Assembly: GCA_963730185.1 (NCBI GenBank)
Contig: CAVSQW010000006.1
Coordinates: forward strand, 416,001-480,000
Source: an uncultured Gemmatimonadales bacterium
Lineage (GTDB): Bacteria; Gemmatimonadota; Gemmatimonadetes; Gemmatimonadales; GWC2-71-9
Length of the DNA stretch: 64,000 bases
Direction of reading: 5' to 3'
The translations under genes were made by a program, and so were the position numbers. The notes under the pieces are model-generated. The model saw nothing but the letters and a program-made list of their open reading frames with translations. It searched no databases and was not told the DNA's origin. Shown piece by piece: positions 1 to 64,000 of the stretch. The number at the start of each line of letters is the position of its first letter. Position 1 is the stretch's first letter.

Positions 1-1
1 C

Positions 2-30
2 TTGCGAACCACGTCGGGGCTCCGCAGAAT
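2..30 (+). promoter_or_regulatory. Putative sigma70-type promoter of the mutase operon
   Basis: TTGCGA (2-7), 17-nt spacer, CAGAAT (25-30), upstream of a ~150-nt leader. Confidence 0.3.
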
Positions 31-185
31 AGGTCGGCAGCGGAACGACGCCATCCCGCTCTCTGCCGGGTCCCCCTGAATGGCGGTCGGCGTTGACTGT
101 CGGGGCGGCAACGAAGGTCGGAGCCGACAAGGGGTACGCCGACGGTCGGATCGAGCCGCCGGCTGTCTTTCGGGAGGGGCAACCA

Positions 186-1874
186 GTGAACAAGACCAAC
201 GAGGTGGCGGCGACCCCGGGATCGCCCGACGTGGAGACCTGGCAGCGCACCACCCTTGCTGCCAGCCTCGAGCGGCTCCGACCGCGACGCGAGGCGTTCA
301 CGACGCTGTCGGGACTGCCGGTCAAGGAGCTCTACACGGCCGACGACCTGAAGGACGTCGATCCGGCCCGGGACATCGGGTTTCCGGGGGAGTATCCCTA
401 TACCCGGGGCGTCCACGCGACCATGTACCGCGCCCGGCCCTGGACGATTCGCCAGGTCGCCGGTTTCGGCACGGCCGAGGATACCAACGGACGCTACCGG
501 TACCTGCTGGCGCACGGGGAGACCGGGTTGTCGACGGACTTCGACCTTCCCACCCTCCTCGGCTACGACTCGGATCACCCGATGGCGGTGCCCGAGATCG
601 GCAAAATCGGCGTCGCGGTGGATACCATCGACGACGTCCATCTCCTGATGAAGGACATTCCGCTCGATCAGGTCTCGACCTCCTACACCGTCAACGCGTC
701 GGCCTTCGTACTGATGGGGATGTACGAGGTGGTGGCGAAATCCCAGGGGGTGCGCGCCGACCAGATCACCGGAACCATCCAGAACGACATTCTGAAGGAA
801 TACACCGCGCAGAACGAGTACATCTATCCGCCGGCCGATGCCGTCCGGCTGGTCGTCGACACGATGGAGTACGCGGCCACGACGATGCCGCGGTACAACC
901 CCGTCAGCGTCTCCGGCTATCACATTCGGGATGCCGGGTCGACCGCGGTGCAGGAGCTGGCGTTTACCCTGGCGGCGGGTCACTGCTACGTGACCGAGGC
1001 CGTCGAGCGCGGCTTGTCGGCCGATTTCGTGGCCCCGCGAGTGTCCTTCTTCTGGAACATCCAGAACGACTTCTTCGAGGAGATCTGCAAGCTGCGGGCG
1101 GCGCGGCGGCTCTGGGGACGGATGATGCGCGACTGGGTCGGCGCCAAGGATCCCCGTTCCTGGACGATGCGGGCCCATTCGCAGACCTCGGGCGTGAGCC
1201 TGACCGCGCAGCAGCCCGACAACAACATTGCCCGAACGGCGATTCAGGCCCTGGCCGCGGTGCTGGGTGGCACCCAGTCGCTCCATACGAACTCGAAGGA
1301 CGAGGCATATCAGATTCCCTCGGAAGGCGCGATCAAGATCGCGGTCCGGACCCAACAGATCCTGGCCTTGGAGAACCGGGTCGCGGATGTGGTCGACCCG
1401 TTGGGCGGCTCCTACTACGTCGAGTCGCTCACGACCCGGCTCGAGGAGGAGGCCGAGGCGCTGATCCGCCAGGTGCTGGATCGGGGCGGCATGGTCCAGT
1501 GCATCCAGGACGGGTTCATTCAGCGCCAGATCGCCGATGCGTCGGCCGCCTACCAGCAGGCCGTGGAGGCGAAATCCGAATTCATCGTCGGTGTCAACGT
1601 GCATGCCGAGCCGGAGGGCGAGCTGCCATTCGAGCCGTTCGTGCTCGATCCGGGTCTGGCCGAGCGACAGATCAAGCGAACCCAGGGGATTCGGCGGGCT
1701 CGGGCCCAGGCGGAGGTGGCCAGCGCCCTCAGGGCCATCGAGCAGGCGGCTCGAGGTGGCGAGAACACGATGCCCAGTACGGTTCGCGCGATCAAGGCGC
1801 AGGCAACCGTGGGCGAGATCTGCGATGTGCTCCGGGAAGTCTTCGGCGGGTACCGGGCGCCGATCGTCTACTAG
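186..1874 (+). CDS. B12-dependent acyl-CoA mutase large (substrate-binding) subunit, methylmalonyl-CoA mutase family, HcmA-like
   Basis: Motifs PGEYPYTRG, WTIRQVAGFG, GLSTDFD, QNDILKE, SGYHI, GGTQSLHTN, DPLGGSYYVE. No B12-binding domain. GTG at 186 follows the RBS GGGAGG; the ORF is open from 93. Confidence 0.95.
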   Translation: MNKTNEVAATPGSPDVETWQRTTLAASLERLRPRREAFTTLSGLPVKELYTADDLKDVDPARDIGFPGEYPYTRGVHATMYRARPWTIRQVAGFGTAEDTNGRYRYLLAHGETGLSTDFDLPTLLGYDSDHPMAVPEIGKIGVAVDTIDDVHLLMKDIPLDQVSTSYTVNASAFVLMGMYEVVAKSQGVRADQITGTIQNDILKEYTAQNEYIYPPADAVRLVVDTMEYAATTMPRYNPVSVSGYHIRDAGSTAVQELAFTLAAGHCYVTEAVERGLSADFVAPRVSFFWNIQNDFFEEICKLRAARRLWGRMMRDWVGAKDPRSWTMRAHSQTSGVSLTAQQPDNNIARTAIQALAAVLGGTQSLHTNSKDEAYQIPSEGAIKIAVRTQQILALENRVADVVDPLGGSYYVESLTTRLEEEAEALIRQVLDRGGMVQCIQDGFIQRQIADASAAYQQAVEAKSEFIVGVNVHAEPEGELPFEPFVLDPGLAERQIKRTQGIRRARAQAEVASALRAIEQAARGGENTMPSTVRAIKAQATVGEICDVLREVFGGYRAPIVY

Positions 1875-1896
1875 TCCGTCACGGGAACCGAGAACC

Positions 1897-2295
1897 ATGA
1901 GTCGACCGTTGCGTGTGGTCGTGGCAAAGCCGGGGCTGGATGGTCACGATCGTGGAGCGAAAATCATCGCGCGAGCCTTCCGCGACGCGGGGATGGAGGT
2001 CATCTACACCGGGATCTTTCAGACGACGGAGATGATCGTCCGCACGGTCCTCGAGGAGGATGCCGACGTGCTGGGACTGAGCATCCTCTCGGGAACGCAC
2101 CTGCATTTCGCCGAGGAGATCTGCCGAGCGCTGACCGAGCAGGCCGTGAAGGAGGTGCTGGTGGTGATGGGCGGCACGATCCCGCCGACCGACATCGGCG
2201 CCGTCAAGGGCTTCGGGGTGGCCGAGGTGTTCGGGCCGGGGACGGCCACGGGCACGATCGTGGACTTCGTCCGGCAGTGGCACGATGCCCAATGA
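1897..2295 (+). CDS. Acyl-CoA mutase small subunit (cobalamin-binding domain)
   Basis: AKPGLDGHDRGAK (DxHxxG base-off/His-on motif), GLSILSG, GGTIP. Directly downstream of the large subunit. Confidence 0.95.
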   Translation: MSRPLRVVVAKPGLDGHDRGAKIIARAFRDAGMEVIYTGIFQTTEMIVRTVLEEDADVLGLSILSGTHLHFAEEICRALTEQAVKEVLVVMGGTIPPTDIGAVKGFGVAEVFGPGTATGTIVDFVRQWHDAQ

Positions 2296-3845
2296 CCCGG
2301 CTGGAGCACGGTAGTCCAGCGCGAGTGGACGCGCTCCTGGCCCGGGCGGCGATCAGCGTCCCCAACCGGGAGGCGGTCCGCTTCGAGGGACGGAGCTGGA
2401 CCTATCGGGAGGTCCACGACCGGGCCCGCCGCCTCGCGGGCGGCTTGGCCGCGATCGGCGTGGCCCCGGGCGACCGAGTCGCGCTCTGGACACCCAACCG
2501 ACCGGAGTTCGTCGAGGTGTTCTTCGGCGTGCCCCAATTGGGCGCGATCCTCGCTCCGCTGGACTGCTGGTGGCACTGGCGCGAAGCCGCCGAGGCGCTC
2601 GGCCAGCTGCGGCCGAAGGTGCTCATCGTGGGGTCGCCACAGGTGGCGATGGTGGCGCAGGAGCTCGAGGCGATTCGCGAGCTCGGGGTCGAACGGGTGC
2701 TGTGTCTCGACCAGCCGCCGGGCGGCGTGATCCTGGGCTCCTATCAGCGGACTCTCGCCGACGCGCGGCCGCTCGAGGCGCCGTTGCCGGTCGACCCCAG
2801 TGCGCCGGCCGCGATCCTCTTCACCTCCGGCTCGACCGGCCGATCGAAGGGTGCCGTCCATACCCACGCCGGTCTCCTGGCGGCGGCGACCACGATGACG
2901 GCCGAGCTGCCCTTCGTCGACGGCGAACGGACGCTCCATTTCCTCCCCCTGTTCTCCTCCTGTCTCGAGCACCTGCTCCCCCTCACGCTGGCGCGGGCGA
3001 CCCACCTCATCCTGCCGGCCTTCGACGCGCAGTTGGTGTGGGACAGCGTCCGCGAAGCCCGTGTCACCCATTTCGACGCCGTGCCCACGACCCTCCGCCG
3101 GCTCCTGGAGGTGGCGCCGAGCGAGATCCCGTCGTCGCTGCGGCTGATTTCGTACGCCTCGGAGCCAATGCCCGAGCCGCTGATCACGGCGCTGCTCGAG
3201 CGACTGCCGAGCGTCACGTTCGTCCAGTTCTACGGCATGATCGAGCAGCTCTGTCTCACCGTGCTGGAGGCGCCCGACCAGCTCCGGAAGATCGGAACGG
3301 TGGGCCGCCCGATGCTGGGCGCCGAGCTCGCGGTCCGGAGCCTTCCCGGCATCGACGGTCCCGGAGAGATCGTCGCGCGGGGTCCGACGATGTTCGCCGG
3401 GTACTGGCAGGACCCGGCCACGACGGCGCAGGTGATGCTCGACGGATGGATGCGGACCGGCGACCTGGGCCGCTTCGACGAGGACGGATTCCTCGTGCTC
3501 GAGGGCCGTCTCAAGGAGATGATCAAGACGGGCGGGCTCACGGTGGTCCCGGCCGAGGTCGAGGCCACGCTGGCAGGACACCCCGCCGTTCGGGACGTCG
3601 CGGTGATTGGCGTCCCCGACCCGGAGTGGGGCGAGGCCGTGCATGCGATGGTGGTGCTGGTGCCTGGAGCCACGGTCGGGGAAACGGAGCTCAAGGGGTA
3701 TTGCCGCGACCGGCTGGCAGGCTACAAACGACCGAAGGTCATTCACGTGGTGCCGGAGCTACCGAGAACCGGGATCGGCAAGATCGCTCGTCGGACCGTG
3801 CGCGACCACGTGTTGGCCGTCGAGACCCCCGAAAGGCGACGGTGA
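2292..3845 (+). CDS. AMP-forming acyl-CoA ligase (ANL superfamily)
   Basis: FTSGSTGRSKG P-loop, FYGMIE, WMRTGDLG, GRLKEMIKTGG, LPRTGIGKI. ATGA overlap with the upstream gene. Confidence 0.93.
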   Translation: MTRLEHGSPARVDALLARAAISVPNREAVRFEGRSWTYREVHDRARRLAGGLAAIGVAPGDRVALWTPNRPEFVEVFFGVPQLGAILAPLDCWWHWREAAEALGQLRPKVLIVGSPQVAMVAQELEAIRELGVERVLCLDQPPGGVILGSYQRTLADARPLEAPLPVDPSAPAAILFTSGSTGRSKGAVHTHAGLLAAATTMTAELPFVDGERTLHFLPLFSSCLEHLLPLTLARATHLILPAFDAQLVWDSVREARVTHFDAVPTTLRRLLEVAPSEIPSSLRLISYASEPMPEPLITALLERLPSVTFVQFYGMIEQLCLTVLEAPDQLRKIGTVGRPMLGAELAVRSLPGIDGPGEIVARGPTMFAGYWQDPATTAQVMLDGWMRTGDLGRFDEDGFLVLEGRLKEMIKTGGLTVVPAEVEATLAGHPAVRDVAVIGVPDPEWGEAVHAMVVLVPGATVGETELKGYCRDRLAGYKRPKVIHVVPELPRTGIGKIARRTVRDHVLAVETPERRR

Positions 3846-3849
3846 GCCC

Positions 3850-4233
3850 ATGGAAGGCGTCATTCGAGTGCGGATGTCCGCCGCGGACGGTCATTACGGC
3901 GGTGGCCTGGTCGCCGGTGCGACGGTGTTGAAGCTGGTCGGTGATGCGCTCACGGAAGCGCTGATCCGCCGCGACGGCGACGAGGGGCTGGAGCGGACCA
4001 TGACGGTCGAGCTGCTCGCGCCGGTGTACAGCGGGGACTACCTCGAGGCGAGGGCGAAGCTGCTGTCGATCGGGAACTCCTCGCGGCGATTCGAGTGCAC
4101 GGTGCACAAGCTCATTCGACTGGTGAGTCCGGACGACTCGGCGGCCGACGTGTTGAACGAGCCGTTGCTCGTTCTGAAGGCCACCGGAGTGGCCGTGGTC
4201 CCCTTGCCGAAGCAACGAGCGCGGGGATCATGA
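3850..4233 (+). CDS. kal: 3-aminobutyryl-CoA ammonia-lyase (Kal)-like hotdog-fold protein
   Basis: 127 aa; IRVRMS..D.HYGG.LV.GA, DGDEGL, APVYSGDYLEA, GNSSR, DSAADVL.EP and P..KQR match recalled Kal sequences over the full length. Confidence 0.85.
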   Translation: MEGVIRVRMSAADGHYGGGLVAGATVLKLVGDALTEALIRRDGDEGLERTMTVELLAPVYSGDYLEARAKLLSIGNSSRRFECTVHKLIRLVSPDDSAADVLNEPLLVLKATGVAVVPLPKQRARGS

Positions 4234-5198
4234 CCGCCCCGGAGGCGCTCCTGGCGCGGGCCCGGGCCGGGCAGATTGCCCCGACGGCGCGCCTGCTCTC
4301 GATCGTCGAGAACGACGAGCCAGGAGCGGAGCAGGTGATTCGCGGCACCTTCGCCGACGTCGGGCGGGCGATCCGGATCGGAATTACGGGGTCGCCGGGA
4401 ACCGGCAAGAGCACATTGGTGGCCTCGCTCCTCGCGGCCTATCGGCGAGTCGCGTCTCGGGTGGCGGTCATCGCCGTCGACCCCTCCAGTCCGTACACCG
4501 GAGGGGCGATCCTCGGGGACCGAATCCGGATGCGGGACACCTCCCTCGACCCGGGTGTCTTCATCCGGAGCATGTCGAATCGAGGCGCCTCCGGAGGGCT
4601 GGCCCGGGCGACGGGACGCGTCGCGGACCTCCTCGATGCGCTGGGGTTCGAGGTGATCCTGGTGGAGACGGTCGGCGCGGGGCAGCAGGAGATCGACGTG
4701 GTCCGGCTGGTCGACACGGTCTCGGTCCTCACGATTCCCGGCGCCGGTGACGACATTCAGGCGATCAAGGCCGGCATCCTCGAGATCGCGGACGTCCTGG
4801 TGGTCAACAAGGCCGACCAGCCGGGCGCGGACCAGGCCGTCAGGGACCTGACCCAGATGCTGAGCCTCGGCGCCCCCCGCAACGACTGGAAACCGCCGGT
4901 CGTCCGCACCTCGGCGGCGACCGGCGCCGGGATTGATGACCTCGTCGCCGCCTTGGCGCGGCACCGGGCCTGGGCCGCGGCGTCCGGAGAGACCGAGCGC
5001 CGCCGCCAGGCGGCGATGCGCAGCGAGCTCGAAGCGCTGATGCGCGAGCGGGTGCTTCGAGAGCTGGCCCGCCGGATCGATGCCACGGCGGTTACCGACG
5101 CCGCGTCGCGGGTGATGCGGAAGCAGCTCGATCCCTATGACGCGGTCGAGCTGCTCTTGGCCGGCACCGAGAGAACCTCCGCCACCCGAACCGAGTGA
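4230..5198 (+). CDS. meaB: MeaB/ArgK-family GTPase chaperone for the B12 mutase
   Basis: GITGSPGTGKST, AVDPSSPYTGGAILGDRIRM, ETVGAGQ, KAGILEIAD, VNKAD. ATGA overlap with kal. Confidence 0.95.
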   Translation: MTAPEALLARARAGQIAPTARLLSIVENDEPGAEQVIRGTFADVGRAIRIGITGSPGTGKSTLVASLLAAYRRVASRVAVIAVDPSSPYTGGAILGDRIRMRDTSLDPGVFIRSMSNRGASGGLARATGRVADLLDALGFEVILVETVGAGQQEIDVVRLVDTVSVLTIPGAGDDIQAIKAGILEIADVLVVNKADQPGADQAVRDLTQMLSLGAPRNDWKPPVVRTSAATGAGIDDLVAALARHRAWAAASGETERRRQAAMRSELEALMRERVLRELARRIDATAVTDAASRVMRKQLDPYDAVELLLAGTERTSATRTE

Positions 5199-7108
5199 CC
5201 GTAACGATGCGACCGTTCTTCGCAAGCCTGTTCCTGCTGGTCGGTGCGACCGGCCTGGGCTCCGCCCAGACCCCGAAGCCGGCGCCCTTCAACGACGTTC
5301 CGAAGGACTTCGAGGTTCGGACTCTCCCGAAGGACTTCGTCACCCGGGTCGAAATGATTCCGATGCGCGACGGGGTCAAGCTCAAGACCTACATCGTGCT
5401 GCCGAAGGGCGCGAAGGACGCGGCCATCATTCTGGAGCGGACACCCTACGATGCCGGGAGGTTCTTCCCGAACCCCGACGCCGATCCGCTGTTCCAGGCC
5501 GGCTACATCCGCGTCTTCCAGGACGTGCGCGGGAAGTACGGCTCGGAAGGCGACTACGTGATGAGCCGACCGGCTCGCGGACCGCTCAATCCGACCGAGG
5601 TGGATCACTCGACCGACGCTTGGGATACCATCGACTGGCTGGTGAAGCACCTGCCCGAGTCCAACCGGAAGGTGGGGATGATCGGTGCGTCGTACGACGG
5701 CTTCACGGTCGCCATGGGGCTGCTCGACCCGCACCCGGCCCTCAAGGCCGCCGTGGCGCAAGGCCCCCTGCTCGATGGATGGATGGGCGACGACTGGTTC
5801 CACTACGGGGCCTTCCGCAACATGATGTTGGGCTACGTCCACTCGCAGACCGCGCAGCGGGGGGCGGGAGTGATCCCACCCAGCGATACCTACGACAAGT
5901 ACGAGGAGTTCCTCCGAGCCGGCTCGACCGGAGACTACATCCGAGCGAATGGCCTCGACCGGTTGCCCTGGATTGCCCGGGCCATGGCGCATCCCGCGTA
6001 CGACGGCTATTGGCAGGGGCAGGCGGTCGACCGGTTGCTGGTGGCCCGGCCGTCGACCGTGCCGACGCTCTGGACGCAGGGGCTCTGGGATCAGGAGGAC
6101 ATGTACGGCGCCAACCACGTGTGGCGCGGCTTGAAGGCCGCCGGTCACGAGGCCACCAACTGGCTGGTGCTGGGACCGTGGAATCACATCCAAGTGCACG
6201 GCCTCGGCACCTCGTTGGGTCCCCTGGCGTGGGGTGAGGAAACCGCCCGGATCTATCGCCGCGACATGCTGCTGCCGTTCTTCGACGAGCACCTCCGAGG
6301 CGGCCCGCCCGCCAATCTGGCGCGGGTAGCCGTGTACAATACCGGTGAGAAGCGCTGGGAACGGTTCTCCACCTGGCCCACGGCGTGCGACCGGGGCTGC
6401 GCCACCGGGCTCACGCCGCTCTATCTCACCGCCGGGTTCGGCTTGGCGTTCGACCAGCCGGCGACCGACGGCGGTGATACCTACCTCAGCGATCCCGCCA
6501 AGCCGGTACCGTTCCTGCCCCGCCCCGTGGTCGATCCGTTCGCGGAGCTCGGGATGGGATCGCTGGGGAATCCGTACGAGCCCTGGAGCAAATGGCTGGT
6601 GTGGGATCAGCGCTTCGTGGACGGTCGACCCGATGTCCTCTCCTACGTGACACCGGTCCTCACCTCACCAGTTGAAGTCCAGGGCGTCCCGATCGCGGAC
6701 ATCCGGGCTGAGACCACCGGCACCGACCTGGACGTCGTCGTGAAGCTGATCGACGTCTTCCCCAGCACCGATCCGATCAATCCCCAGGTGAGCGGCTATC
6801 AACTGCCCATCGCGCTGGACATCTTCCGAGGCCGCTACCGGGAGAGCTTCGCGCACCCGATCGCCACGCCGGCCAACACGCCGGAGCAATACCGCTTCGA
6901 GCTGCCTAACGTCAATCACGTGTTCCAGCCCGGACATCGGATCATGGTTCAGATCCAGTCGACCCTCTTCCCGCTGTACGACCGGAACCCGCAGCGCTTC
7001 GTCCCGAACATCTTCGACGCGAAGCCGGACGACTATCGCAAGGCCGAGATCACGATCCTCCGCTCCAAGGCGCAGCCCTCGGCGATCCTCCTGCCCACGG
7101 TCAACTGA
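5195..7108 (+). CDS. Secreted CocE/NonD (S15) hydrolase, alpha-amino acid ester hydrolase type
   Basis: Signal peptide, MRDGVKL, ERTPY, QDVRGKYGSEG, nucleophile motif GASYDG, GDDWFHYGAFR, WDQEDM, GPWNH. GTG 5195 overlaps the meaB stop; alternative ATG at 5207. Confidence 0.9.
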   Translation: MTVTMRPFFASLFLLVGATGLGSAQTPKPAPFNDVPKDFEVRTLPKDFVTRVEMIPMRDGVKLKTYIVLPKGAKDAAIILERTPYDAGRFFPNPDADPLFQAGYIRVFQDVRGKYGSEGDYVMSRPARGPLNPTEVDHSTDAWDTIDWLVKHLPESNRKVGMIGASYDGFTVAMGLLDPHPALKAAVAQGPLLDGWMGDDWFHYGAFRNMMLGYVHSQTAQRGAGVIPPSDTYDKYEEFLRAGSTGDYIRANGLDRLPWIARAMAHPAYDGYWQGQAVDRLLVARPSTVPTLWTQGLWDQEDMYGANHVWRGLKAAGHEATNWLVLGPWNHIQVHGLGTSLGPLAWGEETARIYRRDMLLPFFDEHLRGGPPANLARVAVYNTGEKRWERFSTWPTACDRGCATGLTPLYLTAGFGLAFDQPATDGGDTYLSDPAKPVPFLPRPVVDPFAELGMGSLGNPYEPWSKWLVWDQRFVDGRPDVLSYVTPVLTSPVEVQGVPIADIRAETTGTDLDVVVKLIDVFPSTDPINPQVSGYQLPIALDIFRGRYRESFAHPIATPANTPEQYRFELPNVNHVFQPGHRIMVQIQSTLFPLYDRNPQRFVPNIFDAKPDDYRKAEITILRSKAQPSAILLPTVN

Positions 7109-7138
7109 GGCTTGCCCCGGGCCACGTCCTGAGCGCGG

Positions 7139-8038
7139 TTATCCGGCCTTCTTGCGATGGTACCGGGCAATGCCGTACCAGCTGGCCCGGTAATCCGAGA
7201 ACCGGGCAGCGGTGGCGATCGCCTCGGCGCCAGCCTTGTCGGCGAGCGACGCGATGACGTGCTGCTCGAAGCTCGCGGCCCGTTCCAGGTCGGTGCCCGG
7301 GCTCTCGAGCAGTCGCCCCGCCGCCTCCGTCCAGTCGTGTAGGCCACGGCGCAGCTGCGCCAGGTGAGTGGCCACGTCGTCCCAGAACCCGAAGTGGGTG
7401 GAGAAGAGGCGGCGAGGCTTCCAGGCCTCGATCGCGTCGAGGCTCGCAAGCCAGCGCTCCAGGTCGAAGTCGGGGGCAGGCGTCACGGGCAGGGGATAGG
7501 GGAGAGACGGAAGCCGGATGCCGCCCACGTCCCCGACGTAGGCCGTGTCGGTGGCCCGTTCGAGGTAGGCAACGTGGTGGGAGGCGTGGCCGGGCGTATA
7601 GAGCAGGTCGAATGACCGGCGGCCAAAGGACACCCGCTCGCCGCCCTTAACGACCCTGATCCGCTCGGCGGGAACGGGGACGAACGGACCCCACAGCTTG
7701 TCCATCCGGTCGCCGAAGACCTGGGTCGCACTCGCGAGAAGTCGGGTCGGATCGATGAGATGGGGAGCGCCCCGCTCGTGGACGTAGACCAGCAGCCCCG
7801 GATGCTCGGCAACCAGCAGCCCGATTGCGCCGGCGTGATCGAAGTGAATGTGGGAGAGAAGGATGGCGTGGAGGTCGGTGACCCGGAGCCCATGAGACTC
7901 GAGTCCCGCCCGGAGCTGGTTCAGCGTCGAGCCCGGTCCGGTGTCGAGCAGCACGGGGCCGGCAGGCGTGTCGAGCAGGTGCGAGGCCACGTAGGCTTCG
8001 CGGCCCAGGTGCCTGACGTCGATGGTCACGTCGGTCAT
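7139..8038 (-). CDS. MBL-fold metallo-hydrolase
   Basis: SHIHFDHAG (HxHxDH), TPGHASHH, GD, STHFG. Confidence 0.9.
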   Translation of the reverse strand: MTDVTIDVRHLGREAYVASHLLDTPAGPVLLDTGPGSTLNQLRAGLESHGLRVTDLHAILLSHIHFDHAGAIGLLVAEHPGLLVYVHERGAPHLIDPTRLLASATQVFGDRMDKLWGPFVPVPAERIRVVKGGERVSFGRRSFDLLYTPGHASHHVAYLERATDTAYVGDVGGIRLPSLPYPLPVTPAPDFDLERWLASLDAIEAWKPRRLFSTHFGFWDDVATHLAQLRRGLHDWTEAAGRLLESPGTDLERAASFEQHVIASLADKAGAEAIATAARFSDYRASWYGIARYHRKKAG

Positions 8039-8103
8039 GTCGTAGAATACCCGCCCCGAGGGCGAACGTGATAGGGCCGGTCGCTGCCCTCTGACCGCGT
8101 CGC

Positions 8104-8965
8104 CTAGATCGTCGGCAGGACGAGCCGCACGTGCTCCGCGAAGGCGCTCACCAACGCGCTCGGTTGATCGCTGTCCACCGTGAGCGCGATCCCCACGCTC
8201 GGTAACGGCGGCAAGCCATTCTCCGCGGGGAGCACCCGCAGGTCCTCGGGCACGGCGGTCCGGGTGAGCACCGCGATCGCCTGCCCGGATCGGACCACCG
8301 CCGTCAGGCCCGCCAGACTCGCGCTGGCGTAGGCGATCCGATAGGCCCGACCGATCGCCTCGAGACTGCGGCGCGCCGCCTGGTGATCGAGCGTGTCAGG
8401 GTCGGTCAGCGCGAGCTGAAGCGGATCGACGCGCGGCACGTTCGACCCGACCGAGCCCACCCACACGAGCGGCTCCCGCCGAATGACCGTCTTGCCCTTC
8501 TCGCGCTCGGCCAAGGAGACGAGGGCGAGGTCCAAGCCATGGCGCTCAAGCCGCTCGAGGAGCCGGGGCGTGTGAGCGCAATGCACCTCCACGAGCACCC
8601 CCGGATGCTCGCGGGCGAAGCCGCGGAGCAAGTAGGGCAGGAAGACCACCGCGTAGTCGTCCGGACAGCCGAAGCGGATCGTCCCGACGAGTCCCTTTCC
8701 CGAGAGCTCGGCGAGCGCCTCGTCGTGGTACCGGAGGATCCGGTGGGCGTGGGCGAGCAGCCGCGTCCCGTGCGCGGTGAGGCTCACGCCTCGCCCGCTT
8801 CGATCCAGCAGGCTGTGACCGACGATCTCCTCGAGCCGCTTCACCTGGAGGCTGATGGCGGCCTGGGTCTTCCCGACCCGAGCGCCCGCCCGGCTGAGCG
8901 TTCCGGTCTCGGCGATGACGGCGAACGTCCGGAGCAACCGGAGGTCCAGCTCTTCGATCATGGCC

Positions 8966-8967
<2 letters not shown>
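8104..8967 (-). CDS. dgdR: LysR-family regulator, DgdR-like
   Basis: N-terminal HTH (LLRTF...TQAAISLQVKRLE). GTIRFGCPDDYA, DPDTLDH and AYASASLAGL..VRSGQA resemble recalled Burkholderia DgdR. Divergent from dgdA. Confidence 0.8.
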
Positions 8968-10382
<1,415 letters not shown>

Positions 10383-10411
10383 ACGCCTCCATTCGCGAAT
10401 CGAGAGAATCC

Positions 10412-11296
10412 ATGGATCTCGTCGTCCGAAACCTCAGCAAGACCTATCCGAACGGCGTCCGCGCCCTCGACGGGATCGACCTCACGGTCGGTCCCGGGAT
10501 GTTCGGCCTCCTCGGCCCCAATGGGGCGGGCAAGTCGAGCCTGATGCGCACGCTCGCAACGCTCCAGCTCCCGGACACCGGCTCGATCCGGTTCGGGGAC
10601 CTCGACGTCCTGGCCGAGCCGGACGGGCTCCGGCGAATGCTCGGGTACCTGCCCCAGGAATTCGGGTTCTATCCCAGCCTGTCGGCCGAGCACACCCTCG
10701 ATCACTTCGCGGTGATGAAGGGCGTGATCGACCGGGCCGAGCGCCGATCCCTGGTGGCCGGCCTGCTCCAGCAAACGAATCTCTACGACGTGCGGAAGAA
10801 AGCGGTCGGCTCCTTCTCCGGCGGGATGAAGCAGCGGCTGGGCATCGCGGTGGCGCTGGCCGGGTCGCCCAAGCTTCTCATCGTCGACGAGCCGACGGCG
10901 GGGCTCGACCCGACCGAGCGGCACCGGTTCCTCAACCTGCTGGCGGAGATCGGCGAAGAGATCGTGGTGCTGCTCTCGACCCACATCGTCGAGGACGTTC
11001 GCGAGCTCTGCCAGGCGGTCGCCATCGTCGATCGGGGTCGGGTCGTGCTGCAGGGAGATCCGCGTGAGATCGTGGGCACCATGCGCGGCAAGGTCTGGCG
11101 GCGGGCGGTGGAGAAGCGCGACCTGGCGGCCGTCCGGGCCGGGCACCGGGTCATCTCGGTCCAGCTCCTGGCCGGGGCACCCGTGGCGCGGGTCTACAGC
11201 GAGACCCCGCCGGCCGGCTTCGAGCCGGCGGAGCCGGACCTCGAGGACGTCTACTTCTTCCATCTCGCCCCGGCCGACCGGGAGCTGGCGGCGTGA
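10412..11296 (+). CDS. ABC transporter ATP-binding protein
   Basis: GPNGAGKS, FSGGMKQR, LIVDEPTAGLD, STH. Confidence 0.93.
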   Translation: MDLVVRNLSKTYPNGVRALDGIDLTVGPGMFGLLGPNGAGKSSLMRTLATLQLPDTGSIRFGDLDVLAEPDGLRRMLGYLPQEFGFYPSLSAEHTLDHFAVMKGVIDRAERRSLVAGLLQQTNLYDVRKKAVGSFSGGMKQRLGIAVALAGSPKLLIVDEPTAGLDPTERHRFLNLLAEIGEEIVVLLSTHIVEDVRELCQAVAIVDRGRVVLQGDPREIVGTMRGKVWRRAVEKRDLAAVRAGHRVISVQLLAGAPVARVYSETPPAGFEPAEPDLEDVYFFHLAPADRELAA

Positions 11297-14200
11297 TGTT
11301 CGGCGCCCTCTTCCGGTACGAGCTCCGGTACCATCTCAGTCGTCCGATCACCTGGCTTTACTTCGCGCTCTTCACCGCCGGATCGTTCGCGCTTGCCGGG
11401 TCCGACGTGATCCAGCTCGTAGGCGGCACCGGCCAGGTGATGCGCAACGCCCCCTGGGTGATCGTCCGGGCGATGCAGCTCGTGGCGACGGTGGGTCAGA
11501 TCGTCGTCGCCGGCCTGATCGGGAGCTCGATCCTCCGCGACTACGAATACCAGACGCACGAGCTCGTCTTCACCACCCGGATCAGCCGGTTTGCCTACCT
11601 GGGCGCGCGCTTCAGCGGCGGATTCGTGGTGATGGTGTTCGTCCACCTCGGCATTCCCCTCGGTCTCGCGCTCGGCACGCTGATGCCGGGGATCGATCCG
11701 GCCAAGCTCCTGCCGCTGAACCCGGCGGCGTACCTGGTGCCGTTCGTGGGGTTGGTGGTGCCGATGATTCTGGTGCTCTCGGCGATCTACTTCGCGGTCG
11801 GCGCCTTCACCCGGAGCGCCTTCGCGGTCCACACTCAGGGGATCGTGCTGTTCGTCGCCTGGCTGATCGCCCAGACCCTGATCGGCAGTCTGAACGACAT
11901 GAGGCTGGCCGGGTTGCTGGATCCGATCGGCTCGGCGCCCTACCTGATCGCCACCCGCTACTGGACGGTGGTCGAGAAGAACACCCAGATCGCGCCGTGG
12001 GGCGGGCTCCTGCTCGCCAACCGCCTGCTCTGGACCGGCGTGGCGCTCGCGATCGTGGCCCTCACCTTCGCCTTCTTCCGGTTCCGGGCGGCACCCCCCA
12101 CGATCGGCCGGCGCCGCAAGGTCGTTGCGGAGACACGGGAGGCCCCGGCCTTCAGCCTCGGGGCGCCCGACCAACGGTTCGATCGGCGGGCCTGGTGGCG
12201 GCAAGCCCGCTCGACCGCGGGGCTCACCTTCTGGGGCATCGTCCGTCAGGTCTCCTTCGCGGTCATCGTCACGATCGGCCTCGTCAACCTCGGGATCGCG
12301 GCGGCCTATGCGGAGACCATCTTCGGGCAGAAGGTCTGGCCGGTCACCTACACCGTGGTCGAAGTGCTCGACGGACAGTTCTTCCTCTTCTTCGTGGTCC
12401 TGATCGCCCTCTACGCCGGCGATACCGTGTGGCGGGAGCGGGAGCTTCGGTGCGACCAGATCGTGGACACCCTTCCCGCCCCGACCGGAGCGCGGGTGCT
12501 CGGCAGTCTGACCGGTCTGATCCTGGTACAGATCGCCGTGCTGGTGATCCTCGCGGCGGCCGGCATCGTGTTCCAGGCGGCCACCGGATACTTCCACTTC
12601 GAGCTCCCGCTCTACTTCGAGTTCCTGTTCGGGACGCTCCTCCCTTCCCTGATTCAGCTGACCGTGTTCGCGGTGGCGGTTCACGTTCTGGTCGACCACA
12701 AGTACCTGGGCCACGCGCTGGTGATCCTGGCCTTCGTGCTCCGGATCGCGGCGCCGAGGCTCGGATTCGAGCACCCGCTCTTTCAATTCGCCAAGGCGGC
12801 CCCGTTCCGCTACTCCGACATGAACGGCTTCGGCCCGTACGTGCCGGGGCTCTTCTGGAACGCGCTCTACTGGAGCGGCGTGGCCGGGCTGCTGGGCGTG
12901 GGGGCGTATCTCCTCTGGGTGCGGGGCACCGACACGCCCTGGCGGATGCGGCTCCGGGAGGCGGGCCGCCGCTGGCGGGGGCCGGTGCGTCCGCTCGCCG
13001 GAGCGTGCCTGCTGGTGACGCTCGGCGCCGGCGGCGTGGTGTTCTACAACGCCAATGTGCTCAACCACTACCATCCGGCGTCCTATGCCCGGCGGCTGGC
13101 CGCCGAGTACGAGCGGGTCTACCGGCCGATGACCCGGATTCCGACCCCGAAGCTGGTGGACGTCGATGCCCGGGCCGACCTCGAGCCGGAGCACCTCGCG
13201 TTCGGGGTCAGCGGCACGTTCACCTACGTGAACGAACAGCCGAGCCCGATCGACACCATCCTGGTCTCGATGTTCGCGTCCCGCGAGCTCCGGGTGGACA
13301 GCATGGGCTGGGGCCGGCCGGCGACTTTGGTGACGGACGACTCCACCCACGGTGCCCGACTCTACCGGCTCGACCCGCCGCTCGCCCCGGGCGATACCGT
13401 TCGGCTCCGCTATCGCGCGCACTATCGAGCCCGCGGCTTTCCGATCGGTGGACCGGACACGGCGGCCGCGCAGATCGGCATCCGAAACGCGATCTCGGGC
13501 AACGGCTCGTTCCTCAGCTTCCAGTACTTCCCGTTCGTCGGATACCTGACCTGGCGCGAGCTGGAGTCGGACGCGGAGCGGCGGAAGGAGGGCCTGGCGC
13601 CCAAGGTGCGGGCCGCGCCGATCGACGACGACTCGGCCCGGGCGGTGACCTACCTGGGGATCAACGCCGACTGGATCAGCTTTCACGGCACCGTGAGCAC
13701 GGCGCCCGACCAGATCGCGATCGCCCCGGGATACCTGGTCCGCGAGTACCAGGAGAACGGGCGCCGGGTATTCGAGTACCGCTCGGACGAGCCGATGCTG
13801 GCCTTCTATTCCTTCCTTTCGGCGCGATACCAGGTGAAGCGCGACACGGCCGGCGGGATCGCCCTCGCGGTCTACTACCACAAGGGCCACGAGTTCAACG
13901 TGGACCGGATGATGGCGGCGATGAAGGACGCGCTGGCCGACTATTCGGCCCGATTCGGGCCCTATCAGTTCAAGCAGCTCCGGATCATCGAATTTCCGCG
14001 CTACTCCCAGTTCGCCCAGTCCTTCCCCAACACCGTGCCGTTCTCGGAGAACATCGGGTTCATCCTTCGGGCCGGACACCGCAACGACGACATCGACACG
14101 CCGTACTACGTGACCGCCCACGAAACCGCGCACCAGTGGTGGTTCCATCAGGTCATCGGCGGCAACGTCCAGGGCGCCACCATGCTGTCCGAGTCCCTGG

Positions 14201-14904
14201 CCAACTACTCGGCGCTGGTTCTGATGGAGAAGACCTTCGGCCTGAACAACGTGCGGAAATTCCTGCTCCAGCAGCTCGATTCCTATCTGGTGGGCCGGGG
14301 ACGGGAAGCCAAGGCCGAGCGGCCGCTGATGCTGGTGGAGAACCAGTCGTACATCCACTACAACAAGGGCTCGCTCGCGCTCTACGCCCTCCGCGACCTG
14401 ATCGGCGACGAGGCGATGAACCGGGCGCTGTCGCGGTTCGTGAAAGACAAGGCGTTCCAGAAGCCCCCGTTCACCACCAGCCGGGAGCTGCTCGGCTATC
14501 TGGAGGCCGAGACGCCGGACTCGGTGCGGTACGTGCTCGATGATCTCTTCCGGACGATCACGCTCTGGGACGACGCCGTCGAGGAGGCGACCGCCACCCG
14601 CCGCCCGGACGGCCGGTACGACGTGGCCATCCAGGTCCGCGCCGCCAAGGCGCGGGCCGACAGTCTGGGAAACGAGCACCGGGTGCCGATCGCCGATCTG
14701 ATCGACATCGGGGTGTTCGGGGAGCCGGCGCCGGGATACAGCCTCGGCAAGCCGCTCTACCTGGAGAAGCAGTGGATCCGGACGGCGGACACCACCTTCC
14801 ACGTCGTGGTCGACGGGCTCCCGCGGAAGGCCGGGATCGACCCCTACGACAAGCTCATCGACCGAAACCCGCGGGACAACGTGATGACCGTCGGACTCAA
14901 GTGA
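11293..14904 (+). CDS. ABC-2 permease / M1 aminopeptidase fusion protein
   Basis: Multi-pass hydrophobic N-terminal half. C-terminal half has FAQSF, HETAHQWW (HExxH), ESLANY and YNKG of M1 peptidases. Confidence 0.9.
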   Translation: MMFGALFRYELRYHLSRPITWLYFALFTAGSFALAGSDVIQLVGGTGQVMRNAPWVIVRAMQLVATVGQIVVAGLIGSSILRDYEYQTHELVFTTRISRFAYLGARFSGGFVVMVFVHLGIPLGLALGTLMPGIDPAKLLPLNPAAYLVPFVGLVVPMILVLSAIYFAVGAFTRSAFAVHTQGIVLFVAWLIAQTLIGSLNDMRLAGLLDPIGSAPYLIATRYWTVVEKNTQIAPWGGLLLANRLLWTGVALAIVALTFAFFRFRAAPPTIGRRRKVVAETREAPAFSLGAPDQRFDRRAWWRQARSTAGLTFWGIVRQVSFAVIVTIGLVNLGIAAAYAETIFGQKVWPVTYTVVEVLDGQFFLFFVVLIALYAGDTVWRERELRCDQIVDTLPAPTGARVLGSLTGLILVQIAVLVILAAAGIVFQAATGYFHFELPLYFEFLFGTLLPSLIQLTVFAVAVHVLVDHKYLGHALVILAFVLRIAAPRLGFEHPLFQFAKAAPFRYSDMNGFGPYVPGLFWNALYWSGVAGLLGVGAYLLWVRGTDTPWRMRLREAGRRWRGPVRPLAGACLLVTLGAGGVVFYNANVLNHYHPASYARRLAAEYERVYRPMTRIPTPKLVDVDARADLEPEHLAFGVSGTFTYVNEQPSPIDTILVSMFASRELRVDSMGWGRPATLVTDDSTHGARLYRLDPPLAPGDTVRLRYRAHYRARGFPIGGPDTAAAQIGIRNAISGNGSFLSFQYFPFVGYLTWRELESDAERRKEGLAPKVRAAPIDDDSARAVTYLGINADWISFHGTVSTAPDQIAIAPGYLVREYQENGRRVFEYRSDEPMLAFYSFLSARYQVKRDTAGGIALAVYYHKGHEFNVDRMMAAMKDALADYSARFGPYQFKQLRIIEFPRYSQFAQSFPNTVPFSENIGFILRAGHRNDDIDTPYYVTAHETAHQWWFHQVIGGNVQGATMLSESLANYSALVLMEKTFGLNNVRKFLLQQLDSYLVGRGREAKAERPLMLVENQSYIHYNKGSLALYALRDLIGDEAMNRALSRFVKDKAFQKPPFTTSRELLGYLEAETPDSVRYVLDDLFRTITLWDDAVEEATATRRPDGRYDVAIQVRAAKARADSLGNEHRVPIADLIDIGVFGEPAPGYSLGKPLYLEKQWIRTADTTFHVVVDGLPRKAGIDPYDKLIDRNPRDNVMTVGLK

Positions 14905-15178
14905 GCGCCGGCTCCGAGCCATCACCGTACCGCAGCACGGCACCGCGCGGGCCGCGGTGCCCCGGAAGCACCTCCCTCCTCCCGAGATGACGGCTGGGAG
15001 GAGGTCCGGATTACCCCCGGCAGCGACACCAGCGTCGAGACGCTGCTCGCCAGGGCAGGCAAGGGGAAGTAGGAGGCACGGCGGCGTCGAAAGGAACCGA
15101 GTGGCGGTGGTTGTTGACGAAGTGTCGCTTGCCCACGACATTCCCGCTCACACCATCGCCCACTCATTCGAGCGCACC

Positions 15179-16876
15179 ATGCCCGAGCGTCTTGGACTTC
15201 TCGCCGCCGCCATTCTCGCGGTCGGTTACCCGAACGCGGCCTCGGCCCAGTACATCGTCGGCGAGCGGGACAGCCAGGCGCTCCGGGTCGACAGCGTCTT
15301 CCGGGCGTTCGACCGGACCGACGCCCCCGGCTGCGCCCTCGGTGTCTATCAGGACGGGAAAGTCCGGTACGCCCGGGGCTACGGGATGGCCAGCCTCGAG
15401 CACTTCGTCCCGATCTCCCCGCGGACGGCGCTCGACGTCGGCTCGATCTCGAAGCAGTTCACCGCCATGTCCGTCCTGATCCTCGTCAAGGAGGGCAAGC
15501 TCTCCCTCGACGATCCGATCCGGAAACAGTTCCCGGAGCTCCCGGCATACGCGGACGGGATCACCTGGCGCCGAGCCCTCAGTCAGACGAGCGGGTTGCG
15601 GGACCTGTGGAGCATGTGGGGGCAGACCGGGCGGACTTTCGCGGGCGACACGATCGACGCGCTCCACATCATCGCCAAGTCGGCGCGCGCCAACTACGAG
15701 CCGGGCGACCACTACCTCTACACCAACACCGGCTGGATCCTGGCGGCGCAGCTGGTCTACCGGCTGACCGGCAAGACCCTCGCGGAGTTCGCCAAGGAGC
15801 GGATCTTCACCCCGCTCGGGATGCGGGACACCCGCTACCTCTCCAACCGCGAGGCGGTGATCCCGAACCTGGCGGAGAGCTACGCGCCCGTGGGGACCGG
15901 GTTCGAGGTCCGGCGTAACAGCTACGACGGCGCCATCATGGGGGCGGGCGGGATCCACACCACGGTCCTGGACTTCGGCCGCTGGCTCGACAACTACGAC
16001 CAGGCCACGGTCGGCGGACCCGACATCATCCGGACCATGACGACGCCGACGCAGCTCAACGACGGCTCACCGGCGTGGACGGGGCCGGACCTGGCGTACG
16101 CGATCGGGCTCACGGTGGGGACGCTACGCGGTCTCCGGGTGGTGGCGCACGGCGGCGTCTGGGGAGGGTTCCGGGGCCACTTCCTCCGCTTCCCCGATCA
16201 GCGGTTCGGGGTCGCGACCTTCTGTAACCTGACGACCTCGGGACCGGATTCCCTGGCGCGGAAGGTGGCCGCCATCTACCTCGGCGACCGGATGCAGGCC
16301 GACACCGCGGCGGCGTGGGCCGAGGCGCTGGCGGCGGAGCCCTTGGTCGCGCGCTCCGCCGAGAGCCTGCGTGGGCTGGTCGGGGTGTGGCGGAACGTGG
16401 AGCTCGGCCAGGTGCGCCGCATCCGGCTGGCGGGCGACACGCTCGTCTCGGACGGCAACCGGCCGACGCCCTACGAGCCGCTCGCGGGCGGCCGATTCCG
16501 CTTCGGCCACGGCGCCGAGGTACGGTTCGAGGGGGATCCGGCGGCGCCCTCGAGCATGATCGTGCGCACGACGGGGGGCATGGAGACGTTTTCGCGGGCG
16601 GACACCGCCCAACTCGACCCGGCGAAGCTGGCCGAGTACGCCGGCGATTACCGGAACGACGAGGTGGAGGCGACCCAGACCTGGAAGATCGAGGACGGGA
16701 AGCTGGTCATGTACGTGGGCTATCGGAAGCTCGGCGCTCTGGAGCCGAGCTACCAAGACGGCTTTACCCGGGGCGGGAGTGTGATCGACATCGTTCGGGA
16801 CAAACGCGGGCGGATCACGGGCTATCTGGTGGAGGCTGGGCGCGTTAGGCACTTGCGGTTCACCCGGCTCCGATAG
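15179..16876 (+). CDS. Secreted serine hydrolase (beta-lactamase class C / D-aminopeptidase-like)
   Basis: Signal peptide, GSISKQF (SxxK), YLYTN (YxN), HGG, plus C-terminal accessory domains. Confidence 0.88.
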   Translation: MPERLGLLAAAILAVGYPNAASAQYIVGERDSQALRVDSVFRAFDRTDAPGCALGVYQDGKVRYARGYGMASLEHFVPISPRTALDVGSISKQFTAMSVLILVKEGKLSLDDPIRKQFPELPAYADGITWRRALSQTSGLRDLWSMWGQTGRTFAGDTIDALHIIAKSARANYEPGDHYLYTNTGWILAAQLVYRLTGKTLAEFAKERIFTPLGMRDTRYLSNREAVIPNLAESYAPVGTGFEVRRNSYDGAIMGAGGIHTTVLDFGRWLDNYDQATVGGPDIIRTMTTPTQLNDGSPAWTGPDLAYAIGLTVGTLRGLRVVAHGGVWGGFRGHFLRFPDQRFGVATFCNLTTSGPDSLARKVAAIYLGDRMQADTAAAWAEALAAEPLVARSAESLRGLVGVWRNVELGQVRRIRLAGDTLVSDGNRPTPYEPLAGGRFRFGHGAEVRFEGDPAAPSSMIVRTTGGMETFSRADTAQLDPAKLAEYAGDYRNDEVEATQTWKIEDGKLVMYVGYRKLGALEPSYQDGFTRGGSVIDIVRDKRGRITGYLVEAGRVRHLRFTRLR

Positions 16877-16953
16877 GGGAGGTGAGAGTCGGGGCCAAGG
16901 CTGGCCGACCGTCCGTGGAACGGTTCCGTGACCGAGCACACCTCAAGAGACGG

Positions 16954-17023
16954 CAACCGCAGAGGGCGCTGAGGACGCAGAAGTACAACGATGCCTCCGC
17001 GCCCTCAGCGTACTCAGCGGTTG
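16954..17023. repeat. Imperfect 30-bp inverted repeat with internal 9-bp periodicity (REP-like)
   Basis: CAACCGCAGAGGGCGCTGAGGACGCAGAAG versus the reverse complement of the right arm, CAACCGCTGAGTACGCTGAGGGCGCGGAGG (6 mismatches). Intergenic. Confidence 0.7.
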
Positions 17024-17127
17024 ATCAGTTGTTGTTGCCGCTGCGCCGAAATCCACGACCCCTACGGTCCCCATTTCGCGCGTGATCGCCCTTGACGCTC
17101 TCCCACCCCGTCCTCACCTTTTCGCGC

Positions 17128-17325
17128 ATGATCGCGGTGATCAGGCGGATCGGAGCGGGGCTCGCGCTCGCCATCTTCGCGGCCCAGGCCGCGGCGGGCG
17201 CGAGCTTGTGCTGCCTCTCCAGCACCCGCGGCGAGGTGGTGGCACCGGCGCAGTCGGGGCCGAGCCACCACCACGCCCCTGATCGGGAGCCGGCCGGGCG
17301 CCACCAGCACGCCAGCCAGTGCTGA
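17128..17325 (+). CDS. Small hypothetical exported His/Cys-containing peptide
   Basis: 65 aa with a signal-peptide-like N-terminus, then CC, HHH and HQH..QC. Confidence 0.35.
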   Translation: MIAVIRRIGAGLALAIFAAQAAAGASLCCLSSTRGEVVAPAQSGPSHHHAPDREPAGRHQHASQC

Positions 17326-17557
17326 GGGTCGGCTCGGGCCGCTCTGTCTCGTGGCGCAAGAGCACGTCCTTCCCCTGCCGCTCGCGCCGCCTCTCTTCCA
17401 GTAGGATCACCCGCTCCACCGCTCCAACGGCTTCGCCCGGGCGGGCCGGTCGTGGCGGAGCTCGAGGCCGCTTCGTTCGCGCCGGCGATCATCGCGCGCA
17501 GCGAGGGCACCCGGCGCGCGGGGCAATGACCGCGCCAATCACCGCAGGGGACCGAAC

Positions 17558-18313
17558 ATGTCCGACACAACGTCGCTTTCGAAGCTGCTGACCTTCTTGA
17601 TCGCCGTGGCGATCTTCGAGTGGTGGGAGCGCACCCGCCCGAGTCGTCGGCTCGACCCGCGTTACCACCTCCGCCTCAATCTGCTGGCTTTCGCGGTCGT
17701 GCTGGTGGCGGGAGCCCTCTGGCCCAAGCTGCTGGTACCCTTGTTCGAGCGGCTCGATCTCCAAGCGGCGTTCACGGGCCTCGGGGCGCTCCGGAGCCTC
17801 CCCAGCGTGGCGAAGGTCGCGCTCGGGCTCGTGCTGGCGGACTTCAGTCTCTACTGGGTCCACCGGTGGATGCATGGGCCGGCCTGGCTCTGGCGCGCCC
17901 ACCAGTTCCACCACAGCACCGAGCAGCTCAACTGGTTCTCGGGCGCCCGGACGAGCGTCGTGCACCTCCTGCTGTTCGCGATCCCCCAGGTCCTCATCGC
18001 CTACTATCTGCTCGACGTGTCGGCGTGGGAGGCCGCGATCGGGTTCTCGATCGGGGTGGTGGTGAACCTCTGGGTCCACACCAACATCTCGGTGAACCTG
18101 GGACCGCTCGAGTGGCTGATCATCACACCCGACTTCCACCGGGTGCACCATGCGAGGGACATCCTGCCGTCCAAGAACATTGGGTTCATGCTCACGATCT
18201 GGGACCGGCTGTTCGGTACCTATCTCGACCCGCACGCGCTCGCCAACGACTATCCGCTCGGTCTGGCCGAGGATCAGCCGGCCGTGAGCGGGCGGATGAT
18301 CGCGGGGGTCTGA
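17558..18313 (+). CDS. Sterol desaturase / fatty acid hydroxylase family protein
   Basis: His boxes YWVHRWMH, HQFHHS, HTN, FHRVHH; WDRLFGT; hydrophobic segments. Confidence 0.9.
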   Translation: MSDTTSLSKLLTFLIAVAIFEWWERTRPSRRLDPRYHLRLNLLAFAVVLVAGALWPKLLVPLFERLDLQAAFTGLGALRSLPSVAKVALGLVLADFSLYWVHRWMHGPAWLWRAHQFHHSTEQLNWFSGARTSVVHLLLFAIPQVLIAYYLLDVSAWEAAIGFSIGVVVNLWVHTNISVNLGPLEWLIITPDFHRVHHARDILPSKNIGFMLTIWDRLFGTYLDPHALANDYPLGLAEDQPAVSGRMIAGV

Positions 18314-18444
18314 CCGGGGTGACATCCTGGCCTCGACCCATGGCGCCCGCGCTGGCCCGGCGGCATATTCGCCCTTCAGCTTCGCGCAGCATGGACATCT
18401 CCGCCACGAAAGCGTCATCGCCGCGTCGGCGTCAGGGGGAAGAC

Positions 18445-18909
18445 ATGAGGATTACTATCGCTTCCGTGGTCGCACTGCTGGCCTCGGCTCTTCCCACCGT
18501 GGCGCTGGCGCAGGCCGGTCCGCCCCAGGTCACCTTCCTCACGTCCGGGGAGACGACCAAGCTCAACCTGCCCTTCTCGGAGGCGGTGCGGGTCGGAAAC
18601 GTCCTCTACCTGTCCGGCAACGTCGGGAACAAGCCCGGCACCAACCAGCTGGTTCCGGGCGGCACCGAGGGCCAGACCCGACAGGCGCTCGAGAACATCA
18701 AGACCGTGCTGGAGCGCTACGGCTCGTCGATGGACCGGGTGTTCAAGTGCACGGTGATGATGGCGGACATCTCCGAGTGGGGGAAGATGAACGCGGTCTA
18801 CGTGACGTTCTTCAAGCAGCACTTTCCGGCCCGGAGCGCGATCGGCGCGTCCGGTCTGGCGCTCGGCGCGGCAGTCGAGATCGAGTGCCTGGCCACGGTG
18901 GGACCCTGA
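18445..18909 (+). CDS. RidA/YjgF family protein with N-terminal signal peptide
   Basis: PFSEAVRVGNVLYLSG, MNAVY..FF...FPARS, EIECLA. Leader MRITIASVVALLASALPTVALA-Q. Confidence 0.88.
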   Translation: MRITIASVVALLASALPTVALAQAGPPQVTFLTSGETTKLNLPFSEAVRVGNVLYLSGNVGNKPGTNQLVPGGTEGQTRQALENIKTVLERYGSSMDRVFKCTVMMADISEWGKMNAVYVTFFKQHFPARSAIGASGLALGAAVEIECLATVGP

Positions 18910-18947
18910 ACGGGGGTTTCCCAGCCACGGGCCATGGAGAAGTCCTC

Positions 18948-19463
18948 ATGGTTTGCCTTAGGAGAGTGGCGGTGACCGGCGGAGTTGTGGCGATGGCGTC
19001 CGCCTGCGCCCAACCGGGCACGGTTCACTATCGTCGGATCGAGCCGAGGCCCTCCCGGGTCACGGTTCCGCCTCCCCCGGCCTCCTGGCTGGGATCGCCG
19101 GAGCGCCCCCGAACGGCGGCGATCGTCGGCACGGTATTCGACTGCCGCGGCCAGGCCGTCAGCGCGCTCCTCCGGGTCCGCCGGGACGCCGAGCCGGCCG
19201 ACACCCTCAGTCTCCGGGCTCCTGAGGGACAGTTCACGATCGGACCGCTGGCGCCCGGCACGATAGCCGTGGATGTGCTCGCCCCGTTCGCGACCCGCCG
19301 CACCTGGCATCGGTCCGTGGTCCCGGGACGTCTGGATACGGTCGCCGTTCGCCTGTCAGACGACGAACTTGGACTTGCCATCGAGGACTGCTGGCAGAGC
19401 GGCAAACGCTTCGAGCCCTGCCCCGCGCGAACCGCCTATAGCTGCCCGGTCGAGCCCATCTGA
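18948..19463 (+). CDS. Hypothetical (lipo)protein with carboxypeptidase-regulatory-like beta domain
   Basis: RBS GGAGA, ASAC lipobox-like motif, IVGTVFD..G, G.FTIGPLAPG pattern. Confidence 0.5.
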   Translation: MVCLRRVAVTGGVVAMASACAQPGTVHYRRIEPRPSRVTVPPPPASWLGSPERPRTAAIVGTVFDCRGQAVSALLRVRRDAEPADTLSLRAPEGQFTIGPLAPGTIAVDVLAPFATRRTWHRSVVPGRLDTVAVRLSDDELGLAIEDCWQSGKRFEPCPARTAYSCPVEPI

Positions 19464-19551
19464 GCATGGCCCGGCCCGGAGCCGAGGACGTGCAGTTGAC
19501 GGCCCGTCGGCCGCCCCGTAGCTATCAAGCAGCCCCTCAATCGAGGCTCCG

Positions 19552-20016
19552 ATGAATCTGCTGGTGAACGGCAACACCGTTTCGGTCGACGCGCCGCCCC
19601 AGATGCCGTTGCTCTGGGCCCTTCGCGACCTGGCCGGCCTGACCGGGACCAAGTTCGGCTGCGGGATCGCCCAGTGCGGCGCCTGCACCGTCCATGTCGA
19701 CGGCCGGCCGGTCCGGTCGTGCTCGGTCACGGTCGGCTCGCTCGCGGGCCGGTCGATCACCACGATCGAAGGGCTCGCGGCCGGCGGGAGCGACCACGCG
19801 GTGCAGCGGGCCTGGCTCGAGCTCAACGTGCCGCAGTGCGGGTACTGCCAGGCGGGCCAGCTGATGAGCGCCGCCGCGCTGCTCGACCACAACCCCAACC
19901 CGACCGACGCGGACATCGACCAGGCGATGCAGGGGAACCTCTGCCGGTGCGGCACCTACATCCGCATCCGGCAGGCGATTCACCGGGCCGCCGAGCTGAA
20001 GAGGGGGGCCCGATGA
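19552..20016 (+). CDS. (2Fe-2S)-binding small subunit of a molybdenum hydroxylase (IorA/CoxS-like)
   Basis: [31 protein letters not shown]. Confidence 0.95.
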
Positions 20017-22256
20017 GCACCGAGAGACTGGAAGGCGCCGGGCTCGACCGCCGCGGGTTCCTGGCGGTGAGCGTCGCGGTCGGGGGCGGGCTCCTGATGC
20101 AGGTGGCCTGCCGGCGCCCGGAGGAAGCCGCGGCGCCGGCGGCGGCGGGTCCCCAGGCCGAGACCACCCCGTCGCTGTTCATCCGGATCGCGCCCGACGA
20201 CACCGTGTCGGTCACGATCCCCAAGTCCGACATGGGGCAAGGCACCCGCACCATGCTCGCGGCGCTGGTGGCGGAGGAGCTGGACGCCGACTGGGCCCGG
20301 GTCCAGGCCGAGGCGGCGGTGTTCGATCACCGGCTGGGTACCCAGGGCACCGGTGGGAGTAGCTCCGTGCTCGAAACGCATGAGCGCCTCCGGACCGCCG
20401 GGGCCACGATGCGGCAAATGCTGGTGGCCGCGGCCGCGACCAAGCTGGCCGTGGCGGCCACCGAGCTCACCACCGGCGATTCCCAGGTGACCCACGCCGC
20501 AAGCAACCGGTCGCTCCGCTACGGCGAGCTGGCGGAGGCCGCGGCCGGGCTCCCAGTGCCGACCCAAATCACCCTCCGCACGCCGGCCGAGTGGAAGCTC
20601 CTCGGCAAGGAGGGGATTAAAGGCATCGACGTGCCCGCGATTACCCACGGCGAGGCCAAGTACGGGCTCGACGTCCGGCGGGACGGAATGCTGTTCGCGT
20701 CGGTGGAGCGGGCCACCACGTTCGGTGCCCGGGTCAAATCCTTCGACGCCTCGAAGGCCCTGCAGGTGCCGGGGGTCAAGCAGGTCGTCGAGATCAAGCC
20801 CAAGGCCGCCGGCACACCGGGTCAGGACGGAATTCACGCGGGCGTGGCGGTGGTCGCCACGAACACGTGGGCGGCGATGCAGGGCCGGAAGGCGTTGGTG
20901 ATCGACTGGGATCCCGGCGAGCACGCCGGCGAGAGCAGCACAGCGTACCTGGGGGCGATGCGGGCGGCGGTGGCCGAGACCGGCAAGGAGCTGGTCAACA
21001 AGATCGGTGATCCCGACGGTGTGATCGCCAAGTCGAACGACGTGCTGACGGCGGAATACGTGTTCCCGTTCCTGTCGCACGCCACGATGGAGCCGCAGAA
21101 CTGCACCGCCCAGTTCGCCAACGGGACGATGGAACTCTGGTCGCCGACCCAGTTCCCCGACTGGGCCACTACCGCGGTCGCCGCCGAGCTGGGGCTCAAG
21201 CCGGAGCGGGTCAAGGTCCACGTCACCCCGCTCATGGGCGGCGGGTTCGGGCGCCGGATCAATCCCGATTTTTCGATCGAGGCCGCGGTCGTGGCCAAAC
21301 AGGTGGGTGGGGCGCCGGTCCAGGTGGTCTGGACCCGGGAAGACGACATCCGCCATGACTTCTATCGTCCCTGCGCGGTGCACCGGCTGGACGGCGTGCT
21401 GGGGGCCGATGGCTACCCGGTGGCGATCCGGCACCGGCTCTCGACCCCGGCCATCGACGCGACCGGCGGGAAGACGGGCGAGTTCGGCGCCGGCGAGGCG
21501 GACGGCATCGGGAACCACGTCTATCGGGTCGCCAACCGGTCCACGGAGTACACCCTCCTCGACTCGGGCGTGCCGCGGGGCTGGTGGCGCGCGGTGAACA
21601 CGACCCACGGCGCCTTCGCGATCGAGTCGTTCATCGACGAGCTGGCGGAGAAGGCGGGGAAGGATCCGTACCAGTACCGGCTGGCGCTGAGCGACCGGTG
21701 GGTGGTCACCAATCCGAAGGACAGCACGGACTTCCCGTTCGATCCGGCCCGGTTCCGGGCCACCCTCACGCTGGCGGCCGAGAAGGCCGGCTGGAAGGAC
21801 CCGGTCCCGGCGGGCCGGGGACGAGGGATCGCCCAGAACGTGCCCGACCACCTGACCTACGCCGCCGTGGTGGTCGAGGCCTCGGTCGCGGCGGGCCGGG
21901 TCCGGGTACACCGGGTGGTGGTGGCGGTGGACCCAGGCCGGGTGCTCAATCCGGACGGCGCCCGGGCGCAGCTCCAGGGTGGCGTGGTCCAGGCGATGTC
22001 GGCGGCGCTGGGTGAGGCGATCACCATCGAGCGGGGCGCGGTCGTCGAAGGGAACTTCGACAAGTACCGGCTGCTCCGGATGGGCGAGGAGCCGACCGTG
22101 GTGGAGTGCTATTGGGTCGACCGGGACGACGTGCCGATCACCGGAATGGGTGAGCCGTCGGTGCCGCCGCTCTTCCCGGCGCTGGCCAGCGCGGTGGCCC
22201 GGGCAACGGGCAAGCGGCCCCGGCGGCTGCCCATGTATCCGTTAGCGGCAAGCTAG
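20013..22256 (+). CDS. Molybdopterin-binding large subunit (IorB / xanthine dehydrogenase family), Tat-exported
   Basis: RRGFL Tat motif, [45 protein letters not shown] overlap with the small subunit. Confidence 0.93.
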
Positions 22257-22271
22257 CCGGGAGCGCCGACG

Positions 22272-23729
22272 ATGCGTCTCGGCATCGTGACGCTCGTCCT
22301 CGGTGCCTGCGGCGGGACCGGCGCCGCTCCCTTGCCCGGGACGCTCGCGATCACGAACGTCTCCGTCGTCGATGTGGAGCGCGGCGTCGTGGTGCCGGGC
22401 CGGCAGGTCCTGATCGACGGTCCTCGCATCGTGGCGGTCGAGGCCAACGGAGCATCGCCCATTGGCGACGGCGTCGCCAGGCTGGATGGCACCGATCGCT
22501 TCCTCATCCCCGGCCTGTGGGACATGCACGCCCACATCATCGAGCGAGCCAGCACGGTCGCCGGACCGCTGTTCATCGCCAACGGCGTGACCGGTGTGCG
22601 CGAGATGTGGTCCGACGGCGACGACTATCGACCGATGTTCGTGGCGTTTCGCGACAGCGTCCGGCGCGGCCTGCTGGTCGGGCCTCGGCTCCTCCTCACC
22701 TCCACACCGATCGACGGTCCTCCGGGGTCCGAGCCGGGGGTGACGATCGTCCGCTCGGTTCCCGACGCGCGCGACGCGGTCGACTCGGCCGTGGCCCATG
22801 GGATGGACCTGGTGCAGGCGTTCCCGTCCCTTTCGCGAGAGGCCTACCGGGCAGCCGCGCGGCGGGCCGCCGAGCGCGGCATCGTCTTCGGCGGGCTCGT
22901 CCCGATGGCGGCCTCGTTCGACGACGCGCTCGAAGCCGGGCATCGGGCCCGGGATTTCGTCGGGGAATGGCCGATCTGGTGCTCGACCGCTGGCGATGCG
23001 ATCCGGGCGCGCCTGGCAGCCGCGGCCGACAGCGACGCGAGGGCGCCGGCCAAGGCGTCAAGGCTGTTGGCCGCCCGGGCGGCTGCGAAAACTCGGTTGC
23101 TCGAGACCTTCAGTCCGGCGCACTGCGACTCCCTGGGACGACGCCTGGCGTCGGATTCCGTGTGGGAGGTGCCTCGGATGGTCATCGAACGCGATCACGG
23201 CTACGCCCGCCCCGCCGACCCGACCCGCGATTCGGTTCGGGCCCAGTATGCCGGCCCGGAGGCGACGGCGTTCTGGGACCCGATCCGTCGGTCGCAGCGC
23301 CGGGACGAACAGGACAGGGCCAAGGTGAATGACGCGCGCCGGACCTGGGACCGCACCCTCGAGATCATGGGGATCCTGCATCGCGCCGGTGTGCACTTTC
23401 TCGCGGGAACGGAGACGGGCGACCTCGACATTCATCCGGGCTTCTCGTTGCACGACGAGCTCGAGGTGTTCGTGTTGCTCGGGATGTCGCCGGCCGAGGC
23501 GCTTCGGTCGGCGACGCTCGAGCCGGCGCGCTACCTGCGCGGGACCGACTCGCTCGGCGCCGTCGCCGTGGGGCATCTCGCCGATCTCGTCCTCCTCGAT
23601 CGCAACCCGCTCGCCGACATCGCGGCCACGCGCGCGATCCACGCCGTGGTCGCCAACGGTCGCCTGATCGACTCGGCGGGACTGGCGTCGCTACTCGAAA
23701 GCGCGGCGAGGGCCGCCCGAGCCCGGTAG
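22272..23729 (+). CDS. Amidohydrolase family lipoprotein
   Basis: LGAC lipobox, [38 protein letters not shown]. Confidence 0.85.
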
Positions 23730-23866
23730 TCCAACCCGGAGCCCAACCGTTGCGCACGGGATCTCCAGGCGAGAGATCCTCTCCTCCGGCCCGACCCGTT
23801 CGGCGGTACATTGTCCCCGGCTCACCGTGGTGGGGCGTCACGATCGGCCAGGCCAAGGAGAAAGCC

Positions 23867-24395
23867 ATGCGGAAGTACGGTGCGGAGTTCTTCGGCACGT
23901 TCTGGCTGGTTCTTGGGGGGTGCGGCAGTGCCGTCCTGGCGGCGGCGTTTCCCAACGTCGGCATCGGCCTGTTGGGTGTGGCGCTGGCCTTCGGCCTCAC
24001 CCTGCTGACGATGGCCTTCGCCATCGGGCACATCTCGGGCTGCCACCTCAACCCGGCGGTTTCGGTTGGCCTCTGGGCGGGCGGTCGATTTCCCGCCAAG
24101 GAATTGCCGCCTTACATCGTGGCCCAGGTGCTGGGGGCGGTCGTCGCCGGCGGGGTCCTCTATCTCATCGCGAGCGGCAAACCCTGCTTCGAGCTCTCCG
24201 CCGGCTTCGCCGCGAACGGGTATGGGGCCCACTCGCCGGGCGGGTACAGTCTCCAGGCGGCCCTGATAACCGAAGTCGTCATGACCATGATGTTTCTCCT
24301 GGTGATCCTCGGGGCCACCGACGAGAGAGCGCCGCATCGTCGGGGGCATTCTCGGTGCGGCGGTCTACCGGCTCATTGGAAGTGAACGGCACTGA
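23867..24395 (+). pseudogene. aqpZ: Aquaporin Z with an internal deletion and frameshift
   Basis: [30 protein letters not shown] and GATDERAP, then a frame jump straight to the C-terminal [19 protein letters not shown]. The second NPA region is absent. Confidence 0.85.
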
Positions 24396-24439
24396 CCTCG
24401 CCTCCCGGCGGGCGAGGTCCTGAATCGACCAGGACACCC

Positions 24440-25658
24440 ATGTCGCTCGATCGACGGACCTTCGTTGCCACCACCGCGTCGCTCGCCGCGGGGCTCGGTG
24501 CGCTTCCCCCCGGCACTCGTTCAGGCTTCGCCGGCCCGGCCGACGACCCGCTCGGCGTCCGAAACGACTTCCCCATCGTCGGGGACCGGACCTACCTCAA
24601 CTCCGCCTACATCGCCCCGATCCCCCGCCCGGTGGTCGAGGCCGGCCGGGCCTTTCTCGAGGCCAAGGCCCTGCAGCGCCTCACGGTGCGCGACCTGCTC
24701 CGGACCAACGACGAGGTCCGGGCCAAGTTTGCGGCCCTGATCCACGCCAGCCCCGATGAGATCGCCCTCCTCTATACCACGGCCGAAGGCGAGAACGTGG
24801 TCGCCAACAACATCGAGTGGCGGCCGGGCGACAACGTGGTGATCGACGAGCTCCACTACGACTCCGAGTTCGTGATCTACCGGGAGCTCGAGGCCCGGCG
24901 CGGCGTGGAGCTCCGGATCGTGAAACACCGGGACGGCGCGGTCGCGGCGAGCGACATCGAGCCTCACGTAGACCGGCGGACCCGGCTGGTGTCGGTGGCG
25001 TGGGTGTCCCACCAGAACGGGTTCCGGCACGACATGCGGCCGATCGCCGATCTGGCCCACGCCTACGGGGCGCTGTTCTACACCGACGCGATCCAGGCGG
25101 TCGGGATGTTCCCGATCGACGTCCGGGCCGCCGGCGTGGATTTCCTGTGCGCGGGCACCTACAAGTGGCTCCTCTCCGGCTTCGGGGTCGCCCCGTTCTT
25201 CATCCGGCGCGAGGTGCTGGAGCGCTTTCCCCAGGACCGCTTCGGCGAGTTCGCCGTTGCCACCTTCCTGCCAGACCACCGGCACCAGCTCCACCGAAGC
25301 GCCAAGCGGTACGACTACGCCGAGCCAGGCGTTCTGTGAGGTGGCGATGCTGAGCACGGCCCTGAGCTACCTCCACCGGGTCGGGCCCGAGCGGATCGAG
25401 GCCCACACCGTGGGGCTCGGCCGCCGGCTCCAGGAGGGGCTCGACTCCCAGGGGCACCGCCTCTTCACTCCGCCGGGGAACCGGTCGTCGATCGTGTCGT
25501 TCTACCCGAGCCGGCCGCCCGCGGAGGTCGAGGCACGACTGAAAGCGGCCAAGCTGGACGTGACGGTGCGCGACGGGGGGATGGTCCGGGTGTCGCCCGC
25601 CCTCTTCAACCTGGCCGATGACGTCGAGCGGTTCCTCGAGGTGAGCCGGGGGCTCTGA
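24440..25658 (+). pseudogene. Tat-exported class V PLP-dependent enzyme (cysteine desulfurase / isopenicillin epimerase-like), frameshifted near 25321, possibly a sequencing error
   Basis: RRTFV Tat motif, YLNSA, DAIQAVG, YKWL (PLP Lys). The C-terminus (VRVSPALFN..DD) continues in another frame to 25658. Confidence 0.75.
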
Positions 25659-25696
25659 CGCCTCGCCGGCCGTTGCGGCCGTGGGGCCACGGTCCG

Positions 25697-25756
25697 AACA
25701 ACAACAACAACAACAACCACCACCACCCAACAACTGCCTCACCGCAGAGGACGCTG
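25697..25756. repeat. (AAC)7(CAC)3 simple repeat followed by a half copy of the REP-like motif
   Basis: Read directly. CACCGCAGAGGACGCTG at 25740-25756 resembles the left arm of the repeat at 16954. Confidence 0.65.
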
Positions 25757-25879
25757 GGAGCCCGGACTGAGCCTACGCCGAACCGCACCGATACCCCGAT
25801 CAGTCGAACCGCGCCGACGGGACGTAGCGGTCGGCGAGCGGGCGAGGTAGCTTCGCGCTAGCCGAGCGGAGCTCCCACC

Positions 25880-27280
25880 ATGGCGCCAGACGGCGCACCA
25901 CCCGACCGACAGCCCGAACTGAGGCCCTCCACCGATCTCCTCGGCCACCCCCGAGGGCTGCTCTACCTCTGTCTTTCAGAGGCGTGGGAGCGATTCAGCT
26001 ATTTCGGGATGCAGTCACTCCTGGTGCTCTACCTGACCCACCAGCTGCTCCTGCCGGACCACGTACACCGGGTCGCCGGGTTCGGCGCGTTTCGGGCGGC
26101 GATCGAGGGGGTGACGGGCCCGCTCTCCGACGCCGCTCTGGCCTCGCAGATCTTCGGGCTCTACGCCGGGTTGGTCTACCTGACGCCGCTCCTGGGGGGG
26201 TTGGTGGCCGACCGCTGGCTCGACCGGACGGCGACCGTCACCATCGGCGCGGTGACGATGGCGGTGGGCCATTTCCTGATGGCGTTCGACCCGACCTTTC
26301 TCCTGGCCATGGCACTGCTCCTCGCCGGGGTGGGATGCTTCAAGGGCAACATCGCGAGTCAGGTGGGCGGCCTCTACGCCGCCGACGATCCGCGCCGGGC
26401 CAGCGCCTTCCAGGTGTTCCAGCTCTTCATCTCGACTTCCGTGATCGTCTCACCGCTGGTCTGCGGTACCCTGGGCGAAAAGGTGGGCTGGCACTACGGG
26501 TTCGCCGCCGCGGGGATCGGGATGCTGATCGGCCTCGCGACCTACCTCTGGGGGCGTCGCTGGCTGCCGGCCGCAGCCACCCCGGCAACCGGCCCCGCGA
26601 CCAGCGCCCGCCAGGCACCGCGCCTGACCCGGCCGGAATGGGGCCGAGTGGCGCTGCTGGTGGCGCTCCTGCCGGTGCTGGCCGCGTCGATGGTTGGCAA
26701 CCAGCAGATGTTCAACACCTTCGTGGTCTGGGGCGAGCGGAGCTTCGACCTTCACGTCCTGGGCCGGGATATGCCGGTCACCTGGCTGCTCTCGTTCGAT
26801 GCCGTGATTGCGGTCGGGTGCCTGCTGCTCACGATCGCGTTCTGGCGAGCCTATGCCCGGCGGTGGCGGGAGCCGGACGACATCGTCAAGATCGCGATCG
26901 GCGCGGCGATCATGGCCACCGCGCCGCTCCTGCTCACCGCGGCGAGCCTCCATCAGGCGGCGACCGGCGCCAAGCTGTCGATCGGATGGGGCCTCGGCTT
27001 CGAGGTGGCGAACGAGATCGGGTTCGCGATGCTGGTGCCGGTGGCGTTGTCATTCTACTCGCGGGTGGCGCCCCGATCTCTCCAGGGGCTCGCGATGGGG
27101 ATGTTCTACCTCGCGTTCTTCTTCTGCAACGTAGTGGTCGGGCGGTTGGGCGGGATGCTGGAGCGGATGAGTGCGGCCGGCTTCTGGGTGACACACGCGG
27201 CGATCGCGGCGGTGGCGGCCTTGGTGCTCGGAGCCATGGCGTTCGGACGGCGGCTGGTGCCGCCTTCGGCCAGCGCCTGA
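25880..27280 (+). CDS. POT/PTR-family proton-dependent oligopeptide MFS transporter
   Basis: GHPRGL, EAWERFSYFGM (ExxERFxY), GGLVADRWL, GWHYGF.AAG.GM. Confidence 0.92.
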   Translation: MAPDGAPPDRQPELRPSTDLLGHPRGLLYLCLSEAWERFSYFGMQSLLVLYLTHQLLLPDHVHRVAGFGAFRAAIEGVTGPLSDAALASQIFGLYAGLVYLTPLLGGLVADRWLDRTATVTIGAVTMAVGHFLMAFDPTFLLAMALLLAGVGCFKGNIASQVGGLYAADDPRRASAFQVFQLFISTSVIVSPLVCGTLGEKVGWHYGFAAAGIGMLIGLATYLWGRRWLPAAATPATGPATSARQAPRLTRPEWGRVALLVALLPVLAASMVGNQQMFNTFVVWGERSFDLHVLGRDMPVTWLLSFDAVIAVGCLLLTIAFWRAYARRWREPDDIVKIAIGAAIMATAPLLLTAASLHQAATGAKLSIGWGLGFEVANEIGFAMLVPVALSFYSRVAPRSLQGLAMGMFYLAFFFCNVVVGRLGGMLERMSAAGFWVTHAAIAAVAALVLGAMAFGRRLVPPSASA

Positions 27281-27385
27281 GACTCGGACCGGCGGCCCGG
27301 GCACTTTCCCTGGTCCCGATTCGGTCGTACGTTTCCGAACGGTCACCGGCGCGCCCGGTGACCGCTCCCCATCCCAGGATCAGGC

Positions 27386-30300
27386 ATGCCCAACGGATTG
27401 TCCTCCCGCCGCCCCGGCGCGCTCGCCGCCTTCGGGCTCGGCTTGGCACTGGCGCTTCCCTGCGCCCGGTCGCTCGCGGCGCAGGCCACGTCGCCGGGCG
27501 ACTGGAGCGTCGAGAGGCCCACGGGCCCGAGCAAGAACGTCGCGTTCGACGTAACCGAAGGCACCTGGATGAGCGTCACCGTCTCGCCGGACGGGCGGTT
27601 CATCGCCTTCGACCTCCTGGGCCACATCTACGAGATGCCGGTCGAGGGCGGGACCGCCCGCCGCCTCACGAACGGCCGCTCGTGGAACCTTTTTCCCCAG
27701 TACAGTCCCGACGGGACGACCCTCGCTTTCGCGTCCGACCGGGCTGGACGGTTCGACGTGTGGACGATGGACCGCGAGGGTGGCTCGCTCCGAAACTTGT
27801 CTCACGCCACCGCCGTCGCGGCCGACGAGAACGTGTACCGCCCGGCCTGGGCACCCGACGGTCGGCGGATCTACGCCGTCACGGAAGGCGACGGGGAGCC
27901 CAACCGGCTGATCGCGCTCGACCTCCTGGGAGGGCGGCAAGTACTCGCCAGCGGACCAGGCATGGGCGGGGTCACCGCGGCCCCCCCGGGAGGTCACTCT
28001 TCGTGGAGCGCCGGGGCGCGCCCCTCTACGCGTTCTCCTTCAACCCCTACGTGACGCCGCCGACCGGCGAGCGGATCGATCGCTATGACCTGACCACCGG
28101 CGAAACGGTCGAGCACGTGGCTCGGCCCGGCGGCGCGTTCGCCGCGGCCGTCTCGTTCGACGGGGCGCGGTTGGCGTACGTACACCGCCTGGTGGACGAG
28201 GACGTGCTGATCGTGCAGGATCTCCGAACCCATGCCGAACGGGTGGTGCTCCGCGGCCTTGACCATGACCAGCAGGGCGCGGCCCACACCTACGGCGCCT
28301 ACCCGGCCCTGGCCTGGCATCCCGACGGCCGCCGGATCGTGCTCGACCTCAAGGGTCATCTCACCTGGGTCGACGTGGCAACCGGACGGACCACGCCGAT
28401 CGCGATGACGGCCCGGGTGGAGCGGCCGATGTCGGAGACCATCCGGTTCAAGACCGAAGAGCCTCGCGACCGCGCCACGACCAGGATGGCTCGCTGGGCA
28501 AGCCGGACGCCGGACGGCGTCCTGTTCGAGACCCTGGGCGACCTCTGGCTGGCTGGGCCCGACGGGACCAAGAAGAACCTCACCAGCTCGTCCCTGCTCG
28601 AGACCAGCCCGGTCTACGTTCCCACAACCCGCACGCTCTACTTCGCGGGGTGGACCGACGACAGCCTGGGCGCGGTCTACCGGAAGACCGGCCCGGCGGC
28701 GCCGGCCGAGCGGCTCACGTCGGTGCCGTCGCAGTACGGCAGCCTGGCGGTGGCGCCCGACGGGACGACGCTGGCGTACGTGCGCGGCACCGGACTGCTC
28801 CAACGCGGTGGCTGGCTCTCGAACGAGACCGAATTCGATCTCGTGGTCCGGACCGCCGACGGGGCCGAGCGGCGGGTGACCGGGATCACCGGCCAGCCGC
28901 TGGAGTACGCGAACATCGCGGGCAAGATCCCGCCGAGCGTGGTCTTCGACTCGACCGGCAAGACCATCTACTTCACCGAGTTCGTCCGCGACACGCTGAG
29001 CCTGGAGCGGATCGGGGTCAACGGGACCGGTGAGACGGTGCTGGTCAAGTTCCCGAATGCGGTCGCCGCAGTGCCCTCGCCCGACCTCCGATGGATCGCG
29101 ATCCGCGAGTACCACCGGAGCTTCGTTACGCCACTCGACTTTGCCGGTAGCCCCGCCGTCGTCTCCCCCTACGACCATCAGGGCTCGGGCGCCCGGGTGG
29201 ACCCGGAAGACGGCGGCTACCTGACCTGGTCGGCCGACGGCAAGACCCTGGGTTGGACCCGGGCGACGGGCTTCTACGAGAAGACGGTGGACGCGATCCT
29301 GGCCGACGACCGGGCGCCCAAGGTGGCCTCGCCGCCAGACGACTGGACCGGCCCGCGCGTACCCGGCTCGACCGCTCAGCGCACCGACCTGGCGGTCGAG
29401 TTTCCGGTGGCCACACCGGCCGGAACGCTTGCCCTCACCGGGGCCCGGGTGGTGACCATGAACGCGAAGCGGGAGGTGCTGGAGAACGCGACCATCGTGA
29501 TCGAGGGCGGCACCATCAAGGCGGTCGGCCGGTCGGTGGCCGTCCCCAAGGGAGCCAAGGTGTACGACCTCCGGGGCCGCACCATCATCCCCGGCCTGAT
29601 CGATGCGCACGCGCACCCGAAGATCGAGCATTCGTCGCTCCACGTCATCGAGCAGCAGCCCACCTCGCTCAGTGGTCCGCTGGCCTACGGGGTAACGACG
29701 CTCATCGAGGTCTACGGCAACGAGTACCGGGACCAGTGGCTCTCCGACATGATCCGCGCGGGCAAGATGACCGGTCCTCGCTTCTACACCACCGGCTCGG
29801 TGATCTTCGGTGAGCGACACGGGCTCCGGATCCGGATGTTCCGGCCGATCGAGACGCTGGACGACGCCCTGGAGCAGCTCCGCTGGAACAAGGACTACGG
29901 CGCGATCGCGGTGAAGGACTACGTCCAGCTCACCCGGAAGCGGCGCCAGCTCACCATCACCGCGGCCCGCCGGCTCGGTCTCAACGTGGTGAGCGAGTCG
30001 GATGCCGATCCGCAGATGAATCTGACCCAGATCATGGACGGGGTGACCGGGATCGAGCACTCGATGGGGCTCCAGCCGTTCTACGACGACGTGGTCAAGT
30101 ACTGGGGCGCCACGAAGGCGGGCATGACGCCCACCCTCCTGGTGGTGTACGACGCCCACATGGGCGAGGGCTGGTATCACGAGTCGAGCAAGCTCTGGCA
30201 GGACCCGAAGCTGACCCGGTTCATCTCCCCGGAGCAGTTGATGCGGGTCCGGAACCCGGCCCACCTCTGGCCCGAGGACATGACCGCCTGGGCGATGGGC

Positions 30301-30672
30301 GCGGCCATGAAGAAGCTCTACCTGGCCGGTACCTCGATCCAGCTGGGTGCGCACGGACAGATGTACGGGCTCGACGCGCACTGGGAGCTGGACCTCCTGG
30401 TCCGGAGTGGGTTCACGCCGGCGGAAGCGCTCGAGATCGCCACGATCCGGGGGGCCAGGCACCACGGGCTGGATGGGCAGATCGGCTCGCTGGAAGCCGG
30501 CAAGCTGGCCGACCTGGTCGTGCTGGACGCCAACCCGCTGGTGGACATCGCCAACGCAGGGAAGATCCGCTATGTGATCAAGAACGGGGTGGTCTACGCC
30601 GGCGCGGACGGGTCGCGGGTGTGGCCGGATCCGAAGCCCATGGCCCGGCCGTATTTCGCCAGCCGGCCATGA
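27386..30672 (+). pseudogene. Secreted TolB-like beta-propeller + amidohydrolase protein, frameshifted at a C7 run near 27985, possibly a sequencing error
   Basis: Signal peptide, EGTWMSVTVSPDG..IAFDLLG and PD40-like repeats. The C-terminal part, in another frame, has PGLIDAHAH, GIEHS, GAHGQ and GKLADLVVLDANPL. Confidence 0.8.
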
Positions 30673-30740
30673 TGGTTCCGTGCGTCCGCTATATTGAGCC
30701 AGCAGCCAGCGGCCTTACGACTTCACCCGGAGTTTCCTCG

Positions 30741-31457
30741 ATGCATCGCGCGTCCGTCCTCCTCCTGTTCCCGGCCGTCCTGGTCGGTTGCGGACCCAAG
30801 ACCCCCAAGTCCGAGGGGGCCAGCCCCAGTCAGACGGCGGCCGCGCCAACGCCCGGGACGCCGATCACCGGATCAGTCGCCGAGCGCCTCGAGGCCCCTC
30901 CCTACCTCTACCTCCGTCTCAAGACCGCCTCAGGCGAGGTCTGGGCCGCGGTGCCGGCGGCCCAGGTGGAGAACGGCGCGACCGTGACGGTGTACGGCGC
31001 GATGCCGATGGGCCGGTTCGAATCGAAAACCCTGAAGCGCACCTTCGATCAGATCTACTTCGGGACCCTGACGGCGTCCGGCGGCATGGCCAGCGTCCAC
31101 GGCGGCGGCCCAACCCGGGCCACCGTGGTCGCGCCGGTGGCGAAGGCTGGTGGCCCGGAGGCGCGGACGATCGCCGAGGCGTGGGCCCAGAAGGCGAGTT
31201 TGACGGGTAAGACCATCGCGGTGCGGGGCGTGGTCGTAAAGTACAACCCCGAGGTGATGGGTAAGAACTGGATCCACCTCCAGGACGGCAGCGGCGACGC
31301 CTCGCAGGGGACGAACGACCTCGCCGTGACCTCGCTGGACGCGGCGGCGGTGGGCGACACGATCACCGTCCGAGGCACGGTCCGTACCGACCGCGATTTC
31401 GGGGCCGGCTACGCGTACGCGATCATCGTCGAGGACGCGAAAGTCACGGCGAAGTAG
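30741..31457 (+). CDS. OB-fold lipoprotein (NrfJ-like / conserved hypothetical)
   Basis: LVGC lipobox, YLYLRL...EVWAAVP, MGKNWIHLQDGSG, DRDFGAGY.Y.IIVEDA. Confidence 0.7.
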   Translation: MHRASVLLLFPAVLVGCGPKTPKSEGASPSQTAAAPTPGTPITGSVAERLEAPPYLYLRLKTASGEVWAAVPAAQVENGATVTVYGAMPMGRFESKTLKRTFDQIYFGTLTASGGMASVHGGGPTRATVVAPVAKAGGPEARTIAEAWAQKASLTGKTIAVRGVVVKYNPEVMGKNWIHLQDGSGDASQGTNDLAVTSLDAAAVGDTITVRGTVRTDRDFGAGYAYAIIVEDAKVTAK

Positions 31458-31561
31458 AGGGCGGAGCGCCTGGAGTGCGGCCATCGGGAGTGAGCGTCGT
31501 CCCCCTTGTTGACCGGACCCCGCGGAGGGCGACGGCAACCAACTCACACCGAGAGGCGGAG

Positions 31562-32233
31562 ATGGCGACAGCTCTTCGACGAACCGGAATCGCGGCGCTC
31601 CTCGTGGCCGGCGTCGGGTCCGCGGGATGCGCGAACAAGACCCAGACCGGCGCGGCGGTTGGGACGGTTGGGGGGGCGGCGGCCGGCGCGGTCATCGGCA
31701 AGGTCGCGGGATCGACCGCCAAAGGGGCGATCATCGGCGCCGTGGTCGGCGGGGCGGCCGGCGCGATCATCGGGCACCAGATGGACAAGCAGGCCAAGGA
31801 GCTCGAGCAGAACATTCCGGGCGCCCAGGTCGAGCGGGTCGGCGAAGGCATCCAGGTGACCTTCGACTCCGGGCTCCTCTACGACTTCGACTCCGACGCG
31901 ATCAAGCCGACGGCCCAGGACAATCTCCGGCAGCTGGCGACCAGCCTCGGCGCCTATCCCAATACAGATCTGGTGATCGTCGGACACACCGACTCGGTCG
32001 GATCGGCCGACTACAACCAGCAGCTGTCCGAGCGCCGAGCAATGTCGGCGGCGCGGTACCTGGTGTCGGTCGGAGTGGACGGCGCCCGGGTGGTGACCCA
32101 GGGACGGGGCGAGACCGAGCCCGTCGCCAGCAACGACACCGAGGCCGGGCGGGCGGCCAACCGCCGGGTGGAAGTGGCCATCTTCGCCAGCCGTGCCTAT
32201 CGGCAGAAGCTCGAGAAGTCGAGCGGCTCGTGA
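31562..32233 (+). CDS. OmpA-family lipoprotein with glycine zipper
   Basis: SAGC lipobox, GA.G repeats, GHTDS.GS.DYNQ.LSERRA, NRRVE. Confidence 0.93.
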   Translation: MATALRRTGIAALLVAGVGSAGCANKTQTGAAVGTVGGAAAGAVIGKVAGSTAKGAIIGAVVGGAAGAIIGHQMDKQAKELEQNIPGAQVERVGEGIQVTFDSGLLYDFDSDAIKPTAQDNLRQLATSLGAYPNTDLVIVGHTDSVGSADYNQQLSERRAMSAARYLVSVGVDGARVVTQGRGETEPVASNDTEAGRAANRRVEVAIFASRAYRQKLEKSSGS

Positions 32234-32589
32234 GGCCGGGGCTCGCAGTGATCGGACGCCTGGCCCGCCTCCTCGCAGTCGGCGGCCTCCTGGTGTTGGC
32301 CGCGTGTCCCGGCGCCACGCCCATCAGGGACCTGCTCGACGATCCGAACCGTTACGAAGGCAAGACGGTGCGGATCGCCGGGGAGGTGACCGAGTCGATC
32401 GGCGCGCTCGGAGTCGGCGGCTACGAGGTCGACGACGGGACGGGCACGCTCCCGGTCGTGGTTCGAGGTGGGGGAGCGCCGCCTCGGGTGGGGGCCAAGG
32501 TGGGGGTCGAGGGAACCTTCCGATCGGCGTTCACGCTGGGCAACCTGACCGTGGCCGCACTGGTCGAGAAGAACCGCCGCGTTCCGTAG
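32230..32589 (+). CDS. Small OB-fold lipoprotein (hypothetical)
   Basis: LAAC lipobox, I.DLL.DP.RYEGKTV.I.GEV, Y.VDDGTG. GTGA overlap with the upstream gene; alternative start 32248. Confidence 0.7.
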   Translation: MRPGLAVIGRLARLLAVGGLLVLAACPGATPIRDLLDDPNRYEGKTVRIAGEVTESIGALGVGGYEVDDGTGTLPVVVRGGGAPPRVGAKVGVEGTFRSAFTLGNLTVAALVEKNRRVP

Positions 32590-32628
32590 TCGTCGCCTCG
32601 CCTCGAGCGAAGGGCCCACGGCGTGCTG

Positions 32629-32913
32629 ATGAGGCGCTCCCGTTCCGCCATCGCCCTCCTGGTCTTCGTCGCGGCCCTCCTCGCGGCCGCGGTCGCGTTT
32701 CAGCACCTGACGAGCATCGCCGGTCTGGTCGTCATCGGCCCCGGCTACCTGGTCCAGACCTGGCTGTTCGAGCGGCATTGGGCCCTGGGCGGACTGGGCT
32801 ACGCCGCCACGATGATCGGGGTCTCGGCTGCGTTCTGGACGCTGCTGGTCGGGCTGGTGGGGGGGGCGATCGGCTGGCTGATCCGCCGGTTGGGCCGTCG
32901 TCGGGACGTCTGA
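32629..32913 (+). CDS. Small hypothetical membrane protein
   Basis: 2-3 hydrophobic segments and a basic C-terminus; fills the gap between genes (alternative GTG 32623). Confidence 0.6.
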   Translation: MRRSRSAIALLVFVAALLAAAVAFQHLTSIAGLVVIGPGYLVQTWLFERHWALGGLGYAATMIGVSAAFWTLLVGLVGGAIGWLIRRLGRRRDV

Positions 32914-32993
32914 CCGAGGAAGGCGCCCATCCGGCCGGTCCTCCAAAAGGCGATGACGATATCTTTGAGCGTCACCCGCCCACTCAGGTATCC

Positions 32994-33710
32994 ATGCCCA
33001 CCGTTGGACTGGTCGGAGGGCTCGGCCCCGAATCGACGATCGACTACTACCGTCGGATCCTCGAATCGTGGTCCCGGATCGACCCCGGAACCGCGCCCTC
33101 GATCGTGATCGACAGCCTCGACGTGCAGCGGGCCCTCCGGTTGGTGGCGGGCGACCGGGGGCCACTGATCGAGTACCTGGCCGCGTCGGTCGAGCGGCTG
33201 GCCGGGGCGGGCGTGGACTTCGTGGCGATGACAGCCAACACTCCTCACCTGGTCTTCGACGAAGTGGCGGCCCGGTCGCGAGTTCCCCTGCTCAGCATCG
33301 TCGAGACCTGCGCGCTCGAAGCCCGGCAACTCGGGCTCGTGCAGCTCGCGCTTCTGGGTACCCGGTTCACGATGGAGGGCCCGTTCTACCCCGAGGTGTT
33401 CGGGCGTCACGGCCTCACCGTCGTCACACCGGACCAGCCGGAGCGAAGCTGGATCCACGAGCGCTACGTGGGCGAGCTCTTGAGGGGCGACTTCCGGGAG
33501 GAGACTCGCCTGGGCGTGGCGGCGGTCGTGGATCGGCTTCGCCGCGAGCAGGCCGTCGACGGCGTGATTCTCGGGGGGACGGAGCTTCCCTTGCTCCTCG
33601 GCGATCCGGTCGTAGCCGGGCTCCCCGCGCTCGACACCACGGCGCTCCACGTGGCGGCGATCGTCGCCCGGCTCCGCTCGACCGCTCAGGAGCGAGCCGG
33701 GCAACCCTAG
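32994..33710 (+). CDS. Aspartate/glutamate racemase family protein lacking the canonical Cys residues
   Basis: GLVGGLGPESTIDYY, ANTPH, LLGTRFTM, ILGGTELP. Confidence 0.88.
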   Translation: MPTVGLVGGLGPESTIDYYRRILESWSRIDPGTAPSIVIDSLDVQRALRLVAGDRGPLIEYLAASVERLAGAGVDFVAMTANTPHLVFDEVAARSRVPLLSIVETCALEARQLGLVQLALLGTRFTMEGPFYPEVFGRHGLTVVTPDQPERSWIHERYVGELLRGDFREETRLGVAAVVDRLRREQAVDGVILGGTELPLLLGDPVVAGLPALDTTALHVAAIVARLRSTAQERAGQP

Positions 33711-33852
33711 TCTCCCCCACTCCCGCCGAGGGACCTGCCAGACCATGCCGGAGTCGTGACGGAACGGCGACGGAGGGATGATCCCGTCGTGGCGCCACGC
33801 CGCGACCATCCCTCTCGGTGTTCAGCCACTCTCCTCACAACTGGACAGGTCC

Positions 33853-34938
33853 ATCTCACGTACTCTGACGAGTCTCTGGCTCGCCCTCGCCGCCGGCGCC
33901 TTGGGCACCGGCTGCGCCACGGACGTCCCCACCCCCACCGATCCGGCCCTCAGCGCGAACCGCGGCCGCGACACCAAGGTCGCCGACGGACGGGATCACG
34001 GCCGCGACGGGCACGGTCGTCGGACCGCGACAATGGCGGTCATCGGCGACGTCCCCTACGGCGATCCCGCGCGGGCCAGCTTCCCGTCCCTGATCGGCGC
34101 CATCAACCTAGATCCTGAGGTGCAGGTGGTCGTCCACGTCGGCGACATCAAGTCGGGCAGCACCCAGTGTACCAACGACTGGTTCCGCGCCATCTACGAC
34201 GACTTCCAGACCTTCGCCGATCCGCTGGTCTACGCCATCGGTGACAACGAGTGGACCGACTGCCATCGGGCCAACAACGGCGGCTACAACCCGCTCGACC
34301 GGCTCGCCGCGGTGCGCGAGATCTTCTTCTCCCAGCCGGGCTGGACGCTCGGCGCCCATCCGACGCGGACCCGCGCGGAGCGGCGCTACCCCGAGAACCA
34401 GCGCTGGAAAGACGCCGACGTGGTGTTCGCCAGCCTTCACATCATCGGGTCCAACAACGGGCTCGATCCCTGGTTCGGCGACCGGGTGCCGCCGGGTGAG
34501 ACCCCCGAAGAGACAGCTTCGCGGATCGCCGAGGTCACCGCCCGGAACAGGGCGAACCTCGAGTGGCTGGCGCGGACGTTCGAGGAGGCCCGGGAGGAAC
34601 ACGCCGCCGGGGTGGTCCTCTTCTTCCAGGCCGATCTCTGGCACCCGGAAGATCGGGCCGCCGGCGCGGACTTCAGCGAGCACACGGCGTTCGTCCAGCA
34701 ACTGGCGAAGCTGGCCTCGCGGTTCCGGGGCCAAGTGCTTCTGGTGAGTGGCGACAGTCATGATCTGCGGGTCGATCCGGGCGTTCCGTGGTTCAGCTTC
34801 TACGGCGCCGAGCCCCAGCCCAACGTGACCCAGCTGATCGTGGACCGGAGCATCGAGGCCGACATCGACTGGGTCAAGCTGACCGTCGATCCGACCTCAC
34901 CGACGGTCTTCAGTTGGGAGCAGCGTTTCGTTCCCTGA
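33853..34938 (+). CDS. Calcineurin-like metallophosphoesterase lipoprotein (start uncertain)
   Basis: IGDVPYG, HVGDIKSG, GDNEWTDCH, GDSH; lipobox-like GTGC. The ORF is open from ATG 33778; the signal peptide begins near 33853. Confidence 0.8.
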   Translation: MSRTLTSLWLALAAGALGTGCATDVPTPTDPALSANRGRDTKVADGRDHGRDGHGRRTATMAVIGDVPYGDPARASFPSLIGAINLDPEVQVVVHVGDIKSGSTQCTNDWFRAIYDDFQTFADPLVYAIGDNEWTDCHRANNGGYNPLDRLAAVREIFFSQPGWTLGAHPTRTRAERRYPENQRWKDADVVFASLHIIGSNNGLDPWFGDRVPPGETPEETASRIAEVTARNRANLEWLARTFEEAREEHAAGVVLFFQADLWHPEDRAAGADFSEHTAFVQQLAKLASRFRGQVLLVSGDSHDLRVDPGVPWFSFYGAEPQPNVTQLIVDRSIEADIDWVKLTVDPTSPTVFSWEQRFVP

Positions 34939-35106
34939 CGCACTCGCGCGCGATTCGCCGTCCGGCGGCGGGGCCTCAGGCCTCGCCGGCGGATCCGGCG
35001 TCGAGGCCGGCCTCGGCTTCCTTCGGCCGTTCGCGGAGGCCCGCGGCTTCGAGGAAGGCTCGGTGAGCGGGCTGTTCTGGGCGGGGCTCCGGGGTTCCTT
35101 CTCGCG

Positions 35107-35883
35107 CTAGCCGGCGACGACGGCGGCCGGCCGGGCGAAGAACCGCTTCCGATCCAGCCCGAGCACCAGCAGGCAGATCACGATCTGTCCCGCCGTGGCC
35201 GCCTGCACGCCCGCCGGCGAGCCGATCAGCTCTCTGGTGTGATTGGCCATCAGGTGGATGATGATCGCGGGCAGGATGTTTCCCTTGGTATGCAGGTGAC
35301 ACCAGGTCATCAAGATCGTGAGCGTGATGGTCCCGACGACGAACCACCAGAAGTTGAACTGGCTTTGCGGAAACCCCGGAATGACGAAGACCGGCAGGTG
35401 CCACACACCCCAGACCACGCCGAGGACGAGGGCCGAGGTGGCCGGCGACCACCGGTCCAGGAGGCGAGGGAGGGCGTAGCCCCGCCACCCCAGCTCCTCA
35501 CCGAGGGGGCCGGGATCGAGCAGGAGGCCGAGGCCGAGAATCCCCGGCACGGCCGAGGCGGCGGGAAACGAGAAAGGCGCCCCGGCCACGAGCATCCACA
35601 TCGCGGTGGCGACCGGCAGCACCAGGAATGCCACCAGATACCAGATCGGGTTGAACGCGAGCGGGTTGAGCCGGCGGAAGAGCGCGGCCAGGCCGGAGCG
35701 GCCTCCGTAGATCGCCGTCAGAGCGAGACTGATCAGGCTGGGCCCGTAGACCGCCAGAAAGAAGAGCGGGCTCCGGATACCCGACCCGCCCGCCGCCGGG
35801 ACCAGCGCGATGATGGCGGCGACGCCCCAGGTGAAGAGGTAGACGACGATGAAGAAGAGAAGAAGCTGGCGCTGGCGGCTCAC
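35107..35883 (-). CDS. CPBP (CAAX/Abi) intramembrane metalloprotease
   Basis: GEELGWRG, WGVWH, IIHLMAN; multi-pass hydrophobic. Confidence 0.92.
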   Translation of the reverse strand: MSRQRQLLLFFIVVYLFTWGVAAIIALVPAAGGSGIRSPLFFLAVYGPSLISLALTAIYGGRSGLAALFRRLNPLAFNPIWYLVAFLVLPVATAMWMLVAGAPFSFPAASAVPGILGLGLLLDPGPLGEELGWRGYALPRLLDRWSPATSALVLGVVWGVWHLPVFVIPGFPQSQFNFWWFVVGTITLTILMTWCHLHTKGNILPAIIIHLMANHTRELIGSPAGVQAATAGQIVICLLVLGLDRKRFFARPAAVVAG

Positions 35884-37382
35884 GAGGCGCCTCCGGCCAG
35901 GAGCTGCGCCAATATCCGATCGGCCACGCCCCGGGCGTCCGCGCCCGCGTCACCGGTCAGGAAGATGACGGCGGCTCCCCGGGCCGGCACCCGCTCGATG
36001 GCGGCCCGCCGTCCGTCCGCCGTGCCGAAGACGGCGTACCGCTCCTCCCCACCAACCGTGTCGACCTCCCAGCCTCGGTTCAGGTCGACACCGGGGCGGC
36101 GTCCGCCGGCGGCCCAGTCCGTTGGCGTCAGGCCCAGCACCAGCCGGTAGAGCTCGTCAACCGACGACTCGACGCCGCCGCCGTCCGAGGCCCGAGTCCG
36201 ATGGAGTCCGAAGCGCACGCCGACCGACCGGGTCAGACAGGCCTGGAACGGCGTGAGCGGCCGGGCCGGGCCGGCACCGCTCCCGCCCCGCCCGTTCCGA
36301 GGCGGCGGCGCCGGGAGCTGGGCGCAGAGCGAGTCGAACACCGCCTTGATGCCGCCGACGTCGAAGAGCGGAAGCGTGGTGGTCGGCATGTAGCGCGGTC
36401 CCTGGGGCACACCCCAGGAGCGATCCACCAGAACGCGGCCTTCGACGGCCACCAGGAGTGTCGCGCCACCATGCGCCCCGTCCCGGTACGGCGCCAGCAA
36501 GCTGTCGGCCAGACGGGTCAGGTCTCCGCGCGAGTCCGCGGCGCGACGGACCACCTCCCGGGTGGCCAGGTCGAACACGTCGCCCGGGTGGAGGGTGACG
36601 AACGGCTTGCCGGGGTCCGGCTGGCGGACCTGATAGGCGAAGGCCTGGCCCGCGCCGATGATGGTCGCGGTGTCGCCCCGGACGACCCAGGCGGTACCCT
36701 CGTCGGCCGAGATCGGGAGCAGCTCGGGGTAGCGGGGGACGATCGAGTCGGCTAGATCGGGGAGGCGCTCGCGGGCCACGACGTGCTGGTCGATCCCGAC
36801 CCCCCGCAGGAAGGCGAACCCCTTCTCGTGGCTGGGGTCGTCCATGATGAAGTTGTCGTTGGACGGGGCGCCGCGGACCAGGAAGTCGCCCAGAATGGTG
36901 GCCCCGGCCGAAGATCCGGCCACCACGCCGCCGCGGGCCAGCACCGAGTGGAAGCCCGCCTCAGTCTTGGTGCCGGCGTAGGCATCGACCAGGCGGTATT
37001 GTCGTCCCCCGTCGAACCAGACACCCCCGGCCCGATCGAGCACCGCGGCGAAGGAATCACTGTTGGCGACGGCGCGATCCGTCGTGTGAAGCACCACTAC
37101 GTTCCGGGCCCCGGCGTTTCGCCAGGCTTCGGCTCCCGGGTAGTCGGACGGATACGTCTCGCCGCCACCGGCCGTCGGCACCACCACGATCAGGGCGTCA
37201 GGACCGCCGGCCGCCTCGATGAAGGTGCGTCGGATCTCGGGGCCGAGCTGACCGCCGCCGACCGGGATCACGGTCCCCGCGGCCGGACCGACCTGAGGGG
37301 CGGCGGGCGCCGCCCCCTGAGCCAGTACGGTGCCGGAAAGGAGCAGCGACAGCGCTGCCGGGAGAATCGCGGAGCGGATCAT
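35880..37382 (-). CDS. Secreted cyanophycinase-like (peptidase S51) protein with a C-terminal degenerate beta-lactamase-like segment
   Basis: Signal peptide, VGGG, VPTA, GGRQ.RL, GSSAGA, IDQH..ARER, DEGTA. Confidence 0.85.
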   Translation of the reverse strand: MIRSAILPAALSLLLSGTVLAQGAAPAAPQVGPAAGTVIPVGGGQLGPEIRRTFIEAAGGPDALIVVVPTAGGGETYPSDYPGAEAWRNAGARNVVVLHTTDRAVANSDSFAAVLDRAGGVWFDGGRQYRLVDAYAGTKTEAGFHSVLARGGVVAGSSAGATILGDFLVRGAPSNDNFIMDDPSHEKGFAFLRGVGIDQHVVARERLPDLADSIVPRYPELLPISADEGTAWVVRGDTATIIGAGQAFAYQVRQPDPGKPFVTLHPGDVFDLATREVVRRAADSRGDLTRLADSLLAPYRDGAHGGATLLVAVEGRVLVDRSWGVPQGPRYMPTTTLPLFDVGGIKAVFDSLCAQLPAPPPRNGRGGSGAGPARPLTPFQACLTRSVGVRFGLHRTRASDGGGVESSVDELYRLVLGLTPTDWAAGGRRPGVDLNRGWEVDTVGGEERYAVFGTADGRRAAIERVPARGAAVIFLTGDAGADARGVADRILAQLLAGGAS

Positions 37383-37603
37383 GGCATCATACCGTCGGGG
37401 AGAGGTTCGAAACCGATCGTGCCTATTGTAGCACGACGCCGCCACCCGGCCAGGGGCCGGCGGTCGGGTCACCGAATGGCCGATCTGGCGATACATTCTC
37501 CTCGACTCTCCCCTGGAGCTCCGGTGCTCACCCTCCTCCGCCGACCCGGCCGGATGGGCGTCGCCGCCGGTCACGCTCCTGGTTCGTAACCCGTAGCGAG
37601 TAA

Positions 37604-37885
37604 ATGAGAGGCACGATGGCCATACCCGCCATAGCGATCTTCGCGGTCCTGATGGTGTTGATCCTCCAGCGGAACCGACGGCCGTACGGGGCGCCGCCCG
37701 GCCTGGCCGAGACCGTCCGCGACCTTCAGGAAGAGAACGAGACACTCCGGCAGGAATCGCTGGCCCACGAGCAGGCGATCGGCGAACTGGCGGAGCGGCT
37801 CGACTTCGCGGAGCGGATGCTGGCCCAGGTCCGCGAGGCCCGCGCTCTCCCGCCGGCCGACCCGGGACAGGCCGAACCCCGGTAG
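37604..37885 (+). CDS. Small membrane-anchored coiled-coil protein
   Basis: N-terminal TM segment, then ELAERLDFAERML. Paralogous to 50491-50769. Confidence 0.7.
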   Translation: MRGTMAIPAIAIFAVLMVLILQRNRRPYGAPPGLAETVRDLQEENETLRQESLAHEQAIGELAERLDFAERMLAQVREARALPPADPGQAEPR

Positions 37886-38132
37886 CGGGTCGAGGTCTCC
37901 GATTCACCAACCGCCCACGAGACGTTCCACCCCTGCGCGACCGCCGAACCCTAACGGGCATCGGGAGTTGCGGCCCTAACGCCAGCCGCGCCCGGGGCCC
38001 GGCCACCCGGATGCCGTGACCCTAACGGTACGATTTTCCGGCTCAGACCGACGAAGCCGCCCGTTTTCGAGTATCTTTAGGGTGATGCTCGCATCCATGC
38101 GGCACGAACTTCTCTTGCAGGACGGTGACCGA

Positions 38133-38501
38133 ATGCCAGAATCCCGTTCCACGAACCGTTCGATGTCCGGCGGCCGACGTTCCCTCGCGCAGCGCGTCGA
38201 AGACCGGGTCAGCCGGGCCGCGCAGGCCCGACGGCGTCGCCACGGGGCGGCCCGTCCCCGGATTCGCCCGGCCAAGCGCCCGACCGACGCGGCCCATGCC
38301 GCGCACGATGGCGAGGCCAAGGCGCTCCGCGACGTGTTCGTGGACCTGGGGGAGCGTTATCGGGCGTACCGACGACGCACCGGAACGCCGATCTCCCCGG
38401 TGATCCGTTCCGCCGCCTGTGCCTTCCGAGCCGAGCCCAGCCTGCTGGCCCTGATTCCGGTCGCGGGCCATCTCGACGATTTGTCGCTGCTCGACTGGTA
38501 G
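38133..38501 (+). CDS. Hypothetical basic protein
   Basis: Open frame filling the gap before a convergent gene; helical-looking C-terminal half. Start uncertain. Confidence 0.5.
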   Translation: MPESRSTNRSMSGGRRSLAQRVEDRVSRAAQARRRRHGAARPRIRPAKRPTDAAHAAHDGEAKALRDVFVDLGERYRAYRRRTGTPISPVIRSAACAFRAEPSLLALIPVAGHLDDLSLLDW

Positions 38502-38560
38502 CCCGCGCGGACCTCGCTTGTCCGCTCGACTCGACCGGCGCCGCTTGGACAGGGCGCCGG

Positions 38561-40753
38561 TCAACGTACCAGGATCTCGTCCGCGAAGATCCACGAGGGC
38601 TGCCCCGCCCCCGGATGACCCAGCGGCAGCGGTCCGGACGACCGCGCCACCACTCGCACCCAGCGCGCCGGATGCGGCGCGGCGAGCCGCACGGTCAGCG
38701 AACGTCGCTGCGCCTGTCGCGGATCGACCAGGCTATCGGGAAGAACCGATCCGACCAGGCTCCAGTTCAGGGCGTCCAACGAGAGCCAGACCGTGAGCTG
38801 TCTCGGCTCGACGATCCAGCTCTGGAGGTCCTGCAGAAACGAACCGGTCACCTCGCGAACGTCCACCTCACGTCCCAAATCGACGGTGGCATCGAGGTCC
38901 GAGCCCAACCATCCCTGCCAGAAGCCATCATGGAGATCGGTCGAGCCGAGGGCGTGATCGGTGAGGGTGTGAGGACCGGTGCCCGGGTACCGCGCGGAAG
39001 AGTGCTTGGCCAGCGCGACCGGTCGCCCCCAAGCCAGGTTGGGCATGAGGGCGTAAGTCCGCTCGTAGGGAAGCGGCTTCCCGTTCAGGTAGGCGGCGAC
39101 GGTGACCTGGCCCGAATCGGGCAGCGGCGAGGGCGTCGTGCGGATCGTGACGCCGGAGAAACCGGGAGCGGCCTCGACCCCGACCTGGCGGGTGGTCGAG
39201 TCGTACTTCGCCGTGAACATCACGATCGCCCGGTCGCGGGAACCGGCGGTCACCCCCATCGCGGCGAGCCGGGCATCCTGGTCGCGGTCGAGTCGGGCGA
39301 CGAAGTTGGGATACCCGCCTCCCGGGCCGCTCCAGACCGCCTCGGCAAAAGCGAGCACCCTGGGGAACATCATCGGATCGAGATTGACCGCCGTAATGTG
39401 CTCCGACCAGAACGCGGCCTCACCGCCCAGGACTCTGGCCGAGTCGGCCGGGGCCAGACTGTCGGGCGCAGGCTGGTAGCGGTAGACCGTCTCGAGCGGC
39501 AGCAGGTCGGCCTGCCGGTCCAGGTAGACGTCGCCCGGTGAGGCGATCACCGGATGTCCGGCTCGCGCGGCGAGCCGGGTCCGTTCGTCGCCCCGCCAGG
39601 CCTGGATGACCGCCGTCGGCGGGGCGCCACCGTCGAGGATCTCGTCCCAGCCGATCAGGGTCCGTCTCCGCCGGGTCAGCTGCCCTGCCAGCCAGCCGGT
39701 GAACCACCCCTGCAATGCCTCCTCGTCCGTCAGGTGCTCGTCCTTCATCCGCTGCTGCACCGCCGGCGAGGTCTTCCAACGGATCGTCGGCACCTCGTCG
39801 CCGCCGACGTGGAAATAGGGCGAAGGGAAGAGCGGCACGACCTGGTCGAGCAGATCGGACACGAAGTCGAGGACCTTCTGGTCGCCCACGCAGAGGATGT
39901 CGTCGAAGACCCCCCAGGTCGTCGGGACCCCAGTCGAGATGCCGGTGCAGCCGAGCCACGGATAAGCGGCGATCGCCGCGGAGGAGTGGCCCGGCAGATC
40001 GATCTCGGGTACCACCATCACGTGGTGCCGCCGCGCGAACTCCGCGACCTCGCGAATCTCCGGCTGGGTGTAAAAGCCTCCATAGCGGGTGCCGTCCGCT
40101 TCGGTGCGCCAGGCCCCGACCTTGGTGAGGAGAGGGTACTTGGGTATCTCGACCCGCCAGCCCTGGTCGTCGGCCAAGTGCCAGTGAAGGACGTTGATCT
40201 TGTAGCGGGCCAGGAGCGCGATCTGCCGCTCCATCTCGGGCACGGTGAGGAAGTGCCGGGCGACGTCGATCAGCGCGCCTCGCCAGTGGTAGCTCGGCCT
40301 GTCGTCGATGACGAGCGCGGGGATCTCCCAGGTCCGGCCTCGTCGCTGGTTCAACGACTCGAACTCGGGTGGGAGCAGCTGGCGGAGGGTCTGGACCCCC
40401 CAAAAGAGCCCGTCGGCATCGGCGCCGCGGACCGTGATCGAGTCGGGCGACACCTCGAGCCGATAACTCTCCGGCGGGCCTGAGGAGTCGATGGCGAGCG
40501 TGATCCGAGGCGACCTCGAACGGGCGTCCGTGCTGGTTCGGATTGGGGCCAGCGCGTCTCGGAGGAATTCGGCGGTCTCACGAGCCTCGGGCCGGTCCGA
40601 CGTCGCCACGATGGCAACGCCGTCTCGAAGCGGGAACGCACCCGGGTGGAGCGTGAGACTTCTCGGGCGGGGGACCAAGGCCGGGGGTTCGGCCGGACGA
40701 GCGGGCCGGGCCGCGGCGAGGGCGCCGAGCAGGGCCAGGGTGGTGATCAGCAT
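38561..40753 (-). CDS. GH20 beta-N-acetylhexosaminidase with C-terminal discoidin/F5-8-like domain
   Basis: Signal peptide, WRG..IDVARHF, HWHL.DDQGWR, PEIDLPGH, HVGGDE, GWDEI, WSE. Confidence 0.93.
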   Translation of the reverse strand: MLITTLALLGALAAARPARPAEPPALVPRPRSLTLHPGAFPLRDGVAIVATSDRPEARETAEFLRDALAPIRTSTDARSRSPRITLAIDSSGPPESYRLEVSPDSITVRGADADGLFWGVQTLRQLLPPEFESLNQRRGRTWEIPALVIDDRPSYHWRGALIDVARHFLTVPEMERQIALLARYKINVLHWHLADDQGWRVEIPKYPLLTKVGAWRTEADGTRYGGFYTQPEIREVAEFARRHHVMVVPEIDLPGHSSAAIAAYPWLGCTGISTGVPTTWGVFDDILCVGDQKVLDFVSDLLDQVVPLFPSPYFHVGGDEVPTIRWKTSPAVQQRMKDEHLTDEEALQGWFTGWLAGQLTRRRRTLIGWDEILDGGAPPTAVIQAWRGDERTRLAARAGHPVIASPGDVYLDRQADLLPLETVYRYQPAPDSLAPADSARVLGGEAAFWSEHITAVNLDPMMFPRVLAFAEAVWSGPGGGYPNFVARLDRDQDARLAAMGVTAGSRDRAIVMFTAKYDSTTRQVGVEAAPGFSGVTIRTTPSPLPDSGQVTVAAYLNGKPLPYERTYALMPNLAWGRPVALAKHSSARYPGTGPHTLTDHALGSTDLHDGFWQGWLGSDLDATVDLGREVDVREVTGSFLQDLQSWIVEPRQLTVWLSLDALNWSLVGSVLPDSLVDPRQAQRRSLTVRLAAPHPARWVRVVARSSGPLPLGHPGAGQPSWIFADEILVR

Positions 40754-40834
40754 GGCCTGAAGTGTAAATGGACATAACGTGGACGACATGGTCGCCCCGC
40801 GAGGCCCCTCGCTCGGCGCCCGCGGAGCCGCCGG

Positions 40835-43309
40835 CTACCCCGGACTGGCCGCCTCGATCCGCCGCACGATCGTCTGGAACCGCGGATCGCTCCGGACCGG
40901 ATCCCAGATGGTGCTATTGAGCATCAGCGACGAGATCGCGAACCCGCCGAACTGGCCTTCGAGGCGCGCCAGGCCTTCGTCGAACTGCCCCGCGGCAACC
41001 AGCGCCGCCGCCAACCCGATCGCGATGCTGCGACGGCTGGTCGATCCCGGGGGATTGTGCCGGACCAGGGAGTCCGCCCGGGCCCGGGCCCCGGCGCTGT
41101 CGCCGGTCCGGCTGGCCAGGAACGTGGCCAGAACGGCATGGAAGACGGCGGCGACCGAGTCGCCTCGGACCAGCCGCCCGACCGTCGCGAGATCGGCACG
41201 CGCCCCTGCCGTGTCGCCCAACGCCAGCCGGGTCTCGGCCCGTAGGCCGTAGACCGAGAGGTCGTGCCGTCCGAGCGTGATGGCGCTGTCGAGCAGCGTC
41301 TCCGCCAGCGGATAACGCCGCTTCACCAGGCTCGACCAGCCTAACAGCCACGCGGACACCGCCCGGTCCGGGTCGAGCTCGAGTGAATGGGCGAACGCCG
41401 AATCGGCGGCCGGGGTCATGAGCTTGGAGCGGCCGTACTGATACCAGATCTCGGCGCTCCTGGGATCGAGGCGGACCGCCCGGGCGAGGGCCAGGCCCGC
41501 CTCGTGGTAGCAGTTCGGCACCGGCGCCCAGCACCGCGCTCCGGAGACCATCAGGTTGGGCGCGACCCGAAAGGCATCCCATCCATCCGCGTCGGCTGGG
41601 CCCGGAATCAGCAGGAACCCTCTCGCCAACCACCCGTCGGCGCTGGCGGAGTCGAGCTCGAGGGCGCGGTTGGCGGCGGCGAACCCCCGGGCCACGAGGC
41701 TGTCCGCGGTGAGGCCGGGATAGGGCCAGGGCCAGTTGGCATAGATCCCATACACCAGACCCAGCCGAGCCAAGGCCTCCGGGAAGCGGGGCTCGAGGGC
41801 GAGCGCGGCCTGGTACTCCTCCAGCGCCCGACGGCCGTCGGCCTCGGAGGTACGCCGGGATAGATAGAAGTTCCCTCTGAGGTAGTGGTCGTAGGCCTCG
41901 CGATTGTCGGTCGGGCGGACGGCGAGGGCGGCCCGCTCCGCCGGCGCCAGGCGACCCACCACCTCGCGCCCGACGGCCTCGGCGATCGCGTCTTCGGTGG
42001 CCAGGATGTCGTCGCCGGCTTGATCGAAGCTCCGAGTCCAGACCTGCCGGCCGTTGGCGGCCTCGACCAGTGCCACCCGAACCCGAAGCTGAGCCGCGCC
42101 CCGCTCGATACTGCCGTTCACCAGGTAGCGGGCTCCCAGGGCCCGACCGATCGCCGCCGGGTCGTCGACCGCCTGTCCCCGGTACCGGCGGACTCGACCC
42201 CGGGACGGAACCCCGAGCCGGGCAACCTGACCCAGCCGCGAGATCAGCTCCTCGGTGATGCCATCGGCCAGGTATTGGTCGCTGGAATCGCGCGAGAGAT
42301 TGTCGAGGTAGAGCACCGCCACGGTGGTGTCGCCCGAATGGGTCGGACCGAAGAGCCAGGCCGCGCCCCAGACCAACAGCGCAAGACCCGCGACCAGGCC
42401 GGCGGCCATCACCGCCCGGCGGCGGCGGCGCCCTGACCCGCCGGCGCCGGTCGGCCCTTGCCCGGCCAGGGCCGCCCCCATCGCGCCAGCGGTCGGGAAC
42501 CGCTCCTCAGGCGCCTTAGCCAACGCGGTGAGCACCGTGTCCTCCACCACGCGCGGCACCTCGGGCCGCCGGATCCGGGGCGACGGAGCGGGCTCGACCG
42601 TGTGCCGGCCCCAGACCGCGTGGGGCGTGGGTCCGTCGAAGGGCGGCGCCCCGGCCAGCATCTCGAAGAGCACGCATCCGAGGCTGTAGACGTCGCTCGC
42701 GCCGGTGACCGGCTCGCCCGTGATCTGCTCCGGACTCATGTAGCGGGGCGTGCCTAACGCGATGCCGGTCTCGGTCAGCCCCCCGGCGGCCTCGGTGGCC
42801 GAGGCGTCGATCGCCCGGGCGATCCCGAAGTCGCTCACCACCGCCTGCCCCTCCGCGAGGAGGATGTTCTCGGGCTTGACGTCGCGGTGGATCACACCCC
42901 GCTGATGGGCGTAGTCGAGGGCGGCCGCCACCTGCCGGGCGATCTCCACCGCCTCCCCGATCGGAAGCGACCCGTAGCGGTCGAGCCGGTCGCGGAGCGA
43001 TTCGCCCGCGACGTAGGGCATGACGTAGTAGAGGAGCGGTCCCGCCGCCGTGTCCACCCGCCCGCTGTCGAACAGGGGCAGAATATGGGGATGGTTGAGC
43101 TGGGCGGCGATCTGGATCTCGCGGAGGAATCGCTCGGCGCCGAGGGCCGCCGCGAGCACCGGGCGCAGCACCTTCAGGGCCACGTCGCGATCATGCTTCC
43201 GATCACGAGCAAGGTAGACGATCGCCATCCCGCCCCGACCCAGCTCGCGAATCGGCTGCCACCGCCCGGCGAGCGGACCTGACAGGGAGGCGAGGAGGTC
43301 GTCCGACAC
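40835..43309 (-). CDS. Ser/Thr protein kinase with TM segment, TolB-N-like domain and TPR repeats
   Basis: LGRGGMAIVY, VALKVL, HRDVKPEN, DFGIA, GTPRYMSPEQ, DGITEELI..L, EAYDHYLRG, RSDPRF. Confidence 0.93.
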   Translation of the reverse strand: MSDDLLASLSGPLAGRWQPIRELGRGGMAIVYLARDRKHDRDVALKVLRPVLAAALGAERFLREIQIAAQLNHPHILPLFDSGRVDTAAGPLLYYVMPYVAGESLRDRLDRYGSLPIGEAVEIARQVAAALDYAHQRGVIHRDVKPENILLAEGQAVVSDFGIARAIDASATEAAGGLTETGIALGTPRYMSPEQITGEPVTGASDVYSLGCVLFEMLAGAPPFDGPTPHAVWGRHTVEPAPSPRIRRPEVPRVVEDTVLTALAKAPEERFPTAGAMGAALAGQGPTGAGGSGRRRRRAVMAAGLVAGLALLVWGAAWLFGPTHSGDTTVAVLYLDNLSRDSSDQYLADGITEELISRLGQVARLGVPSRGRVRRYRGQAVDDPAAIGRALGARYLVNGSIERGAAQLRVRVALVEAANGRQVWTRSFDQAGDDILATEDAIAEAVGREVVGRLAPAERAALAVRPTDNREAYDHYLRGNFYLSRRTSEADGRRALEEYQAALALEPRFPEALARLGLVYGIYANWPWPYPGLTADSLVARGFAAANRALELDSASADGWLARGFLLIPGPADADGWDAFRVAPNLMVSGARCWAPVPNCYHEAGLALARAVRLDPRSAEIWYQYGRSKLMTPAADSAFAHSLELDPDRAVSAWLLGWSSLVKRRYPLAETLLDSAITLGRHDLSVYGLRAETRLALGDTAGARADLATVGRLVRGDSVAAVFHAVLATFLASRTGDSAGARARADSLVRHNPPGSTSRRSIAIGLAAALVAAGQFDEGLARLEGQFGGFAISSLMLNSTIWDPVRSDPRFQTIVRRIEAASPG

Positions 43310-43448
43310 GGGGCGTTCCTCCGGGTTCGGGCAGGGTCCGGCTTTCGAGAAGATGGCCCAGACCCGAGCCGAGGGCTACCCCAGCGGCGTCGGGCTCGGT
43401 GGGGCGATGGCCGGCCCCGTGCCAGGCGCGCTATCTTCTCGCACGACC

Positions 43449-46082
43449 ATGTCCGTCCCCCCCACCCTGCTCCTCGCCGGCCTCCTGGCCGCTCGCGTCG
43501 CCTCGGCGCAGGCGCCCCCGGCCTATCGGGACTCCACCCGCACCGTCGCGGAGCGGACCCGTGACCTCCTGAACCGGATGACGCTCGAGGAGAAGTTCTG
43601 GCAGGTCTTCATGGTGCCCGACGATCTGAGCGACTCGACCCATGACTATTCCCACGGGGTGTTCGGACTCCAACTGAAGGCCGACGCCCCGGCCGGCAGC
43701 CCCGCCGAAGCCGCCCGGTCCGACGCCAACCGGATCAACGCCTTCCAACGCCGCTTGTCGACCGGAACCCGGCTCGGAATTCCGATGATCCCGTTCGACG
43801 AAGCGGTCCACGGACTGGCGCGCGACGGCGCCACGATGTTCCCGCAAGCCATCGCCCTGGCCGCAACCTGGGACACCGCGCTCGTCGGCCGGGTGGCCGA
43901 AGCGATCGCGCGGGAGACGAGAAGCCGGGGAATCCGGCAGGTGCTGTCACCGGTGGTGAACCTGGCTCGCGACGTCCGCTGGGGCCGGGTCGAGGAGACC
44001 TACGGCGAGGACCCCTTCCTCAGCTCGTCGATGGCGGTCGCGTACGCCGGCGCGATGGAACGGAACGGCGTGATCGCCACCCCGAAGCACTTCGTCGCCA
44101 ACGTGGGCGAGGGCGGCCGCGACAGCTATCCGATCGAGGTGAGCCGCCGCGAGCTGGCGCAATCGTACTTCCCGCCGTTCGAGGCCGCGATCCACCAAGG
44201 TGGGGCCCAGTCGGTGATGAGCGCCTACAACTCCGTCAACGGCGTCCCCGCCACCCAGAACCGCTGGCTCCTCACCGACGTGCTCCGCCGGCAGTGGCGC
44301 TTCCCCGGCTTCGTGATCTCGGACGCCTCGGCCACGAGCGGCGCCACCGTCCTCCACGACACCGAGCCCGACACCCCCACGGCCGCCGCGCACGCCTTTG
44401 CAGCCGGACTGGACGTGGTCTTCCAGTCCGGCTGGACGGAGCATCGCCCCTATCTCGCGGCGTTTCGCCGCGGTCTGATCCCCCGCGCGACGATCGACTC
44501 GGCCGTGTCCCGGGTGCTCCGCGCCAAGTTCCGCCTGGGCCTGTTCGAGCACCCCTACGTCGACCCCGACAGTGCCGCCTACTGGAGCTCCCGACCCGGG
44601 CATCGAGCGCTGGCCCGGGAGGCGGCCGGCCGGTCGATCGTGCTGCTCAAGAACCGGGGCGGCCGGCTTCCGCTCACCGCCGAGGTCGGGCGAATCGCCG
44701 TGATCGGGGCCGACGCCGCCGACCCGCGACTCGGTGGCTACAGCGGCCCCGGAGTCGACCCGGTCTCCATCCTGGACGGGCTCCGGCGCCGGGCGCCCGC
44801 GGGGGCCCAGGTCGACTTCCGCCGAGGGCCGGGGCGGGTTAGCCGCGACGTCGCGGTCGTGCCGGGGTCCGCGCTGAGCGCTGGTCCCTCGGGTCAGGAC
44901 CGCGGCCTCGCGGCCGAATATTTCGCCGGCATCCGCCTCGAGGGGCCTCCCGCCGCAACCCGCCAGGACTCGATCGTCGACTTTCACTGGACCTTGGGCT
45001 CGCCCGCCCCGGGACTGGCCCGCGACTGGTACTCGGTCCGCTGGCAAGGCCGGGTCACCATTCCGCCGGGCCGGTCCCGGCGGATCGGGATCGAAGGCAA
45101 CGACGGCTACCGCCTCTGGGTCGACGACCGCCTGGTGCTCGACGACTGGACCAAGCGCTCCTTCGGTACCCATCTGACAACCGAACCGTTGGAGCCCGGT
45201 CGGAGCTACCGGATCCGGCTCGAGTACTTCGAGACCCGGGGCAACGCCCGAATTCGCCTGGTCTGGGACGACCCGTCGCCGTGGCGGGCCGAGATCGACA
45301 GCGCGGTGGCCCTGGCCGGCGCGAGCGACCTGGCCATCGTGGTGGCCGGGATCGAGGAGGGCGAGTTCCGTGACCGGTCCTCCCTGGCGCTGCCGGGTCA
45401 CCAGGAGGCGCTGATTCGCCGGGTGGCGGCCACCGGGACGCCGGTCGTGGTGGTGCTCGTCGGCGGCAGCGCCGTCACCACGACCCGGTGGATCGACTCG
45501 GTCGACGCCGTGCTGATGGCTTGGTATCCTGGCCAGGCGGGCGGCACCGCGGTGGCCGACGTGCTCTTCGGCGACGTCGACCCCGGTGGCCGGCTGCCGA
45601 TCACGTTCCCGCTCGCCGAGGGACAGCTGCCGCTCTACTACGACCACGAGCCGACCGGCCGGGGCGACGACTATCTGGACCTGAGCGGGATGCCCTTCTT
45701 TCCGTTCGGCTATGGACTCAGCTATACGTCGTTCGAGCTCTCGGAGCTGCGGGTCGCCTGGACCGGTACCCGGGCGGCGCCGGCGGCCGTGGTCCGGCTT
45801 CGGGTTCGGAACACCGGGTCCCGCCGCGGCAGCGAGGTCGTGCAGCTCTACCTCAGGGACGAGCTGGCGTCGGTGGTCCGCCCGGTGATCCAGCTGGCCG
45901 GCTTTCGGTCCGTCCACCTGGCGCCGGAGGAAACCCGGGAGGTCGCCTTTTCGCTCTATGCCAGCCAACTCGGATTGGTGACCGAAAACCTCCGGCGGAT
46001 CGTCGAGCCCGGGCAATTCCGCGTCATGGTGGGAGTATCGTCCCGGGACATCCGACTCCGCGGCCAGCTCGTGGTGCCGTAG
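43449..46082 (+). CDS. GH3 beta-glucosidase with PA14 insert and Fn3-like domain
   Basis: MTLEEK, RLGIP..DEAVHG, RWGRVEETYGEDP, KHF, MSAYN, VISD, SIVLLKN, AWYPGQ.GG, FPFGYGLSY. Confidence 0.93.
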   Translation: MSVPPTLLLAGLLAARVASAQAPPAYRDSTRTVAERTRDLLNRMTLEEKFWQVFMVPDDLSDSTHDYSHGVFGLQLKADAPAGSPAEAARSDANRINAFQRRLSTGTRLGIPMIPFDEAVHGLARDGATMFPQAIALAATWDTALVGRVAEAIARETRSRGIRQVLSPVVNLARDVRWGRVEETYGEDPFLSSSMAVAYAGAMERNGVIATPKHFVANVGEGGRDSYPIEVSRRELAQSYFPPFEAAIHQGGAQSVMSAYNSVNGVPATQNRWLLTDVLRRQWRFPGFVISDASATSGATVLHDTEPDTPTAAAHAFAAGLDVVFQSGWTEHRPYLAAFRRGLIPRATIDSAVSRVLRAKFRLGLFEHPYVDPDSAAYWSSRPGHRALAREAAGRSIVLLKNRGGRLPLTAEVGRIAVIGADAADPRLGGYSGPGVDPVSILDGLRRRAPAGAQVDFRRGPGRVSRDVAVVPGSALSAGPSGQDRGLAAEYFAGIRLEGPPAATRQDSIVDFHWTLGSPAPGLARDWYSVRWQGRVTIPPGRSRRIGIEGNDGYRLWVDDRLVLDDWTKRSFGTHLTTEPLEPGRSYRIRLEYFETRGNARIRLVWDDPSPWRAEIDSAVALAGASDLAIVVAGIEEGEFRDRSSLALPGHQEALIRRVAATGTPVVVVLVGGSAVTTTRWIDSVDAVLMAWYPGQAGGTAVADVLFGDVDPGGRLPITFPLAEGQLPLYYDHEPTGRGDDYLDLSGMPFFPFGYGLSYTSFELSELRVAWTGTRAAPAAVVRLRVRNTGSRRGSEVVQLYLRDELASVVRPVIQLAGFRSVHLAPEETREVAFSLYASQLGLVTENLRRIVEPGQFRVMVGVSSRDIRLRGQLVVP

Positions 46083-46101
46083 CCGATTGGAATCACCTCG
46101 A

Positions 46102-46614
46102 ATGACGTCACCCTCTTCGCCCCTCCCCATTCGGCCGGCCGGCCCCGCCGACGTCGGACAGCTGGCCCGCTGCCGCCTCGACCTCTTCACCGAGGTTCGC
46201 GGCGGTCTCGATCCGGCCGCCGCCGACGCCTTTCTCTCGCACTGCGCCGATGCCCTGCGACGGTACTTCGACACCGATCGGGTCGCGGCCTGGATCGCCG
46301 AGACCGCCCCGGGCGGGGAGAACGTCGGCTCCCTCATCCTGCTCCTCTACCCGCGGCTCCCGTCGCTCCACAACCTCCGGACCGATGAGGGGTACCTGAT
46401 CAACGTGTACGTGGCCCGGGCCTGGCGGCGACGACGGATCGCGTCGGCCCTGATGGAGACGGCGCTGGCCTACGGACGGCAACGCGGGCTCGCCCGGATC
46501 CGCCTCCATGCCACTCCCGAGGGCCGGCTCGTCTACCAGCGGATCGGCTTCCGGGGCCGGGACGACGAGATGGAGCTCGACTTCGTGGCGACCGATGTGC
46601 CGCGCCCGGCGTAA
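46102..46614 (+). CDS. GNAT family N-acetyltransferase
   Basis: NVYV..AWRRRRIA..LM, LHAT..GR.VYQRIGF. Confidence 0.85.
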   Translation: MTSPSSPLPIRPAGPADVGQLARCRLDLFTEVRGGLDPAAADAFLSHCADALRRYFDTDRVAAWIAETAPGGENVGSLILLLYPRLPSLHNLRTDEGYLINVYVARAWRRRRIASALMETALAYGRQRGLARIRLHATPEGRLVYQRIGFRGRDDEMELDFVATDVPRPA

Positions 46615-47284
46615 CCTCCGGCTGGGGGTCAGCGTGCTGCTCACGCTGGCTTCGAGCGCACTCCGGGCCCAGACCCCACCCTGCCCGCCGATCGACACGA
46701 CCGCCGCCTGGGTCCGCCTGAACAAGGCCTGGAGCGCCGAGAAGGGCGTGAGCTGGGCCAACGACTCGCTCCGCCGCGTGCTCCTGGCGCTCGCCGATCG
46801 AGACCAGGCCGCTCGGCAGGACTTCGGCGCGCACGCCAGCGACACCGCCTACGGGCGGCGGCTCAACGCGACGGACTCGGTCCTGGCCGGCCGGCTCGAG
46901 AAGATCCTGGCCCGGTTCGGGCTGCCGACCCGGTCGATGGTCGGCCCCAAAGGCTCCGACGCGGCGATGCTCGTCGTCCAACACAACGAGCGGCTGCAGG
47001 AGCGGGTGCTGGCCCTGGCCCGCGCTCTCCCCCCCGGGCAGATCTCGCCCCAGGCGCTGGCGATGCTCGAGGACCGGGTCCTGGTCCACCAAGGCAAGGC
47101 CCAGCGCTACGGAACCCAGTTCTCGAACGGCCCCGACGGCGTTTTCCGACTCGATCCGACCGACGACCTGCCCGGCCTCGCGGCCCGGCGCGAGAAGGCC
47201 GGCCTCCCGCCGCTCCCCCAGTATGCCTGCCTGCTGGAAGCGGCCGGCGTGAAGCTCGAACGCTCGTCCTTCCCGCCGGAGTAG
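46595..47284 (+). CDS. Secreted conserved hypothetical protein (DUF6624-like)
   Basis: DQAAR, G.P..SMVG, LVVQH, DRVLV..GK.QRYGTQF, RR..AGLPPL. Start uncertain. Confidence 0.75.
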   Translation: MCRARRNLRLGVSVLLTLASSALRAQTPPCPPIDTTAAWVRLNKAWSAEKGVSWANDSLRRVLLALADRDQAARQDFGAHASDTAYGRRLNATDSVLAGRLEKILARFGLPTRSMVGPKGSDAAMLVVQHNERLQERVLALARALPPGQISPQALAMLEDRVLVHQGKAQRYGTQFSNGPDGVFRLDPTDDLPGLAARREKAGLPPLPQYACLLEAAGVKLERSSFPPE

Positions 47285-47369
47285 CACCCTCGAAAGGGGC
47301 GTTGACCTCCCGACCGCCATCCGCCGAGCGGCGGCCGCCGTCCACCCGTTCCCTACCCCTTGCCGCTCA

Positions 47370-47403
47370 CATCTTGACAATCAAGATGAGAACGTCATAA
47401 GCT
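47370..47403 (+). promoter_or_regulatory. Palindromic operator overlapping a sigma70 promoter of the padR-permease pair
   Basis: CATCTTGA-caa-TCAAGATG (47370-47388) contains TTGACA (47374-47379); TAAGCT follows 18 nt later. Confidence 0.65.
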
Positions 47404-47428
47404 CTACCGTCCCCGACCCGGAGCGCCA

Positions 47429-47764
47429 GTGGACGAGGCCAAGACCGACGTCATCCAAGGCACCCTCGACCTGCTCATCCTCAAGACGCTGAGCCTCGAG
47501 CCGATGCACGGCTTCGGGATCGCGCGCCGGATCGAGCAGATCTCCCGGGGCGTGTTCAAGGTCAATCCCGGCTCGCTGCTTACCGCATTCCAGCGGATGG
47601 TGCGCGCCGGCCTGCTCGACAGCGAGTGGCGCCGGACCGAGAACGCCCGTCGGGCCAAGTACTACCGGCTCACCGCCCTGGGCCGAAAGCGCCTCGCGGT
47701 CGAGACCGAGGACTGGACTCGCCGCGCCCAAGCGGTCGCCCGCCTGCTCCAGACGGAGGGGTGA
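47429..47764 (+). CDS. PadR-family transcriptional regulator
   Basis: QGTLDLLILKTL...MHGFGIA.RI, ENARRAKYY.LT..GR. Confidence 0.92.
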   Translation: MDEAKTDVIQGTLDLLILKTLSLEPMHGFGIARRIEQISRGVFKVNPGSLLTAFQRMVRAGLLDSEWRRTENARRAKYYRLTALGRKRLAVETEDWTRRAQAVARLLQTEG

Positions 47765-47766
47765 GC

Positions 47767-50433
47767 ATGTCGCTCTGGCGGCACCTTCGCCACGGAATCA
47801 GGGGAATCCTCCGCCGCCCCACCGTGGACCGGGAGATCCAGGACGAGGTCGACCACTATCTCGCCGAGGCGGCTCGGGCTCACGAGGCGGCGGGGCTCGA
47901 CCCGGAGGCGGCGCTCCGGGCCGCCCGGCTCGACCTCGGCAGCGCCACCGCGGTGCGGGAGGAGATCCGGGGCTCCGGCTGGGAGGGCCGACTGGCGGAG
48001 ACGGTCGGCGACATCCGGTACGCCCTCCGTCTCCTCCGGAAGGCTCCCGTGTTCACCGCCGTCGCGATCCTGGTCATCGCCCTCGGCACCGGTGCGGTCA
48101 CGACCGTCTACAGCGGGCTCAACGCGCTGGCGCTCCGCCCCCTTCCCGGCGCCACCGACGGCGATCGTCTGGTCCAGGTCGACCGCCGGCGTCCCGACGC
48201 AGACGAAGGGATCTCCGCCTCGTACGACTACTACCAGTATCTCCGCCACCACACCCGAAGCCTGACGGGGATCGCCGCCTGGAGCAAAGCCACCTTCGCC
48301 GTCGCGGTGCGCGGCGAGGGGATCGAGGTCTTCGGCAATCTGGTCAGCGGCAACTACTTCTCGCTGCTCGGAGTGCGGCCGGAGCTGGGACGGTTCTTCC
48401 GCCCCGACGAGGATTCCATTCCCCTGGCCCACCCGGTCATGGTGGTCTCTCACGGATTCTGGGTCCAACATCTCGGGGCCGACAGCGGTGCGGTCGGTCG
48501 CACGCTCTCGGTCAACGGTCAGCCCTACACCCTGATCGGCGTGGCGCAGCCCGAGTTCCACGGAGTGTTCACGCCGCTCCTGCTCGAGGCCTGGGTTCCC
48601 TTGGCCATGCAGCAGCAGATCCGCCCGGGCCGGAACCTCGAGCAGGCGCTCTGGCTCTGGACCTTCGGACGGCTGGCCGACGGCACCAGCCGGCCAGCGG
48701 CCGCCCGCGAGCTCACCGACCTGACGGCCAACTACATCGCCTTGGGCGTCGAGCCGGACGGGCGGTCCACATACGACGCGGTCCGGCTCACCGGTCTGAA
48801 CGGCCTCCCGGCCGACGCCCATCAGATGGCGGTTGGATTCGTCGGGCTGCTCTTCGGCGCGGCGGTGCTGGTGCTGCTGATCGCGAGCGTGAACGTGGCG
48901 TCGCTTCTCTCCGCCCGAGCGGTGGCCCGGCGGCGGGAGATGGCGGTGCGGGCCGCGCTTGGCGCCGGGCGGGGACGGCTGGTCCGCCAGGTGCTGACCG
49001 AGATTCTGGTCCTGTTCGGGGTCGGGGCGCTGGGAGGGATCGCGCTCGCTGGCCAGGCCACCGCCGCGCTCGAGCGGCTGACCATTCCCACCAACGTCCC
49101 GATGGCGCTGGAGATCTCGCCGGACGCGCGGGTCTTCGGCTTCGCGGTCCTGGTCTCGCTCGCCACCGGCCTTTTCGCCGGCCTGGGGCCGGCGCTGCGG
49201 GCCGTCCGGCCCGACCTCCACGCCCGGCTCCGGGTCGGGACGGCCGGGTCAGGCGGGGGACGCCGGCTGGTCAGCAACCTGCTGATCGTGGGCCAGCTGG
49301 CGCTCTCGCTGGTGCTCCTGGTCGCGGCCGGGCTCTTCCTCCGCGCCCTGGACCGGGGCGCCAGGACCGACCCCGGATTCGATCCGTCGGGCGTCGCCAC
49401 GGCCGATTTCAACACCGAATCCTGGGGCTACGACGCCAACCGGGGACGGGCGTTCTACTCGGCGCTCCGCCAGCGGCTCGAGGCCGTCCCGGGAGTGACG
49501 GCGGTGTCGTTCACCACCAACTTGCCGCTCGCGTTCGCGACCATGAACGGGTGGGTTCGGCTCCCGAGCGATCCGCCCCCCGGCACCGAGGGCAGCGCCG
49601 GCCGGCCGATTCAGATGTCGCTGGTGGGCAGCGACTATTTCGAGGCGCTCCGCCTGCCGCTGGTCGCCGGCCGAGCCATCGGCCCCGCCGACGACGACCG
49701 CTCGCCGCGGGTGGCGGTCGTCAATCAAACCCTCGCCCGGCGCTTCTGGCCGGACGGCGACGCCCTCGGCCGGACCTTCCTCTACCTGGACCGGGAGGTC
49801 ACCGTCGTCGGCGTCGCCCGCGACGCCAAGTACGGATCGCTCTCCGAGACCATGCCGGCCTTCGCGTACTTCCCGATGGCCGAGGCGTGGCGACCGAACC
49901 AAAGCCTCCTGGTCCGGACCACCGGGGCCACGGCCGGACTCGCGGCGGCCGTGCAGCAGGCCGTCCTGGCGATCGACCCGCTGCTCCCCCGACCCCAGGT
50001 GCAGACCCTCCGTGACGCGGAGGCGATCGTGCTCCTCCCCCAGCGGATCGCGGCGATCGTGACCGGCGCCCTGGGCGCGGTCGGCCTCCTGATGGCCACC
50101 GTGGGGCTCTACGGGGTGATCGCCTACAGCGTCGGGCGGCGGACCCGCGAGATCGGTCTCCGGGTGGCCCTCGGCGCCGATCGGCGAGCCGTGCTGGCGC
50201 TGGTGCTCCGAGAGGGAATGCGGTTGGCTGCGGTGGGCGTCGCGATCGGCCTGCTCCTGGCCGCCGGAGCGTCCCGTCTGCTCGCCGGATTGCTGTTCGA
50301 CGTGAGCGCGCTCGACCTCCCGACCTTCGTGGTGATGTCGGCGCTCTTCGTCGGCGTCTCGCTCCTGGCCAGCTACCTCCCGGCTCGCCGAGCGGCCGGG
50401 GCCGATCCGATGGCGGCGCTCCGGGTGGACTAG
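47767..50433 (+). CDS. Duplicated MacB/FtsX-type orphan ABC permease (ADOP-like)
   Basis: D.RYALRLLRK.P.F, RRREMAVRAALGAGRGRL, QLALSLVLL, RTREIGLRVALGA, PARRA...DPM.ALR. Confidence 0.92.
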   Translation: MSLWRHLRHGIRGILRRPTVDREIQDEVDHYLAEAARAHEAAGLDPEAALRAARLDLGSATAVREEIRGSGWEGRLAETVGDIRYALRLLRKAPVFTAVAILVIALGTGAVTTVYSGLNALALRPLPGATDGDRLVQVDRRRPDADEGISASYDYYQYLRHHTRSLTGIAAWSKATFAVAVRGEGIEVFGNLVSGNYFSLLGVRPELGRFFRPDEDSIPLAHPVMVVSHGFWVQHLGADSGAVGRTLSVNGQPYTLIGVAQPEFHGVFTPLLLEAWVPLAMQQQIRPGRNLEQALWLWTFGRLADGTSRPAAARELTDLTANYIALGVEPDGRSTYDAVRLTGLNGLPADAHQMAVGFVGLLFGAAVLVLLIASVNVASLLSARAVARRREMAVRAALGAGRGRLVRQVLTEILVLFGVGALGGIALAGQATAALERLTIPTNVPMALEISPDARVFGFAVLVSLATGLFAGLGPALRAVRPDLHARLRVGTAGSGGGRRLVSNLLIVGQLALSLVLLVAAGLFLRALDRGARTDPGFDPSGVATADFNTESWGYDANRGRAFYSALRQRLEAVPGVTAVSFTTNLPLAFATMNGWVRLPSDPPPGTEGSAGRPIQMSLVGSDYFEALRLPLVAGRAIGPADDDRSPRVAVVNQTLARRFWPDGDALGRTFLYLDREVTVVGVARDAKYGSLSETMPAFAYFPMAEAWRPNQSLLVRTTGATAGLAAAVQQAVLAIDPLLPRPQVQTLRDAEAIVLLPQRIAAIVTGALGAVGLLMATVGLYGVIAYSVGRRTREIGLRVALGADRRAVLALVLREGMRLAAVGVAIGLLLAAGASRLLAGLLFDVSALDLPTFVVMSALFVGVSLLASYLPARRAAGADPMAALRVD

Positions 50434-50490
50434 CCGGACGCCGACTACCTTTCGGGATCCTCGGATCGATCATCCTCTCGGGAGGCCGCC

Positions 50491-50769
50491 ATCCTCAATC
50501 TCATCGTCTGGGCACTCCTGACCGGCGGGATCACGGGCGGGGTCGGGGTGGCGATCGTCCTGTTTCGCCGCCTGCGCCGACTCTCGGACGATCAGCGGGC
50601 GCTCCTGGCCGAGCGGTCCGAGGGGCTCCACGCGCTGGAGGGACTGGAGGGTCGGGTCCTCGAGCTGGAGGACCGGCTCGACTTCACCGAGCGCCTGCTC
50701 GCCGCCCACCCCACGCCACCCGGCCAGGACCCGGCCGGTCGGATCCCCTCCGACCCCAGCCAGCGCTGA
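50491..50769 (+). CDS. Small membrane-anchored coiled-coil protein (possible ATC start)
   Basis: Hydrophobic segment begins right after GGGAGG at an in-frame ATC; ELEDRLDFTERLL. The first canonical start (GTG 50548) would truncate the TM segment. Confidence 0.6.
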   Translation: MLNLIVWALLTGGITGGVGVAIVLFRRLRRLSDDQRALLAERSEGLHALEGLEGRVLELEDRLDFTERLLAAHPTPPGQDPAGRIPSDPSQR

Positions 50770-50784
50770 TCGTCGGATCGTCCC

Positions 50785-52554
50785 TCAGCGGGTGATCGGC
50801 ACCACCAGCGCGCTCGGGTGCTCCCGGTCATGATACACCTTCACATGAGCCACTCGGGCATCCTTCACGGTCTCCTCCGCCACCACGCCGCCCCCGTTGT
50901 AGTTCTTCTCGAACTGGGGGCTGTTCGGTGAGCGGATGAAGAGCCGGAGCCGGCTCCCCTTGGCCAACCGCCGGGCAAAGAACGGAAAGTTGACGAAGTG
51001 GTACGGCAGCACCTGGCCCGCGGGCACCAGGTGCGCCACCCGCGGATCTTCCCGGTAGCGCGCCCGCATCATCGAGGTCGTGAGCTGAATGGCGCTGCCG
51101 TCCGGGAGCACCTCGTAAACCGTCACCTGGAAATCGGTGTCGGGCACGTCCAGCGACATCCAGAGGGTGAGGTCGAGCTGTCCCGCGACCTCGGTCTCCT
51201 CGGCGAAGGGCGCGCTGTGGTAGATCACGCCGTTCCCGCTGGTCTGCATGACGGGCCGCTGGTCCGTGAAGTCGATGGCCGAGGGATGGGTCACGTTGAA
51301 GTCGAACGGATACGGGTCGCGTGGGTCGTAGACGTACCCGTCCGGCGCCGAGGCGACCGGGCCCGCTGCCGCCAGGCGGCCGGTGCCGAAGACGTCGTTG
51401 GCCCCGCCGGCGCTCGAGTCGAGATAGTAGGTGCGATGCTCCGTTGGGATCGCCTCGAGGCTGTCGACGTAGCGCCAGATGTCGCCGTGCATGCCGGCCA
51501 CGTAGTAGGCCACCCGCTTGGCCAGGAACGCGGGCCGGGGGCCGCCGCTCATGGTCCAGTCGTACCAGTCTCCGTTGAGCTTGACGATGTCGACCATCGA
51601 ATTCGGCCCGAAGTGGAGGCCCTGGAAGTCCTGGAGGGGCGTCCGGGTCCCGCCATGCTCCCACGGTCCGATCACGAGGTAGATCCGCTGCCGCTCCGCC
51701 GGCGTGGCGTACTTCAGGAACTCTCGGTAGAACTTGAAGGTCCCCAGCTGATCGCCATCGTACGCCCCGGTGATGGTCAGGATCGGCTGCGTCATCTTCC
51801 CGTACTGCTCCGGCGTCGGCGCGGTGGCCTGCCAGTACGAATCGGGCGTCGGATGATCCAGCCAGCGCTGAAAGACGGTCGAGCGGTTCGCGACGATACT
51901 GTCGAGCGAGCGGAACGGCAGTCCGGCTCGATGCATGACCCGGGCGTACCCGGCCCACTGATCCATGTCGCCGAAGATCGTCGGCTGAGCCGCGTGACCA
52001 CTCGTGAAGGTGAGCCACTGCATGATGTAGGTCGTGAAGATGTTTCCTTCCATCGGGAAGTCGTGGCCCAGGTAAGCTGGGGCCACGGGGACGACGGTGG
52101 TAAGGTGCGGCGGGAGCTCCTTCAAGGTCGACCATTGATCGAACCCGCCATAGGATCCGCCCCACATCGCCACCTTGCCGTTGGACCAGGATTGGGTGCC
52201 GAGCCACTCCACGACGTCGTGACCGTCGCGTCCCTCGTTCACGAACGGTTCGAACTGTCCCTCCGAGTTCCCCCGCCCGCGGACGTCCACCGCCGCGAAG
52301 ACGTAGCCGCGGCGGGCCTGGTAGAGGCCCCACTTGTGATACGTATCGGAGATGTACGGGGTGAGGGTGAAGATCACCGGCAGCGGAGTCGTCACGCCCC
52401 GGGGCCGGTAGAGCGTGGCGCTGAGATGGACGCCGTCGCGGAGCGGGATCTTCACGCCCCATTCGATCTCGACCAGCGAGGAGTCGGGCGTCTGGGCCGA
52501 CGCCGGAGCCGCCAGGCCGAGCCCGACGAGGACCAGCGAGAGGAGGCGGGACAT
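50785..52554 (-). CDS. Secreted CocE/NonD family hydrolase
   Basis: Signal peptide, LRDGV.L, TPY, DVRGRGNSEG, GGSYGG, GPWEH. Confidence 0.92.
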   Translation of the reverse strand: MSRLLSLVLVGLGLAAPASAQTPDSSLVEIEWGVKIPLRDGVHLSATLYRPRGVTTPLPVIFTLTPYISDTYHKWGLYQARRGYVFAAVDVRGRGNSEGQFEPFVNEGRDGHDVVEWLGTQSWSNGKVAMWGGSYGGFDQWSTLKELPPHLTTVVPVAPAYLGHDFPMEGNIFTTYIMQWLTFTSGHAAQPTIFGDMDQWAGYARVMHRAGLPFRSLDSIVANRSTVFQRWLDHPTPDSYWQATAPTPEQYGKMTQPILTITGAYDGDQLGTFKFYREFLKYATPAERQRIYLVIGPWEHGGTRTPLQDFQGLHFGPNSMVDIVKLNGDWYDWTMSGGPRPAFLAKRVAYYVAGMHGDIWRYVDSLEAIPTEHRTYYLDSSAGGANDVFGTGRLAAAGPVASAPDGYVYDPRDPYPFDFNVTHPSAIDFTDQRPVMQTSGNGVIYHSAPFAEETEVAGQLDLTLWMSLDVPDTDFQVTVYEVLPDGSAIQLTTSMMRARYREDPRVAHLVPAGQVLPYHFVNFPFFARRLAKGSRLRLFIRSPNSPQFEKNYNGGGVVAEETVKDARVAHVKVYHDREHPSALVVPITR

Positions 52555-52687
52555 GGCACACCTTCCGGATGTTGAGGGACCGGGAGCAGCGGGGACCGCG
52601 TGTGACTGTTGAAATATCGCGCAAATCTTCAACACTGCAAGCGCGACGATCCCGGACGGCGGCGAATCGGCCGGGATCAGGGGGGAC

Positions 52688-55600
52688 TCAGTCGCTGCCC
52701 GGCTTGAGCGCTCGGTAGGCGGTCTCCACTTCGCGAAGCCAACGCTCGAGCTCGACCTTCCGCTCGATTACGTCGCGCCCCAGCCGTTGGTCGGCGATGC
52801 CGGTCATCCGGTAGAGGTACGCCAGCTCGTCGACCAGCTCCGGGGTCGGGTAGCGGACAGATTGGTCGGCGACGAGGCGGGCGTCGAGCGCGGCGAGCCG
52901 CGTCTTGGCGGGGCCGGTCGCGGGCGGAGATCGGTCGCCACGTCGCGGGCCAGGTGCCTGGCCCGGTTCAACAGATCGCGGACCGCCACCGCGGTGCGCT
53001 GCTGGTCCACCAGGTCGGCAACGGTCACGCCCTCCTTGGCGACCCGCGGATCGATCAGGATCCGGAAGGGACGGGTAGCCGACCAGTCGCCGACCGTGAG
53101 CCGGACCTGGTAGCTCCCCGGTGCTACCCAGGGACCGCCGCGCCCCGAACGGGAGGCGTTGGCGTCCCACGGACCAGGAAGCGAGAAGTCCCACCGGAAC
53201 CGATTGTGCCCGGCCCGCTTGGACAGCTGCGGCACGCCGGCCCGCACGAAGAACGGGCCCCGTTCCTCGCCCCGATTCGACGGGGCGGCGGCAGGCGGGA
53301 GCTCGCTCGAGAACGATCGGAGCACGCCCCCGACCGCATCGAGGATCTCGAGCGTTACCTCGCCGGCCGGAGCCGAGGCGAGCTCGTAGTCGAAGTACAT
53401 CCCGGGCGAGGGATAGTCGCTCGGGCCGCCCCGCCCGCCCGCCGCGTAGCGGAGCCTGAGCGCGTTCCGCGGCGTGAAGAGATACGCCGGACCCGCGCTC
53501 GCCTCGGGCCCGAGCTGCTCCAGCGGGGAGAGATCGTCCAGGATCCAGAAGGCCCGGCCCATGGTGGAGAGGACCAGGTCCTTCCGGTGGATCACGATGT
53601 CGGTGACCGGGGTGATCGGGCAGGTTCTGCTGGAACGGCTGCCAGTGGCCGCCGTCGTCGAACGAGACGAAGAGCCCGTAGTCGGTCCCGGCGTAGAGCA
53701 GGCCAGGGCGGTTCGGATCCTCGCGGACCACTCGGGTGGGATCGTCCCCGGGAATGCCGTTCTGGCCGGTCGTGAGCCGGGTCCAGGTCTTCCCGTAGTC
53801 GGTGGTGCGGTAGATATAGGGCGTGTAGTCACCCAGCATGTAGCGGTAGGCGGCGAAGTACGCCTTGCCGCGCCGATGGGGAGACCATTCGACGTTCTGG
53901 ATCCGCCCGCCCGGGGCCAGATCTTTCGGGGTCACGTCGGCCCAGGTCCGCCCGCCGTTCCGGGTGATGTGCACCGGTCCGTCGTTGGACCCCACGATGA
54001 TGGCGCCCGCTTCGAGCCCGGATTCCTGGACCGCGTAGAGCGTGCTGTAATACTCCTCGCCGGTCACGTCGCGGGTGATCGGCTCGCCGGAGATGACCTG
54101 GGTGCCTTCGGGATGGGCGGTGAGGTCGGGCGAGATCCGGATCCAGGTCTTGCCCTCGTCGAGCGTCCGGTAGAGGTACTGCGACGCGTGATACACCGCG
54201 TGGGGCGGGTGGGGCGACACCGCGATCGGTGACACCCGCTGAAAGCGATCCCGCATCTCCTTGGGATCGTGCCCGTAGAGGTCCCGGGCGCCGACCCAGT
54301 AGGCCTGCTCCTGGCCGGTCCGGTCGTCGTAGCGGCCGAACTGACCCTTGCAGTTGGAGTAGACGACCGCCGGGTCGCCCGGCTTCGGGATGGCGGGGCC
54401 GGTCTCGCAGCCGCCGACCTGCTTCCACCAGGCCGCCGGGGTATCCGGCCGCCAATCGGCCGGCGGGAGGCTCGGCACCGCGATGGTGGTGTTGTCCTGC
54501 TGGCCCGCGTAGAGCCAGTACGGGGTCCGGTCGTCGACCGCCACCTGGTAGAGCTCGCCGGTGGGCTGGTTGAGCTGGGTCGACCAGGTCCGGCCGCCGT
54601 CCCGGGTGACGTTGGCGCCGCCGTCGTTCGACTCGATCCAGATCAGGTGGTCGTTGGGGTTGATCCAGAGGTCGTGGTGGTCGCCGTGCGGGGCCGACTT
54701 TCGCCGCCAGGTCTTGCCGCCGTCGCTCGACCCGAAGAAGCCGGTGGTCTCGACGAAGACGGCGTCGGCGTCGGTCGGGTCGGCGTCGATGTTGTCGTAG
54801 TAGAAGGGCCGGTCCAGCAGCGAGCTCTGGGTGCTCGTCAGCGTCCAGGTGGCACCGCGATCGTCGCTCCGGTAGACGCCGCCCTCGCCCACCGGGGCCT
54901 CCACCAGAGCGTAGACCCGGCTCGGGTCGGCGGCCGAGACGGCCAGGTCGCTCTTGCCGATGAGACCCTGGGGCAGTCCACCGGCCAGCTTCATCCAGGT
55001 ATCGCCGCCGTCGGTCGACTTGTAGATCCCACCTTCCCGCCCCCCGCTGATGATCGTCCAGGGCTTCCGCTGCCCGCGCCACATGGTGGCGTAGACCTCG
55101 CGCGGGTTGTCGGGAGCCAGCTCCAGATCGGCCGCGCCGGTGGAGTCCGAGACGAACAGGACCTTCCGCCAGGTGGCCCCGCCGTCGGTGGTTCGGAACA
55201 CACCCCGGTCGGCATTGGGCACGAAGGCATTGCCGATCGCCGCCACGAAGACGATATCTGGGTTGTGCGGATCGACGACCACGGCGCCGATCTGGCCGAC
55301 GTCGCGAAGCCCCACGAAGGTCCAGGTCTTCCCGGCGTCGGTCGACTTGTATACGCCGCGTCCGGTGATCACGTTGCTTCGGATGCCGTCGGAGCCGGTC
55401 CCGGCGTAGACGACCGAGGGATCGGAGTCGGCCACGTCGATCGCGCCGATGGAGGACGAGGCGAAGAAGCCGTCCGAGACATTGTCCCAGCTCTGGCCGT
55501 AGTCCGTCGACTTCCAGACGCCGCCACCGGAGCTGCCCAGATAGAACGTCCCCGGCTCGGTCGCTATTCCGGTCACCGCCGTGGCCCGGCCCCCGCGGGA

Positions 55601-55732
55601 CGGACCGACCAGCCGAAACTGGAGACCCTGGAACAGGGTGCTCGATGGCACCGGCGCTTGCGCGATACTGGGAACGGGAACGGCCAGAGCCACCGTGGCG
55701 AGAGCCGACAAGAACAGGCACTGAGTTCGCAT
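52688..55732 (-). CDS. Secreted BNR/Asp-box (VPS10/sortilin-like) beta-propeller putative glycosyl hydrolase with two compensating frameshifts
   Basis: GPSRGGR and many S/TxDxGxTW repeats. The protein-like frame between ~53617 and ~52922 (TPVTDI...TMGRAFWILDD) differs from the long open frame. Confidence 0.85.
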   Translation of the reverse strand: MRTQCLFLSALATVALAVPVPSIAQAPVPSSTLFQGLQFRLVGPSRGGRATAVTGIATEPGTFYLGSSGGGVWKSTDYGQSWDNVSDGFFASSSIGAIDVADSDPSVVYAGTGSDGIRSNVITGRGVYKSTDAGKTWTFVGLRDVGQIGAVVVDPHNPDIVFVAAIGNAFVPNADRGVFRTTDGGATWRKVLFVSDSTGAADLELAPDNPREVYATMWRGQRKPWTIISGGREGGIYKSTDGGDTWMKLAGGLPQGLIGKSDLAVSAADPSRVYALVEAPVGEGGVYRSDDRGATWTLTSTQSSLLDRPFYYDNIDADPTDADAVFVETTGFFGSSDGGKTWRRKSAPHGDHHDLWINPNDHLIWIESNDGGANVTRDGGRTWSTQLNQPTGELYQVAVDDRTPYWLYAGQQDNTTIAVPSLPPADWRPDTPAAWWKQVGGCETGPAIPKPGDPAVVYSNCKGQFGRYDDRTGQEQAYWVGARDLYGHDPKEMRDRFQRVSPIAVSPHPPHAVYHASQYLYRTLDEGKTWIRISPDLTAHPEGTQVISGEPITRDVTGEEYYSTLYAVQESGLEAGAIIVGSNDGPVHITRNGGRTWADVTPKDLAPGGRIQNVEWSPHRRGKAYFAAYRYMLGDYTPYIYRTTDYGKTWTRLTTGQNGIPGDDPTRVVREDPNRPGLLYAGTDYGLFVSFDDGGHWQPFQQNLPDHPGHRHRDPPEGPGPLHHGPGLLDPGRSLPAGAARARGERGSGVSLHAAERAQAPLRGGRAGRPERLSLARDVLRLRARLGSGRRGNARDPRCGRGRAPIVLERAPACRRPVESGRGTGPVLRAGRRAAAVQAGRAQSVPVGLLASWSVGRQRLPFGARRSLGSTGELPGPAHGRRLVGYPSLPDPDRSAGRQGGRDRCRPGGPAAHRGGGPRSVEPGQAPGPRRGDRSPPATGPAKTRLAALDARLVADQSVRYPTPELVDELAYLYRMTGIADQRLGRDVIERKVELERWLREVETAYRALKPGSD

Positions 55733-55833
55733 GGCGATAATTGGCAAGGAGTTAGATCGATGACCAACGACGCGGCCGCCGGTCGGGCCGGCGGCCTCCA
55801 GCGGGGCACGGGTCCTGCGAGGACGGGGACGAC

Positions 55834-56241
55834 ATGAACAATTTGGTGGCACGATTCGTCGATGGCCGGGTGCTCAAGGGCACGTCGCTTAACGTGGATC
55901 CGACCAAGCCGGCGTTCCACGTGCGGACGCCGGACGGCCCGGTCGAGGTGAAGCTGGCCGACCTCAAGGCCCTGTTCTTCGTGAAGTCGCTGGACGGTAA
56001 CGCCGCCCACGACGAAGCGATGACCCCGACCGACGGCGACCCTCGGCTGGTGGGCGGCAAGCCGGTCGCGGTGATCTTCAAGGATCGCGAGAAGATCGTG
56101 GGGGTGACCAATCGGTTTCCCCCGAACAAGCCGTTCTTCTTCATGCTTCCCATCGACCCGAAGAGCAACAACATTCGGATCCTGGTCAACAAGGGCGCCG
56201 CGATCTCGATCAGGGAAGCGACCGACCTCGCGGCGTCCTGA
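55834..56241 (+). CDS. Conserved hypothetical protein (DUF6982-like)
   Basis: VARF.DGRVLKG, LKALFFVK, V.FKD.E.IVG, SNNIRI; RBS present. Confidence 0.75.
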   Translation: MNNLVARFVDGRVLKGTSLNVDPTKPAFHVRTPDGPVEVKLADLKALFFVKSLDGNAAHDEAMTPTDGDPRLVGGKPVAVIFKDREKIVGVTNRFPPNKPFFFMLPIDPKSNNIRILVNKGAAISIREATDLAAS

Positions 56242-56253
56242 CCCGGCCCGGGG

Positions 56254-57963
56254 CTATTTGCCCTCCTGGAGTTGGCGCTCCCGAATCGCCTTGAATTCGC
56301 TCCCCGGCTTCCAGGCCGGCAGCGTCGCGGCGTTCGCGACCCGGTAGCCGACCGTCATCAGCAGCTGGATGTCCTCCACCGCGCCGGAGAGGTCCCAATC
56401 CGGCTTCACCTCGTCCGACGGCTTGTGGTAGTCCTCGGCGACGTATCGCTCCCGAACCTTCACTCCGTAGTCGGCCGGCTTGCCGACGTAGTCGACCCCG
56501 CTGTCGAGGTAGAGCGCCGGCACGCCCTGCTTGGCGAAGTTGAAGTGATCGGAGCGGTAGTAGTAACCCTTTTCGGGCTCCGGATCCGGCCGGATCACCC
56601 GGCCCTGCTCCTTCGCGGCCGCCTCGACGTAGTCGTCCAGCTCCGAGGCGCCGAGCCCGATCACCGTCACATCCTTGGTCCGGCCGGCCAGGTTGAGCCC
56701 GTCGATGTTGATCGCCGCCGCCGTCTTGGCCAAGGGGTAGAGCGGCGTCACCGAGTAGTACTCCGAGCCCAGGAGCCCCTGCTCCTCCGCCGTCACGGCC
56801 AGGAACAGGAGCGAGCGCTTGGGCTTGGTCGAAAGCTGGGTAAACGCCCGGGCGATCTCGACCACCGCCGCGGTGCCCGAGGCGTTGTCGAGCGCGCCGT
56901 TGTAGATCGAGTCGCCGTTCACCGGGTCGCCCACGCCGAAGTGGTCCCAGTGCCCCATGAAGATCACCTCCTGGCCCGCGAGGGTCGGGTCGCTTCCCTC
57001 GAGCTTGGCGATCACGTTCCGGGAGTCGATGGTCCGGAGCGTGTTGTGGATCGTCATCGACGCCGTGACGCCCAGGTCGGCGGGTTTGAAGTCGCGGGTG
57101 GCGGCCGCGGTCTTGAGCGAATCGAAGTCGAACCCCGCCATCGCCATCAGAGCCTTGGCCTGATCGAGCGTGATCCAGCCCTCGAGATTGGCGCGGCTCA
57201 TGTTCTTGTCGGGCGTGACCAGGTCGAACCGCTCGCTCGTCATGCCCTGCACCACCGCCCAGGGATAGCCGGCCGGCCCGGTCTCGTGAACGATGAACAC
57301 GGCCGCCGCCTTGTGGCGCTGCCCCTGCTCGTACTTGTAGGTCCAGCGGCCGTAGTAGGTCATGGCCTTGCCGCCGAACATCGCCGAATCGAGCTGCGCC
57401 GGGTTGGCCCGGTCGGGCACCGGTGGGTCGTTCACCAGCATGATGAGGGTCTTGCCGCTGACGTCCATGCCCTTGAAGTCGTCCCACCGATACTCCGGCG
57501 CCTCGATCCCGTAGCCGACGAAGACCACGTCCGAGCCGGAAATCCCAGCTCGATCGGCCACGTGCTTCGAGAACGCGGAGACGTCCTTCTTGTACTCGAG
57601 CACCCGGCGCTGGCCGTGCCCCTGGAACACGAGTGAGGTGTTGGGATCGGGGGTGATTCCGACCAGCGGCACCTTCTGGATGTAGGTCCCGTCCGGGTTG
57701 CCGGGCGCCAGTCCCATGCCCTTGAACTCGCGCTCGAGATAGGCCACCGCGCTGTCCTCGCCGCTGGTCCCCGGACCCCGCCCGCGGAAGGCGTCGGAGG
57801 AGAGGATCTTGATGCTGGCCAGCAGGGTGTCGGCCGAGACGGCATCGAGCGCCTGGACCGGGGTGTCGCCTCCGGCGCCCGAGCCCGGACCGCAGGCCCA
57901 CAGGCCGAGCGAGAGCAGCAAGGCCGGGGCGAGCCGGCGCGAAGATCGATGTCGGTACCTCAT
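56254..57963 (-). CDS. M28 family metallopeptidase lipoprotein with PA domain
   Basis: LSSD.F.GR.PG, YYGRWTYKYE, HWDHFG, NGALDNASG, TAEEQGLLGS, RSDHF, YHKPSD. Confidence 0.93.
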   Translation of the reverse strand: MRYRHRSSRRLAPALLLSLGLWACGPGSGAGGDTPVQALDAVSADTLLASIKILSSDAFRGRGPGTSGEDSAVAYLEREFKGMGLAPGNPDGTYIQKVPLVGITPDPNTSLVFQGHGQRRVLEYKKDVSAFSKHVADRAGISGSDVVFVGYGIEAPEYRWDDFKGMDVSGKTLIMLVNDPPVPDRANPAQLDSAMFGGKAMTYYGRWTYKYEQGQRHKAAAVFIVHETGPAGYPWAVVQGMTSERFDLVTPDKNMSRANLEGWITLDQAKALMAMAGFDFDSLKTAAATRDFKPADLGVTASMTIHNTLRTIDSRNVIAKLEGSDPTLAGQEVIFMGHWDHFGVGDPVNGDSIYNGALDNASGTAAVVEIARAFTQLSTKPKRSLLFLAVTAEEQGLLGSEYYSVTPLYPLAKTAAAINIDGLNLAGRTKDVTVIGLGASELDDYVEAAAKEQGRVIRPDPEPEKGYYYRSDHFNFAKQGVPALYLDSGVDYVGKPADYGVKVRERYVAEDYHKPSDEVKPDWDLSGAVEDIQLLMTVGYRVANAATLPAWKPGSEFKAIRERQLQEGK

Positions 57964-58096
57964 CAGGGCACTCCCTGTCCGGTGACGGTGTCAGTCCTGT
58001 CTCGCACTAGCGAGAATATCACGACCCCAGGGACCGGGCGTAAGAGCCGAGGGCCGGTACGACGAGGGCCGGCGGCGAGCCGGCCCCGTCCATCGG

Positions 58097-58234
58097 TCAA
58101 CCGCCGAGACTCGCCGGTGGCTCCACCACATGGTCGTCGGCCGGGGCGGTCAAGACCCGCCAGTAACACCAGAAGGCGAGGCCCCAGACGCACACCAGGG
58201 CCACGGACATGATCATCAGGCCGCCAGTCGTCAT
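58097..58234 (-). CDS. 45-aa single-TM protein, putative NSS transporter small subunit (copy 2)
   Basis: MTTGGLMIMSVALVCVWGLAFWCYWRVLTAPADDHVVEPPASLGG; RBS GAGGAG; 15 nt after the transporter stop. Below the ORF-track length cutoff. Confidence 0.8.
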   Translation of the reverse strand: MTTGGLMIMSVALVCVWGLAFWCYWRVLTAPADDHVVEPPASLGG

Positions 58235-58249
58235 GATCGTCTCCTCTCG

Positions 58250-59848
58250 TCAGCTGCTCAGGGGCAGCTTGCCGTCGAGATCCCGACCCTCCGCGCGCCA
58301 GCGCTGCTCGCCGGCTCGGACGGCGACCATCAGCACGACCACCATGACGCCGATCAGGAGGAGCGCCAGCCGGGTGCCGGTGCTGGCCCAGGCCGCCTGG
58401 AGCGCCCCGATCAAGTTCTGCTTGAGCCAGAGCACGAAGATGATGAGCAGATAGAGCGGGGTCACGTACTTGAGAATGAACTTGAAGAAGCTCGGCAGGC
58501 GGAGAGCCGAGCCGTCGTGCATCTCGTCCCATCCTTTGTCGATCCCGAAGACCCAGCTGAAACAGATGATCTGGACCATCGCCATCACGAAGATGAGCAG
58601 CGTCCCGACCCAGAAGTCCAGCGTGCTCCAGAACGCGCCATCCTTGGTGAACCAGATGGTCAGGATCGAGCCCAGCGTCCCCAGCAGCACCATCCAGGTC
58701 GTGGCCCGGCGGTGGACCATGCCGAACGCTTCCTTCAGGAAGGCGATGGCCGGCTGGTACATCGAGAGCGAGCTCGTGATCGCGGCCAGGAACAGCATGA
58801 AGAACCAGACCGCGCCCATCAGGTTGCCGACCGGACCCATGTGGGCGAACACCACCGGCAGGGTGGCGAACCCCAACGCGAAGGAGCCGGTCTGGACCGC
58901 GCCGATCGTCCCGGCCAGGCCCAGGAACACGAACGAGGCCGTGAGCGTGATCATCCCTCCGAAGCCGACCTCGAAGAGCTCGTTGGTCGCGGCCGCGGTG
59001 AGCGACGACAGCACCACGTCGTCCTTGGGCTTCATGTACGACGAGTAGTTCAGGATGATGCCGAAGCCCACCGAAATGCTGAAGAAGATCTGGCCGGCCG
59101 CCGCCAGCCAGGTGTTCGAATCACCCAGCTTCGAGAAGTTTGGGTTCCACATGTACCCGAGGCCGTTCATGACGCTCTGGCCGGGCGCCGACGGATCGGG
59201 CGTGCCCAGGGTGAGCACCCGGATGAGCACGATCAGGGCGCAGACCGCCATCACCGGCATGGCGATGGTGCAGAACTTCTCGATGCCCTTGGAGAGCCCG
59301 CGATAGAGGAGCACCACGTTCGCGCCGAACACCAGGGCCCAGCACACCAGCGTGAATTTGGGCCCGGTGAAGAGGATGCCATCCTGCCCGGCGCCGGTGA
59401 TGGCGTTGTAGGCGGCGGTCGAGGCGGCGGTCTGGTCGGCGATCGACGCCGCGCGGTCGATCCCGACGCCGCCGGTCAGGTACTTGATGAAATAGGCGAC
59501 GGTCCAGGACTCGATGAAGACGTAGTAGAACGCCACCGCGAGCGGGATCAGCGCCCCGATCACCCCCAGGTAGCGCCAGAGGCTTCTCCCGCCGATGACC
59601 CCCAGCACGCCCGGGGCCGAGTGAAAGCCCCGCTTCCCGGCATAGCGGCCCATGGTCCACTCGGCCCAACCGATCGGGATGCCCAACAGGAGGAGCGCCG
59701 CGAAGTAGGGGATGATGAATGCCCCACCGCCGTTCTGGGCCGCCTGACCCGGAAACCGGAGAAAGTTCCCGAGTCCCACGGCCGACCCGGCGACCGCCAG
59801 GATCACACCGAGACGGCTACCCCACTGCTCCTGTTGCTCAGAGGCCAT
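58250..59848 (-). CDS. Sodium-dependent transporter, NSS/SNF family (LeuT-like)
   Basis: WGSRLG.ILA.AGSAVGLGNFLRFP...NGGGAF.IPY, AAAGQIFFSIS.G.G, FLAAITSS. Confidence 0.95.
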   Translation of the reverse strand: MASEQQEQWGSRLGVILAVAGSAVGLGNFLRFPGQAAQNGGGAFIIPYFAALLLLGIPIGWAEWTMGRYAGKRGFHSAPGVLGVIGGRSLWRYLGVIGALIPLAVAFYYVFIESWTVAYFIKYLTGGVGIDRAASIADQTAASTAAYNAITGAGQDGILFTGPKFTLVCWALVFGANVVLLYRGLSKGIEKFCTIAMPVMAVCALIVLIRVLTLGTPDPSAPGQSVMNGLGYMWNPNFSKLGDSNTWLAAAGQIFFSISVGFGIILNYSSYMKPKDDVVLSSLTAAATNELFEVGFGGMITLTASFVFLGLAGTIGAVQTGSFALGFATLPVVFAHMGPVGNLMGAVWFFMLFLAAITSSLSMYQPAIAFLKEAFGMVHRRATTWMVLLGTLGSILTIWFTKDGAFWSTLDFWVGTLLIFVMAMVQIICFSWVFGIDKGWDEMHDGSALRLPSFFKFILKYVTPLYLLIIFVLWLKQNLIGALQAAWASTGTRLALLLIGVMVVVLMVAVRAGEQRWRAEGRDLDGKLPLSS

Positions 59849-60000
59849 TCGAGTTTCCGCGATCGAGTAGGGTTCGTCGTGCGCCGCGGGCGTCCCGACC
59901 CGCGAGACGCCCGGACTGGATGACAGCTGAGGAGGACCACTCCGCGCCCCAAGGTACGGCTGGCCCAATGCCCCGTCAACCGAACCCGCAACCTCAAGCA

Positions 60001-60038
60001 CGACACGGGGATCGGACAGACTCCCGATCCCCGTGTCG
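60001..60038. other. Perfect 15-bp hairpin between the small-protein gene and the NSS transporter
   Basis: CGACACGGGGATCGG-acagactc-CCGATCCCCGTGTCG; no clear U-tract. Confidence 0.6.
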
Positions 60039-60058
60039 GCACCTGGGCCCTGGCCCGG

Positions 60059-60196
60059 TCAGCCGCCCAGACTGGCCGGCGGCTCCACCACGTGGTCGTC
60101 CGGAGGCGCGGTCAGCACCCGGTAGAAGCACCAGGCAGCGAGCCCCCACACGAACCCGTTGGCGACCAGCATGATGATCCAGCCACCCGTCGTCAT
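60059..60196 (-). CDS. 45-aa single-TM protein, putative NSS transporter small subunit (copy 1)
   Basis: MTTGGWIIMLVANGFVWGLAAWCFYRVLTAPPDDHVVEPPASLGG; RBS AGAGGT; 35/45 identical to copy 2. Confidence 0.8.
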   Translation of the reverse strand: MTTGGWIIMLVANGFVWGLAAWCFYRVLTAPPDDHVVEPPASLGG

Positions 60197-60345
60197 GGGT
60201 GACCTCTGTCGGCGAAAGGTTCGTGAGGACTCGGCGTCGGAGGACGGCCTGACGACCGTGGCCACCGGAATCCAGATCGGGGAGGGACGCGAAGCTTACG
60301 GGCCATCCTCACGCGGGTCAACGGACCGCCTATTATTGGGCCGCC

Positions 60346-60702
60346 ATGCCAACCTCCCACCGCTCGACCTCCGGCGCCGCCCGAACCACTCCCGGGGCGA
60401 CGGCCTACCAGCGGATCTACGCCGTGGTCCGGAAGATCCCGCGAGGCCGGGTGGCGTCCTATGGACAGGTGGCCCGGCTGGCCGGGCTCGCCCGCCAAGC
60501 CCGCCAGGTCGGCTACGCCATGCACGCCTTGCCCCAGGGCACCGCGGTGCCGTGGCATCGGGTGGTCAACGCCGCCGGCGAGATCAGCCGCCGCGCTCGA
60601 GGCGCCGGTGAGCTGGAACAGCGCGGCCTCCTCGAGCGCGAAGGCGTCGAGTTCAGCTGGCGGGGGCGAATCGACCTGGGCAGATTCGGCTGGAAGCGCT
60701 GA
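60346..60702 (+). CDS. Alkyltransferase-like protein (ATL, MGMT family)
   Basis: IPRGRVASYGQVA, ARQVG, PWHRVV (Trp in place of the catalytic Cys). Confidence 0.9.
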   Translation: MPTSHRSTSGAARTTPGATAYQRIYAVVRKIPRGRVASYGQVARLAGLARQARQVGYAMHALPQGTAVPWHRVVNAAGEISRRARGAGELEQRGLLEREGVEFSWRGRIDLGRFGWKR

Positions 60703-60819
60703 CCGCCAATCCACCGGGAGGGCCGGATGAGGCCGAAATCAGGAACACCACCCGGTGACCACCTTCCGCTGCGCCCGCGGCGGCTACCTCTAGGCCTGCG
60801 CCATGCGCAATCCTGATCG

Positions 60820-61521
60820 ATGAACCCGCTCGACTTCTCCCGGTTCGAGGCGCTGACCTTCGACTGTTACGGCACCCTGATCGACTGGGAACGGGGTCTC
60901 CTCGAGGCCCTCCATGCCGTGCTGCGGCGGCACGACCGGCACCGCCCGGACGACGAGCTCCTGACCCTGTTCGGAGAGCTCGAATCGCCGATCCAGCAGG
61001 GGCCGTTCCGGCGGTACCGTGCGGTGCTCCGCGAGACCATGCGGCAGCTGGCCGAGCGGCTCGACTTCGAGCCCACGCCGGCCGACCTCGACGCGCTCGC
61101 CGCTTCACTCCCCGACTGGCCGCCCTTCCCCGACACGGTCGCGGCCCTGCGGCGGCTGAGCGGCCGCTATCGCCTCGGGATCATCTCCAACGTCGACGAC
61201 GACCTCTTCGCCGGCACCAAGCGGCACCTGAAGACCGAGTTTTCCTGGGTGATTACGGCCGAACAGGTGGGAACCTACAAGCCCGCCAGAAACAACTTCC
61301 ATCGGGCCCTCGAGCGAATCGGCTTACCCTGGGACCACGTGCTCCACGCGGCCCAAAGCCTCTACCACGACATCGGCCCGGCCCGGTCGCTCGGGCTGGC
61401 CACCGTGTGGGTCAACCGCCGGGCCGGGCGAAGCGGCGGCGGAGCGACGCCCACCGCCGCGGCCCAACCCGATCTCGAAGTGCCGGACCTCGCCACCCTG
61501 GCGAACCTGGCCGGCACCTGA
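60820..61521 (+). CDS. HAD-superfamily hydrolase, haloacid dehalogenase type II-like
   Basis: FDCYGTLIDWE, ISNVD, YKP, AQSLYHD. Confidence 0.9.
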   Translation: MNPLDFSRFEALTFDCYGTLIDWERGLLEALHAVLRRHDRHRPDDELLTLFGELESPIQQGPFRRYRAVLRETMRQLAERLDFEPTPADLDALAASLPDWPPFPDTVAALRRLSGRYRLGIISNVDDDLFAGTKRHLKTEFSWVITAEQVGTYKPARNNFHRALERIGLPWDHVLHAAQSLYHDIGPARSLGLATVWVNRRAGRSGGGATPTAAAQPDLEVPDLATLANLAGT

Positions 61522-61525
61522 GGTC

Positions 61526-61756
61526 TCAGGCGCCGTTCTTGCCCTTGACGAACCGGTAGAGGAGCAGAATCACAATGGCTCCGACGACGGAGGCAAGGAA
61601 CCCCACCCGACCGCCGAAAAGAAACGAGCCCAGCCACGAGCCCGCGATGCCGAGCAGCGTGGTCATGATGAAGCCGCCCGGATCCTTCCCCGGCATCAGG
61701 AACTTGGCCACGACCCCGATGCAGAACCCGATCAGAATGGTCCAGATCAAGCCCAC
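61526..61756 (-). CDS. GlsB/YeaQ/YmgE family membrane protein
   Basis: IG...G..AKFLMPGKDPGG...T.LLGIAGS..G, VVGAIVILLLYR; GTG after GGGAGG. Confidence 0.88.
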   Translation of the reverse strand: MGLIWTILIGFCIGVVAKFLMPGKDPGGFIMTTLLGIAGSWLGSFLFGGRVGFLASVVGAIVILLLYRFVKGKNGA

Positions 61757-61872
61757 GTGTCCCTCCCGGCAGAGTGATTGACGTCCTCGGAACGCCCTGC
61801 CAATACGAAGCTGGCGCCAAATGGTGTCAACCGTGTCCACCGGGACCTCGGCGGCCGGTCTGGTCGGAGGAT

Positions 61873-61904
61873 GGCCCCTCGGGGCCGGCCGTCCCCGAGG
61901 GGCC
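61873..61904 (-). terminator. GC-rich hairpin downstream of the ABC permease
   Basis: GGCCCCTCGGGG / CCCCGAGGGGCC 12-bp stem; weak or absent U-tract. Confidence 0.35.
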
Positions 61905-61955
61905 GACTTCCCGATCCGGGCACCGCCGGCGGACCGAGCGGCCTGACGCCGAGCC

Positions 61956-64000
61956 TCAGTCCGTCCGGAGCACCTCCAGGGGGTCGACCCGGGTCGCCCG
62001 GCGGGCCGGGATCCAGGTGGCCACCAACGCGGCCAGGCCGATCAGCCCGGCCACCCCGAGATAGGTGGGCCAGTCCAGCGGCGTCACCCCGTGGAGCATC
62101 GCCGCCATGAACCGGGTCAGGCCCAACGCTCCCGCGGTGCCGATCGCGATGCCCGCCATCGCGAGGGCGAGCCCCGACCGCACCACCCCGCTCCGCACCC
62201 GGCTCGGCGCGGCGCCGAGCGCCAACCGGATGCCCAGCTCACGACGCCGGCGGGCGACGTCGACCAGCAGCACCCCCGCCACACCGGCCGTCGCGAGCAG
62301 CAGCGCGGCGACCGAGAACCCGGCCAGCACCGCGAACGTCACCCGGTCCTGCCCCATCGACTCGGCGACCTCTCGATCCATCGACACCAGATCGTACACC
62401 GGCACGAACCGGTCCTCGGACCAGACCGCGTCACGGATCAGTGGCTGCAAGACGTCCGGCGCGGCCGCGGACCGGACCAGGACGTCCATCCGCCCTCCGA
62501 CCGGATCGGGGAAGTAGATCGTGGGTCGAACCGGCACCGCCGGCCCGGAGAAGGCCACGTCACCGACGACGCCCGCCACCCGGGCTCGGATTCCGCCGTT
62601 CAAGCGGATGTCGACCGCGCGGCCCACCGCGCGTCCGCCGCCGAACAGCAGCCGGGCCCCGGTCTGGTTGATCAGAATTGCGGGCTCGCTCCCCGGCGCG
62701 GGCATCGAGTCGAAGATCCGACCGGCGACCAACGCGATCCGGAGGACGCGGAAGTAACCCGGCGAAGCCCAGATCACGTCCGTCCCGGGCGCATCCGCCT
62801 GGTCGATGCGGCCGTCGGCCGGGAGGACCGTGGTGGCGACGTCGCTGACCCCAAGGGGCCTCCGCGACGCGAGCCCCACGTCGCGTACCCCAGGAAGGGC
62901 TCGGAGCCGGTCGGCGAGATCGAGATAGAACCGGTGCCGGGCCGGGCCGTCGTACCGTTCGGACGGGACGAACAGCCGGAAGGTCGTCACCTGATCGGCC
63001 TGGAAACCGAGATCGGCGGCGCGGAGCGCCAGAAAGCTCCGCATGGCGAGACCTGCCGCTACGGTCAGCATCAACGCGAGCGCCACTTCCGCCACCACCA
63101 ACCCACCGCTCAGCCCCCGCGCGGTGCCCCGGCCCCCACCGCCGGCCTCCAGCCAGTCCCGAAGTCCGCGCTTCGGCATCCGGAGCGCGGGCAGCGTACC
63201 GGCCAGAAGCGTCGCTCCGAGCGTCACGATCAGCGCGAAGCCCAGCACCACCCCATCCACCCGAATGTCGCCCGCCCTCGGCAGATCGGCCGGTCGCACC
63301 GCCAGGATACCTCGGACGCCGAGCCAGGCGAGCAGCCCACCGAGCGGCGCGGCCAGGGCCCCGATCGCCAGGCTCTCCACCACCAGCTGCCGGGCCAGGC
63401 GACCCCGGCCCGCGCCCAGCGCCAGCCGCAGCGCCAGCTCACCGGAGCGGCGACGGAGCCGGGCCAGAAGCAGGTTCACGATGTTCACCACGGTCGTGGC
63501 CAGGAGGCCGGCGACCGCCACCATCAGGACCAGCAGGGCCGGCCGGACGTGCCCGGTGACCTGCTCGCGAAGCCCCACCAGATCGGCTGACCAGCGCCGG
63601 CTCGCCGGATCCTCCCGCACCCGCTCGGCGGCCACCAGCACGAGCTGCTCCCGGGCCCGCTCGAGGGGCACACCGGCCCGCACCCGGCCCAGGACCAGCA
63701 GGAAGGGCCCCCAACCGCGGTTCTGCTCGGTGGGGCTGAAGGGAACCCAGTACTGCTGGGCCGAGCTAAGCCAGCCGAAGGCCGGCGGATCGAAGCCGCG
63801 GGGCATCACCCCGACCACCGTGAAGCGGCCGTCGTCGAAGCGCACGTCGCGGCCGATCACCGCCGAGTCGGCCCCGAAGGCCTCCCGCCAGAGCCCGTCG
63901 CTCAAAACGATTACCCGTTCGCTCGCCGCACCTTCACGCTCGGTGAATCCGCGCCCCAGCGACGGATGGACACCGAGCACGTCGAACCACGCGGGCGAAA
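61956..64000 (-). CDS. Duplicated MacB/FtsX-type ABC permease (ADOP-like), 5' end outside the window
   Basis: ELALRLALGAGRGRL, EVALAL.L, RRRELGIRLALGA, PARRATRVDPLEVLR. Confidence 0.9.
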   Translation of the reverse strand, partial: SPAWFDVLGVHPSLGRGFTEREGAASERVIVLSDGLWREAFGADSAVIGRDVRFDDGRFTVVGVMPRGFDPPAFGWLSSAQQYWVPFSPTEQNRGWGPFLLVLGRVRAGVPLERAREQLVLVAAERVREDPASRRWSADLVGLREQVTGHVRPALLVLMVAVAGLLATTVVNIVNLLLARLRRRSGELALRLALGAGRGRLARQLVVESLAIGALAAPLGGLLAWLGVRGILAVRPADLPRAGDIRVDGVVLGFALIVTLGATLLAGTLPALRMPKRGLRDWLEAGGGGRGTARGLSGGLVVAEVALALMLTVAAGLAMRSFLALRAADLGFQADQVTTFRLFVPSERYDGPARHRFYLDLADRLRALPGVRDVGLASRRPLGVSDVATTVLPADGRIDQADAPGTDVIWASPGYFRVLRIALVAGRIFDSMPAPGSEPAILINQTGARLLFGGGRAVGRAVDIRLNGGIRARVAGVVGDVAFSGPAVPVRPTIYFPDPVGGRMDVLVRSAAAPDVLQPLIRDAVWSEDRFVPVYDLVSMDREVAESMGQDRVTFAVLAGFSVAALLLATAGVAGVLLVDVARRRRELGIRLALGAAPSRVRSGVVRSGLALAMAGIAIGTAGALGLTRFMAAMLHGVTPLDWPTYLGVAGLIGLAALVATWIPARRATRVDPLEVLRTD

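Follow-up and report, generated by a model that had tools for sequence, protein, structure and literature searches.

What would a B12-dependent acyl-CoA mutase act on when its operon also carries a homologue of the ammonia-lyase Kal and lies close to the gene for 2,2-dialkylglycine decarboxylase? This question is raised by a 64,000-nucleotide stretch of DNA from an uncultured Gemmatimonadales bacterium, all of which is referred to below as the window. Comparison with related loci suggests that the operon probably serves the catabolism of 2-aminoisobutyrate (Aib), which would proceed through Aib-CoA and 3-aminobutyryl-CoA to crotonyl-CoA and NH3.

Gene content and arrangement

An earlier note on this DNA described five co-oriented genes with ATGA overlaps or gaps of 22 nt or less, an arrangement that was confirmed by coordinates and family matches (Table 1). 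A 22-nt gap separates mutA from mutB and a 4-nt gap separates the ligase gene from the kal-like gene, and ATGA overlaps join mutB to the ligase gene and the kal-like gene to meaB. A sixth gene, absent from that earlier list, is translationally coupled to meaB and completes a real, co-directional set as read from the sequence. Its product matches alpha-amino acid ester hydrolases over the full length, including the GDDWF and QED motifs of the carboxylate cluster, which has a known role in these enzymes, and it adjoins the operon in 13 of the 15 loci of the window's mutase type (type 1, see below) with readable flanks. Since the ligase, kal-like and meaB genes were contiguous in all 12 relatives that carry kal, the arrangement is not due to chance. 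The TIM-barrel large subunit, the DxH small subunit (B12-binding motif GLDGHD) and the MeaB chaperone place the enzyme in the AdoCbl acyl-CoA mutase family, in which MeaB proteins load and protect B12. At window positions 1 to 30, where promoter hexamers were read by eye, the sigma-70 scan called none at its threshold.

Table 1. Features of the operon and of the neighbouring dgdA region, in window coordinates unless indicated
Feature	Position	Strand	Remarks
DgdR-type operator, 38 bp	G000:C6:415958-415995 (43 to 6 bases before window base 1)		upstream of putative promoter; 21.1 bits
Putative operon promoter	1..30	+	-35 TTGCGA 2-7, -10 CAGAAT 25-30
mutA, acyl-CoA mutase large subunit, type-1 clade	186..1874	+	GTG start; PF01642 and TIGR00641 above cut-off
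mutB, mutase small B12-binding subunit	1897..2295	+	ATG start; PF02310 and TIGR00640 above cut-off
AMP-forming CoA ligase, FadD/MenE-like clade without characterised member; putative Aib-CoA ligase	2292..3845	+	PF00501 and PF13193
kal-like, Kal/Acl-like hotdog protein; putative 3-aminobutyryl-CoA ammonia-lyase	3850..4233	+	PF03061
meaB, MeaB-type GTPase chaperone	4230..5198	+	PF03308; TIGR00750 334 bits, cut-off 240.75
Alpha-amino acid ester hydrolase orthologue, likely signal peptide	5195 or 5207..7108	+	733 bits to 1MPX
LysR regulator, DgdR orthologue by synteny	8104..8967	-	divergent from dgdA
dgdR/dgdA operator	8964..9001	+	40.2 bits, genome rank 1, held out of training
DgdA, 2,2-dialkylglycine decarboxylase	9069..10382 (start codon approximate)	+	718 bits to 1D7R

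An operator shared with dgdA

An operator matrix was built from 10 dgdR-dgdA regions against a local GC background, with the window's own site held out and no mutase region used. When all 10,547,760 positions of the 5.27-Mb genome were scanned, the genome's own dgdA site ranked first and the site before mutA, which the earlier note does not describe, ranked second; with a fixed GC background the latter ranked 14, behind AT-rich islands. In 17 of 18 type-1 loci checked, the operator precedes the operon's first gene (10.6 to 42.1 bits); these loci are not independent because most come from one genus, although those bearing the operator span Gemmatimonadota and Gammaproteobacteria. Two of the scores were under the 14-bit control line (G010, 10.6 bits; G003, 13.2 bits), and in G064, the one locus without a match, the sequence ahead of the first gene is only 155 bases long. 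The operator was not found at any of four clusters for 2-hydroxyisobutyryl-CoA mutase (HCM) or pivalyl-CoA mutase (PCM). Across 1,065,332 bases of Kal loci, mostly of the lysine type, no hit exceeded 14 bits, and at the two other mutases of the genome no score rose above those of shuffled sequence. Because an operator derived from dgdR-dgdA regions precedes the first gene in nearly all type-1 loci checked and was not found at the four HCM and PCM clusters, the most probable reading is that the operon belongs to the DgdA regulon.

The LysR regulator was found in 12 of the 14 relatives with the operon and in 5/5 further genomes, and directly adjoins mutA in G002, G063 and G263. In the window it is 59-63% identical to the LysR protein whose gene diverges from dgdA in Burkholderia and Paraburkholderia, and the next family after the Burkholderia decarboxylase scored 216 bits against the window's DgdA. 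A 150-bp remnant of dgdA, 86% identical to the intact gene and likewise missing from the earlier list, lies upstream of mutA; the proximity of dgdA and its regulator, previously cited as independent support, gained weight from this remnant together with the shared operator and regulator. Keller et al. are said to have found in 1990 that DgdR is induced by Aib. Its inducer range is wider than Aib and may take in further small amino acids.

In 5 loci the cluster is flanked by a ThDP-dependent protein homologous to 2-hydroxyisobutyryl-CoA lyase (450 bits to 7PT1), which carries the DgdR-type operator as well; the HCM cluster of Methylibium petroleiphilum holds a homologue 44% identical to it. Among the 14 operon-bearing relatives, 10 carry full dgdA without the lyase and 4 the lyase without full dgdA; no dgdA orthologue was found in Peristeroidobacter soli, a Steroidobacter genome, G063 or G263. 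The operon is rare in wider samples. Kal-like matches occurred in 5 of 401 genomes of the phylum, one of them a 48% identical outlier with a stop, and in 3 of 201 genomes of the P. soli family, and no type-1 mutase was found in the plasmid collection, where all 434 records fell below 60%.

Relationships of the mutase, ligase and hotdog protein

The closest PDB match of the window mutase was HcmA (4R3U, E 1e-171), and its identity to M. petroleiphilum HcmA is 47%. The pocket residues are V91/D118/Q209 versus I90/D117/Q in HcmA, so that the Asp of HcmA position 117 and the Gln aligned with MCM Arg207 are retained and the HCM Ile is replaced by Val, as in 14/14 cluster mutases aligned. These residues have functional roles in HCM, where HcmA Asp117 holds the substrate hydroxyl. 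In the mutase tree, whose sequences do not include RcmA of Kyrpidia, type-1 mutases formed their own clade (100/100) apart from HcmA and its relatives, and HCM grouped with a type-2 mutase as its sister (100/100). By sequence, then, the type-1 mutase is a clade near HCM without a characterised member. The type-2 cluster also holds hbd and the lyase homologue, as does that of M. petroleiphilum, and two mutase paralogues are present in Steroidobacteraceae. Two mutase lineages for which monophyly is rejected (AU p 4e-5) are accompanied by the same Kal and ligase clades. The sister-group placement of type 1 relative to HCM and type 2 combined had a support of 82 in one tree and no resolution in a later one, so that an ancestry of HCM among such enzymes is not established.

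Like HcmAB/HCL/MeaH of Aquincola tertiaricarbonis and M. petroleiphilum PM1, the operon combines a split AdoCbl mutase, a CoA ligase and a MeaB-type chaperone, and both mutases share the STDFD motif, including its Asp, and a Gln where MCM has Arg. The operon differs in its separate mutase clade, Val for Ile90, a FadD-like ligase, the added Kal homologue, and a DgdR-type operator with a LysR regulator in place of the GntR type reported for HCM clusters (PMC7176365). An HCL-type ligase is a feature of those clusters (PMC7176365), and the window ligase showed no significant similarity to HCL (E 0.095); the analogy drawn in the earlier note thus held for the set of mutase, ligase and MeaB-like protein and failed for the type of ligase. 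A fold search with the modelled ligase returned only generic ANL enzymes. An invariant Ser223 stands at the presumed amine-binding Asp site, which we take from its motif only to be the position of GrsA D235, and the conserved E226 and D262 are near it in sequence.

Loss of kal linkage among close mutase homologues had been named beforehand as grounds for refuting the proposal. The linkage proved to be conserved: in a Kal tree of 70 rows, the window protein fell inside a 32-row clade (SH-aLRT 99), of which 31 rows adjoin mutase, ligase or meaB genes and none adjoins lysine-fermentation genes. Four distant Kal-like plasmid genes adjoin ligases and not mutases; labelled linked for the ligase only, they were not counted as support. 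The window protein is approximately 50-58% identical to lysine Kal, but forms part of its own clade and scored 126.9 bits on the Kal profile NF052388, below the curated threshold of 160. Across 115 lysine Kal proteins 57 positions are invariant; the window protein keeps 37 of these, including the polar core residues H15, Y16, D32, T35, E36, D42, D44 and E45, and differs at 20, including F48 and Y51, which are common to Kal and Acl; the DxHY and DxxTE..DGDEG motifs are present. The best fold match of its model was the beta-alanyl-CoA ammonia-lyase Acl (4MTU; Z 17.8, rmsd 1.8, 126 aligned).

No lysine-fermentation genes (kamA, kamDE, kdd, kce) lie beside the kal-like gene. KamD (PF09043) was found in 0 of 9 operon genomes, with a positive Fervidobacterium control, and kdd, kamD and kamE were not found in G000, the genome that carries the window, which is 82% complete. 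A KamA/EpmB-like gene and a Kce-family gene occur elsewhere in G000; the Kce family, matched in 5/5 genomes, is too broad to inform. As an alternative source of the Kal substrate, no lysine 5,6-aminomutase was detectable in the operon genomes searched.

The operon Xaut_5040-5044 of Xanthobacter autotrophicus, which we take to be the PCM operon, also has mutase, MeaB, ligase and hotdog genes together, but its mutase is 38% identical with an L/L/N-type motif, its hotdog protein is PaaI-like and it has no DgdR operator. This PaaI-type annotation counts against reading the operon in terms of Aib, as do the sub-threshold score of the Kal homologue, the replaced F48 and Y51, Ser223 at the presumed amine site of the ligase and the flanking lyase homologue.

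The same PaaI-type gene would suit an (R)-leaning HCM variant acting on 2-hydroxyisobutyrate or a related hydroxy acid, with the hotdog protein as a 3-hydroxybutyryl-CoA dehydratase or proofreading thioesterase. Such a variant would also fit HcmA as the nearest solved mutase with its Asp kept, and the type-2 mutase, sister to HCM in a cluster with hbd and lyase like that of M. petroleiphilum. We consider it improbable, given the DgdR operator where HCM clusters have a GntR regulator (PMC7176365), the ligase unrelated to HCL, and the hotdog protein itself, which scored 146.8 bits on a lysine-Kal profile versus 3.3 for the PaaI protein of the PCM operon and 7.7 for a MaoC-like protein, and whose model matched Acl better than the best thioesterase (Z 15.0) or an (R)-hydratase (Z 11.5).

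Candidate pathway and its implications

The degradation of Aib proposed in the earlier note thus drew comparative support from kal linkage and the shared operator. The regulator would sense the amino acid and open the promoter at window 1-30, and the ester hydrolase and neighbouring peptidases would release the amino acid from esters and peptides. The ligase would form Aib-CoA, from which the AdoCbl mutase would abstract a methyl hydrogen and migrate the CO-SCoA group to give 3-aminobutyryl-CoA, with Asp118 holding the amine as HcmA Asp117 holds the hydroxyl. Judging by its family, the Kal homologue would then eliminate NH3 to give crotonyl-CoA for beta-oxidation, and MeaB would serve the mutase in its established role towards B12. 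The substrates would be 2,2-dialkylglycines under the same LysR control as dgdA, Aib foremost and isovaline possibly. True orthologues of DgdA and DgdR of Burkholderia cepacia (1D7R) and the same operator are present in the window, where the regulon most likely extends to the B12 operon. DgdA, with PLP, yields acetone, CO2 and alanine (PMC7782822), so that acetone and CO2 are given off where the proposed route would retain all four carbons. AibH1H2GF of Rhodococcus wratislaviensis shares the proposed substrate and the attack on an unactivated methyl group, but depends on O2, uses a diiron hydroxylase and leads to alanine and pyruvate (PMC7782822), whereas the window route would use radical B12 chemistry on a CoA ester and end in crotonyl-CoA.

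The same chemistry might instead act on a DgdR-inducing amino acid that bears an alpha-hydrogen, such as D-2-aminobutyrate (via 3-aminoisobutyryl-CoA to methacrylyl-CoA) or alanine (via beta-alanyl-CoA to acryloyl-CoA). Here belong the activity of the sole solved hotdog relative on beta-alanyl-CoA, an FAD-dependent D-amino-acid-oxidase-family gene near the cluster in G013 and G004, the Steroidobacteraceae paralogues, which imply at least two substrates, and the wide DgdR inducer range. Such amino acids, however, have ordinary B12-free PLP and flavin routes, the mutase pocket is nearest that of the tertiary-substrate enzyme HcmA, and both DgdA (PMC7782822) and the lyase homologue (PMC7176365) act on gem-dimethyl quaternary carbons, which together make an alpha-hydrogen substrate hard to credit.

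The common regulon with dgdA and the ThDP enzyme adjoining some clusters would also suit the disposal of acetone from DgdA, which the ThDP enzyme would formylate to 2-hydroxyisobutyryl-CoA and the mutase linearise, as in a pathway proposed for sulfate reducers (PMC7888143); this is very improbable, since both DgdA and the ThDP enzyme would be required, which the 14 relatives divide between them, and since the ligase and Kal homologue are left without explanation. The reverse direction, in which crotonyl-CoA and ammonia would be turned into Aib destined for a peptide, had been left open in the earlier note and now has scarcely any likelihood: although the mutase and lyase reactions are reversible, the operator is common with catabolic dgdA, activation is driven by AMP-forming ligases, and the neighbours include peptidases, permeases and TonB receptors, with no NRPS family among 40 neighbour proteins scanned.

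If Aib is indeed degraded in this way, amino-acyl-CoA would be a new substrate class for B12 acyl-CoA mutases and the operon a third Aib catabolic route. We found no paper describing a mutase-Kal pathway for Aib, and none pairing 'aminoisobutyryl-CoA' with 'mutase'; Hibi et al. name only dialkylglycine decarboxylase and their own O2-dependent monooxygenase route (PMC7782822). The proposal is directly testable in the cultured strain P. soli JW-3, where the regulator accompanies both clusters and no orthologue of dgdA was found. An enzyme linking 3-aminobutyryl-CoA and Aib-CoA could serve biocatalysis, and the operon hints at the physiological context in which alpha-amino acid ester hydrolases act. 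Aib is an amino acid of fungal peptide antibiotics, and the operon bears on the recycling of these Aib-rich compounds in soil. The finding also bears on the natural substrate of HCM-type clusters in strains from pristine sites, a question raised by Rohwerder et al. (PMC7176365).

A broader reading is offered tentatively and is rather doubtful as a whole. These would be the first aminoacyl-CoA carbon-skeleton mutases, and their Aib route, a third one that needs no O2, would form the core of a DgdR regulon. Also in this regulon would be TonB receptors, the ester hydrolase and peptidases, two mutase paralogues that serve Aib and isovaline, and a ThDP lyase that splits Aib-CoA into acetone imine and formyl-CoA. 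HCM, sister to one of two Kal-linked mutase lineages, would descend from an amino-acid mutase, which would explain HCM-like genes in strains from unpolluted sites. Such a regulon may let soil bacteria eat fungal peptaibiotics.

The operon and its mutase

The sequence bore out the five genes of the earlier note (mutA, mutB, ligase, kal-like and meaB) with their gaps and ATGA overlaps, and the operon is real. A sixth gene overlaps the meaB stop; its product is orthologous to alpha-amino acid ester hydrolases, with 733 bits to 1MPX versus 143 bits for cocaine esterase. Among the matches listed, the named records closest to the operon genes are Gemmatimonadota. The neighbouring dgdA, proposed earlier as an enzyme gene for 2-aminoisobutyrate (Aib), is a genuine dialkylglycine decarboxylase gene, its product scoring 718 bits to 1D7R. 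Its supposed regulator is a divergent LysR gene, with counterparts in Burkholderia and Paraburkholderia (59-63% identity) likewise divergent from dgdA; because of this synteny it was named DgdR. DgdR is reported to be induced by Aib (Keller et al. 1990). Homologues of the transporter-peptidase genes downstream of dgdA (Table) adjoin the operon in many relatives, and are first in the operon in G017.

The closest solved relative of the mutase large subunit is HcmA (4R3U, E 1e-171), from 2-hydroxyisobutyryl-CoA mutase (HCM). The large subunit shares 47% identity with M. petroleiphilum HcmA and 38% with Xaut_5043, assigned as pivalyl-CoA mutase (PCM). In a tree of 22 proteins, built without RcmA and without a characterised IcmA, the window-type mutases (type 1) form a clade with 100/100 support, and a second Kal-linked mutase, type 2, which occurs in Peristeroidobacter soli and in a Steroidobacter genome, branches as the sister of HCM, also at 100/100; a single clade of both types was rejected (AU p 4e-5, LG+G4). 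The window mutase retains the Asp (D118) and Gln (Q209) of HcmA but has Val91 at the HcmA Ile90 position, and all three residues are common to the 14 cluster mutases aligned. The Asp of HcmA (Asp117) is reported to hold the hydroxyl. The mutase system lies outside HCM, though it would work like HCM. An I90V mutant of HcmA has been studied (PMC12025749). Among P0241-P0390, dozens of mutase large-subunit representatives carry active-site motifs unlike those of MCM, ICM, HCM or PCM, and the STDFD motif also occurs in P0246 and P0261.

The Kal-like protein and its linkage

The hotdog protein scored 126.9 bits against the NCBIfam model of 3-aminobutyryl-CoA ammonia-lyase (Kal; NF052388), below the cut-off of 160, and is therefore not classed as a Kal. 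On a profile built from 115 lysine Kals it scored 146.8 bits, against 3.3 bits for the PaaI-type gene in the mutase operon of Xanthobacter. Its sole significant PDB relative is beta-alanyl-CoA ammonia-lyase, and its predicted structure (pLDDT 92) matched 4MTU with Z 17.8 (126 residues aligned, rmsd 1.8), scoring lower with thioesterases (15.0) and with (R)-hydratase (11.5). On this evidence the protein would work most like a Kal. It retains 37 of the 57 invariant lysine-Kal positions; the 20 changes, which include F48 and Y51, may reflect another stereoisomer or chain length, or a different activity.

Linkage of kal to the other genes, on which the earlier note had let its proposal depend, is conserved. 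In a 70-row Kal tree (30 rows being lysine loci picked at random) the window protein falls in a 32-row clade (SH-aLRT 99); 31 rows adjoin mutase, ligase or meaB genes, and the remaining row is a 3.2-kb contig without them. Near-copies occur among the rows, and a number of the loci are short. None of the 32 has kce, kdd or kam genes beside it; among 172 Kal loci from collection scans, each keeping its best 80 loci, 114 were classified as having lysine-fermentation genes only. The Kal-like gene occurs in 12 of 60 relatives, always adjoined by ligase and meaB, and a full-length type-1 mutase in 12 of 61 genomes, 11 of which also have kal; in the other, G004, the contig stops inside mutB. KamD was found in none of nine operon genomes (a Fervidobacterium control was positive). 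The window lies at G000:C6:416001-480000. In its genome (G000; 5.27 Mb, 82% complete) kdd, kamD and kamE were not found, and one KamA/EpmB-like gene and one Kce-family gene lie elsewhere. Other Kal-like genes were seen in further settings (Table).

The ligase shows no significant similarity to the HCM-system ligase and forms a separate clade; at least 120 relatives share more than 60% identity with it. S223, C224 and Y288-A-S-E291 are invariant and E226 and D262 near-invariant, a pattern that would mark an unusual pocket. Judged by motif, Ser would stand where NRPS domains have their amine-binding Asp, so the ligase lends no direct support to an amine substrate.

A shared operator and the choice of substrate

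The strongest evidence comes from regulation. The regions upstream of mutA resemble the dgdR-dgdA spacer. A 38-bp matrix was built from 10 such spacers (eight from the window's genus, two from Burkholderiaceae), with the window's own site held out, and both strands of G000 were scanned, with the GC background taken locally. The top score, 40.2 bits, fell on the held-out dgdA site; the mutA site came second (21.1 bits), and the third position scored 15.6 bits. In the mutA site, two boxes rich in AT(A/T)A keep the LysR T-N11-A spacing, and TTG follows 6 bases further on. An operator precedes the first type-1 operon gene at 17 of 18 loci checked, including those led by an ABC or ester hydrolase gene; the exception, G064, has just 155 bases upstream, and in G009, G014 and L118 the sequence ends short of the promoter. 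The weakest sites (G010, 10.6 bits; G003, 13.2 bits) were reached by none of 200 shuffles. The operator was not found at any of four HCM/PCM loci; across 1,065,332 bases of other Kal loci nothing exceeded 14 bits, and at the other two mutases of G000 no score rose above those of shuffles. In the two Steroidobacteraceae genomes the operator also precedes type-2 kal, second ligase, ThDP lyase, peptidase and TonB receptor genes.

Of 14 operon-bearing relatives, 12 have a DgdR-type regulator, as do all five further genomes; the two relatives where it was not found, G009 and G011, are fragmented. Its gene is immediately next to mutA in G002, G063 and G263, and in G263 neither dgdA nor ThDP lyase was found. 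Upstream of the mutase operator of G000 lies a dgdA remnant (Table).

Much less probably, the substrate would be 2-hydroxyisobutyrate or a related hydroxy acid, with the hotdog protein as dehydratase or thioesterase. In favour of this, five loci (G007, G008, G013, P. soli and the Steroidobacter genome) have beside the cluster a protein that closely resembles the 2-hydroxyisobutyryl-CoA lyase of actinobacteria, with 450 bits to 7PT1, and a ThDP protein 44% identical to it lies in the canonical HCM cluster of M. petroleiphilum PM1; this mutase user possibly has a second, lyase route. However, lyase and full dgdA are mutually exclusive among the 14 operon-bearing relatives (10 with full dgdA only, four with lyase only), counts that come from kin and perhaps represent two or three events. 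The lyase is in none of the other 47 genomes, and in G007, whose mutase cluster carries it, just part of dgdA is left. The pattern fits a lyase that would replace DgdA as the acetone-forming branch on Aib-CoA; no lyase is known to form acetone from Aib-CoA.

Coordinates of features at the operon and at related loci
Feature	Location	Description
mutA operator	G000:C6:415958-415995	Just outside the window; 190 bases before mutA start
dgdA remnant	G000:C6:415579-415728 (L001:779-928)	5' part, 150 bp, 86% identical to intact copy; roughly 270-420 bases upstream of the window start
Transporter-peptidase genes	window 10412-14904	ABC ATPase; ABC-permease/M1-aminopeptidase fusion
AT-rich stretches	G000:C7 about 716000-753500; C12 about 426000-432100	Background operator matches (the genome has 70% GC); either horizontal islands or artefacts of binning
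dgdA remnant	G007:C49:74336-75001 (L195)	Residues 214-436, 3' half, mid-contig
ThDP protein WP_011831867.1	L187:9556-11316	M. petroleiphilum PM1 plasmid RPME01
Kal-like gene	G308:C36:8365-8736 (L225)	48% identical; internal TAG; no mutase gene in 3.4 kb examined
Distant Kal-like hotdog domains	L216:7666-11613; L217:7236-12146	Rhizobium and Streptomyces plasmids; with genes for a PLP enzyme, a carrier protein, an adenylating enzyme and an ectoine-synthase-like protein, which seem to form a small cluster for biosynthesis
Kal-like gene	L215:7808-12454	Paenarthrobacter aurescens pTC1; between alcohol dehydrogenase, CoA ligase and aldehyde dehydrogenase genes, amino acid permease near; possibly a cluster for catabolism of amino alcohols or amines
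Two complete mutase clusters about 20 kb apart	G061:C3:972000-1012000; G062:C41:176000-216000 (L209-L211, L030-L032)	Two Kal-like genes, two ligases, pduO, bluB, peptidases, TonB receptors, several DgdR-type operators

The proposed pathway

We consider it probable that Aib is converted to Aib-CoA and then 3-aminobutyryl-CoA, from which the Kal homologue eliminates NH3. The ligase would form Aib-CoA; an adenosyl radical would abstract a methyl hydrogen, CO-SCoA would migrate, and hydrogen would return to the amine-bearing carbon. Asp118 would hold the protonated amine, guarding the radical at that carbon from oxidation, and NH3 elimination would draw the equilibrium forward. Crotonase and 3-hydroxybutyryl-CoA dehydrogenase homologues occur in G000 and beside some clusters.

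Where the flanks of type-1 loci could be read, the ester hydrolase adjoins the operon in 13 of 15, and other neighbours include M1, M19, M20 and S9 peptidases and permeases. These genes point to a peptide-bound amino acid as source, a weaker step because these genomes are rich in genes of this kind anyway. The two-cluster region of G061 and G062, in a cultured strain, is a candidate peptide-degrading island.

No description of the pathway was found in the literature searched, which took in few subscription journals or patents; such clusters may already be listed in gene-cluster tables that supplement the HCM papers. The operon is classed neither as a Kal system nor as HCM, though it would work like both, and it likely represents a new reaction and a new pathway.
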